42,058 nt of DNA from a virus: IMG/VR virus record IMGVR_UViG_3300045988_049432. One strand, given 5' to 3'. Shown here piece after piece: positions 1 to 42,058 of the stretch. The translations under genes were made by a program, and so were the position numbers. The notes under the pieces were generated by a model. The model saw only the letters and a program-made list of their open reading frames with translations, had not been told where the DNA came from and did no database searches. Position 1 is the first letter of the stretch; the number at the start of each line of letters is the position of its first letter.

Positions 1-1
1 C

Positions 2-421
2 AACACCGGGGACTGGAACACCGGGAACAGGAACACCGGGGACTGGAACACCGGGGACTGGAACAAATCTTCTTTCAATACTGGTTGTTTTAATACAGAA
101 GAACAGAAGATCACGCTGTTCAATAAACCGTCAGATATAACCTATAACGATTGGTTGAGATCAGATGCAAGATATTTACTGAATCAGATACCAAAAGACG
201 TTGTTGAATGGGTGTATGAAGAAGATATGACTGATGAAGAAAAGGCAGCAAATCCGACCTATGAAACAACAGGCGGTTATCTCAAAGTGCTTAATGAATC
301 TGAATGTGGTCAGTTATGGTGGGGCAGCTTATCAGACTTTCAGAAGAATTACATTAAGTCAATACCAAACTTTGATGCTGAAATCTTTGAACAGTGTACA
401 GGCATTAAGGTAGATGAATGA
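2..421 (+). CDS. 3' part of the wrap-around gene for the five-residue-repeat protein (continues from 41507..42058)
   Basis: The frame is open from nt 2 and reads NTGDWNTGNRNTGDWNTGDWNKSSFNTGCFNTEEQKITLFNKPS... to the stop at 419-421. The ORF track shows only the part from the internal TTG at 155. Confidence 0.75.
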   Translation, partial: NTGDWNTGNRNTGDWNTGDWNKSSFNTGCFNTEEQKITLFNKPSDITYNDWLRSDARYLLNQIPKDVVEWVYEEDMTDEEKAANPTYETTGGYLKVLNESECGQLWWGSLSDFQKNYIKSIPNFDAEIFEQCTGIKVDE

Positions 422-1763
422 TCTTCAATTCATGCCCCATCAGGAAGAAGTGCTGAACCTGACTGATGATAAAAACAGGTGTGCTTATTACTTAGATATG
501 GGACTTGGTAAAACTTTTGTAGGGGCTGAAAAAATGTACTTGCTGAACAATACGGTGAATCTGATCGTATGCCAAAAGTCAAAGGTTGATGATTGGGTTG
601 ATCACATGAAAACGTATTACCCGGAATACAGAGTTATGGACTTGACCAAGAAAAGTGAAGGTGTGAACTTCCGAACATTGGTTGAAACCAAAGACCTGTA
701 TGATCAGAACATTCAGATTGTCGGTGTAATTAACTATGATTTGGTATTCAGACGCAAGTATATAGCCCATATAACCGACTTTACATTGTTACTTGATGAA
801 TCAAGCCTTATATGCAATGAAAACGCTAAACGGTCAAAATTCATATTGAAGTTACAACCGGAAAGCGTGATCTTGCTGTCAGGTACACCAACAGCAGGAA
901 AGTATGAACGGTTGTGGTCACAGCTTAAGTTGTTAGGTTGGGATATTAACAAGAAAGCCTTTTATGCTTCCTATGTTCAGACGGAATGGATTGAAAACGG
1001 TGATGGGTATAAGAAAGAAGTAATCACAGGATATAAGCACGTTGAGCATTTGAAGAAAAGACTCACACAGTTTGGTGCAGTATTCATGAAAACAGAAGAA
1101 GTGATTGAACTACCTGAACAGACTGAACAGAAAATTTTCTTGAAGATCACAAATGAATATAAGTTTTTCATCAAACACAATTACTTGGAACTTGATACAA
1201 GGAACTTAGTCAGATTCAAAGCTGATTCAGATTTTGAAGGTGAAGATGTGACACCAAGGGTTGAGTTGATCGGTGATAATAGCCTGACCAAAACATTATA
1301 TTGCAGACAGCTGTGCGGTCAATGGCATAAGGAAAAACTGGAAGCATTCAGGGACTTACTGGAATCAACAGAAGATCGGTTGATTGTGTTTTATAACTTC
1401 AATGAAGAACTGACAAGACTTAGAAAAATATGTGAATCACTCAACAGGGAAGTCAGTTTTGTAAATGGTTCAGGACGTTCAATGTATGCATATGAATGTG
1501 TAGATAACAGTGTCACATTTGTTCAGTACCAAGCAGGGGCAATGGGTGGTAACTATCAGAAAGCAAATAAGATTGTGTACTTTACGTTGCCACTTGGAAA
1601 AGGGTCTTGTGATCTTTGGGAACAGTCAAAGAAGCGTATACACAGAATCGGTCAGAACAGACCATGTTACTACTATTACCTACTGGTAAAGGGAAGTTTT
1701 GAAGAAAGGAATCTTGCAGCATTGCAGGAAGGAAAGGAACTAACTGATGAATTGTTCACATAA
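414..1763 (+). CDS. SNF2/DEAD-like superfamily-2 helicase
   Basis: Walker A-like LDMGLGKT, motif II LLLDESS, motif III LLSGTP and motif VI KKRIHRIGQ. 449 aa. Confidence 0.85.
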   Translation: MNDLQFMPHQEEVLNLTDDKNRCAYYLDMGLGKTFVGAEKMYLLNNTVNLIVCQKSKVDDWVDHMKTYYPEYRVMDLTKKSEGVNFRTLVETKDLYDQNIQIVGVINYDLVFRRKYIAHITDFTLLLDESSLICNENAKRSKFILKLQPESVILLSGTPTAGKYERLWSQLKLLGWDINKKAFYASYVQTEWIENGDGYKKEVITGYKHVEHLKKRLTQFGAVFMKTEEVIELPEQTEQKIFLKITNEYKFFIKHNYLELDTRNLVRFKADSDFEGEDVTPRVELIGDNSLTKTLYCRQLCGQWHKEKLEAFRDLLESTEDRLIVFYNFNEELTRLRKICESLNREVSFVNGSGRSMYAYECVDNSVTFVQYQAGAMGGNYQKANKIVYFTLPLGKGSCDLWEQSKKRIHRIGQNRPCYYYYLLVKGSFEERNLAALQEGKELTDELFT

Positions 1764-1980
1764 TTGTATGATGTGCCGGGTATGGAAGTACATCAAAAAA
1801 CATTTTAAGAATTTTGTTATTAAGACAATTATCTTTTTTAACATGTTAAGTCTTATGTACTGGATTGTATACATTGATTACATCATATCATGGCAACCAT
1901 ATGCAATTATGGCATTCAATCTTTTGGTACTGTCACTGATCGGATATGCAAATAAAGATAATGGAGTTGATTTTTTATAG
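1747..1980 (+). CDS. Small hydrophobic (about 2 TM) protein, function unknown
   Basis: 77-aa ORF with two hydrophobic stretches. It overlaps the helicase stop and ends in the T6 slippery run. Confidence 0.4.
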   Translation: MNCSHNCMMCRVWKYIKKHFKNFVIKTIIFFNMLSLMYWIVYIDYIISWQPYAIMAFNLLVLSLIGYANKDNGVDFL

Positions 1981-2342
1981 CAGCAGAAAAGAATTTTGAA
2001 AACAGGGTTAAAAAATACCTTGAGGAATATGGTTGTTGGTGGCTCAAATACTGGGGTGGTGCAGCTTACACAAAAAGCGGTATTCCTGATTTACTGGTAA
2101 GTTCAGACGGTTGTTTTCTTGGTATTGAAGTCAAGGCAGACAACGGTGAACCGTCACTGATACAGCTTTATCACTTAAGGAAAATAAGAGAATCCGGTGG
2201 ATATGGGATTTTACTTTTCCCAAATGACTTTGAAAAGTTCAAAGGGTTCAATGAACACAAATCAAAATCTAACGCTTGGTATCTTTCCAATATTGAAGAA
2301 CAGAAGCGGTGGAAAATAAAGTTAGAAGAAAAGGAGATTTAA
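1977..2342 (+). CDS. VRR-NUC domain nuclease; ORF without a canonical start codon
   Basis: The frame opens after TGA 1968-1970 and reads FFIAAEKNFENRVKKYLEEYGCWWLKYWGG..GIPDLLV..GCFLGIEVKADNGEPSLIQLYHLRKIRESGG. This is the VRR-NUC pattern (G-PD ... IE-K ... S--Q). The whole frame has no ATG, GTG or TTG, which is why the ORF track misses it. Confidence 0.7.
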   Translation: MAAEKNFENRVKKYLEEYGCWWLKYWGGAAYTKSGIPDLLVSSDGCFLGIEVKADNGEPSLIQLYHLRKIRESGGYGILLFPNDFEKFKGFNEHKSKSNAWYLSNIEEQKRWKIKLEEKEI

Positions 2343-2344
2343 CA

Positions 2345-3031
2345 ATGACAAGAGAAAAACAGATTGAGTACTTCAAAGGTTGCCTAATGGCAACAGGTCG
2401 TGAGGGTGTGGAAGATTTACTTGACTTCATCGAAGAACTTGGTTTTTATGATGCCCCTGCATCCGGTGGAAATCACTGCTGTAAAGATGGTGGACTGTTA
2501 GAGCATACAGTGAACGTCATGCAGTACGCTGAAAAGATCGGTCTTACACTGCTTGGAAGTGAAGCATATAACAAGATTCACAGCAGCGTGATCATTGCAT
2601 CAGCATTACATGACCTTGGTAAGTGTGGACGTTATGGAAGTCCTTATTATGTTGAAAACATGGTGCAGGATGGTAGACCGACCAAAAAAAATCCTGAACA
2701 GAAGTATAAGAGATCAGAAAGTAAACCGTACAAGATCAGTTCTGATTTGTGCCATATTGACCACCCTTTAAGATCGGTTGAACTGGCAGCACGTTACATT
2801 GATCTGACAGAGGAAGAAGAACACGCTATTTTCTATCATGATGGTGCTTATGGTAGTCTTGCGTATGATCTGAAAGGTCATGAAGAACCATTGCAGGTGA
2901 TCATTCATTTTGCAGATTTTTGGTCAGCACAGTTTCTTGAGGTCGGAAAACTTGACAGATTCAATGATCAGGTGAAGTCAGAAGAAACAACTGATGAAGT
3001 AAAAGAGGAAGGTGAAAATAATGAAGAATAA
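2345..3031 (+). CDS. HD-domain metal-dependent phosphohydrolase
   Basis: LEHT..., ALHDLGK, HIDH and FYHDG motifs. The ATG at 2345 follows AAGGAG. The GTG at 2309 in the track is probably too far upstream. Confidence 0.7.
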   Translation: MTREKQIEYFKGCLMATGREGVEDLLDFIEELGFYDAPASGGNHCCKDGGLLEHTVNVMQYAEKIGLTLLGSEAYNKIHSSVIIASALHDLGKCGRYGSPYYVENMVQDGRPTKKNPEQKYKRSESKPYKISSDLCHIDHPLRSVELAARYIDLTEEEEHAIFYHDGAYGSLAYDLKGHEEPLQVIIHFADFWSAQFLEVGKLDRFNDQVKSEETTDEVKEEGENNEE

Positions 3032-3350
3032 AAACAGTTATGAAGTTCTTGAAGCAGAAGTTGCAAAGCTGAAAGAAGAAAATAGACATTTGAAAGACGA
3101 GCGTGATGAACTGAAATATATGCTGAATGATATGCATAGTGTTGTTGATGCTGCAAATGATGACTTTTTCAATGAAATGTCAAGATTGTGCGGTTGTATT
3201 GAAATCGAAGGTACAAGAATCACAGCAGCGTATCAGGATTTAGTAGGAATCCTGTTGGCAAACGGTTATACAGTAGAGGTTACACCACTGCATAATAATA
3301 CAAGATTACAGGTTGTTATCAAAGAAAGTGAGGATGAAATCAATGAGTAG
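3021..3350 (+). CDS. Hypothetical coiled-coil protein
   Basis: ATG 6 nt after GGAAGGTG. The N-terminal heptad-like segment reads EAEVAKLKEENRHLKDERDELK. Confidence 0.55.
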   Translation: MKNKNSYEVLEAEVAKLKEENRHLKDERDELKYMLNDMHSVVDAANDDFFNEMSRLCGCIEIEGTRITAAYQDLVGILLANGYTVEVTPLHNNTRLQVVIKESEDEINE

Positions 3351-3519
3351 TGCAAAGAAACACAAACAGAGAAGTCACAGAAGTTACAGAAACAGTGTTG
3401 CAACCGCTGAACATTTTCAGAACAGACAGATTTTGAAAGTGTCACAGCAGAAAGCAATGAAAGAGAAAAGCAATCTTTTTACTAAGTTAATGGGCTTATT
3501 CAAGAAAGGGGAAAAATAA
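3343..3519 (+). CDS. Small, very basic hypothetical protein
   Basis: ATGA overlap with the upstream stop, and GAGGA 8 nt upstream. The sequence is K/R-rich. Confidence 0.45.
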   Translation: MSSAKKHKQRSHRSYRNSVATAEHFQNRQILKVSQQKAMKEKSNLFTKLMGLFKKGEK

Positions 3520-3521
3520 TC

Positions 3522-4811
3522 ATGGCACAGAAAGTTTTAATTATGGGTGAATCCGGTACTGGTAAAAGTACAAGCCTTAGAAATTGTGACCCGGTAACAA
3601 CAGCGGTTATCAATCCGGTAGGTAAACCGTTACCGTTCAAGAATCACTTTGAAATGCTGAACAATGAAACAGATGCAAGAAAAATTGTGAAATACATGAA
3701 AGAACAGTGTGCAGCAGGTAAGAAGCTGTTGGTGGTTGATGACTTCCAGTACATTCTTGCAGTACCGTACATGAACCGTATCAAAGAAACAGGGTGGGAC
3801 AAGTACAATGACTTTGGTGCAAACTATTTTGAAATCATCGACTGTTGCAAAGACCTTCCTGATGATGTTGTAGTCGTTTATATGACCCATTTAGAAACTT
3901 TGGATAATGGTCTTACAACTGTTAAGCTGATTGGTAAACTGTTACGTGAGAAGATCACCATTGAAGGACTGTTTACCGTTGTACTTAGAACTGGTGTGAA
4001 TGAAGCCAAGTATTACTTTTACACACAGAACAGCGGAAAAGATACCGTAAAATCACCGCTTGGAATGTTTACTGCATATGCTATTGACAATGATCTGAAT
4101 TATGTTGTTGACAAGATCAGAAATTATTATGAACTTGGTGATTACAAGTCAGATGATGAAATGAATGCTGCTGATCAGGCGGTTGCATCTGATCTTGAAA
4201 AACCTGACAGCAAAGGCAGAAGAACAAGAGGTAAAAAAGCTGAATCTGCAACACCAACCGATGCACTGGAAGAAAAGACTGGAAGAACACGTAAGAGTAG
4301 GGCAGAAGTTCAGGCAGAAAATGAACAGAAGATTGCTGATCACATGGATGAAGTTGACAAGGCTATTGATCAGGCTTTTCCGGGACAGGAAGAAGTACCA
4401 TTTGATGAAGCAATGGATGTTGACGATAAAGTACCGAAACCGGATTTACAGAAACCACCAAGAAGAACACGTAAGGAAAGAAATGCTGAAAAGTCTGAAC
4501 CTGTTCAGGACGGTACAACGAACACTGATTCTGAATCTGTCACACTGAAAGCAGATGCATATTTCTATGTTCCGGCTGATGATAACTATGTGATGAAGCA
4601 TAAGGGTGATACGGTTGACCTGATCGTTGATGGTGTTGAGGTTATGAAGGTAATCACAAGAGAAGAATTTAATGCAGGAATCAAAAGACTTGCACAGGAA
4701 AACAACCCTGTACCTGCTGACGCACAGACCCCGGCTGAACCTTTAGACGGTGCTATGAACCCACCTGAACAGCACGTCAGAGGTCAAAGACGAAGAAGAA
4801 CAAGATCATGA
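3522..4811 (+). CDS. AAA/RecA-like (Sak4-type) ATPase with a charged low-complexity C-terminal extension
   Basis: Walker A GESGTGKS and Walker B LLVVDDF. It lies next to a DUF669-like gene, as in Sak4 recombination modules. Confidence 0.65.
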   Translation: MAQKVLIMGESGTGKSTSLRNCDPVTTAVINPVGKPLPFKNHFEMLNNETDARKIVKYMKEQCAAGKKLLVVDDFQYILAVPYMNRIKETGWDKYNDFGANYFEIIDCCKDLPDDVVVVYMTHLETLDNGLTTVKLIGKLLREKITIEGLFTVVLRTGVNEAKYYFYTQNSGKDTVKSPLGMFTAYAIDNDLNYVVDKIRNYYELGDYKSDDEMNAADQAVASDLEKPDSKGRRTRGKKAESATPTDALEEKTGRTRKSRAEVQAENEQKIADHMDEVDKAIDQAFPGQEEVPFDEAMDVDDKVPKPDLQKPPRRTRKERNAEKSEPVQDGTTNTDSESVTLKADAYFYVPADDNYVMKHKGDTVDLIVDGVEVMKVITREEFNAGIKRLAQENNPVPADAQTPAEPLDGAMNPPEQHVRGQRRRRTRS

Positions 4812-4954
4812 TTGCATTAAATATTTTTCTTGCAGTCATGGCAGCATTCTTTGGATTCGGTTCAGTGGGTGACAGGATTCAGAAAAATAGGGATAATTAT
4901 ACAAGGGTTTGTATTGCTTGTATCATAGCAATTATAATCATAAATTTATTTTAA
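4808..4954 (+). CDS. 48-aa hydrophobic peptide
   Basis: ATGA overlap with the previous stop. It has two hydrophobic segments and is below the ORF-track size cut-off. Confidence 0.35.
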   Translation: MIALNIFLAVMAAFFGFGSVGDRIQKNRDNYTRVCIACIIAIIIINLF

Positions 4955-4977
4955 GAAAGGTTAAATGGTGAAAAATT

Positions 4978-5442
4978 ATGGCAGTAGATTTTAGTGCATT
5001 CGATGAACAGGTTGATCTTAACGCATTACAGAAAGAGGTTCAGGAAGCAGACGATTCACAGTTTGAAGATGTACCGGATGGGGATTATGATGTAAGTTTT
5101 GATAAAATGGAGATCAAGCCAACAAAGAAAGGTGACAAGCTGATGTTTTCTGTACAGTGTAGCATCTTGGAAGGTAATCAGAAAGGTAGAAAGATTTTCT
5201 TCAACCGTACTATTTCCGGCAATACTTCACAGAAGTGGACTAATGGCATGGCAATCAAATCTGTTTGCACATGGCTTGATAAACTTGAAACAGATACAGT
5301 ACCGGAGTTTATCAACTACAGTGATTTTGCTGATTGCGTACTTGATATTTTTCAGGAAGTACAGGGTAAAGTTGGTGCAGCAGTTACCTATAAGGCTGAT
5401 GACTTCAATCCAATTACTATCAATGAAGCATTCGATATGTAA
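4978..5442 (+). CDS. DUF669-like phage protein (putative ssDNA-binding/annealing accessory)
   Basis: The N-terminus DFSAFDE...VPDGDYDVSFDKMEIKPTKKGDKLMFSVQCSILEG..GRKIF matches the DUF669 pattern as I remember it. Confidence 0.55.
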   Translation: MAVDFSAFDEQVDLNALQKEVQEADDSQFEDVPDGDYDVSFDKMEIKPTKKGDKLMFSVQCSILEGNQKGRKIFFNRTISGNTSQKWTNGMAIKSVCTWLDKLETDTVPEFINYSDFADCVLDIFQEVQGKVGAAVTYKADDFNPITINEAFDM

Positions 5443-5458
5443 AAATTTTTAATTTAAA

Positions 5459-5477
5459 AGTAGATAAAACATCTACT
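5459..5477. promoter_or_regulatory. Operator-like palindrome AGTAGAT-AAAAC-ATCTACT (copy 1 of 3)
   Basis: Perfect 7-5-7 inverted repeat, extending to 9 bp arms over 5457-5479. The same element occurs at 39491-39509 and 41044-41061. Confidence 0.5.
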
Positions 5478-5499
5478 TTGCAGTAAGATAACACTTAAG

Positions 5500-5527
5500 G
5501 CGGTGTGTAAAACGCACACCGCTTTTT
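5500..5527 (+). terminator. Rho-independent terminator
   Basis: GCGGTGTG-loop-CACACCGC stem followed by TTTTT. Confidence 0.75.
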
Positions 5528-5553
5528 CAAAAAAAAAGTGGGTGATTTAGTAA

Positions 5554-7461
5554 ATGATATTCTACGATTTTGAGGTTTTTGAAAAGGATTGGCTTGCTGT
5601 ATTCATTGATGTGACGAAGAAGAAAGAACACGTGATAATAAATAGCCCTGATAAGCTAAAAGCCTTATATGAAGCAAATAGAAAAGATATATGGGTAGGA
5701 TTTAACAACCGTCACTACGATCAGTACATCATGAAAGGTATTCTGCTTGGTATGAATTCTAAAAAGATCAATGACTGGATTATCGTTGACAATAAAGAAG
5801 GTTGGCAATATTCAAGAGCATTCAATAAATTACCCATGATCAACTATGATGTAATGCCAAGCAACGATGAAACCATGAAAACAGTCGGATTGAAAACAAT
5901 GGAAGGTTTTCTTGGTTCAAACATTAAAGAAACAGATGTTGATTTCCGTATCAAAAGGAAACTGACACAGGAAGAAATAGAACAGACGGTTAAATACTGT
6001 AGGCATGACGTAGAACAGACAATCAAGGTATTTCTTGAAAAGGTTAGTGAGTTCAATGCAGTTCATGGAATTATACAGGCATTTCCAAAAGAAACTTCAC
6101 TGTATGACATTGGAGATAGTGAAGCCCGGATAACAGCAAAGGTTCTTGGGTGTTCAAAAACTCATTTTGGTGATGAATTTGATTTCTTCTTTCTGCCATG
6201 CCTGAAATTGAAAAAATATAAATATGTTCAGGAATGGTTTGCAGAGAAAAGAAAAGAAGCCCTTGAAATGGGGTTACAGGACTTTGACAAGAAAGATAAA
6301 AAGACTTGGTATAAGTCACAGAACTTTGAAACGATTGTTGCAGGAATACCGCACACATTTGGTTTTGGCGGTCTGCATGGTGCATCTGATAAGCCGATAC
6401 ATCGGAAAGGTCAGATTCTTCATGTAGACGTAAATAATTACTATCCGTCAATGCTGATTGCATGGGGACTTGTAACAAGGGCAGCAACCAATAACAACTT
6501 CAAACTGGTGTATGACACAAGAAAAGCTATGAAAAAGAAACAGGTTGCAGCATCTAAAGCCGGAAGAAAGGCAGAAGCAAAGCAATGGAAAAAAGCACAG
6601 TTGCCGTATAAGAAGATGCTGAATGCACTTTCAGGGGCAATGAAAGATGAAACCAATGCTGCATACGATCCACGTAATAACAACTGTATGTGTATCAACG
6701 GTCAGTTGATGTTGCTTGATCTGATTGAGCATTTGGAAGTTGTGCCGGGACTTGAACTGATTCAGTCAAATACTGATGGTCTGATCATTTGGATTCCTGA
6801 CACTGATGAAGCATTTGAAATGGTTGATGATATTTGTTGGGAGTGGGAACAGCGTTGTTCAACTGAACAATGTTCAATATTACTTGAACTTGACAATATA
6901 TCAGAAATCTATCAGAAGGACGTAAACAATTACCTTTGGATTGGTACTGATGGCGGTGTTGAAAGAATTGGTGCTTACGTCAAAGAACTTTCTGCTATTG
7001 ATAATGACTTACCAATACTGAATAAAGCGTTGGTTGACTACATGGTGAAAAAGATACCTGTTGAACAGACAATCAATCAGTGTGATGACTTGATTATGTT
7101 CCAAAAAATAGTGAAGCTGTCAAACAATTATAACTGGGTTGAGCATGAACAGGGAACTGGTCAGATCATTAAGACAACAAAACACCGGGACGGTACACGA
7201 ACAGAAGTGTGGTCATATCCTACCACACAAAAATATACTTATAAATCTTATCGTGTGTTTGCTTCCAATCGTGTTACAGACGGTAGGTTGTTAAGACGTA
7301 AGGTTGTAAAACCAAAGGGTGAAAAATTTGGAAATACACCTGATCACAGTTTCATTTATAACGATTCTGTAATCGGGGTTAAAGTACCACAGGAATTAGA
7401 TAAGCAGTGGTACATAGATTTAGCAAGAAAAAGACTGAAACAATTTGGTATTGCAGCATAA
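5554..7461 (+). CDS. Family-B-type DNA polymerase with N-terminal 3'-5' exonuclease
   Basis: Exo I YDFEVF, Exo II NNRHYDQYI, Exo III YCRHDVEQT. Polymerase motif A DVNNYYPSML, motif B KKMLNALSGAM, motif C SNTDGLII. Confidence 0.75.
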   Translation: MIFYDFEVFEKDWLAVFIDVTKKKEHVIINSPDKLKALYEANRKDIWVGFNNRHYDQYIMKGILLGMNSKKINDWIIVDNKEGWQYSRAFNKLPMINYDVMPSNDETMKTVGLKTMEGFLGSNIKETDVDFRIKRKLTQEEIEQTVKYCRHDVEQTIKVFLEKVSEFNAVHGIIQAFPKETSLYDIGDSEARITAKVLGCSKTHFGDEFDFFFLPCLKLKKYKYVQEWFAEKRKEALEMGLQDFDKKDKKTWYKSQNFETIVAGIPHTFGFGGLHGASDKPIHRKGQILHVDVNNYYPSMLIAWGLVTRAATNNNFKLVYDTRKAMKKKQVAASKAGRKAEAKQWKKAQLPYKKMLNALSGAMKDETNAAYDPRNNNCMCINGQLMLLDLIEHLEVVPGLELIQSNTDGLIIWIPDTDEAFEMVDDICWEWEQRCSTEQCSILLELDNISEIYQKDVNNYLWIGTDGGVERIGAYVKELSAIDNDLPILNKALVDYMVKKIPVEQTINQCDDLIMFQKIVKLSNNYNWVEHEQGTGQIIKTTKHRDGTRTEVWSYPTTQKYTYKSYRVFASNRVTDGRLLRRKVVKPKGEKFGNTPDHSFIYNDSVIGVKVPQELDKQWYIDLARKRLKQFGIAA

Positions 7462-7479
7462 TACCGGAAAGGTGGGAAC

Positions 7480-7926
7480 ATGACAGACATTACAATCAAA
7501 TATGATCATGGTCAGATGCTTATTCATCTTGAAGAATTTCTTTCATGTAGAAGTATCTCAAAGGTTCGTAAGCTGATTAAGTTAATCAATCGAAGTGATA
7601 ACCCTGACATTGTGAATCAGATCAAAGATCACATTCAGTACAGAATGGAAGGGTTGGACAATATTACAATGATTACCGAAAACAGGATTGACCGGAATAA
7701 GGCAGAAGTGAAAGATGCTGAAATGAACGTGCAGCACTGGTTATATTTGCGGTCACAGCATAAGAAAGGTAGTAACGGTTACAAGAATTACATGACAAAT
7801 GTGAAAGAAAGCCGGGACACATTGAAAGAGAAAAAGGCAGATTTGAGATCAGCCGAAAAGGAATATAAGGACAGCATCAGGGACAAAGAATTTTTCAGTA
7901 AATTGCTGTCAGAAGTATTTAGTTAA
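7480..7926 (+). CDS. Hypothetical protein
   Basis: 148-aa ORF preceded by GGAAAGGTGGG. No motif recognised. Confidence 0.5.
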   Translation: MTDITIKYDHGQMLIHLEEFLSCRSISKVRKLIKLINRSDNPDIVNQIKDHIQYRMEGLDNITMITENRIDRNKAEVKDAEMNVQHWLYLRSQHKKGSNGYKNYMTNVKESRDTLKEKKADLRSAEKEYKDSIRDKEFFSKLLSEVFS

Positions 7927-7942
7927 AGGATGGTGAAACAGG

Positions 7943-9841
7943 ATGTTGTACAAAGGGTACATAAAGACAAAAGGCAAGAAAGCAATCGAGGCATTCAAAG
8001 ACCGGACAAAATACCGCACTTATGACGAAGTGAAGAATCTTGAAGGGTTCGGTGGTGTTCTTGCTGATGATACCATCCTGATAGATATTGACGATGCTGA
8101 ACAGTCTGAAATTTTAATGAACATTGTGGAAGAATATCAGCTTGATTGCCGGGTGTATTGTACAAGCCGTGGCAGACATTTTTTATTTAAGAATCATAGT
8201 ATTACAAGGAACAGGACACACGTACCGCTTGCGGTTGGTCTGACAGCAGATATAAAACTTGGTACACGTTCATCATATGAAGTAATCAAGATTGACGGTG
8301 AAGAACGCTTTATTGAGTGGGACATTGAAGAAGGTGGAACGTATCAGGAAGTTCCAAAATGGTTGTTCCCGGTTCGTACAGCGGTTGACTTTCTTGATAT
8401 GGATGCAGGTGACGGACGCAATCAAGCGTTATTCAATTATATCCTGACACTTACATCAAATGATTTTAGTGTTGATGATACAAGAGAATGTATCAGGATT
8501 CTGAACAGATTTGTACTGAAAGAACCGTTATCTGATGATGAACTGGAAGTGATTCTTAGGGATGAAGCATTTCAAAAACCTGTATTCTTTTGTGATAAGA
8601 CATTCCTGTTTGACCGTTTTGCAACATGGCTTAAGAACAATGAAAATGTGGTCAGTATAAGTAATCAGTTACATATCTATCAAGATGGGATTTATCAGGT
8701 TGGGTACAAGGCTATTGAAACAGCTATGATCAATCAGATACCTAACCTGAAAAAGACACAGCGAAGAGAAGTATTAGAGTATATGGAACTTATAGCTGAT
8801 GAAAAAGCACAGGCAGATGCACGTTATATAGCATTCAGGAATGGTGTGTTGGATATTGTGACCGGACAGATGCAACCATTCAGCCCTGATTTGGTTATTA
8901 CCAATCAAATACCTTGGGACTATAACCCGGAAGCCTACAGTGAACTTGCTGATGATACACTGAACAAATTAGCTTGCGGTGATCAACCGATCAGGGCATT
9001 ACTGGAAGAATGCATTGGATATTGCTTTTACCGCAGGAATGAACTTGGTAAGGCATTCATCCTGACAGGTGACAAGTCCAATGGTAAGAGTACATTCCTT
9101 GATTGTGTCAAAGCAATTCTTGGTGATGGGAATATATCAGCACTTGACCTTAAGGAATTAGGGGACAGGTTCAGCACATCAATGATGTTCGGAAAACTGG
9201 CAAATATCGGTGATGATATTGGTGATGACTTCCTGCAAGGTTCACAGGTAGCAACATTCAAGAAAGTAGTTACAGGTAACAGAATCAAAGCAGAAAGAAA
9301 AGGGCAAGACCCTTTTGAGTTCAATCCTTATGTGAAGCTGCTGTTTTCAGCAAATGACATACCAAGAATGAAAGATAAGACAGGGGCAGTTCTTAGACGT
9401 TTGGTAATTATTCCATTCAACGCAAGATTTACAAAGTATTTACCAAGTGGTGAGATTGACCCGGATTACAACCCTTATATCAAGTATCAGTTGGTTGAAC
9501 AAAGTTCAGTTGAATATCTGATCAGGGTAGGTGTAGAAGGACTGAAAAGAATCATTGAAAACAATGAGTTCACAAAGTCTGAAAAAGTGGCTGAACAGAT
9601 TGATGAATATGAAAATGAAAACAACCCAATCAAGGCATTTATTGATGAATGCGGTGTTGAAATGATTGAGGATGAACCGACAGGTGACGTATACAGCAGG
9701 TATCAAGTATTTTGTGCTGATTGCGGTATGCAGCCAATGTCAAACATTGTATTCAGTAAGCAGATCAATAAGCGGTTGGGATTTGAAACAGTAGTGACTA
9801 AGGTAGGCGGTAAATCTATCAGGATATTTAGAAAGGTGTGA
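7943..9841 (+). CDS. Bifunctional primase-polymerase / SF3 helicase, phage-plasmid P4 (D5) family
   Basis: N-terminal prim-pol acidic motif ILIDIDD. Central Walker A GDKSNGKST and Walker B-like NIGDD. Basic C-terminal end, probably a winged helix. Confidence 0.8.
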   Translation: MLYKGYIKTKGKKAIEAFKDRTKYRTYDEVKNLEGFGGVLADDTILIDIDDAEQSEILMNIVEEYQLDCRVYCTSRGRHFLFKNHSITRNRTHVPLAVGLTADIKLGTRSSYEVIKIDGEERFIEWDIEEGGTYQEVPKWLFPVRTAVDFLDMDAGDGRNQALFNYILTLTSNDFSVDDTRECIRILNRFVLKEPLSDDELEVILRDEAFQKPVFFCDKTFLFDRFATWLKNNENVVSISNQLHIYQDGIYQVGYKAIETAMINQIPNLKKTQRREVLEYMELIADEKAQADARYIAFRNGVLDIVTGQMQPFSPDLVITNQIPWDYNPEAYSELADDTLNKLACGDQPIRALLEECIGYCFYRRNELGKAFILTGDKSNGKSTFLDCVKAILGDGNISALDLKELGDRFSTSMMFGKLANIGDDIGDDFLQGSQVATFKKVVTGNRIKAERKGQDPFEFNPYVKLLFSANDIPRMKDKTGAVLRRLVIIPFNARFTKYLPSGEIDPDYNPYIKYQLVEQSSVEYLIRVGVEGLKRIIENNEFTKSEKVAEQIDEYENENNPIKAFIDECGVEMIEDEPTGDVYSRYQVFCADCGMQPMSNIVFSKQINKRLGFETVVTKVGGKSIRIFRKV

Positions 9842-9845
9842 CAGT

Positions 9846-10055
9846 ATGGAAAAGTTAGTATTAACAGGTACGGTTTGTTTTTGCATTGGTCTTACAATCG
9901 GGTTGATTCTTGGTTGTGTAGTGATGGCATTAGCTGTTGCAGCTAAAAAGTACAAGCCAAAGACGGAAGAAATTGATGATTGTTGGGGTTGTTTTGGTGC
10001 TGCAATGGGTGATTGCGATCACTGCCCGGTGAAAGGAGATGACGAAGATGATTAA
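9846..10055 (+). CDS. Small membrane protein with a Cys-rich acidic tail
   Basis: One TM segment, then CWGCFGAAMGDCDHCP. Confidence 0.45.
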   Translation: MEKLVLTGTVCFCIGLTIGLILGCVVMALAVAAKKYKPKTEEIDDCWGCFGAAMGDCDHCPVKGDDEDD

Positions 10056-11451
10056 ATACTTAAGTCTATTCAGTGGAATAGGTGCATTTGAAAAAGCACT
10101 ACAGCGGTTGCAGATTCCGTTTGAACTGATAGGATATTGTGAAATTGATAAGTATGCATCAAAGGCTTATTCGTTAATCCACAGTGTGCCGGAAAGTATG
10201 AATTTTGGAGATATTACAAAGATCGATGCATCGAAGTTACCAAAAGATATTGATTTGATTACATACGGTTTCCCATGTCAAGATATTTCACTGGCAGGAA
10301 AACAGAAAGGTTTTGAGGATGAAAACGGCAATAAAACGAGATCGGGTTTATTCTTTGATGCATTAAGGATAATTGAAGAATGCCAACCTAAAATTGCAAT
10401 AGCTGAAAATGTAAAAAATCTAACAAGTAAGAAGTTCAGTGAACAGTTCAGCATTGTTTTGAACAGCTTGAAAGATGCAGGATATAACAACTATTGGAAA
10501 GTGCTGAATGCAAAAGATTATGAAGTACCACAAAACAGAGAGAGTATTCATAATCAGTATCAGAAAAGATGTTGATACAGGTGTTTTTGAGTTTCCTGAA
10601 CCTGTTCAGCTGAACAGATGCCTTAAGAATTTATTGGAAGGTACAGTTGATGAAAAATATTATGTTTCACAAGAAAGGCTAAAAAAGATTCAACTTTCAA
10701 ATTTTCAACAAGAACGAAAAATGATTCAGAACAGGGGGGGGGATATGTTCAACCCTTCTTGCAAGGGACTATAAAGACCCTAAATGTGTAAAGGTGTAGA
10801 AAATGAATGAAGATAAGAACATCATGTTTCTTGGGAACATATATCCAACGAAAACAAGAAAAAATCCAAATCAAGGCAGAGTGTATGACCCGGAAGGGAT
10901 AGCACCAACGCTAAATTGTAAGGGGGGGGCAACCTGGAACCGTTTATTTTAATTAAAGCAAATACTAGAGCCGGATATGAAGCAGCAGAGTTGGGTGATT
11001 CTGTAAATTTGGAATACCCAAACAGTACAACTAGAAGGGGTAGAGTTGGGAAACAAGTAGCACAAACAATAACAACTTCCCCTAATCAGGGGGGGTCGTG
11101 TTAAAACCAATGACAGATAAAGTATTAAATCCGCTGAAAGGAAAAACAGAATACGGTTGGCACTTTGAACAGCAAGTGTACGATCAGGAAGGGGTGACAA
11201 GAGCATTGAAAGCAGGTGGCGGTAGTGGAAACATACCAAAAGTTATAAAACCGGAACTTACCATAAGAAAATTGACACCAAAGGAATGCTTCAGGCTGAT
11301 GGGGTTTGATGATTCAGACGTTGATGTGTTAATAGAGAACGGAATTTCAAACACGCAGCTTTATAAAATGGCCGGTAATTCTATCGTTGTGAATGTGTTG
11401 GAATTTCTATTTTGTCAGATGTTCGATAGTAACAATGAAATTTGGGTGTAG
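10039..11451 (+). pseudogene. C5 cytosine DNA methyltransferase, disrupted by four frameshifts and one in-frame TAG
   Basis: Motif I FSGIGAF, motif IV GFPCQDIS, motif VI ENV. Motif VIII QNRE|RVF is split across frames at (AG)4 10537-10544. The TRD-like pieces ICSTLLARDYKDPK, GIAPTLNCKGG and PNSTTRRGRVGKQVAQTI lie in different frames. Motifs IX/X are ECFRLMGF and AGNSIVVNV. The breaks fall at G9 (10734-10742), G8 (10922-10929) and G7 (11089-11095), plus TAG at 10795-10797. Confidence 0.85.
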
Positions 11452-11466
11452 AAAGGAAAGATGTAA

Positions 11467-11667
11467 ATGTACAAAAATAGTGAAGGATATGTTGACCCAA
11501 CAGCAGGTGCAGCAATGGCAACAGTTAAAAGGGAAGAAAATGCAGAACTGAATGACCGTAACCACAGACTGATTCAGGTAATCAGAAACATTGTTGACAT
11601 TGCCGGGTTTGAAATTGTTGGAAGGGTGACATTGAAACATAAGAAATCAGGTAAGGTGTTTCACTAA
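11467..11667 (+). CDS. Small hypothetical phage protein
   Basis: 66-aa ORF preceded by GGAAAG. The EGYVDPTAG motif is seen in small Firmicutes-phage proteins, as I recall. Confidence 0.5.
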   Translation: MYKNSEGYVDPTAGAAMATVKREENAELNDRNHRLIQVIRNIVDIAGFEIVGRVTLKHKKSGKVFH

Positions 11668-11700
11668 TTTGATGCACCAATCGGTGTTGTGGTGGTAGTG

Positions 11701-11961
11701 GTTACGGTAAAGTTACAGTTGGTTACGGTTAATGGTTACGGTTGAAACCCTTGTAAATACTGGCGGTTACGGTTGTCTACGGTTAAAAGTACATTCTTTA
11801 ATAATTAGTATTTTATGATAGTATAGAACTTAGTAAAAATAAGAATATATAGAGAATAGAGTTTTAACCGTAACCGTAGAAACCGTAACTTCCTTGATTT
11901 ATAAGGGTTTGAAGCACTTTTTAGGCTATTTTTAACCGTAACCGAAGTGTAACCAACCGTA
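11701..11961. repeat. Iteron module A: GTTAC(G/A)GT repeats, AT-rich core, inverted ACCGTAAC repeats
   Basis: Forward copies start at 11701, 11712, 11722, 11735 and 11766, plus TCTACGGT at 11776. The AT-rich core spans about 11790-11865. Inverted copies are at 11867, 11882 and 11935, plus ACCGTAGA at 11873 and 11954. Confidence 0.8.
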
Positions 11962-11976
11962 GAAAGTGAGGTAAAA

Positions 11977-12426
11977 ATGAGTGATCAGAAGAAATTAAGT
12001 GCAAGGGAATATCTGAAACAGCTTGAAGTGTTAGATATGCAGATAAATGATGATATTGCCACGCTGTCAGATATGAAAATGAACGTATGCAGTGCAGGCG
12101 GTATTGATTACAGCCGGGACAAAGTGCAGACTTCACCTGTAGGTGATAAGTTATGTAAGGATGTAGTGAGGTATACCATGTTTGACCAACACATCAATGA
12201 AGAAATAGATCAGTTTGTTGATGCAAAGAAGCAGATCATTAAGGAAATCCGTGGATTGCGTGACAAGAATATGATTCAGATTCTTACAAAAGTGTATGTG
12301 CAGTTTAAAACAGTCAAGGTTGCTTCACAGGAAATGAAAAAATCTTATTCATATACTGTAGAACTGCATAATAAGGCACTTTCAGCGTTTGAAGATACCT
12401 ATAAAAACCTTACATATCTGACATAA
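11977..12426 (+). CDS. Putative late-gene transcriptional regulator (sigma region-4-like / DUF1492- or RinA-like)
   Basis: It lies immediately upstream of terS. The pattern AREYLKQL...DYSRDKVQTSP...ILTKVYV...SYSYTVELHNKALSAFE resembles that family. This call is from memory only. Confidence 0.45.
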   Translation: MSDQKKLSAREYLKQLEVLDMQINDDIATLSDMKMNVCSAGGIDYSRDKVQTSPVGDKLCKDVVRYTMFDQHINEEIDQFVDAKKQIIKEIRGLRDKNMIQILTKVYVQFKTVKVASQEMKKSYSYTVELHNKALSAFEDTYKNLTYLT

Positions 12427-12443
12427 AACCAACTATTTCATAT

Positions 12444-12472
12444 TTGACAAATACAAGCAGACCTTTTATAGT
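12444..12472 (+). promoter_or_regulatory. Sigma-70-type promoter TTGACA-17-TATAGT
   Basis: -35 at 12444-12449 and -10 at 12467-12472, with a 17-nt spacer. Confidence 0.55.
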
Positions 12473-12491
12473 GTATGCTGTACAAAAATTT

Positions 12492-12521
12492 TTGCAGGTA
12501 ATTTATTACCTGCAATTTTTT
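12492..12521 (+). terminator. Rho-independent terminator upstream of terS
   Basis: TTGCAGGTAAT / ATTACCTGCAA stem followed by TTTTTT. Confidence 0.7.
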
Positions 12522-12551
12522 ATGCAAAATTATATTGCTTATTGTCTTATG

Positions 12552-12594
12552 TGCTACAAGGGTGCTAAAACCTCCTACCTTGCAGCATTTTTTG
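12552..12594 (+). terminator. Second terminator-like hairpin upstream of terS
   Basis: TGCTACAAGG ... CCTTGCAGCA stem (one mismatch) followed by TTTTTTG. Confidence 0.5.
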
Positions 12595-12624
12595 TTATAA
12601 AAATAATAGAAAGGCGGTGTTGTT

Positions 12625-13131
12625 ATGGCAAAAAAAGGCAAATTAACTGAAAAGCAGCAACGTTTTGTTGATGAATACCTGATTGACCTGAATGCAACAC
12701 AGGCAGCTATTAGGGCAGGTTATTCAGTAAAAACAGCGGATGCAATCGGATGTGAAAACTTGACAAAACCTAATATTCAACAGGCTATTGCTGAACACAT
12801 GGCAGAACGGTCACGAAGAACCGGAGTGAATCAGGATAGGATTGTATTAGAGCTTGCCAAGATTGCATTTGTCAGAATGACAGACGTTGTTGACAGTAAC
12901 GGAAGAATCAAACAGGATGCATCTGCTGATGATCTTTCCTGTATTGAATCAATCAAATATAAGGAATCTGATAATGAATTTGGTGGAAGTGTTGAAAGAG
13001 AAGTCAAGATTGCTTCCAAGATGAAAGCCCTTGAACTGCTTGGTAAACATTTAGGTATGTGGAATGATAAGTTAGATGTGAATGTGACAGCCCCTATTGT
13101 TATTTCAGGAGCAGACGCACTTGAGGACTAA
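12625..13131 (+). CDS. terS: Terminase small subunit
   Basis: LTEKQQRFVDEYLIDLNATQAAIRAGYS is the Terminase_2-type HTH N-terminus. It lies directly before TerL. Confidence 0.85.
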   Translation: MAKKGKLTEKQQRFVDEYLIDLNATQAAIRAGYSVKTADAIGCENLTKPNIQQAIAEHMAERSRRTGVNQDRIVLELAKIAFVRMTDVVDSNGRIKQDASADDLSCIESIKYKESDNEFGGSVEREVKIASKMKALELLGKHLGMWNDKLDVNVTAPIVISGADALED

Positions 13132-14461
13132 ATACAGGCAGCCATCAAGTCAATATGTATTTGGTTATCAGAAGTTCATTCTGATGCCGGAAGATTACAA
13201 GGCTACAAAGTCCGGTAAGGTCAATGTGAAATTGCCGGAAGTAGTCGGTAAGGGTTACGGTACATTTTGGCGGTGGAAAGGTAGATACCGGGCAGTCAAA
13301 GGTTCACGTGCATCTAAGAAGTCAAAGACTACAGCATTATGGTACATCACCAATATGATGAAGTACCCTGATGCGAATACCTTAGTTGTCAGAAAAACTT
13401 ACAGAACACTAAAGGATTCCTGTTTTACCGAATTGAAATGGGCTATACATCGACTCGGTGTTGATGCTTTTTGGGATATAAAAGAATCACCACTTGAAAT
13501 GACGTATAAGCCAACAGGTCAAAAGATTTATTTCAGGGGACTGGATGACCCACTGAAAGTAACATCAATCACTGTTGATCAGGGTGTATTGTGTTGGATG
13601 TGGATTGAAGAAGCATATGAAATTAGTTCAGAGGATGATTTCAATATGCTTGATGAATCTATTCGTGGTGCAATCCCGGAAGGTTCAGACCTGTTCAAGC
13701 AGATCACCGTCACTTTCAACCCTTGGAATGAACACCATTGGTTGAAGAAACGGTTTTTTGATAACCCTGACGATGAAACACTTGCACTTACCACCAATTA
13801 CACCTGCAACGAATGGTTAGATAAAGCCGATCTTAAGGTTTTTGAAACCATGAAGAAACAGAATCCACGCAGATATGCAGTTGCCGGACTTGGTAACTGG
13901 GGCATCGTTGACGGTCTTGTGTATGAGAATTGGCATGAAGAAGCCTTTACACTGGAACAGATCAGACAGCAATACAAGATTGATTCAGCCTTTGGTTTAG
14001 ACTTTGGTTATACGAATGACCCATCTGCATTGTTTTGTGGATTCATTGACACGAAGAACAAAAAGATATTCGTGTGGGATGAAATGTATAGTGCAGGTCT
14101 TTCCAATGAGCGAATATATCAGAACATCACTGATATGGGCTATGCAAAGGAAAGAATCACAGCGGATTCAGCAGAACCAAAGTCTATTGATCAGTTAAAG
14201 GGTTATGGTCTTAGGGTCAAAGGTGCTGAAAAAGGTAAGGACAGCATCAACAGCGGTATTCAGTTCATTCAGGACTTTGAAATCATCATACATCCAAGAT
14301 GTGTGAACTTCCTGACGGAGATCAGCAACTATACTTGGGACAAGGACAAGTTCGGTAATAAACTGAACCGCCCTATTGATGACTTCAATCACCTTATGGA
14401 TGCAATGCGATATGCATTAGAAAAATATATCAAGAAAGGCAGCGGTTGGTTATACAAATAG
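13097..14461 (+). CDS. terL: Terminase large subunit (PBSX/XtmB-like); true start probably ATG 13184
   Basis: Walker A-like GSRASKKSKT. The nuclease half has GLDFGYTNDPSA and DSAEPKSI motifs. 454-aa ORF. Confidence 0.85.
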   Translation: MLFQEQTHLRTKYRQPSSQYVFGYQKFILMPEDYKATKSGKVNVKLPEVVGKGYGTFWRWKGRYRAVKGSRASKKSKTTALWYITNMMKYPDANTLVVRKTYRTLKDSCFTELKWAIHRLGVDAFWDIKESPLEMTYKPTGQKIYFRGLDDPLKVTSITVDQGVLCWMWIEEAYEISSEDDFNMLDESIRGAIPEGSDLFKQITVTFNPWNEHHWLKKRFFDNPDDETLALTTNYTCNEWLDKADLKVFETMKKQNPRRYAVAGLGNWGIVDGLVYENWHEEAFTLEQIRQQYKIDSAFGLDFGYTNDPSALFCGFIDTKNKKIFVWDEMYSAGLSNERIYQNITDMGYAKERITADSAEPKSIDQLKGYGLRVKGAEKGKDSINSGIQFIQDFEIIIHPRCVNFLTEISNYTWDKDKFGNKLNRPIDDFNHLMDAMRYALEKYIKKGSGWLYK

Positions 14462-14465
14462 CTGT

Positions 14466-14807
14466 ATGGTTAAAATCATGAAAATAAAGATTCACAATGA
14501 TGTATGGAAGGTCAAACTGGTGGATGCAAATGCAAAAAAAATGAACCCTGACCCAAACAGCTATAATTTTGGGCTGACCGAATATAAGGAACTTCTGATC
14601 AGTATTATGGACAGACGTTCTGAATCAGTGACACGTTCAACACTGATTCATGAATTGGTTCATGCATTTATGTTTTCATACGGTCACACTGTTGAAGGTG
14701 AAGAAGCAATGTGTGACTTTTTCGGGGTTCATGCTGATGAAATTATTGACCTTACAAATCAGATTATGGGAAGGTGGGGTGACAGGTGCTTACAGTCGAA
14801 GAAATAA
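14466..14807 (+). CDS. Small HExxH zinc-metallopeptidase-like protein
   Basis: 113 aa with LIHELVHAF. It lies between terL and the portal gene. Confidence 0.5.
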   Translation: MVKIMKIKIHNDVWKVKLVDANAKKMNPDPNSYNFGLTEYKELLISIMDRRSESVTRSTLIHELVHAFMFSYGHTVEGEEAMCDFFGVHADEIIDLTNQIMGRWGDRCLQSKK

Positions 14808-16288
14808 AGATGTTCATTGATGAAGATGCTGCATCAGTGAAAAAGCATTTTGCAAGAGTAGGTGAACGCTATTTTGACGGTGATCACGACATTAAAAATT
14901 ACAGAATGTTTTACTTCAATTCTGATGGTCAGCTTGTGGAAGATACAAGCCGGGCAAATGTGAGAATACCACACCCATTCTTTAAGGAACTGACAGAACA
15001 GGGTACACAGTATACCCTTTCAGGTTCAGATGGTTTTGTATTCAGTGATGTGCCTGAACTACAGAGTGAACTTGATGCAAGATTCAATAATAACGATGAT
15101 TTTATTGATGAACTGTCAGAAACACTTACAGACTGTCAGACAAAAGGTTTTGCTTATATGTACGCTATGAAAGACAGCACTGACAAGCTGAAATTCACGT
15201 GTGCTGACAGTATTGGTGTTGTAGAAGTAGAAGCACGATTTGCAGAGGACGGAAAAGACCATGTAATTTATTGGTACGTTGACCGGGTTGACAAGGAAGG
15301 TCACAGAATCAAGAAAATCATGGATTGGGATGATGAACAGGTTGTTTATTATGTTCAGACAGATGAAGGGGAAATACAGCTTGACGATAAAGCCAAGGTG
15401 AATCCAAGACCACATATACTGTATCAGGTTGATGGTGATGATAATACTTATATTGATTCACTTGGTTTCTTGCCATTCTTCCGGTTGGATAATAACAAGA
15501 AACAGTTCAGCAACCTGAAAGCAGTAAAAGACCTGATTGATGATTATGACCTTATGGCATCCAGTCTTTCCAATAACCTGATTGACTTTGACCATCCATT
15601 ATATGCAGTCAAAGGGTTTGAAGGTGATAACCTTGATGAATTGCAGCAGAATCTTAAGACAAAAAAGATTGTCGGTGTCGGTTCAGATGGTGGTATTGAA
15701 GTACATACAGTAGATGTACCGTATGAAGCCCGGAAGGTTAAATTGGAACTGGATGAAAAGAACATATATCGTTTTGGTATGGGGCTGAACTTGTCAGGTC
15801 TGAAAGATACATCAGCAACAACCAATATTGCAATCAAGGCAGCCTATTCACTGCTTGATCTTAGATGTAAACACCTTGAAAGGAATATCAAGCGGTTCTT
15901 GCGTAAGATCGTGGCGGTGTGCATTGATGAAATCAATCAGCAGAACGGTACAGATTATCAGATCACAGATGTTTATTTTGAGTTTACCCACGAAGTAATG
16001 AGTAATGAACAGGAAAATGAACAGAATGAACTTACAGAAGCACAGAAACAACAGGTACAAATCAACACCCTGTTATCACTGGCACAGATTTTTGGTGATG
16101 ATCTGACGATTCAGTATATTTGTGATGTTCTTGATATTGATTATGAGGATGTGAAGGACAAGTTGCCGGATAATGAAGCTGATAAGGTGCAGCAGGTGCA
16201 AGATGATCTTGATTCTATTATACCGGATGATGAAGGTGGTGGAATAGGTGAACAAAGCACAGAAGGAAGTGCAGCAAGCACAGCTTGA
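14786..16288 (+). CDS. Portal protein (SPP1 gp6-like)
   Basis: 500 aa in the position after terminase, with an acidic C-terminus. The N-terminal pattern is typical of SPP1-family portals. Confidence 0.8.
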   Translation: MLTVEEIKMFIDEDAASVKKHFARVGERYFDGDHDIKNYRMFYFNSDGQLVEDTSRANVRIPHPFFKELTEQGTQYTLSGSDGFVFSDVPELQSELDARFNNNDDFIDELSETLTDCQTKGFAYMYAMKDSTDKLKFTCADSIGVVEVEARFAEDGKDHVIYWYVDRVDKEGHRIKKIMDWDDEQVVYYVQTDEGEIQLDDKAKVNPRPHILYQVDGDDNTYIDSLGFLPFFRLDNNKKQFSNLKAVKDLIDDYDLMASSLSNNLIDFDHPLYAVKGFEGDNLDELQQNLKTKKIVGVGSDGGIEVHTVDVPYEARKVKLELDEKNIYRFGMGLNLSGLKDTSATTNIAIKAAYSLLDLRCKHLERNIKRFLRKIVAVCIDEINQQNGTDYQITDVYFEFTHEVMSNEQENEQNELTEAQKQQVQINTLLSLAQIFGDDLTIQYICDVLDIDYEDVKDKLPDNEADKVQQVQDDLDSIIPDDEGGGIGEQSTEGSAASTA

Positions 16289-18005
16289 TGAAGAAAAGAA
16301 AGTTATCAGACTGTTAGAAGTTGTATATGAGAGGGCAAAAAAGGACTGTGAACAGAAAATCATGGAACTGTCTGCAAGGACAGACCTTGAAAATCTGCAA
16401 AGTATAGTATACCAAAAGGAATATCAGCAAATGATGGTTGATCAGCTTGAAGCAATGCTTTATGACCTACATGAAGGTCAATTTACAACCATTACTGATT
16501 ACTTGGAACAGTCATATATCAACGGTTACGTTGGTATGTTCTATGATTTGCAAAGTACAGGTATATCGCTTGTAATACCAATTCAGCAAGATCAGGTTGT
16601 CAAAGCATTGAAAACCAACAGTAAACTGTCAAGCGGTCTGTACACCAAACTTGGTGAAGATGTTGGTTACCTTAAGCGGTCAATTCGTGCTGAACTTTCA
16701 AGAGGGATTGCAAGCGGTTCAACATGGAATGAAATGGCATTAAGAATTGCCAAGGGTATGAACAGCCCTTTTCGTAAAGCATATAACAATGCAATACGGA
16801 TTGCCCGGACGGAAGGACATAGAATACAGAATGAAGCAGCCCTTGACGGTCAGCATGGGGCAAAGAAAAAAGGTGCTGATATAGTCAAACAGTGGGATTC
16901 CACACTTGACGGACGGACAAGGGACGAACACCGGGAATGTGACGGACAGATCAGGGAGATTGATGAACCGTTTGATGTTGGCGGTGAGAAAATGCAAGCA
17001 CCTGGTGTTGGCGGTTCTGCAAGGAACGTTTGTAACTGTCGGTGCTGTCTGCTGCAACGTGCAAAATGGGCTTTAGACGATGATGAATTAAAGACCTTAC
17101 AAGAACGTGCAGCATTCTTTGGATTGGATAAAACACAGTCGTTCAACGACTTCAAACAGAAATATTTGAAGTTACCTGACAATGCTGATACAATGAATGT
17201 GAAAGAATATGATGTGTTGACACACACCCAAAAGCTAAAGGGTGCAATGAGTAGTTCAGATTATGATGAATACATGAAGATTCTGACTGAACATAGTAAT
17301 ACATCACTTCAAAAATTGTATGCAAAGTATGCCGATCAGATCAACGGTGTAGCGTATGGGAAAAGTGGTTATTATTCACCGAGTGGTAATAATCTTGTTT
17401 TTTCATATCCACTACAAAGACACCTTGACGGTGGTAGAAGTAAATACAGTACATTAGCACATGAATATGGTCATTATTTTGATAAAAAAGCAGAATACGA
17501 AGGGCTTCATTTCAAAGAAATAGAACTTATACACAGCAAAACAAAGTGGTTAGAAAAGATGTTTGATAAGATTGCAAGTTCTTCTGATGAATTTCTTGCA
17601 GCAGTCAGAAAGGACAGGGAACTGTTAAAAGAAACACTTACTGATGAGAGCAAGAAAGACCTTAGAGATCATGACGCAAGTGCAGGTGTACAAGACGCTA
17701 TTGACGGACTTCTTGCAGAAAGGATTAGTTGGGGTCATGGTGACAAATACTATAACCGTAAATATCATTCTGCAAAGCAAATGAAAGATCATAAGGGAAT
17801 ACAGGCAGCATATAAAGAACTTGGTATTGATGCAAGTAATTTAGGTAAGACTGCTTTTGAGTGTAGGGTTTATGAATCTGCATCTGAAATGTGGGCTAAT
17901 ATCATGGATGCAGAAGTAAACGGTGGTTCTGAACTGGAATATGTGAAGAAGTATCTGCCAAACAGTTATGAAGCATTCATTGAAATTCTGAAAGGGGTAA
18001 AATAA
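16248..18005 (+). CDS. Head morphogenesis protein (SPP1 gp7 / Mu F-like) fused to a C-terminal HExxH domain
   Basis: ARTEGHRIQNEA ... WDSTLDGRTRDEHRECDGQ is the gp7 core. The C-terminal ~280 aa carry LAHEYGHYFD (17460-17474) and a downstream ESASEMWAN. Confidence 0.8.
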   Translation: MNKAQKEVQQAQLDEEKKVIRLLEVVYERAKKDCEQKIMELSARTDLENLQSIVYQKEYQQMMVDQLEAMLYDLHEGQFTTITDYLEQSYINGYVGMFYDLQSTGISLVIPIQQDQVVKALKTNSKLSSGLYTKLGEDVGYLKRSIRAELSRGIASGSTWNEMALRIAKGMNSPFRKAYNNAIRIARTEGHRIQNEAALDGQHGAKKKGADIVKQWDSTLDGRTRDEHRECDGQIREIDEPFDVGGEKMQAPGVGGSARNVCNCRCCLLQRAKWALDDDELKTLQERAAFFGLDKTQSFNDFKQKYLKLPDNADTMNVKEYDVLTHTQKLKGAMSSSDYDEYMKILTEHSNTSLQKLYAKYADQINGVAYGKSGYYSPSGNNLVFSYPLQRHLDGGRSKYSTLAHEYGHYFDKKAEYEGLHFKEIELIHSKTKWLEKMFDKIASSSDEFLAAVRKDRELLKETLTDESKKDLRDHDASAGVQDAIDGLLAERISWGHGDKYYNRKYHSAKQMKDHKGIQAAYKELGIDASNLGKTAFECRVYESASEMWANIMDAEVNGGSELEYVKKYLPNSYEAFIEILKGVK

Positions 18006-18006
18006 T

Positions 18007-18189
18007 ATGAGTGAGAAATTACAGAAAGCACTTGAACGATATAAGAAAAAATTCAATGATGATTTTCCAACTATTCCATTTGATAGCCGGGAAGATGCAG
18101 AGATCATTGATATTATTGATGAATGTATCGAAGAAAACAAAGATGTTTATGATCTTGGGTACTTATCACTTGACGATATAATGTATTAA
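18007..18189 (+). CDS. Small acidic hypothetical protein
   Basis: 60-aa ORF tightly coupled to the upstream stop. Confidence 0.45.
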   Translation: MSEKLQKALERYKKKFNDDFPTIPFDSREDAEIIDIIDECIEENKDVYDLGYLSLDDIMY

Positions 18190-18192
18190 AAA

Positions 18193-18226
18193 GCAAAGGT
18201 ATACAATTCTGCACCTTTGCTTTTTT
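18193..18226 (+). terminator. Rho-independent terminator inside the head-gene block
   Basis: GCAAAGGT ... ACCTTTGC stem followed by TTTTTT. Confidence 0.7.
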
Positions 18227-18454
18227 ATTACCTATATGACCGTTATATAAGGTCAGAAAGGGGGATAAAAGGAACATGAAAGCGTTGCACATTCACTTGG
18301 TACTGTAGAAAGGTATGGTGATCCTGATTATCTCCCAACTATGGGTTAAATAGTATTTTTAAGGCATCCGCAAGGGTGTCTTTTCTTTTGTCCGAAAAAG
18401 GCTCATGACGTTTAAACTGCTGCTGAAATGACCCCTGCAACATGGGATATAAAC

Positions 18455-18484
18455 TGTTGACCGTTCCCGGTGACACCGGATATA
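18455..18484 (+). promoter_or_regulatory. Possible promoter TTGACC-18-TATAAA for the scaffold/capsid genes
   Basis: -35 at 18455-18460 and -10 at 18479-18484. It lies 29 nt upstream of the scaffold ATG. Confidence 0.35.
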
Positions 18485-18512
18485 AAAACATGACGGAGAA
18501 AGGAAGAAGAAC

Positions 18513-19184
18513 ATGGAATTTTTAAAAGCATTTTTTGGTGATAAGGCTATCACCTATGATGAACTGGTACAGGCCATCAATGCCTATAACGGTGATGAAA
18601 AGAACAAAGAGAAGCTGATCAAGATGGTCAACCTTACTGATGGTGGTTATGTGTCTAAGGACAAATACACTAATCTTGAAACTGACCTTTCCGGTAAGAC
18701 TACAGAACTGACAAAGGCTAATAACCTGATTGAAGAACTGAAAAAATCAGCCGGAAAAGATGAAGAAACACAGCAGAAAATTACTGCATATGAAACAGAG
18801 ATTGCAGACCTTAAGAAAGAGAATGCAGAACTGAAAACAGAAAATGCATTGAAATTTGCGTTGGTTGCAGCAGGTGCGGTTGATGTTGATTATCTTGTAT
18901 TCAAGGCAAAGGAAAAAGGTGAAATCAAACTTGGTGATGATGGAAAAATCAAGGGTGAAGATGATCTGATTTCAGGTCTTAAAACACAGCATCCTACCAT
19001 GTTTGAAGCATCCAATGGCAATCAGCAGCAGAGTGGTAACAGAAAAATTCTTGAAAACAACCTGCCGGGTGGGGATAAAGACAAGACAGTTACCAAAGAA
19101 CAGTTCCTTAAGATGGGTTACAACGAAAGAATGAAACTCAAAGAGGAAAACCCGGAGTTATTCAAACAGTTAAATGTACACTAA
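18513..19184 (+). CDS. Scaffolding protein (GP20-like)
   Basis: Coiled-coil, charged protein directly before the capsid gene. The N-terminus FLKAFFGDKAITYDEL and KDKYTNLETDL are typical of the family. Confidence 0.7.
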   Translation: MEFLKAFFGDKAITYDELVQAINAYNGDEKNKEKLIKMVNLTDGGYVSKDKYTNLETDLSGKTTELTKANNLIEELKKSAGKDEETQQKITAYETEIADLKKENAELKTENALKFALVAAGAVDVDYLVFKAKEKGEIKLGDDGKIKGEDDLISGLKTQHPTMFEASNGNQQQSGNRKILENNLPGGDKDKTVTKEQFLKMGYNERMKLKEENPELFKQLNVH

Positions 19185-19207
19185 GAAAGGTTAAAATGGT
19201 GAATTAA

Positions 19208-20230
19208 ATGGCAAGAACAGGAAATTTTGGCGGTTTTGCTTTTGATGAAGAAGTATTTACCGGGATGATGCAGGAAGCCGACTATTGGACTACACCAATC
19301 ATTGCTTCCGGTATCGTGCAGCAGGACAGTTCTATTATGGACTTAATCGGTGAGCATGGAAACGTGGCAACAATTCCAATTTATAAACCGATTGACGCAA
19401 ATGAAAGCGGTATGGAAGCACTGAACAACGATGGTGAAACAAACAACACACCTGTTGAAATCAGCGGTGACAAACAGACTTGTATGCTTATTCAGAGAAT
19501 GAAAGCATTCAAGGCTAAAGACTTCACAAAGGAATTAACTGGTGCTGACCCTATGACACTGATCAGAAATAAGATTGCAGGTTATTATGGTCAGGTTTGG
19601 GAAAAAGAACTGATGAACATTGCACAGGCAGTGTTAGCAGTTGCAGCACTTAGTGATCATGTACTTGATCTTACTAAAGGTACTAAGACAAACATTGAAG
19701 CAGGTACAATTTACGATGCAGAACAGGCAGCACTTGGTGATATGGCAGGTGGTCTTGGTCTGATGGTTATGCATTCCATGATCTTCAAAGAGTACAAGAA
19801 AATGGAAATGGTTGACTATGATAAGTATGTTGTCAACGGTGTAATTCAGAAAGAAATTACATTGCCGACTATCGCAGGTAAACACGTACTTGTAACTGAT
19901 AGATTTACAGCTACAGGGGCAGGTACAGATGCGGTTTACAGCACATATCTGTTTGGTGAAGGTGCATTTTTATCTTGCGATAAGAACAACTATGAGAATC
20001 AGTATACAACCAACTATGACCCGGAAGCATCCGCAGGTATTGACAAGTTCTATACAAAGCAGGGTAAGGTGCTGCATCCGAATGGTCTTTCTTTAGCAGT
20101 TGATCAGATTGCAAAAGAATCACCGACTTATGCAGAACTTGGTAAGTCTGCAAACTACAGCCTTAAGTTCAATACAAAGAACGTTAAGATGGGTCTTATC
20201 AAGTCCAAGGTTGGTACAGCAGTTGTCTAA
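19208..20230 (+). CDS. Major capsid protein
   Basis: 340 aa after the scaffold gene, with a strong RBS. Confidence 0.75.
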   Translation: MARTGNFGGFAFDEEVFTGMMQEADYWTTPIIASGIVQQDSSIMDLIGEHGNVATIPIYKPIDANESGMEALNNDGETNNTPVEISGDKQTCMLIQRMKAFKAKDFTKELTGADPMTLIRNKIAGYYGQVWEKELMNIAQAVLAVAALSDHVLDLTKGTKTNIEAGTIYDAEQAALGDMAGGLGLMVMHSMIFKEYKKMEMVDYDKYVVNGVIQKEITLPTIAGKHVLVTDRFTATGAGTDAVYSTYLFGEGAFLSCDKNNYENQYTTNYDPEASAGIDKFYTKQGKVLHPNGLSLAVDQIAKESPTYAELGKSANYSLKFNTKNVKMGLIKSKVGTAVV

Positions 20231-20244
20231 GAAAGGGTGATCTG

Positions 20245-20769
20245 ATGATATTAGCAGTTGATGATGTAATGAAATTACCTGAATTTGCTGTGCAAAATGA
20301 AAAGGTGATTGAAGAAAAACTGAACGCTGCTGAACTTATGATCAGAGCATACACTAATAACAATTTTCAGAATCGGTTTGTTCGTTTTACCGCTGATAGT
20401 TTGGGTAATCGTTTGCTTAGAACATCAGATTTCTTAAAAGTGGGTGATACAGTTCAGATTTCACAGTCAATGGTGAATGATGGACTGTATACCATTACTG
20501 AAATTGGTGATGATTTCATCAGAGTTAATCAGGAGTTGTATAAAAGTACAAACCTGATTACTAAGGTTGAATATCCGGCTGATATTCGTGCAGGTGTGCT
20601 TGAACTGCTTAAGTGGGATATTAAGAACAGACCGAAAACCGGGGTCAAGTCTGAAACGCTGTCAAGATACAGTGCAACTTACTTTGATCAGGATGCTAAC
20701 AATCAGGTTATGGGCTATCCTGTTGCCCTACTTGGATTCTTAAAGCCTTATATAAAGGCTAGATTCTGA
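20245..20769 (+). CDS. Head-tail connector / adaptor protein
   Basis: Called from position and size in a conserved siphovirus gene order. Confidence 0.55.
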   Translation: MILAVDDVMKLPEFAVQNEKVIEEKLNAAELMIRAYTNNNFQNRFVRFTADSLGNRLLRTSDFLKVGDTVQISQSMVNDGLYTITEIGDDFIRVNQELYKSTNLITKVEYPADIRAGVLELLKWDIKNRPKTGVKSETLSRYSATYFDQDANNQVMGYPVALLGFLKPYIKARF

Positions 20770-20773
20770 TTAT

Positions 20774-21190
20774 ATGAGCGTTGGCGGTAACATTCAAGCA
20801 TTGTTACAGGTAAAAAAGAACGGTGCTAAAAATGCCATAGGTGAGCGTGTAAACACATGGGTTGATTGTACATCAATCTTAGGTTGGTTGGACTTATCAA
20901 CAGGTGATTCAAAGCACACAACTTTTTATGCCAAGGTTCAGGAAAGTACACACATTTTCTTGTGTGACTTTACCAACCTTAAGAATTTGTCAACTGATTG
21001 GGTTTGGAATCCATTCAGTTTTCTGACAGGTGTGATCAGTAAGACGGATGAACAGGAAACCGTTAATGTGACAAGTGACAATGCAAGAATGGTTGTAAAT
21101 GGTGAAGTGTATGAAATCCTTCTGATTGATGACCCTATGAATATGCATGATCATTTAGAAATCTATTTAAGATTTATAGGGGGTCAGTAG
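20774..21190 (+). CDS. Head closure / head-tail joining protein
   Basis: Called from position and size. Confidence 0.5.
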   Translation: MSVGGNIQALLQVKKNGAKNAIGERVNTWVDCTSILGWLDLSTGDSKHTTFYAKVQESTHIFLCDFTNLKNLSTDWVWNPFSFLTGVISKTDEQETVNVTSDNARMVVNGEVYEILLIDDPMNMHDHLEIYLRFIGGQ

Positions 21191-21191
21191 T

Positions 21192-21614
21192 ATGTCAGTT
21201 GAGTTTACAGATAACACAGCAAAAATTAAAGCTGCATTATCGGAAGGGGTTATTGGATTCCTTCACGAAGCAGGTGGTGAAATACAGGCACAGACCCAAA
21301 GAAACAGCCGGGTTGATACCGGACAAACAAAGGGGTCTTACAAATATATGGTTGATGAAGGAAAAGATGAATCAACTGTTGCTGTAGGTTCAGACCTTGA
21401 AAATGCGATTTGGGAAGAATTTGGTACTGGTGAATATGCACTGCATGGTGATGGAAGAAAAGGCGGTTGGGTTTATAAGAGTAAGAAAGACGGTAAATTT
21501 TACCATACTTACGGAAAAACACCACGACAACCACTCACGAAAGCATTTCAGAGTGTAGCCCCAAAGATAAAGAAACAGCTTGTAAATGTCATTAAACAGA
21601 ATTTAGGGGGTTAA
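21192..21614 (+). CDS. HK97 gp10-like neck/tail-component protein
   Basis: SRVDTGQTKGSYKY resembles the VDTG-L motif of the HK97 gp10 family. Confidence 0.6.
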   Translation: MSVEFTDNTAKIKAALSEGVIGFLHEAGGEIQAQTQRNSRVDTGQTKGSYKYMVDEGKDESTVAVGSDLENAIWEEFGTGEYALHGDGRKGGWVYKSKKDGKFYHTYGKTPRQPLTKAFQSVAPKIKKQLVNVIKQNLGG

Positions 21615-21616
21615 TT

Positions 21617-21982
21617 ATGGTTGATATGCTTGGTTTTATTTCTGATCAGCTTGATCAACTTGGTATTCCCTATGAATTTGGTGAATGGACAGGTGAAATT
21701 AGCTATCCTTACTTTGTCGGTTCGTTCAATGAAACTGAACACAGATTAGAGGACGGATATACAGGCGGTGTGTTTACACTTGACGGTTGGTCAAGGGGGT
21801 CAAAATTACCGCTTGCAGAAATAAATGACAAATTAAAAAAAGTATTTGAAGATTTAAGGGCAGTTCGGGAAGGAACTGCTTTTTTTATTACCTATTGGAA
21901 CGGTTTAATGATTCCAACAGGTGAAGAAGACCTTTTTAGAATTACGATAACACTTAACACAAATGAGTGGAAAGGAGCATAA
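21617..21982 (+). CDS. Tail completion / tail terminator protein
   Basis: It lies immediately before the major tail protein gene. Confidence 0.5.
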   Translation: MVDMLGFISDQLDQLGIPYEFGEWTGEISYPYFVGSFNETEHRLEDGYTGGVFTLDGWSRGSKLPLAEINDKLKKVFEDLRAVREGTAFFITYWNGLMIPTGEEDLFRITITLNTNEWKGA

Positions 21983-21986
21983 AAGA

Positions 21987-22571
21987 ATGGGCTTAAAAAA
22001 GCATGGTATTACATCTGAAACTATCAAGAATATGATCTTGGGTGCAGGTGTCATTTACAAAAATCTTAAGTATGAGAAACCAAGCAACGGTTGGACTGGT
22101 ACACCACTTGGTGCAACTTCCGGGGGTCTTAAGTTCAACTATGAGGCACAGTGGCTTGATGTTGAGGTGGACGGTGCAACGGTGCTGATCAAAGGTGTCA
22201 GTAAACAGAAGGTTGGTGAATCTGCCACACTTGAAGGTCAGATGACAGAACTTACAGAAGATATTCTTGTAAGTGCATTACACCTTGTAAAATCCACTTC
22301 CGAAGATACAACCTATGTCAAATATGTATCTAAGGAAAACATCACAGAAGCAGATTATCTTGAAAATGTTGCATATGTTGGAACACTTTCAAGCGGTAAA
22401 AATGTAATTATTATTTTACCGAACGCACTCTGCACAGAAGCGTTTGAACTGGAAACAAAGAACGCTGAACAGACAACATTTGCTGTCAAGTTTGAGTGTA
22501 CAGCTGATCTTGAAAACGACAGCTTAAACAAGTTGGATATTGCTATTTACTATCCAAACGCTGTTGTGTAG
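21987..22571 (+). CDS. Major tail protein
   Basis: ATG 9 nt after GGAAAGGAG. About 194 aa, in front of the chaperone pair and the tape measure. Confidence 0.65.
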   Translation: MGLKKHGITSETIKNMILGAGVIYKNLKYEKPSNGWTGTPLGATSGGLKFNYEAQWLDVEVDGATVLIKGVSKQKVGESATLEGQMTELTEDILVSALHLVKSTSEDTTYVKYVSKENITEADYLENVAYVGTLSSGKNVIIILPNALCTEAFELETKNAEQTTFAVKFECTADLENDSLNKLDIAIYYPNAVV

Positions 22572-22583
22572 GGGGTGTGAATT

Positions 22584-22901
22584 ATGCGAGTTGTAGTAGT
22601 AAGAGAATATACAGACAAGTACACAGGTGAAGGTCATGTGATCGGTGAAAAACTGGATATGACAGAAGAAAGATTTGCAGAAATTCAGGACAAAGGAATG
22701 TTTGTGGTTGATATTTCTGATGAAGTAGTGCAGCAGGAAACACCTGCTGTATCTGCTGAACAGGTAGAAGATCAGGAACAGGAAACAGCAAGTGAACAGA
22801 CTGAACCTGTTGAACATGAAGAAACATCTGCACCAAAACAGGATAAACCTGCAAAAGGTGGTAGAAGAAACAGATCGAAAAAAGAAAGTGAGGATAAATA
22901 A
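22584..22901 (+). CDS. Hypothetical acidic low-complexity protein
   Basis: 105-aa ORF with a Glu/Gln-rich C-terminal half. Confidence 0.45.
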   Translation: MRVVVVREYTDKYTGEGHVIGEKLDMTEERFAEIQDKGMFVVDISDEVVQQETPAVSAEQVEDQEQETASEQTEPVEHEETSAPKQDKPAKGGRRNRSKKESEDK

Positions 22902-22903
22902 TC

Positions 22904-23350
22904 ATGGCAGATTTCAGATTTAAGGATTTAACAGTTGATAACGCATTTGACTTTTGTGAGGTTCTTGCAGTTATCGGAGTAGAACAGGTTATTGGTGCAT
23001 TTGACAAAGACGAGATTCAGCAGTTGCAGGAATCCGGTACAGATATGAAAGAAGTTGGTATTGTCATTGCTATGAAGGTGTGTGGCATTCTGATCAAGAA
23101 CATTTCAAAGGCAAGAAATGAAATCTGTAAGTTTTTTGCTAACTGTATGGAGTGGGACAACGGTACAGCGGTTACTGCTGATGATGTGAAGAAATTCAAG
23201 CTGAAACAGTTTGTTGTCATGGTGAAAGATTTTGCTAAGAAAGATGATCTTATGGATTTTTTCGAGGGTGTTGCCGAATTAGTGGGTACGGAACAGAACG
23301 ATTCGATGAATGCTGCAACCGTAGATATGGTAACCCCTACAGCTATTTAG
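22904..23350 (+). CDS. Tail assembly chaperone (gpG-like)
   Basis: It lies directly before the tape measure and contains the slippery T_TTT_TTC at 23257-23263. Confidence 0.7.
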   Translation: MADFRFKDLTVDNAFDFCEVLAVIGVEQVIGAFDKDEIQQLQESGTDMKEVGIVIAMKVCGILIKNISKARNEICKFFANCMEWDNGTAVTADDVKKFKLKQFVVMVKDFAKKDDLMDFFEGVAELVGTEQNDSMNAATVDMVTPTAI

Positions 23351-23637
23351 ATAAAGCAATCAGCCGGGGGAAATTAGACGCTACTGTTAGAACAGTCCTG
23401 AAACAGGACAATGAAGATAAACAGTGGGACTTATACTGTGCAATCACAGCAAACCCACTTGCTGATGATGTTGGAAATTTTGAAGAATTTAAACAGCGGT
23501 TTATGAGTACAGCACCGAAAGTTGAAAAGACTGAACAAACTGAACCGACAATGAACAATGCACAGATTAAGTTACAGGTAGAAAAAGCAAATAAAATTCT
23601 GAATGGATTCGTGCCACCGTTGAAAGGGGGTGGCTAA
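23257..23637 (+). CDS. -1 frame extension giving the gpGT-like chaperone fusion
   Basis: The -1 frame is open from 23248 to TAA 23635-23637, just before the tape measure start at 23641. The heptamer gaT TTT TTC lies in the zero frame. Confidence 0.65.
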   Translation, partial: FFRGCCRISGYGTERFDECCNRRYGNPYSYLDKAISRGKLDATVRTVLKQDNEDKQWDLYCAITANPLADDVGNFEEFKQRFMSTAPKVEKTEQTEPTMNNAQIKLQVEKANKILNGFVPPLKGGG

Positions 23638-23640
23638 TCG

Positions 23641-26508
23641 TTGGATATTTTTTCGTTGGTCGGAAAAATAACGATCAATTACGCTGATGCGGTGAACAAC
23701 ATTGAAAAGGTTTCAAAGTCTGCAAAGGACACAGCTGAAACACTGGAAGATGTTGATAAAAAGGCAGATGGTGCAGGTGATTCAGTAGAAGATGCCGGAC
23801 AAGCTGCCAAGAATGCAGACAGTGGATTTACGACATGGAAAGCCACGCTTGCGAATTTAGCATCTACAGCAATCACAAAAGTAATTTCAGGATGTACACA
23901 GTTAGCTGAAAAAATGGCAGATGTGACAAAATCAGCGGTTGGTCACTATGCTGAATATGAACAGTTGGTTGGTGGTGTTGAAACACTATTCAAAGACAGT
24001 TCCGGTAAACTGATTGACTATGCTGAAAAGGCATATAAGACAGCCGGGATGAGTTCAAATCAGTACATGAATACAGCAACGTCATTTGCTGCTTCACTGA
24101 TTCAGGGTCTTGGCGGTGATACTGCAAAAGCGGTTGAACTGACCAACCTTGCTATCACAGATATGTCAGATAACGCTAACAAGATGGGTACTGACATAGG
24201 TTCTATACAGGACGCTTATCAGGGTTTTGCAAAGCAAAATTATACGATGTTGGATAACCTGAAACTTGGTTATGGTGGTACACAGTCTGAAATGATCAGA
24301 TTGATAAATGATTCAGGTGTACTTGGTGAAAAGATTGAAAGTTTGGATAACGTAACGTTTGACCAAATGATTGAAGCTATTCACAAGATTCAAGATAACT
24401 TAGGTATAACCGGAACAACAGCACTTGAAGCAGGTACTACAATATCAGGTTCATGGAGTTCAGTACAGGCATTGTTTGAAAATATCCTTACAAAAGTAGG
24501 TTCAAAACTTGCACCTACTGTTATGGGATTTTTACAGCAGTTGTCAGACTGGATGGAAACAATAGACTGGGATGCGTTTGCAACGTCTGTCGGTGATGCC
24601 CTACAAAGGGTATTTGACTGGATTCAAAAAATTGATTTTACAACATTCTTTGAAAAAGGAATGGACGGTGTTGAAAACTTCCTTGAAAAACTAGGTGGTC
24701 TTATTGAAGATGTGCCTAAGATTATTCAAACGTTCAAGGATTGGTCACCGCTTATAGCCGGAGTTGCTGCCGGGTTCGTAACCTTAAAGGTTGCAATGGC
24801 AATATCATCATTGATTAGTACCATAACAGCAGCATGGACAGCATACAAAACAGCAAACGAAGGTGCTACTATTGCACAGTGGCTTTTCAATGCTGCATTA
24901 AATGCTAACCCTATAGTTCTTATAGTCACGCTTGTGGCAGGGCTTGTGGTTGCACTGATCACATTATGGAATACCAATGATGGATTCAGAGAAGCAGTCA
25001 CAAATGCTTGGGAAAAAATAAAGGAAGTCTTTGGTACGGTTATTGACGCTATCAAAGGCTTTTTTAGTGGATTGGTGGAGAAAGTACAGACTGCATGGGA
25101 ATCTGTAAAAGAAGCAGTAAGTACCGCCATTGAAGCAATCAAAGGATTCTTCACAGGTTTAGTTGATTCAATCAAACAGGCTTGGGAGAACATCAAAACG
25201 GCAATATCTGAAAAAATAGATGCCATAAAAGAAACAGTAACCAATGTGTTTACTGCAATAGCTGATACTGTAAGTGCAGTGTGGGAAACAATCAAGAATG
25301 CGGTACAGGTTGCCATCATGTTTATTGGTGAAATCATCAGTGCTGCATTTCAGATCATCACAATGCCTTGGATGTTTATATGGGAAAACTGCAAGGAATA
25401 TATCATTGCAGCTTGGGAGTTTATCAAGAACGCTGTATCAACAGCCCTTGATGCAATCTCAACCACCATCAGCAATATTTGGAATGCTATTGTTGGATTC
25501 CTGACCCCTATATTGGACGGTATTAAAAATACCTTTACAACAATATGGGAAGCAATAAAAACAGCGGTATCAACCGCAATCAACAACATTCAGACGGTTA
25601 TTACAACCGTATGGAATGCCATTGTTTCATTCCTTAAGCCAATACTGGAAGGTATCAAGAATACATTTACAACTGTATGGAATGCGATAAAATCAACCAT
25701 TTCTACAGTGCTGAATGCGATTCAGACTACGATTACAAATATTTGGAATGCAATCAAAACGACTGTGACCAATGTGATCAATTCGATTAAGTCAGTAATC
25801 AGCAGTGTGTTCAATGCAATTAAGTCTACTATTTCAAGTATACTGAACAGCATTAAATCAACCTTTACAAGTGTTTGGAACAGTATTAAGTCAACGGTAT
25901 CTAATGTGATCAACGGTGTGAAGTCCACTATTTCAAATGGTCTGAATGCTGCAAAATCCACAGTATCAAATATACTTGGTGCAATTAAGGAAAAGTTCAG
26001 CAGCATCTTTGAAGGTGCAAAGAACATTGTAAGTAACGCTATAAACAGAATTAAAAGTTTCTTCAATTTTTCGTGGTCATTGCCGCATTTGAAATTACCA
26101 CATATTTCAATCAGTGGTTCTTTCAGCTTGACACCGCCAAGTGTACCGCACTTTGGTATTGACTGGTATAAGAAAGCAATGGACGATGGTATGATCATGA
26201 ATCAGCCGACTATTTTCGGTTACAATGCTAAGTCAAATCAGTTCTTGGCAGGTGGTGAAGCCGGAAGTGAAACGGTTGTCGGAACACAAAGCCTTATGGA
26301 TATGATCAGGGTAGCGGTTAATGAGGAAAACGCTTCATTACTGGAAAAACTTGACCGGATTCTTACAATCCTTGAAAGTTATATGCCTTTCATTCCACAG
26401 CTTGCGAACCTGAAACTGGTAACAGATACAGGAGTGCTTGCAGGTGAACTTGCCCCGGCAATGGATGAAGAACTTGGTAAGATTTTTGATAAGGAAGGGA
26501 GAAGATAA
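23641..26508 (+). CDS. Tape measure protein
   Basis: 955 aa with a TTG start after GGGGGTGG. A hydrophobic central block is followed by a long run of ~11-residue periodic repeats (..IKxTFTxVWNAIKSTIS..) over roughly nt 25000-26000. Confidence 0.85.
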   Translation: MDIFSLVGKITINYADAVNNIEKVSKSAKDTAETLEDVDKKADGAGDSVEDAGQAAKNADSGFTTWKATLANLASTAITKVISGCTQLAEKMADVTKSAVGHYAEYEQLVGGVETLFKDSSGKLIDYAEKAYKTAGMSSNQYMNTATSFAASLIQGLGGDTAKAVELTNLAITDMSDNANKMGTDIGSIQDAYQGFAKQNYTMLDNLKLGYGGTQSEMIRLINDSGVLGEKIESLDNVTFDQMIEAIHKIQDNLGITGTTALEAGTTISGSWSSVQALFENILTKVGSKLAPTVMGFLQQLSDWMETIDWDAFATSVGDALQRVFDWIQKIDFTTFFEKGMDGVENFLEKLGGLIEDVPKIIQTFKDWSPLIAGVAAGFVTLKVAMAISSLISTITAAWTAYKTANEGATIAQWLFNAALNANPIVLIVTLVAGLVVALITLWNTNDGFREAVTNAWEKIKEVFGTVIDAIKGFFSGLVEKVQTAWESVKEAVSTAIEAIKGFFTGLVDSIKQAWENIKTAISEKIDAIKETVTNVFTAIADTVSAVWETIKNAVQVAIMFIGEIISAAFQIITMPWMFIWENCKEYIIAAWEFIKNAVSTALDAISTTISNIWNAIVGFLTPILDGIKNTFTTIWEAIKTAVSTAINNIQTVITTVWNAIVSFLKPILEGIKNTFTTVWNAIKSTISTVLNAIQTTITNIWNAIKTTVTNVINSIKSVISSVFNAIKSTISSILNSIKSTFTSVWNSIKSTVSNVINGVKSTISNGLNAAKSTVSNILGAIKEKFSSIFEGAKNIVSNAINRIKSFFNFSWSLPHLKLPHISISGSFSLTPPSVPHFGIDWYKKAMDDGMIMNQPTIFGYNAKSNQFLAGGEAGSETVVGTQSLMDMIRVAVNEENASLLEKLDRILTILESYMPFIPQLANLKLVTDTGVLAGELAPAMDEELGKIFDKEGRR

Positions 26509-26511
26509 GCC

Positions 26512-27207
26512 TTGATTCAGGGTATTACATTTGGAATTAAACACAGTTATGAAGATTTTGGGCTTATCCTTTCTTCAAAAGAAATCGGATTGCCTACACC
26601 TAAAACAGAATCAGTCAGTGTAATTGGTCGTAATGGTGACCTTGATCTGACTGATGCGTTGGGTGATGATGTGAAGTTTGAAAACAGGAAGTTATCATTT
26701 ACTTTTTCCCTGTTAAATGGTGCAAGAGATTGGACTGCAACACTTTCCAATCTTTCCAACTATCTGCATGGTAAGAAGATGCGTATTGTTATGGACGCTG
26801 ATAAAACTTTTTATTACTGGGGACGGTGTACAATCAATAAATTCAAAACAGATCGTACACTTGCCATTATCACAGTTGATTGTGATGTTGAACCATACAA
26901 GATTGAAACAAATTCAGCAAGTGAACCGTGGCTGTGGGATGTATTCAGTTTTGTCAATGGTATTATCCATGTAAATGAAGTGAAAGTAAGCGGAAGTAAA
27001 AAAGTAAATCTGATTAATCGTGTCAAGATTGTATCACCGACATTTACCTGTTCAACAGCTATGAAGGTGACACACGAAGGTAATACTTATAGTTTACCTG
27101 CCGGGGAAACAACAGTTTATGATATTCGTTTACAGGAAGGTGATAACTATGTGACATTTACCGGAAACGGTACAGTCAAGATCAGTTACAGAGGGGGTTC
27201 ATTGTAA
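26512..27207 (+). CDS. Distal tail protein (Dit)
   Basis: 231 aa directly after the tape measure. Confidence 0.65.
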   Translation: MIQGITFGIKHSYEDFGLILSSKEIGLPTPKTESVSVIGRNGDLDLTDALGDDVKFENRKLSFTFSLLNGARDWTATLSNLSNYLHGKKMRIVMDADKTFYYWGRCTINKFKTDRTLAIITVDCDVEPYKIETNSASEPWLWDVFSFVNGIIHVNEVKVSGSKKVNLINRVKIVSPTFTCSTAMKVTHEGNTYSLPAGETTVYDIRLQEGDNYVTFTGNGTVKISYRGGSL

Positions 27208-29867
27208 TGTACAGAGTATTATGTGATGGACTGCCTATTTATGATTTACGTGATGAAAACCTTGTTTTGATTGACCCTAAACTTGATTTAGAGGTCAACA
27301 AAGCAGGGTCTTTTAGTTTTAAGATGCCACCACAGCACCCACAATATGAATTACCACAAAAAATGCTGTCATGCATTCAGGTATTTCAGGATGAAGAAGA
27401 AGTGTTTAATGGCAGAATTACAGAATGCAAAATTGATTTTTATAACCGTAAACATTTTACTTGTGAGGGTCAGCTTGCATATCTGAATGACAGTATACAA
27501 AGACCTGCTGAATATCATGATATGACAGTCAGGGGTTATTTAGAATCATTGATTACATCACACAATGAGCAGGTAAAAAAAGATAGACAGTTCAAGGTTG
27601 GTATTGTCACGGTAACAGATAATAATGATTCATTGTACAGGTACACGAATTACAACAGTACCATGAAAGAAATCAAGGAAGATTTGGTTGACGATCTTGG
27701 TGGTTATTTACGTGTAAGGAATGTCAATGGAACAGCTTATTTGGACTATATAAGTGATTATGACAATGTAAGTACACAAAGTATTGAGTTTGGTGAAAAT
27801 CTACTTGATTTCAGCAGAAATACAAATGTGTCAGATATTGCAACGGTATTTATTCCACTTGGTGCAAAACTGGAAGAAAGTCCAATAGCTGCACTTGAAC
27901 AGCGGTTGACTATTGAAAGTGTAAATAATGGGTCTGATTCACTTGTAAATTTGGACGCTGTAAAGAAATTTGGTTATATAACCAAAACTATTACTTGGGA
28001 TGAAGTTACAACACCAAAAATGTTGTTATATAAAGCAAATAAGTACATTGCTGATTATCAGTGGGATAGTATGACACTGGAAGTAAACGCTGTTGATATG
28101 CACTGGACTGATGCAGATATAGAACAGTTTAAACTTGGTGATAAGATCAAGGCACATTCTTCACTGCATGGACTTGATCGGTATTTCCCATTGTCGAAAA
28201 TGTCAATACAGCTTAACAATCTATCAAGTAGTAAATTCACACTCGGTACAGTAGTTAATACAAAACTTACTGCAAAATCACAGACTATTTCAAATACTGC
28301 ATCAAAGGCAGTTGAAACAATACCTGTACCGTCTGCTATAGTAAAACAGGCGGTTGATCAGGCAACAGCACTGATTACAGCAGCAACACATGGTCATGTG
28401 GTAACCACAGCCAACGAACAGTTAATCATGGACACTAACGATGTAAACACAGCCCGGAAGGTGTGGCGGTGGAATCTGAACGGCCTTGGTTATTCGTCAA
28501 CCGGGTACAATGGAACGTATAAGACCGCTATCACAATGGATGGTCAGATTGTTGGTGAAAGATTGGTTGGTGGCTCTGTATCTGCTGAAAAACTTGATAT
28601 TACTTACAGAAATCAGGTTATAAAAGAAATAGCAGATGCAGAAGAATCAGCAAGATCAGATGCAGAAGATTACACTGACGTTGAGTTGAAAAAGTACTAT
28701 ACAAAAAGTGAAGTTGAAACAAGTATTAAAAATACCAAAGATTCTATTTTACTGTCAGCAAAAGAAACCGCAGAACAGTATGTTGACGGTAAACTGAAAA
28801 ACTATTCAACGTCAGCACAGATCAAGGTAAAGACAGATTCGATTGAATCAGAAGTTAAGAAAAAACTGAACAGTTCAGACCTGTCAACCAAGATTCAGCA
28901 AAATTCTTATGCAGTTAAAATTGCATGGAATAGTATCAGTAAATATATTCAATTTGAATATGGTGAAATGCGTATTTATGAGAGTACGACACAAAACAGT
29001 AACACACTGTTAATGTCAATGACCTCAACAGGTACATGGTACTACTATAAAGGTGCAACCATCGGTAAAATCGGTACTAACAGTTGGTCAGGTGATTCAA
29101 CTTTCAGAGGTCTGATGTTCGACTTACAGAACGGTGCTGACTATATGGGGTGGAGTTATCAGGATTCACCCGGAAGTAACTATTATGTAAAATTCATATA
29201 TTACGCAAATAACCGAAAAGAAAAACAAGGCTTACACGTAGGTGCAAACATTTATGTGTGGGGGTATTTGAGATTTAATGAAAGTGCAGGATTTTATAAT
29301 TATTCTGATAAAAGTATTAAACTATGGTCTGATAAAGATGTAAGCATTGGTAGTTCATCATCAACTTGCTGTACATTCACAGGTACATCTTTTCAGATTT
29401 ACAACAACAGAAGTATTGATTTCTACAGTCCATTAAACTTACATGGTTGGGGCTACACCAATAATTCAGATGTTCGATTGAAAACTAATATCAAGGACAC
29501 GGCAATCAGAGGTTTGGAAGTGGTGAATGCTATTGACCTTAAGGAATTTGACTGGATTCAGTCCGGTGAACATCAGGCTATAGGAATCATTGCACAGCAG
29601 ATTCAAAGTTTTGCACCTGAACTTATTTCAGAAGATGCATCTGACGGACACTTGAAACTTAACACAGATAAACTTGTATACTACTGTATTAAAGCTATAC
29701 AGGAATTATGTGAAAAAGAGGGAATGCGATACAGCAAACCTATTTATAAAGACCCTTACACTTATTTAGAAAAAAAGACGTTCATTGCAAAGATGCCAAG
29801 TCAAAAATATTTGGAATCTGAACCTTATGAGCGTGAACCTATTATTTTACCGAAAAGAAGGGAGTAA
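27207..29867 (+). CDS. Tail-associated protein (Tal-like) with a C-terminal S74 intramolecular-chaperone domain
   Basis: 886 aa. The C-terminus SDVRLKTNIKD...AIDLKEFDW...IGIIAQQIQSFAPELI...KLVYYCIKAIQEL matches the endosialidase chaperone (Peptidase_S74) pattern. Confidence 0.75.
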   Translation: MYRVLCDGLPIYDLRDENLVLIDPKLDLEVNKAGSFSFKMPPQHPQYELPQKMLSCIQVFQDEEEVFNGRITECKIDFYNRKHFTCEGQLAYLNDSIQRPAEYHDMTVRGYLESLITSHNEQVKKDRQFKVGIVTVTDNNDSLYRYTNYNSTMKEIKEDLVDDLGGYLRVRNVNGTAYLDYISDYDNVSTQSIEFGENLLDFSRNTNVSDIATVFIPLGAKLEESPIAALEQRLTIESVNNGSDSLVNLDAVKKFGYITKTITWDEVTTPKMLLYKANKYIADYQWDSMTLEVNAVDMHWTDADIEQFKLGDKIKAHSSLHGLDRYFPLSKMSIQLNNLSSSKFTLGTVVNTKLTAKSQTISNTASKAVETIPVPSAIVKQAVDQATALITAATHGHVVTTANEQLIMDTNDVNTARKVWRWNLNGLGYSSTGYNGTYKTAITMDGQIVGERLVGGSVSAEKLDITYRNQVIKEIADAEESARSDAEDYTDVELKKYYTKSEVETSIKNTKDSILLSAKETAEQYVDGKLKNYSTSAQIKVKTDSIESEVKKKLNSSDLSTKIQQNSYAVKIAWNSISKYIQFEYGEMRIYESTTQNSNTLLMSMTSTGTWYYYKGATIGKIGTNSWSGDSTFRGLMFDLQNGADYMGWSYQDSPGSNYYVKFIYYANNRKEKQGLHVGANIYVWGYLRFNESAGFYNYSDKSIKLWSDKDVSIGSSSSTCCTFTGTSFQIYNNRSIDFYSPLNLHGWGYTNNSDVRLKTNIKDTAIRGLEVVNAIDLKEFDWIQSGEHQAIGIIAQQIQSFAPELISEDASDGHLKLNTDKLVYYCIKAIQELCEKEGMRYSKPIYKDPYTYLEKKTFIAKMPSQKYLESEPYEREPIILPKRRE

Positions 29868-29872
29868 TTACC

Positions 29873-30112
29873 ATGAATGAAAATAATATGCCTTTGTCAC
29901 TTATGATGGAGAACGCAAAAGGTGCAATGACGGATGCATTTAATCAGATCGTTGAGCAGTCAAACCTTCCGGCTTATTTGTTGGAAGGTATCGTTGCTGA
30001 TCTTCTGTCTGAAATCCGAAAACAGAAAAACCTTGAATTGGTTTCTGATATGAACAGAATGAAACAGACTGAACACAGTGAACAGGAAGAAAAGAAAGAA
30101 GGTGCTGAATAA
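29873..30112 (+). CDS. Small acidic helical hypothetical protein
   Basis: 79-aa ORF between Tal and the fibre gene. Confidence 0.5.
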   Translation: MNENNMPLSLMMENAKGAMTDAFNQIVEQSNLPAYLLEGIVADLLSEIRKQKNLELVSDMNRMKQTEHSEQEEKKEGAE

Positions 30113-32253
30113 TGGCAAACATACAGCCTTATATTGATCAGATTTTAAATGCAGTATATGGTGAAGAGGTACGATCGTCTATTGTCAATGCACTTGAAAA
30201 AGTAAATGATGATAATAACTCTTACGCTGATCTGAAAAAAGAAGTAATTGCTGCAAAGGATGCGGTTGATAAAGATGTTGATGCAGTACAGCAGAAACTT
30301 AATGCTGCAAGTACTGCATTAACTAATTTGCAAAATGCTACAAGTGCAGCTAATACAGCGAAAACCAATTTGCAGAACGCTACGAATACAGCCAATACCG
30401 CAAAATCAAATCTGACCAGTGCAACAAGTACAGCGAATACCGCAAAAAGTAATGTTGAAGCAGCAACTAATGCTGCAAAAACAGCAATCAGCAATGCCAA
30501 TGCAGCAAAGACAAATCTTGAAAAAGTAATTACAAGTGCAACAACCACACAGAGTAATTTACAGGGTGTAATTGATAATGCAAATCAGATTAAGGGTCAG
30601 TTGGATAGTTCCAACGCTACAGCGGTAACATCAAAGAAAAATCTTGATTCTGCAATTTCTGATGCAAGTGTAGCAAAAAGTCAGCTTCAGGAAGTAATTA
30701 ACAGTGCAAGTTCAGTTAAAACTTCATTGTCTAATGTCATAAGTACAGCCAATACCGCAAAGTCAAACCTTGATGCATCTGTTGCAACAGCTAATAATGT
30801 ATTACAGTCACTAAGTGCGGAAAACGCAAGTGCTGCAAGTAATATTGATGAACTGAAAAGTGAAAACTTCAACAGTCAAGAAATTCTTTCAGGTGTGGCA
30901 GATATTCGTGCCTATTTGGGTATCACTGCTGATGATATTGTTGGTATTCAGGTCGATTACAAAAATAAAACATTCAAAAGACTTGCCGGAGCAGCCAACC
31001 TTACAAAAGGTTCTGATTTTGACAAGTTCACAATGTTTGGTGGTCGTAAACGCTGTAATGTTGCTGATGATGGTTCTATAGTAGCATGGTACGGTGATGC
31101 AGATTACAAAGAAGATGGTTCAATGGGGCAGGTAATGGTATATCAGCCAAAGTTCTATTATTTGGTGTGTCCTGTAGAGTATGACCCTATTGATACAGGC
31201 ATTGGTTACCACTTAAGAAAGGCAAACTATTATGTGTCAGAAAAGCCACGTGCAGGTTTCAGACTTCACCCGGCATTCTACGATGCATCAGGAAATGAAA
31301 TTGATTACTTCCTTACAAGTGCTTACGAAGGTAGTATTTACGATGCATCAGCAAGTGCATATCTGTTGAATGATGAACAGGTTATGAACACTGGTGAAGA
31401 TAAGTTCTCATCAATCGCAGGTGCAAGACCTGCATCCGGTTCTTCACAGAACCTTACAAGACCGAATATTGAAGCAATGGCACAGAATCGTGGAACAAAC
31501 TGGCATGGTGATCTGATTAAACAGGTATCTGCTGAACAGATGCTTATGATCATTGAAATGGGTATGATGAACTTACAGACCGCTATTGCACAGGGTGTTG
31601 TTTCCTTACCTTGGACTACAGGAAGTGACACAACAAGTTCATATGCAGCTGCAACCGGAAGTACAGCAAGCCTTGGAAATGGTACAGGTAGGGCAGAGAA
31701 AACAACCACTTATGAGGGTGGTGTCGCTAAAGAGTACACGGTTGACGGTAAGACTTCTGTATGTTGGAGAGGTAAAGAAAACTTTTGGGGCAACATTTGG
31801 AAATTTGTCTATGGTATCAATATTTGGGGCAATAGAAAAATGGGCGGTGGTCAGCCTTATATTTGTTCTGATTTCAGTTTTGCAGAATCAAAGAACAGCG
31901 GAAACTATGAACCTGCCGGCTTCACAGTAACAAACGCAAACGGTTATATTTCAGCAATGGGGTATTCAACAGCTTGCGACTGGTTATTTATTGCGTCAGA
32001 ATGCCTTGGTAACAGTTCATTACCTGTTGGTGATTACACATATATCACTGTCAACTTGAACGGTTACCGTATCGCTCGATTGGGCGGTAGTTGGGATTAT
32101 GGCGGTAGTGCGGCCGGTTTCTCTTGGGCTCTGGATAGCGGTGTTGGTTATCGTAATCGGAATATCGGGGGTCGCTTGGTATATATTCCAACACGTGATT
32201 CTGCTACTTATACCGCTGCAATCGAAGCATGGAAGCAGAAAATGGCAGCTTAA
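30112..32253 (+). CDS. Tail fibre / receptor-binding protein; DGR target with a C-terminal C-type-lectin-fold variable region
   Basis: The N-terminus has ANTAK(S/T)NL-type Ala/Thr/Asn repeats. The C-terminus has FWGNIWKFVYG and GGSWDYGGSAAGFSWALDSGVGYRNRNIGGRL, which contains the VR. Confidence 0.85.
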   Translation: MANIQPYIDQILNAVYGEEVRSSIVNALEKVNDDNNSYADLKKEVIAAKDAVDKDVDAVQQKLNAASTALTNLQNATSAANTAKTNLQNATNTANTAKSNLTSATSTANTAKSNVEAATNAAKTAISNANAAKTNLEKVITSATTTQSNLQGVIDNANQIKGQLDSSNATAVTSKKNLDSAISDASVAKSQLQEVINSASSVKTSLSNVISTANTAKSNLDASVATANNVLQSLSAENASAASNIDELKSENFNSQEILSGVADIRAYLGITADDIVGIQVDYKNKTFKRLAGAANLTKGSDFDKFTMFGGRKRCNVADDGSIVAWYGDADYKEDGSMGQVMVYQPKFYYLVCPVEYDPIDTGIGYHLRKANYYVSEKPRAGFRLHPAFYDASGNEIDYFLTSAYEGSIYDASASAYLLNDEQVMNTGEDKFSSIAGARPASGSSQNLTRPNIEAMAQNRGTNWHGDLIKQVSAEQMLMIIEMGMMNLQTAIAQGVVSLPWTTGSDTTSSYAAATGSTASLGNGTGRAEKTTTYEGGVAKEYTVDGKTSVCWRGKENFWGNIWKFVYGINIWGNRKMGGGQPYICSDFSFAESKNSGNYEPAGFTVTNANGYISAMGYSTACDWLFIASECLGNSSLPVGDYTYITVNLNGYRIARLGGSWDYGGSAAGFSWALDSGVGYRNRNIGGRLVYIPTRDSATYTAAIEAWKQKMAA
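32071..32182 (+). repeat. DGR variable repeat (VR)
   Basis: 112 nt align without gaps to 32338-32449. There are 23 mismatches, all at TR adenines. Confidence 0.9.
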
Positions 32254-32337
32254 AATGTAACTTGTAAACTTGATTCATTAGGTTGAAAGAACTTCTGATA
32301 TTTTCGTTATTTACCTGTAGCGGAAACCATTAAAAAA

Positions 32338-32449
32338 ATCACTCAATTAGGCAGTAATTGGAATAATGGCAGTAATGCAGCCAGTTTCTATTGGAATCTG
32401 AATAACAGTGTTGGTAATCGTAATCGGAATATCAGGGGTCACTTAATAA
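32338..32449 (+). repeat. DGR template repeat (TR)
   Basis: Non-coding copy of the VR, rich in AAT/AAC codon equivalents (..GSNWNNGSNAASFYWNLNNSVGNRNRN..). It lies 205 nt upstream of the RT. Confidence 0.9.
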
Positions 32450-32655
32450 TTGCAAAACATAGCCGGGTGGAAACATCCGGCTATTTCTATAAACTGTATA
32501 GTTCTTTCAACCATGCCACTAGGCAAAAAAGAAAAATAGACGGTGCAGACAACCCAACCGGGAATACCGTCTTACTTACGAACAATAAGGAAAGGTCAAC
32601 CGTATTTACCGGGCAGTAATGCCGACTGAAATTCGGACAATGCAAATACCAAGGA

Positions 32656-33786
32656 ATGAAACGCTATGATCACTTATATGAAAAGATTCATGACCTTGAA
32701 AATTTAAGAAAAGCACACCAACACGCAAAGAAAGGAAAAGGTTGGTACAGAGAAGTTCAGGAGATTGACAAAGAACCTGACAAGTACCTGAAACAGATTC
32801 AGGAAATGCTTATCAACCACACTTACAAAACATCTGATTATGAGGTGTTTTATAAACAGGACGGTAAGAAGTTAAGGAAGATTTACAAACTGCCTTATTT
32901 CCCTGACAGAATTTGTCAGTGGGCTATCTTACAGGTCATTGAACCCTGTATCATCAATAACTTAACCGCTGATACCTATTCAGCAATACCAAACAGAGGT
33001 ATACACAAGGGTCTGACAAAATTGCAAACAGCAATGTGGAATGACCAGGAAGAATGCAAGTATTGTTTAAAACTGGACGCAAGACATTATTATCAGTCAA
33101 TCAACCACGATCTTCTGAAAGAGAAGTATTCAAGAATGTTCAATGATGATGAACTATTGTGGTTATTGAATGAAATCATTGACAGCATTGAAACAGCAGA
33201 GATCGAGGACTTATCAGCAATCTATCTGTTGGAAGAAGATATTGACCCTGAAACTGGTATACCGATAGGAAATTACTTATCACAGTATTCAGGCAACTAT
33301 TATTTTTCAAGTTTTGATCACTGGATAAAAGAACAGAAGCACGTTAAATACTACTTCCGTTATATGGACGATATAGTTATTTTTGGCAAGACGAAAGAAG
33401 AACTGATTGCCTTGAAGAAAGAGATTGATATTTATTTCAGGAATGAACTGAAATTGAATATAAAAGGAAACTGGCAGGTGTTCCCATCTTACATAAGAGG
33501 TGTTGACTTCTTAGGTTACAGAACATTTTACAAGTATACATTACTTAGAAAAAGCACCTGTTTGGAAATGGAAAAGAAAATGACCGCTATCAGGAACAAA
33601 GTAGAAGCCGGGAACATGATGAACTATTCAGAGTGGTGTTCAATCAATTCTTACAAAGGTTGGTTGAAATATGCTGATACTTTCCGGCTGTATCAAAAGT
33701 ATGTTGTACCGCTGTTACCTTATGCGGATGATTATTATATACGCAACATAAAACCAAACACAAAGAAAGGATTGAATGCAGCATGA
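32656..33786 (+). CDS. DGR reverse transcriptase
   Basis: FPDRICQWA, the DGR-type motif 4 PIGNYLSQ, the catalytic RYMDDIVIF, then FLGY. Confidence 0.9.
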   Translation: MKRYDHLYEKIHDLENLRKAHQHAKKGKGWYREVQEIDKEPDKYLKQIQEMLINHTYKTSDYEVFYKQDGKKLRKIYKLPYFPDRICQWAILQVIEPCIINNLTADTYSAIPNRGIHKGLTKLQTAMWNDQEECKYCLKLDARHYYQSINHDLLKEKYSRMFNDDELLWLLNEIIDSIETAEIEDLSAIYLLEEDIDPETGIPIGNYLSQYSGNYYFSSFDHWIKEQKHVKYYFRYMDDIVIFGKTKEELIALKKEIDIYFRNELKLNIKGNWQVFPSYIRGVDFLGYRTFYKYTLLRKSTCLEMEKKMTAIRNKVEAGNMMNYSEWCSINSYKGWLKYADTFRLYQKYVVPLLPYADDYYIRNIKPNTKKGLNAA

Positions 33787-34049
33787 TTGATTATGGAAAA
33801 CAGAAAAGCACTGTCAGACCGGAAGAACTGGAACTGACAGAAACAAAAGTATTTGTCAGTTCCAATATCACAGAGGTGAACGAAGATGAAACTGACGGAC
33901 AGCCGGGATTTACCGGATATGAATTTGACCTTATCGAGTATGACAAGGACGAATACATTAAAATTCAGGCAGAAAAGAATGCTGATCTTGAAAATGAAAT
34001 TACACAGGCACAGATTGCTATGTGTGAAATCTATGAAATGATGGGATAA
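33783..34049 (+). CDS. Small acidic hypothetical protein
   Basis: ATGA overlap with the RT stop. 88 aa, strongly acidic. Confidence 0.5.
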   Translation: MIDYGKQKSTVRPEELELTETKVFVSSNITEVNEDETDGQPGFTGYEFDLIEYDKDEYIKIQAEKNADLENEITQAQIAMCEIYEMMG

Positions 34050-34066
34050 GAAAGAAGGTGTGAAGT

Positions 34067-34174
34067 ATGGCAAAGATTTATGCATCACTAATCATTAAAG
34101 GTGTTAAAACACTGGACGATGTACCGGACAGACTGAAAGAAGCTGTCAAGGCTATTTTAGAGGGTGATAACTGA
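34067..34174 (+). CDS. 35-aa CD1375-like small protein
   Basis: MAKIYASLIIKGVKTLDDVPDRLKEAVKAIL. It is a paralogue of the next small ORF. Confidence 0.5.
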   Translation: MAKIYASLIIKGVKTLDDVPDRLKEAVKAILEGDN

Positions 34175-34224
34175 TGATACGTCAGTTGATCATAAAAATT
34201 CTATTCAGAAAGGATGTGCAGACT

Positions 34225-34350
34225 ATGGCAATTATCTATGCAACCCTGATCATTAAGGGTAAGAAAACATTTGCTGATGTTCCTGATCGTATCAAGGACA
34301 AAGTAAAGGAAGTTTTGGTTGATCTTGATTGTCCTGAATTAGCAGAATAA
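34225..34350 (+). CDS. 41-aa CD1375-like small protein (paralogue)
   Basis: MAIIYATLIIKGKKTFADVPDRIKDKVKEVL, with AGAAAGGA upstream. Confidence 0.5.
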   Translation: MAIIYATLIIKGKKTFADVPDRIKDKVKEVLVDLDCPELAE

Positions 34351-34382
34351 TCAACAGACAAGGAAATTATCACATACACGAA

Positions 34383-34429
34383 AACAACCGCCATATGACG
34401 ATTATATAACGTCAGAAGCGGTTGTTTTT
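34383..34429 (+). terminator. Terminator between the tail and lysis genes
   Basis: AACAACCGC ... GCGGTTGTT stem followed by a T-run. The loop contains the ATATGACG-ATTATATAA-CGTCAGAA motif. Confidence 0.6.
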
Positions 34430-34453
34430 GCGTACAGAAAGGACAACAGACCA

Positions 34454-34768
34454 TTGGAACAATTTATTTATTCAACGTACACGATTGTTTTACCAATCAT
34501 TGTCACTGCTCTTATGGGCTATGTGGTTTGGTTGCTGAAAAATCAGAAGAAAGACAGGGACGCAAATAGTAAAGGTACAATGCTTTTACTTAGGGTTCAA
34601 CTTATTGAATATCACGATAAGTATATGCGATTAGGTGACATTCCATCATACGCTTATGAAAATTTTATGGAAATGTATGATGCTTACCACGCTTTAGGTG
34701 GTAATGGGATGATCACAAAAATGATGCATGAAATTGAAGAATTACATTTAAAAAAGAAAGAGGTATAA
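34454..34768 (+). CDS. Membrane protein of the lysis cassette (N-terminal TM); holin accessory?
   Basis: 104 aa with a TTG start. One N-terminal TM segment followed by a helical domain. Confidence 0.45.
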   Translation: MEQFIYSTYTIVLPIIVTALMGYVVWLLKNQKKDRDANSKGTMLLLRVQLIEYHDKYMRLGDIPSYAYENFMEMYDAYHALGGNGMITKMMHEIEELHLKKKEV

Positions 34769-34770
34769 AC

Positions 34771-35031
34771 ATGAAAAATATTAACTGGGTTGTAAGAATT
34801 AAAAACAAAGCGTTTTGGGTTGCACTGATTCCTGCTGTACTTCTGTTGATTCAGGTTGTTGCAGCAGTGTTTGGTTATACCCTTGATCTTGGTGATCTTG
34901 GTAACAAACTGCTTGATGTGGTTAATGCAGTATTTGCAGTTCTTGTGATTCTTGGTGTTGTAACAGACCCAACAACCAAGGGTATTACTGACAGTGATCA
35001 GGCACTTACTTATACAGAACCAAAGAAATAA
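34771..35031 (+). CDS. Holin, phi LC3-like family
   Basis: NWVVRIKNKAFWVALIPAVLLLIQ ... VVTDPTTKGITDSDQALTYTEP matches the phi LC3 holin pattern. Confidence 0.8.
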   Translation: MKNINWVVRIKNKAFWVALIPAVLLLIQVVAAVFGYTLDLGDLGNKLLDVVNAVFAVLVILGVVTDPTTKGITDSDQALTYTEPKK

Positions 35032-35044
35032 GAGGTAATCAGCT

Positions 35045-36466
35045 ATGACAAATCAGGAATTTATTGATCAGATTGCAGTGTACATTAAAAAGTACGCTGC
35101 AATTTTTGGTATATGCGTACACAGTCCAATCATTGCACAGGCAATCTTAGAGAGTGGGTGGGGCAAGTCAAAACTTGCTGCCACCTATCACAACTATTTT
35201 GGTCTTAAGTGCGGTACAAAGTGGACTGGTAAGAGTGTGAACATGAACACACAGGAAGAATATGAACCGGGAGTGTTGACAACGATTGCTGATAATTTCA
35301 GGGTCTTTGATTCAATGGAAGAAGGGGTTAAAGGTTACTTTGAATTTATACAGTTATCCCGGTATCAGAATCTTAAGGGAATCACAGACCCTAAGACGTA
35401 TCTTGAAACAATCAAGGCAGATGGTTATGCAACAAGTTCAGCATACGTTCAGAATAACATGGACTTGGTTGAACAGTACGAACTTACAAAGTATGACAAT
35501 GAAAAGGGTGATAATATGAGTGACAGACAAAAGCCGGGAAACTGGCTTGCTCAGTATAAAGGAATTGCAGAAGGTAGTGAACAACACAAAGCTATTCTGA
35601 AAGTATTTAACGATTCAGGACTTTGTACAAGATATAAAATGACGGTCAATGATGCTTGGTGTGCAACGTCTGTATCAGCAGCTTTTATTGCATCCGGTCT
35701 TTCTAACATTTTCCCTTGTGTTGAATGCTCTTGTGAAAACATGATCAACCTTGCTATCAGTGCAGGTATTTGGGTTGAAAATGATGCTTATGTACCTGAC
35801 GTTGGTGACGTTATCCTGTATGACTGGGATGATAACGGTGTTGGAGATTGTACAGGTTGGAGTGATCATGTTGGTATCGTAGTATCATGTGACGGTTCTA
35901 CGATCAGAGTCATTGAAGGTAACAAGTCAAACACTGTTGGTTATCGTGATATTGCTGTGAATGGTAAATGCATCAGAGGATTCATCACACCGCATTATGC
36001 AGCAGGTGGTTCTACTACACCACAGCCTTCCGGTAAGAAATCAGTTCAGGAAGTAGCTAAAGAAGTATATGCAGGTGAATGGGGTAACAACCCGGAAAGA
36101 AAGGAAGCACTGGAAAAAGCCGGGTATGATTATCAGGAAGTTCAGGACGCTGTAAATGCACTTGTAAATGGAAGTACACCGACACCTTCAAAATCTGTAC
36201 AGGACGTTGCAAAAGAAGTTATCAATGGTCAGTGGGGAAATAACCCTGACCGTCAAAAAAAACTTGAAGCAGCAGGTTACAACTATCAGGAAGTACAGAA
36301 TGCAGTTAATGCGATCTTAAAAGGAAATGCTGCAACAGACTTGACCGCTATCGCAAAAGAAGTTATTCTTGGTAAGTGGGGTAATGGTCAAGAACGAATT
36401 GACCGCCTGAAAGCAGCAGGTTACAGTCCTACAGCTGTACAGAAAAGGGTCAACGAATTAGTATAA
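35045..36466 (+). CDS. Modular endolysin: glucosaminidase + CHAP + three CW_7-type wall-binding repeats
   Basis: AQAILESGWGKS (glucosaminidase). CATSVSAAF ... GDVILYDWD ... HVGIV (CHAP Cys/His). Three copies of ~SVQEVAKEV..G.WGN..ER...L..AGY.Y..VQ..VN over about 36047-36463. Confidence 0.85.
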   Translation: MTNQEFIDQIAVYIKKYAAIFGICVHSPIIAQAILESGWGKSKLAATYHNYFGLKCGTKWTGKSVNMNTQEEYEPGVLTTIADNFRVFDSMEEGVKGYFEFIQLSRYQNLKGITDPKTYLETIKADGYATSSAYVQNNMDLVEQYELTKYDNEKGDNMSDRQKPGNWLAQYKGIAEGSEQHKAILKVFNDSGLCTRYKMTVNDAWCATSVSAAFIASGLSNIFPCVECSCENMINLAISAGIWVENDAYVPDVGDVILYDWDDNGVGDCTGWSDHVGIVVSCDGSTIRVIEGNKSNTVGYRDIAVNGKCIRGFITPHYAAGGSTTPQPSGKKSVQEVAKEVYAGEWGNNPERKEALEKAGYDYQEVQDAVNALVNGSTPTPSKSVQDVAKEVINGQWGNNPDRQKKLEAAGYNYQEVQNAVNAILKGNAATDLTAIAKEVILGKWGNGQERIDRLKAAGYSPTAVQKRVNELV

Positions 36467-36486
36467 CAGATGGTTCAGTGGTGGCA

Positions 36487-36731
36487 TTGCCACCGACTTG
36501 CCACCATTGCAGACATACAACACAAGAACGCACAAGGCTGTAAAGTCTGAACTATTAAAAAATACTTGATTTTATAGGCTATTTGAGAATGTACAAAGCT
36601 GTACAAGGATTTAAAAACAGAACACTTAACAAACGGTGCATGTGGAGACGGTCTGTTTATTATCACGTAAATAAGCGGTTTTACAGGCTTTTATGAGTGG
36701 AGTTCAGTCTATTTGCCACCCATTTGCCACC
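36487..36731. promoter_or_regulatory. Candidate attP region with paired TTGCCACC arm-type repeats
   Basis: TTGCCACC occurs at 36487, 36498, 36713 and 36724, as two pairs with 11-bp spacing. The first copy is part of the palindrome GGTGGCA-T-TGCCACC. The region lies between lysin and int. Confidence 0.45.
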
Positions 36732-36764
36732 GTAATTTTTAAAATCATCACTGAACAAAGAAAT

Positions 36765-36810
36765 GGGAGTGAACACGCTGAACAATTAGCGGATTCACTC
36801 CCAATTTTTT
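36765..36810. terminator. Terminator between the convergent late operon and int (likely bidirectional)
   Basis: GGGAGTGAA ... TTCACTCCC stem followed by AATTTTTT on the + strand. It is T-rich on the other side too, and lies 3 nt from the int stop. Confidence 0.65.
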
Positions 36811-36812
36811 AT

Positions 36813-38087
36813 TTATGACGTTTTTGCTTGTGTGATTTTTTCAAAGAGATCAACAGAACGTTCAGCCATTTTTTCAGTATCATGCACGTAGGTCTGCAAT
36901 GTAGTTTCTATATTGGTGTGTCCTAATCGTGTCTGAACATTCTTAACATCAGCACCGGATTCAATCAACAGTGTTGCGTGTGTATGCCTTAAGCTGTGAT
37001 AATCAAAGGCAAGATGCATTTCATGGTGTATAACCCTACTGCAATACTTAAATGAATCAGTGGAAGTATACTGACCGTTTTCATCAATACACACCAACCT
37101 GATACGCTGTAGTGGACTTTCAACACATTTTTGAATTGGTACAACCCTGATCATGTCATTACCCTTTTCATCAGTTTCAATCTTTTTAACATGAATCGTG
37201 TAATATTCACCATACTTCATTTCATTCCTAAGTTGTTCAGCTTTTTCCTGTTTCAATGCCTGATATAGTGTTTCACCAAAAGGGACTTCACGAATGGAAG
37301 TAAAGGTTTTTGGTGTAGTAAAGTACCAAGATGAACGCTGTTCTTTCTTACCTTTCTTTTCAACAACCTTTCTTACATCTGCCCCAAAGTTACGTTTTAC
37401 AATCTGCTTATTTACAGATATTTTTCTTTTATCAAAATCAATATCATCCCAAGTAAGACCAAAGGTTTCTGATATTCGTAAGCCTGTATAAAATCCGATC
37501 ATTAAAGGTATATAGTACCGGGTGTTTTGAAATCTGTCACGAATTTTACACCATTCATCTAATGTCAGTACAATTCGTTCACGTGGTTTTCTTTCAACCT
37601 TTGGAAATTTCACATACTGCATAGGGTTTGACTGTAAATAGTGCATTGGTTCAACTGCATAATTCAGTGCAGCACTGAATACAGATAAAATACCAACTAA
37701 ATGACTTTTTGAATTACCGTTCATTTTTAATTCAACAGCGTACTCCTGTAATACTGCCGGAGTGATTGCCTTTAATCTATACATACCAAATTTTGGAATT
37801 AAATGCCCTTGAATGATTCTTAAATACCCTACTTGGGTGTTATATTTCAGATTGGTCTTACAGTACAGATCAAACCACTGATTCAGGTAATCAGCAACCG
37901 TTATTTCTGTCGGTTCAAATACAGTCCCGGCATTATTGTATTCATTCATAGCAGCAGTCAATGCCTGTTCAGCTTCTTTCTTGGTTCTGAATCCACCCTT
38001 TTCTTTTTTCTTCCTTTTACCGTCAATTTTTCCAAGGTCAAAATAATATGACCATGTTGTACCTCTTTTTCTTACTCCACCTTGCAT
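36813..38087 (-). CDS. int: Tyrosine integrase
   Basis: The C-terminal catalytic region has GLRISE, HSLRHTHATLL and LGHTNIETTLQTYVH. The ATG at 38087 lies 8 nt after GAAAGGAAG. The GTG at 38096 in the track is less likely. Confidence 0.9.
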   Translation of the reverse strand: MQGGVRKRGTTWSYYFDLGKIDGKRKKKEKGGFRTKKEAEQALTAAMNEYNNAGTVFEPTEITVADYLNQWFDLYCKTNLKYNTQVGYLRIIQGHLIPKFGMYRLKAITPAVLQEYAVELKMNGNSKSHLVGILSVFSAALNYAVEPMHYLQSNPMQYVKFPKVERKPRERIVLTLDEWCKIRDRFQNTRYYIPLMIGFYTGLRISETFGLTWDDIDFDKRKISVNKQIVKRNFGADVRKVVEKKGKKEQRSSWYFTTPKTFTSIREVPFGETLYQALKQEKAEQLRNEMKYGEYYTIHVKKIETDEKGNDMIRVVPIQKCVESPLQRIRLVCIDENGQYTSTDSFKYCSRVIHHEMHLAFDYHSLRHTHATLLIESGADVKNVQTRLGHTNIETTLQTYVHDTEKMAERSVDLFEKITQAKTS

Positions 38088-38105
38088 AAATAGCACTTCC
38101 TTTCA

Positions 38106-38134
38106 TTGAAACCATAAGGAATGAATGCTATAAT
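38106..38134 (+). promoter_or_regulatory. Near-consensus extended -10 promoter TTGAAA-17-(TGC)TATAAT
   Basis: -35 at 38106-38111 and -10 at 38129-38134, with TG at 38126-38127. It points away from int. Confidence 0.6.
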
Positions 38135-38140
38135 GGTTTT

Positions 38141-38220
38141 TGCATAGTCCAAATCATTTCATTCCTTTGGTTTGGTTTTGCTGACCCTGACCGCTGCAAC
38201 GGTTGGGGTCGTTTTTTTTT
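38141..38220 (+). ncRNA. Candidate ~80-nt small RNA ending in an intrinsic terminator
   Basis: It is bounded by the promoter above and an 11-bp stem (38183-38193 / 38200-38210) followed by T9. It contains no ORF. Confidence 0.45.
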
Positions 38221-38419
38221 GGTTACACTTGGTTACGCTTTAGTTACGGTTGAGGTTACAGTTATATTACCTTGATTTACAAGGTGGTTACACTTGTCTA
38301 CGGTTCGTTACAAGTTCTTTATATAACGCTTATATGAATAAAAAAAATAAAGTATATATATATAAAAGTAAAATATATAAGATATAGATTTTAAGTGTAA
38401 CCGTAATCAACCGTAACCG
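38221..38419. repeat. Iteron module B, homologous to module A
   Basis: GTTAC-type repeats at 38222, 38232, 38243, 38255 and 38287, plus TGTCTACGGTT at 38295. The CCTTGATTTACAAGG palindrome is present. The AT-rich core spans about 38320-38392. Inverted copies are at 38394-38417. Confidence 0.8.
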
Positions 38420-38902
38420 TTAAAGTTGAATGTCACTTGTCGGTGCTGATTCTACGTGTGTAAGTTCTTTCAGCCTTTTAGATAGCTTAAGACCTTTGTA
38501 CACTCTAGTATCTTCAAACTGTATATATTTATCTTCACCGTCTGAACTGGTGTAACTGATGATAAAATACAGGTGTGTTTTCTTTCCGGTTTTTGTACCT
38601 GTACCGGATGCAGCACCAACTATTGCACCAACACCGCCAAATATTACCCCACCAACTACAGCCCTACCGATCACAGACTTTGGTTTTTGAATGAGTTCAG
38701 TCTTTCCACCATAGAACACATCTGTAATCTGATCATAATTAAGTAATAGCTTGCGTTTCTGCATTGAGGTAATTTCTAAATGATCATCATACAACGCAAC
38801 GTCATACATATAACCTTTTGAAAAACCTGCAATATCTTCCTGTAACTGGAAATAGTCACTAATGATAGAGCCTTTTGTACTTCTTAAAAATCCCATGATC
38901 AA
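38420..38902 (-). CDS. Membrane-anchored protein of the lysogeny module (superinfection-exclusion/Abi candidate)
   Basis: Central Gly-zipper TM segment GRAVVGGVIFGGVGAIVGAASG flanked by beta-rich halves. It lies between int and the repressor. The likely start is ATG 38896. Confidence 0.6.
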   Translation of the reverse strand: MIMGFLRSTKGSIISDYFQLQEDIAGFSKGYMYDVALYDDHLEITSMQKRKLLLNYDQITDVFYGGKTELIQKPKSVIGRAVVGGVIFGGVGAIVGAASGTGTKTGKKTHLYFIISYTSSDGEDKYIQFEDTRVYKGLKLSKRLKELTHVESAPTSDIQL

Positions 38903-38960
38903 CCATCCTTTCTAAAGTCTACAATTATAATATTTTCCTGATTTTCCCAAATTTGGTATA

Positions 38961-39365
38961 TTATGCCATTTTTTGAGCATCCCTTTTTACAGGTTCGGTG
39001 TATTTTGGTAATGCAGCAGTATCACGAAGTTCTTCCATGATTTTGTTTTTACCTGCTTCATTCAGTTTTGAATATAACTGAACAAGTTCATACACATCTG
39101 AACCATATTGATTTTTAATAAGATCAGTAATATCATGCTTTTCTTTTGGTTCATCGTTTTTCTTTTCAGACCAACCCATAATATAATCTGTCGTAGTTTC
39201 AAGTGCATCTGCAATCTGTTTGATCTTAGATTGTCTTAATTGTTGTATGTCAAGTTCAATCTTATTTATAGAGGATTTACTTTTATAACCAATTTTGTGT
39301 GCAAGATCTTCTTGTGACATTCCCAATTCTTCACGTCTACTTTTTATACGTTGACCTATACTCAT
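38961..39365 (-). CDS. cI-like XRE-family repressor
   Basis: HTH IKSRREELGMSQEDLAHKIGYKSKSSINKIE. It is divergent from the early promoter. Confidence 0.8.
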   Translation of the reverse strand: MSIGQRIKSRREELGMSQEDLAHKIGYKSKSSINKIELDIQQLRQSKIKQIADALETTTDYIMGWSEKKNDEPKEKHDITDLIKNQYGSDVYELVQLYSKLNEAGKNKIMEELRDTAALPKYTEPVKRDAQKMA

Positions 39366-39398
39366 TAAGATTACCTTCCTTTCTTTGTTTATAAGTAA

Positions 39399-39427
39399 AG
39401 AATACCATGAAATAGATTAAATATCAA
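39399..39427 (-). promoter_or_regulatory. Repressor promoter TTGATA-17-TATTCT (minus strand)
   Basis: Read as the reverse complement of 39422-39427 and 39399-39404. Confidence 0.45.
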
Positions 39428-39455
39428 CTTTTTTCAAGTTTTTTCAAAAAAACTG

Positions 39456-39484
39456 TTGACATTCTATCTACCATCATGTATTAT
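39456..39484 (+). promoter_or_regulatory. Early rightward promoter TTGACA-17-TATTAT
   Basis: -35 at 39456-39461 and -10 at 39479-39484. An ATCTAC half-site sits inside the spacer. Confidence 0.6.
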
Positions 39485-39490
39485 GATGTC

Positions 39491-39509
39491 AGTAGATAAA
39501 ACATCTACT
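39491..39509. promoter_or_regulatory. Operator-like palindrome AGTAGAT-AAAAC-ATCTACT (copy 2)
   Basis: It lies immediately downstream of the -10 of the early promoter. Confidence 0.55.
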
Positions 39510-39891
39510 TCAAAAACAAAGCAAGTAGGAAATACAGGGTAAGCGTAAGGGGCTGCATTGTGAAGGTTGGTAACCTACCGTGATGAACTGAAAAAGATTC
39601 AAAGTAGCGGTTTGAGTGATGTGTATAGACAGTAACCCGGTAAAATGTACTGAAAATAGGGATAAGAGTTGAACAGGTGCAAAGTGAATAAGTAAATTGT
39701 GAAAGTTCAGGGTTGACCAACAGCCACACCAAGATTATTAACTTATCAAATGAACAGGTACTAAACGAGATGACACAGCACTTTGTTTTTGAATCCGTTC
39801 CCGGTTACTCACCCATCCATGATGACCGGGAACAAATAAAAGAACCTGTTGCAGCAGGTAAAAGCCAAAGGAATGAAAGGACGGTTTGGAC

Positions 39892-40297
39892 TATGCAGAA
39901 TAAATTTTATTTTACTTTTGGAACTTGGAAACAATATCCATATACAAGAGGTCAGTACTTGGTTGTAATTGCATCAGATGAACATGATGCAGCTATGAAG
40001 TTTAAAAAGAAATACCCACACCCATATGATGAAATGCTTCTTAACTGTGCAGCTTACTATTCAGAAAAAGAATGGAATGAATCAGTTTCTAAATATTACA
40101 CTGGTGAACCTGTAGAAGTAATCGGAATGAATATAAAATTAAGAATTAAAGTTAATTATGACGGAACAAAATATTTTACCAATGTCAATGGTGGTTATTT
40201 TAAAGAGCATAAATCACTGGAAGATGCAAAGAATTGGTTAGATTATAACGGATATAAAAATTTTGATACTGAAACCATAGTAAGTTTTTCATATTAA
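39892..40297 (+). CDS. Hypothetical early protein (start uncertain: 39713 TTG, 39770 ATG or 39892 ATG)
   Basis: MQNKFYFTFGTWKQYPY... resembles a common small early-phage protein of unknown function. Confidence 0.5.
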
Positions 40298-40619
40298 TCC
40301 GAAACGGTCAGCAATGACCGTCTACCGGAAATGACCACCCGGTACTGATGATGGTAGGTCAAAAATAAGATAGCAGTTCTTTTATAAGTGCTGTCTGTTA
40401 TGTGATGGCTGACAGGTTTTGTTCAGTTTTAATGTGAAACTGTTCAGCGGTTCATAGAAAACCACGCTATAAAAATTCTATAGTAGGACAGCAAGTTTAC
40501 AGGTTTTAGTGTGAAATCTGATAAGGGTTTCTTGGTGTGTGATTCCCTGAAAAATAAAACCACCCCATAACAGGCAACATTTATAAAAGGGCTGCTGATC
40601 GGAAAGGAAGGTTGTGTAA

Positions 40620-40829
40620 ATGAAGAAAGTAATTGCAGGTTGTATTGATCTGATGCTTGAATTTGATTCTGCATCTGAACTTGATCATTACATTGCTGAT
40701 ATTGAAGCCAAGAAACAGGAATACAGCATTGTAGAACGTAAGGGATTACCGGGTGACAGAATCATGATCAGAATACACAGACAGTACAATAAAAGCCCAT
40801 TCCCAACAACAGAAGGTGGTGAGAACTAA
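40620..40829 (+). CDS. Hypothetical protein
   Basis: 69 aa, with GGAAAGGAAGG upstream. Confidence 0.55.
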   Translation: MKKVIAGCIDLMLEFDSASELDHYIADIEAKKQEYSIVERKGLPGDRIMIRIHRQYNKSPFPTTEGGEN

Positions 40830-41032
40830 TGACAAACACAACACTGTTAAGACAGAAAATTGATGAATCCGGTTATAAGTTACAGTTCTTAGCTGAAAAA
40901 TGCGGTTTGACTTATTATGGATTGATGAAGAAAGTCAACAATGAAACAGAGTTCAAAGCGTCTGAAATTAAAGTGTTGAAAGAACTTTTGAAGTTGACGA
41001 ATGAAGAAGCAAACAAGATTTTTTTTGCCTAA
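40829..41032 (+). CDS. Small HTH protein (Cro-like candidate)
   Basis: ESGYKLQFLAEKCGLTYYGLMKKVNNE is an HTH-like segment. ATGA-type coupling to the previous gene. Confidence 0.5.
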   Translation: MTNTTLLRQKIDESGYKLQFLAEKCGLTYYGLMKKVNNETEFKASEIKVLKELLKLTNEEANKIFFA

Positions 41033-41043
41033 AAAGTAGATAA

Positions 41044-41061
41044 AATATCTACCAACAAAGG
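41044..41061. promoter_or_regulatory. Operator-like palindrome AGTAGAT-AAAAT-ATCTAC (copy 3)
   Basis: It has one loop change relative to copies 1 and 2. It lies 12 nt upstream of the 41073 ATG. Confidence 0.45.
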
Positions 41062-41072
41062 AGTGAAACAAG

Positions 41073-41492
41073 ATGACATTCAGTGAAAAGTTAAAACAGG
41101 CTATGCAAGAATTACACCTGAATCAACGTCAGGTGTGCGGTATGACTGGAAAAAGTAAAGGTTCTGTCAGTCAGTATCTTTCAGGTAAACAGATACCGTC
41201 AGAAGATGTTCAGAGTGCTATTGCAGTAGCACTTGGACTTGAATCAGATTACTTTTCAAAATCTGATGAACAGGTGGTTGTACTTCCAACTGCTGAATTA
41301 AAAAATGGGGTAATTCCCCGGTTAGATGTGGAAAAGGCTGCAAAGCTGTTGCAGATGAACCACAACACAGTTCGCAAGGGCTTACAGCAAGGGGTTTTCC
41401 CTTGGGGTTACGCTATTCATACATCTGATAACAGGTGGGTGTACTTCATCAACGCAAAACGTTTTGCAGAGATTGAAGGAATTACAGTATAG
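41073..41492 (+). CDS. XRE-type HTH protein with a C-terminal excisionase-like HTH
   Basis: LKQAMQELHLNQRQVCGMTGKSKGSVSQYLSG (HTH_3). The C-terminus reads LDVEKAAKLLQMNHNTVRKGLQQG. Confidence 0.6.
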   Translation: MTFSEKLKQAMQELHLNQRQVCGMTGKSKGSVSQYLSGKQIPSEDVQSAIAVALGLESDYFSKSDEQVVVLPTAELKNGVIPRLDVEKAAKLLQMNHNTVRKGLQQGVFPWGYAIHTSDNRWVYFINAKRFAEIEGITV

Positions 41493-41506
41493 AGAGGTGA
41501 AAGAAA

Positions 41507-42058
41507 ATGAGTGAAGTTAAAGGTTATAAAGTATTCAATCCTGACTGGACTTGTAGAGGTTTTCAGTATGAGGTAGGAAAAATCTTTGAAGAAGATGTTA
41601 AGCCAAGCTGTTGTGATAGAGGTTTTCATTTTTGTGAAAAAGCTGCTGACTGTTTTAGCTATTACAGTTTTAATTCTGAAAATAGGGTTGCAGAAGTTAT
41701 TGCACTTGGTGAAGTAGATACAGACGGTAAGAAATCATGCACTAACAAAATTCAGATCGTGCGTGAAATTCCTTGGCAAGAACTTTTGACAATCGTAAAT
41801 ACTGGAAAGGATTGCACAGGACTCTGCAACACCGGGGACTGGAACACCGGGAACTGCAACACCGGGGACTGGAACACCGGGAACAGGAACACCGGGAACA
41901 GGAACACAGGACTCTGGAACACCGGGAACAGGAACACCGGGAACAGGAACACCGGGAACAGGAACACAGGACTCTGCAACACCGGGGACTGCAACACCGG
42001 GGACTGCAACACCGGGGACTGGAACACCGGGAACTGCAACACCGGGGACTGGAACACC
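41507..42058 (+). CDS. 5' part of the wrap-around gene: Cys/His-containing N-terminal domain, then (W/C/R)NTG(D/N) repeats
   Basis: ATG 41507 after GAGAGGTGAAAG. It reads MSEVKGYKVFNPDWTCRGFQYEVGKIFEE..CCDRGFHFC.., then NTGDW/NTGNC/NTGNR units. There is no stop before the window end, so the ORF track omits it. Confidence 0.75.
   Translation, partial: MSEVKGYKVFNPDWTCRGFQYEVGKIFEEDVKPSCCDRGFHFCEKAADCFSYYSFNSENRVAEVIALGEVDTDGKKSCTNKIQIVREIPWQELLTIVNTGKDCTGLCNTGDWNTGNCNTGDWNTGNRNTGNRNTGLWNTGNRNTGNRNTGNRNTGLCNTGDCNTGDCNTGDWNTGNCNTGDWNT
41798..42058 (+). repeat. Tandem 15-bp coding repeat (AACACCGGGGACTGG and variants); continues at nt 1 to ~91
   Basis: Seventeen-plus consecutive 15-nt units are visible at the 3' end, and about six more at the 5' end. 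Confidence 0.9.

Follow-up and report, generated by a model that had tools for sequence, protein, structure and literature searches.

The IMG/VR virus record IMGVR_UViG_3300045988_049432, a stretch of 42,058 nt that we refer to as the window, carries near the 3' end of a probable tail-fibre gene a segment that recurs, in altered form, between that gene and a gene for a reverse transcriptase (RT). An earlier note on this DNA had interpreted the arrangement as a diversity-generating retroelement (DGR). We asked whether this interpretation holds and whether the element is functional. In a DGR, the variable region (VR) lies within a protein-coding target, usually at its C-terminus, and the template region (TR) is non-coding and near the RT. 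Differences between the two are essentially restricted to adenines of the TR, and the 3' ends of the VR and the TR carry an IMH and an IMH*, respectively, which are not identical. All features described below are on the plus strand.

Repeat pair and target gene

The VR (32071-32182) aligned with the TR (32338-32449) over 112 nt without a gap, at an offset of 267. All 23 mismatches (18 A>G, 3 A>T and 2 A>C) fell on TR adenines, which make up 38 of the 112 bases, and the probability that 23 randomly placed mismatches would all do so is 3.3e-14 (hypergeometric). The gapless alignment and the mismatch count given in the earlier note were therefore exact when the copies were re-aligned (P about 3e-14). 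A repeat search recovered the same pair independently (family D3), and a search of both strands of the window found no third copy and no extra or remote VR. The note had named non-A mismatches as grounds for doubt; the window had none, and in 58 related IMG/VR loci 1384 of 1423 TR/VR mismatches were at A.

The whole 112-nt VR is in frame and corresponds to codons 654-691 of a 713-aa ORF, near its C-terminus, and the TR is non-coding and close to the RT, which is the layout of a DGR. The diversified part of the VR (32071..32164, codons 654-685) shows only A-site mismatches to the TR. Its template (32338..32431) is intergenic and contains 11 AAY codons, which together with CAA, TAT and ATC make about 13 randomised codons and a theoretical repertoire of about 7e14 to 4e17 peptides; no stop codon can arise by A substitution in the TR. 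Because all added mismatches would also be at A, we considered extending the TR 5' into an A-run (32331-32337). The extension was rejected: VR 32064-32070 is conserved in relatives despite the A-run in the TR there, which supports a 5' boundary at 32071.

The target gene (30112..32253, 713 aa) matched phrog_5302, 'tail protein' (2e-83). Upstream of it lie an ORF of tape-measure size (955 aa), one of 231 aa and a tail protein of 886 aa; a holin and an endolysin come after it. The earlier note had called the product a tail fibre. Gene position and the PHROG label agree with this, and on these grounds we call it a probable tail fibre or receptor-binding protein. Periodic repeats of 42 nt (14 aa) at 30303..30800 (repeat families D1, D2 and D4, spaced at 42 nt and at 63, 84 and 126 nt, all multiples of 21 nt) encode an alanine/asparagine-rich helical shaft, with weak coiled-coil-type matches (SMC, TPR_MLP1_2).

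Variable residues of DGRs are displayed on a C-type-lectin (CLec) or Ig fold. The C-terminal 435-aa module of the target (30946..32253), which displays the VR, was modelled by AF2 with high confidence (pLDDT 95.5, pTM 0.95) as a CLec (FGE-like) fold. The top Foldseek match in the PDB was TaqVP (5vf4; E 1.5e-9, probability 1.0, TM 0.47-0.53), and further matches were Mtd (1yu0-4), FGE, PvdO, TvpA and EgtB. The model thus lies nearest to TaqVP and Mtd, both variable proteins of DGRs, and it confirmed the CLec-fold target domain that the earlier note had read from a short motif. The fold was resolved by structure prediction only, as Pfam, NCBIfam, PDB phmmer and a profile of 52 diverse homologs gave no match to the domain. 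As in TaqVP, Mtd and TvpA, the VR is at the C-terminal end of the fold; unlike them, the module has no Pfam FGE-sulfatase or DUF1566 match, is larger and is attached to a long helical shaft, and sequence identity to them is only 11-16%. The module belongs to a family of 1971 clusters at 50% identity.

Diversification among relatives

Contigs with no difference across some 1270 nt of the target gene differed at 15-21 of the 32 VR A sites and at 0-1 of the 74 others. Two pairs, L002/L007 and L022/L024, showed no difference in the ~1270 nt upstream of the VR, and within it 19-21 differences at the 32 A sites and none at the 74 non-A sites. The nearest relative of the window, L001, has an RT 100% identical to the window's; the two differ at 2 positions in 1271 nt upstream, at 16 of 32 A sites and at 1 of 74 non-A sites. 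Among relatives, nucleotide diversity (pi) in the VR was 0.42 where the TR has A and 0.039 elsewhere; in the TR, which is conserved, it was 0.07 and 0.038, respectively. At the protein level, a set of 114 sequences sharing at least 97% identity contained 112 distinct VR peptides; entropy was restricted to aa 656-685 and reached 3.0 bits at 13 residues. The earlier note had proposed VR polymorphism at A-templated positions as a check; across the contigs and proteins of relatives, heterogeneity was extreme and confined to such positions.

Changes at other bases trace the direction of transfer. A TR change unique to the window, G>C at 32381, is also present at VR 32114, and non-A TR variants specific to clades recur in the VRs of the same loci. 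Taken together, these data establish recent TR-to-VR transfer and adenine-specific diversification at the population level.

The evidence of activity comes from contigs of different samples, not from reads of the window's own genome, and because of this the window's copy could have gone silent recently. A decayed DGR, a copy that no longer diversifies and whose VR/TR pair and RT ORF are left over from past activity, is the most probable of the alternatives, although we consider it improbable. Members of this DGR family do decay, since in 5-6 of the 58 related loci (L018, L035, L048, L064, L070, L007) the TR itself carries VR-like substitutions. Among cultured phages, Clostridium phages CS266P1-4 retain a TR match; the one looked at closely, CS266P3, has a VR and a TR but no RT at the usual position after the TR. 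Against decay of the window's copy, the RT is encoded by an intact ORF that keeps the catalytic motifs, the TR retains all 38 adenines and departs once from the family consensus, a change already copied to the VR, and the divergence from L001 is concentrated at A sites despite an identical RT and a nearly identical upstream gene.

An origin of the VR diversity in recombination, or in positive selection on point mutations, without reverse transcription would find some precedent in the N-terminal repeat region (aa 55-169), which varies moderately, probably by recombination, but it is very hard to reconcile with VR variation restricted to TR-A positions, with non-A VR sites that match the rest of the gene in conservation (pi 0.039 vs 0.088), with a constant TR and with TR-specific non-A changes that co-occur in the VR.

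The relatives also bear on the IMH. The earlier note had placed it in an 'invariant block', CGTAATCGGAATATC. This block is unmutated only in the window's own copy, and because its adenines (repeat positions 85, 86, 91, 92 and 94) are hypervariable in relatives, CGTAATCGGAATATC was rejected as an IMH. A better candidate is TCGGGGGTCGCTTGGTAT (32165..32182), which has a G/C-rich start and immediately follows the last variable adenine (position 94) on the 3' side; the TR counterpart and candidate IMH* is TCAGGGGTCACTTAATAA (32432..32449), with fixed A-for-G/T differences. Written as VR/TR, these 18 nt, beginning at 32165, read TC(G/A)GGGGTC(G/A)CTT(GG/AA)TA(T/A). They form the only part of the repeat with fixed TR/VR differences, five in number (repeat positions 97, 104, 108, 109 and 112), which are identical in about 52-54 relatives. 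No hairpin or inverted repeat 3' of the VR was supported by the DNA fold of 32160-32270 (z=0.70); a GC-rich inverted repeat 3' of the IMH occurs in only 34% of DGRs (PMC5758913). Consensus scans around the TR yielded neither a sigma-70-like promoter nor a terminator.

A DGR-type reverse transcriptase without Avd

The RT gene (32656..33786, 376 aa) is an intact ORF that starts 206 nt after the TR. The motifs that the earlier note had read downstream of the TR, IGNYLSQ and YMDD, are present, the former within IPIGNYLSQY. In the DGR clade, (I/L/V)GxxxSQ replaces the QGxxxSP of group II and retron RTs. The protein matched RVT_1 (1e-16) and phrog_1423 (2e-115, 388 bits). Its best PDB match was 8ub7_A (E 8.7e-27, 97 bits), a chain that tblastn showed to be 100% identical to BPP-1 brt; a group II RT reached 8e-11. 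When TR/VR pairs were sought de novo in 80 GTDB loci retrieved with the window's RT (RT identity 41-99%), about 70 had A-specific pairs beside the RT, in the same order.

The A-specific pattern, together with these placements, refutes the idea that the enzyme is a group II intron, retron or defence (DRT/UG) RT standing by chance beside a duplicated gene end. Its best NCBIfam model is indeed a group II RT/maturase (TIGR04416) and PADLOC gave matches of 100-110 bits, including RT_UG17, but the latter are only generic RT-level scores, and the NCBIfam scores are far under their cut-offs (96.8 bits vs 300 for group II; Retron St85 31.9 vs 235; Drt3a 55.9 vs 200; Drt2 36.2 vs 390) and under the 388 bits of phrog_1423. 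Among PDB relatives, BPP-1 bRT leads by 16 orders of magnitude in E-value, and searching 31800-33000 against Rfam in evalue mode brought up neither intron nor retron RNA. Nor can ordinary duplication confine all 23 mismatches, or 1384 of 1423 in relatives, to the adenines of one copy. Placement of the RT, a further check proposed in the earlier note, thus groups it with DGR RTs; every outcome that the note had listed as evidence against a DGR was tested for, and none counted against one.

Avd is essential in BPP-1. We found no match to it in the ORFs flanking the cassette (Pfam, NCBIfam, PHROGs), nor in a window-wide Pfam screen among the 25 of 46 families listed. Because no avd was found, the cassette, whose order is target-TR-RT, was assigned to Architecture A and not to the BPP-1-type Architecture B; of the features of the latter, neither avd nor the GC-rich inverted repeat was found here. 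DGRs without avd, HRDC or MSL (Architecture A) make up 29% of DGRs, Lineage 3 lacks avd, and Wu et al. 2018 proposed Avd-independent retrohoming (PMC5758913). The window shares with Architecture A / Lineage 3 DGRs the target-TR-RT order without avd, HRDC or MSL.

The BPP-1 DGR (mtd-avd-TR-brt) is otherwise similar in its phage tail-fibre target with a C-terminal CLec-fold VR, in a TR beside the RT with adenine-specific TR-to-VR differences, in an AAY-rich TR and, as regards the candidate IMH, in a G/C-rich start, and its bRT is the closest solved structure to the window's RT, with an alignment that is nearly full-length and a match that is moderate (E 8.7e-27, 97 bits). The window's cassette differs in having no avd, no inverted repeat 3' of the candidate IMH, and AAT codons in the TR instead of AAC. 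It also differs in two elements that accompany the RT: a spacer RNA that is RT-17-like and not RT-10 (PMC5737381), and an acidic 88-aa ORF coupled to the RT.

The spacer between TR and RT (32450..32655) can be folded into seven helices: 32462-69/32474-81, 32503-08/32590-95, 32514-17/32522-25, 32538-45/32565-72, 32553-55/32560-62, 32600-07/32629-36 and 32612-14/32621-23. In 26 relatives, pairing was kept in 93.9% of cells, vs 30-51% when the partners were slid; 10 pairs had changed on both sides, and 0 of 500 shuffles attained the observed values. Against the Rfam motif RT-17 (RF03020), which likewise lies directly 5' of an RT gene (PMC5737381), the window's spacer scored 29.3 bits, below the gathering score of 40.4, and the homologous position in five relatives (L147, L107, L125, L158, L111) scored 40.9-57.4 bits. 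The invariant RT-17 hairpin UGCC-NNNN-GGCA and the GCAGACAA block are matched in the window, and 51 model positions are missing. The window's spacer can best be called a divergent relative of RT-17 and is presumably part of the DGR RNA. An orphan motif, with no function assigned in Rfam or in PMC5737381, thereby gains a DGR context.

The 88-aa ORF (33783..34049) has a start that overlaps the RT stop codon and a pI of about 4.1. A homolog lies immediately 3' of the RT in 79 of 80 IMG/VR loci and 3' of it in all 36 Firmicutes-type GTDB loci with downstream DNA; in L100 and L101 it is joined in frame to the RT. The ORF matched no named family in Pfam, NCBIfam, PHROGs or PADLOC. Its AF2 model, the only one made of an ORF flanking the cassette and built on a shallow alignment, is a beta sheet with a long helix (pLDDT 88.7), not a four-helix bundle, and had no significant fold match in the PDB. 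CH1, a small acidic protein of 160-169 aa with a pI of 4.7 that was described by Wu et al. 2018, occurs in avd-less DGR cassettes only (PMC5758913); the 88-aa ORF is likewise acidic and in an avd-less cassette, and is half its size. Its constant place beside the RT and its fusions to it suggest that the ORF may encode an accessory protein of Avd-less DGRs.

Proposed mechanism and significance

The anatomy of the cassette, its DGR-type RT, the CLec fold and a conserved structured spacer are established here. We conclude that the cassette is very probably a functional Architecture A DGR (target-TR-RT, without Avd) of a temperate siphovirus-like prophage of Coprococcus comes or related Lachnospiraceae, and the DGR interpretation of the earlier note is supported. 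By analogy with BPP-1, the RT would bind an RNA spanning the TR (32338-32449) and the RT-17-like spacer (32450-32655), and cDNA synthesis would begin near the 3' end of the TR. C, G and U would be copied faithfully, with misincorporation opposite adenine, and the cDNA would replace the VR (32071-32164) of the tail-fibre gene, with directionality set by the difference between the candidate IMH (32165-32182) and IMH* (32432-32449). The outcome would be about 13 codons randomised on the ligand-binding face of the C-type-lectin fold, which presumably lets the phage change its receptor specificity.

We also observed that TR adenines that precede a G nearly always become G. A slippage or dislocation model for this AG>GG change was rejected, as the 3' neighbour is not copied in AT or AC contexts, and so was protein-level selection alone, as the same bias is seen at four-fold degenerate sites.

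As a tentative joint reading, which we hold to be less probable than its converse, this Avd-less lineage may use a ribonucleoprotein unlike that of BPP-1, composed of the RT, the ~88-aa acidic protein and the RT-17 spacer RNA, together with context-gated mutagenesis. The ~88-aa protein, a predicted beta sheet plus helix, would be translationally coupled to the RT and fused to it in some genomes. An A before G would be turned into G nearly every time, with randomisation limited to A(A/T/C) contexts; 'AG' in the TR would therefore hard-code a glycine scaffold. If the AG-to-GG regularity is intrinsic to the RT, it would matter for the design of synthetic DGR templates.

DGRs are a well-known kind of system, and the Avd-less form is common. 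Other gut phage DGRs (crAss-like and others) likewise have tail-protein targets in the human gut, with RTs 34-44% identical to the window's; their phage lineage and their host phylum are different. In INPHARED, RT identity to the window's does not exceed 48.5% in any deposited phage; the source is an abundant human-gut Lachnospiraceae prophage family without a close relative among deposited phage genomes. The accessory-less class accounts for about a third of DGRs, and how it works without Avd has been a question since 2018. For such DGRs, the conserved structured spacer RNA and the RT-coupled, sometimes RT-fused, acidic protein are concrete and testable candidates. The element itself is genuine and recently active, rewriting about 13 amino acids at the tail-fibre tip, and adds one more well-documented phage DGR that retargets a tail fibre, with unusually clear population evidence.

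Repeat pair, reverse transcriptase and signs of recent activity

The variable region (VR, 32071-32182, + strand) and the template region (TR, 32338-32449, +) gave a gap-free alignment of 112 nt, the two copies being offset by 267 nt. All 23 mismatches fell on TR adenines (18 to G, 3 to T and 2 to C); adenine makes up 38 of the 112 TR bases, and random placement would put 23 of 23 mismatches on A with P = 3.3e-14. A repeat search of the window recovered the same pair independently; neither strand holds a further copy. The VR is in frame and covers codons 654-691 of a 713-aa probable tail-fibre ORF (30112-32253, +), the target; the TR is intergenic, and the 376-aa reverse transcriptase (RT) ORF (32656-33786, +) starts 206 nt past it. 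The earlier note had read this locus as a diversity-generating retroelement (DGR) acting on the tip of the tail fibre, and its coordinates, counts and motifs (IGNYLSQ, YMDD and FWGNIWKF) were all correct on re-check. The 5' VR boundary at 32071 was also upheld. The TR could encode 7e14 to 4e17 peptides, with zero stop codons. No stem-loop was found 3' of the VR; only 34% of DGRs have one (PMC5758913).

The RT matched RVT_1 in Pfam and phrog_1423 in PHROGs (388 bits), and against PADLOC it scored at the generic RT level only. Assignment to the group II, retron or Drt enzymes was rejected because the NCBIfam scores were far under the cut-offs (96.8 bits against 300, 31.9 against 235 and 55.9 against 200, respectively). 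The closest solved structure was 8ub7_A (E 8.7e-27, near full-length alignment; a group II RT gave 8e-11), a chain 100% identical to brt, the RT of Bordetella phage BPP-1. We also fetched 80 species genomes from GTDB by RT alignment, with RTs 41-99% identical to that of the window; their sources include Bacillota, Bacteroidota, Desulfobacterota and CPR. When these genomes were searched de novo for adenine-specific repeats, about 70 of the 80 showed the order VR-TR-RT, and we consider this functional placement the stronger argument on the RT.

We then compared 80 related IMG/VR loci, with RTs 65-100% identical to that of the window, 58 of which hold both repeats. In these 58, TR adenines accounted for 1384 of 1423 TR/VR mismatches. 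Contig pairs with 0-2 differences over ~1270 nt of the target gene upstream of the VR differed at 15-21 of 32 A-templated VR sites and at only 0-1 of the 74 other VR sites. Within the VR, nucleotide diversity was 0.42 at A sites and 0.039 at non-A sites; A sites of the TR gave 0.07. The 114 full-length proteins with an identity of at least 97% to the target had 112 distinct VR peptides, and protein entropy, up to 3.0 bits, was limited to 13 residues within aa 656-685. The window TR carries a private G to C substitution at 32381, and the homologous VR position 32114 has the identical base; all relatives have G at the positions homologous to both. Clade-specific non-A TR variants were likewise matched in their own VRs. 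Such TR-to-VR mirroring amounts to a marker-transfer experiment performed by nature. We conclude that the window holds a true DGR with a known architecture that has been active recently, and that it is ordinary as a kind.

The comparison changed the view of the 3' end of the repeats. The earlier note had taken the block CGTAATCGGAATATC to be invariant, which did not hold, as few positions vary more in relatives than its adenines. TR/VR differences fixed across all relatives lie at 32165-32182 in the VR (TCGGGGGTCGCTTGGTAT) and 32432-32449 in the TR (TCAGGGGTCACTTAATAA). By the IMH definition in PMC5758913, these stretches would be the expected place for a candidate IMH/IMH* pair, because they lie directly past the last variable adenine and have a G/C-rich start.

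Target protein and host

The target is preceded by a 955-aa ORF of tape-measure size, a 231-aa ORF and an 886-aa tail protein, is followed by holin and endolysin genes, and is labeled 'tail protein' in PHROGs. Its N-terminal third contains a helical shaft of 42-nt (14-aa) repeats (30303-30800, +). The shaft is moderately variable at aa 55-169 among otherwise nearly identical proteins, probably through repeat recombination unrelated to the DGR. The C-terminal 435 aa belong to a family that comprises 1971 clusters (50% identity), with zero Pfam or PDB matches at the sequence level and a near-invariant ENxWGNIWK motif. An AlphaFold2 model of this module, built on 52 diverse homologs, reached a pLDDT of 95.5 and a pTM of 0.95. 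Its best PDB match was TaqVP, a variable protein of another DGR (E 1.5e-9, probability 1.0); next came Mtd, formylglycine-generating enzyme, PvdO, TvpA and EgtB. As modeled, the module is a member of the C-type-lectin/FGE fold family.

The RT is 99% identical in Coprococcus comes MSK.16.63 and the target protein 97% identical in Coprococcus sp., and because of these two matches we assign the phage to a Coprococcus comes-type host. Other phage genes in the window-wide Pfam screen include integrase, terminase and portal. A tyrosine integrase hit came from this screen, run in alignment mode with hits not assigned to ORFs, and a 427-aa ORF (36813-38096, -) is likely the tyrosine integrase gene. 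The prophage also carries two DNA methyltransferases of the C-5 cytosine type (PF00145, best E 1e-55) and an SNF2-related helicase (414-1763).

Candidate accessory ORF, spacer RNA and altered relatives

No homolog of Avd, the accessory protein of the BPP-1 DGR, was found in the ORFs flanking the cassette with Pfam, NCBIfam or PHROGs, nor among the families listed (25 of 46) in the window-wide Pfam screen. Architecture A (Wu et al. 2018) accounts for 29% of DGRs, and Lineage 3 is without avd (PMC5758913). The cassette lacks Avd and fits Architecture A, and therefore adds to a known kind instead of defining a new one.

The start of an 88-aa acidic ORF (33783-34049, +) overlaps the RT stop codon. 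Homologs of this ORF occur immediately 3' of the RT in 79 of the 80 IMG/VR loci and, in GTDB, in each of the 36 Firmicutes-type loci with downstream DNA, which come from many host families. Two loci (L100 and L101) have it as an in-frame fusion with the RT. It falls in no named protein family. A confident model shows a beta sheet and a long helix, is not Avd-like and had zero matches among PDB folds. Synteny and the fusions suggest that this ORF is possibly an accessory factor of Avd-less DGRs. Bacteroidota relatives of the RT lineage have other small conserved cassette ORFs (L137 4414-4749, L144 4390-4755, L153 4416-4754 and L158 4413-4754; L130-L133, about 5950-6240): one of ~112 aa between VR and TR and, directly past the RT, either a basic one of ~96-100 aa or an acidic one of 117-135 aa.

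The 206-nt spacer between TR and RT is conserved and structured. Pairing held in 93.9% of cells on 26 distinct relatives, against 30-51% with the partners slid, and 10 pairs had compensatory changes on both sides; 0 of 500 shuffles reached the observed values. Rfam RT-17 (RF03020) has been described as an orphan motif near RT genes (PMC5737381). It matched the window at 32509-32552 with 29.3 bits, under the gathering score of 40.4, and exceeded that score in five relatives, at the homologous spacer of each (L147 4914-5000, L107 4879-4981, L125 4907-5002, L158 4912-4995 and L111 4899-4985). From these matches, we infer that the spacer RNA between TR and RT in this lineage of DGRs is RT-17, the counterpart of RT-10 in BPP-1.

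Some relatives are altered or decayed. In 5-6 of the 58 related contigs, part of the TR has VR-like A to N substitutions, between flanks of the TR type (L018 3681-3792, L035 3671-3782, L048 2097-2208, L064 3723-3834, L070 3673-3784 and L007 3683-3794); in L070 the patch is identical to the VR of that contig, and in L018 it is not. These patches could come from gene conversion or from self-homing, events that would kill the element, or from assembly chimeras. A simple chimera is made less likely by the spacing of the variable sites, which is tighter than the usual assembler k-mer. The cultured Clostridium_AP phages CS266P1-4 (OP172775, OP172776, OP172777.1 and OP172778) match the window TR at 93-100%. 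CS266P3 (OP172777.1, 1-5354), the only one looked at in detail, has a VR (19-130), a TR (257-368) and a stub with the conserved RT-17 hairpin. Both the RT and the 88-aa ORF are absent after the TR, and the next gene, directly after, is a homolog of window 34454-34768. The gene order indicates that the CS266P3 locus is an RT-less DGR remnant.

Substitution at template adenines followed by guanine

The outcome at TR adenines depended on the next base. The comparison covered 32338-32431 against 32071-32164 in the window, along with the related IMG/VR and GTDB loci. In both of these sets of loci, a TR A before G (CAG, TAG) had become G in 91-98% of VR copies and hardly ever C or T (98% G at 171 CAG sites), whereas an A before A or T was unchanged in 35-52%, the remainder being spread across all bases. 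The AG to GG bias was also present in DGRs with RTs just 41-46% identical. The bias extended to four-fold degenerate third positions, where we counted 49 G and 3 A when the next base was G, and 5 A, 2 C, 2 G and 1 T when it was not (Fisher P = 2e-6); therefore, selection for glycine is not the whole explanation. The TRs of relatives are polymorphic for G/A at AG sites, and the VR there is always G.

For the BPP-1 enzyme (bRT) in E. coli, misincorporation depends on the 3' neighbour (PMC12875486). Mean misincorporation is about 30%, dC insertion is dominant in most contexts and dG insertion at NAG is 0.08% (PMC12875486). The near-deterministic outcome in natural loci is stronger than this context effect, and we found no description of it in the literature that we consulted. 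Three side observations, namely the AG to GG rule, the 88-aa ORF and the RT-17 spacer, merit the interest of specialists.
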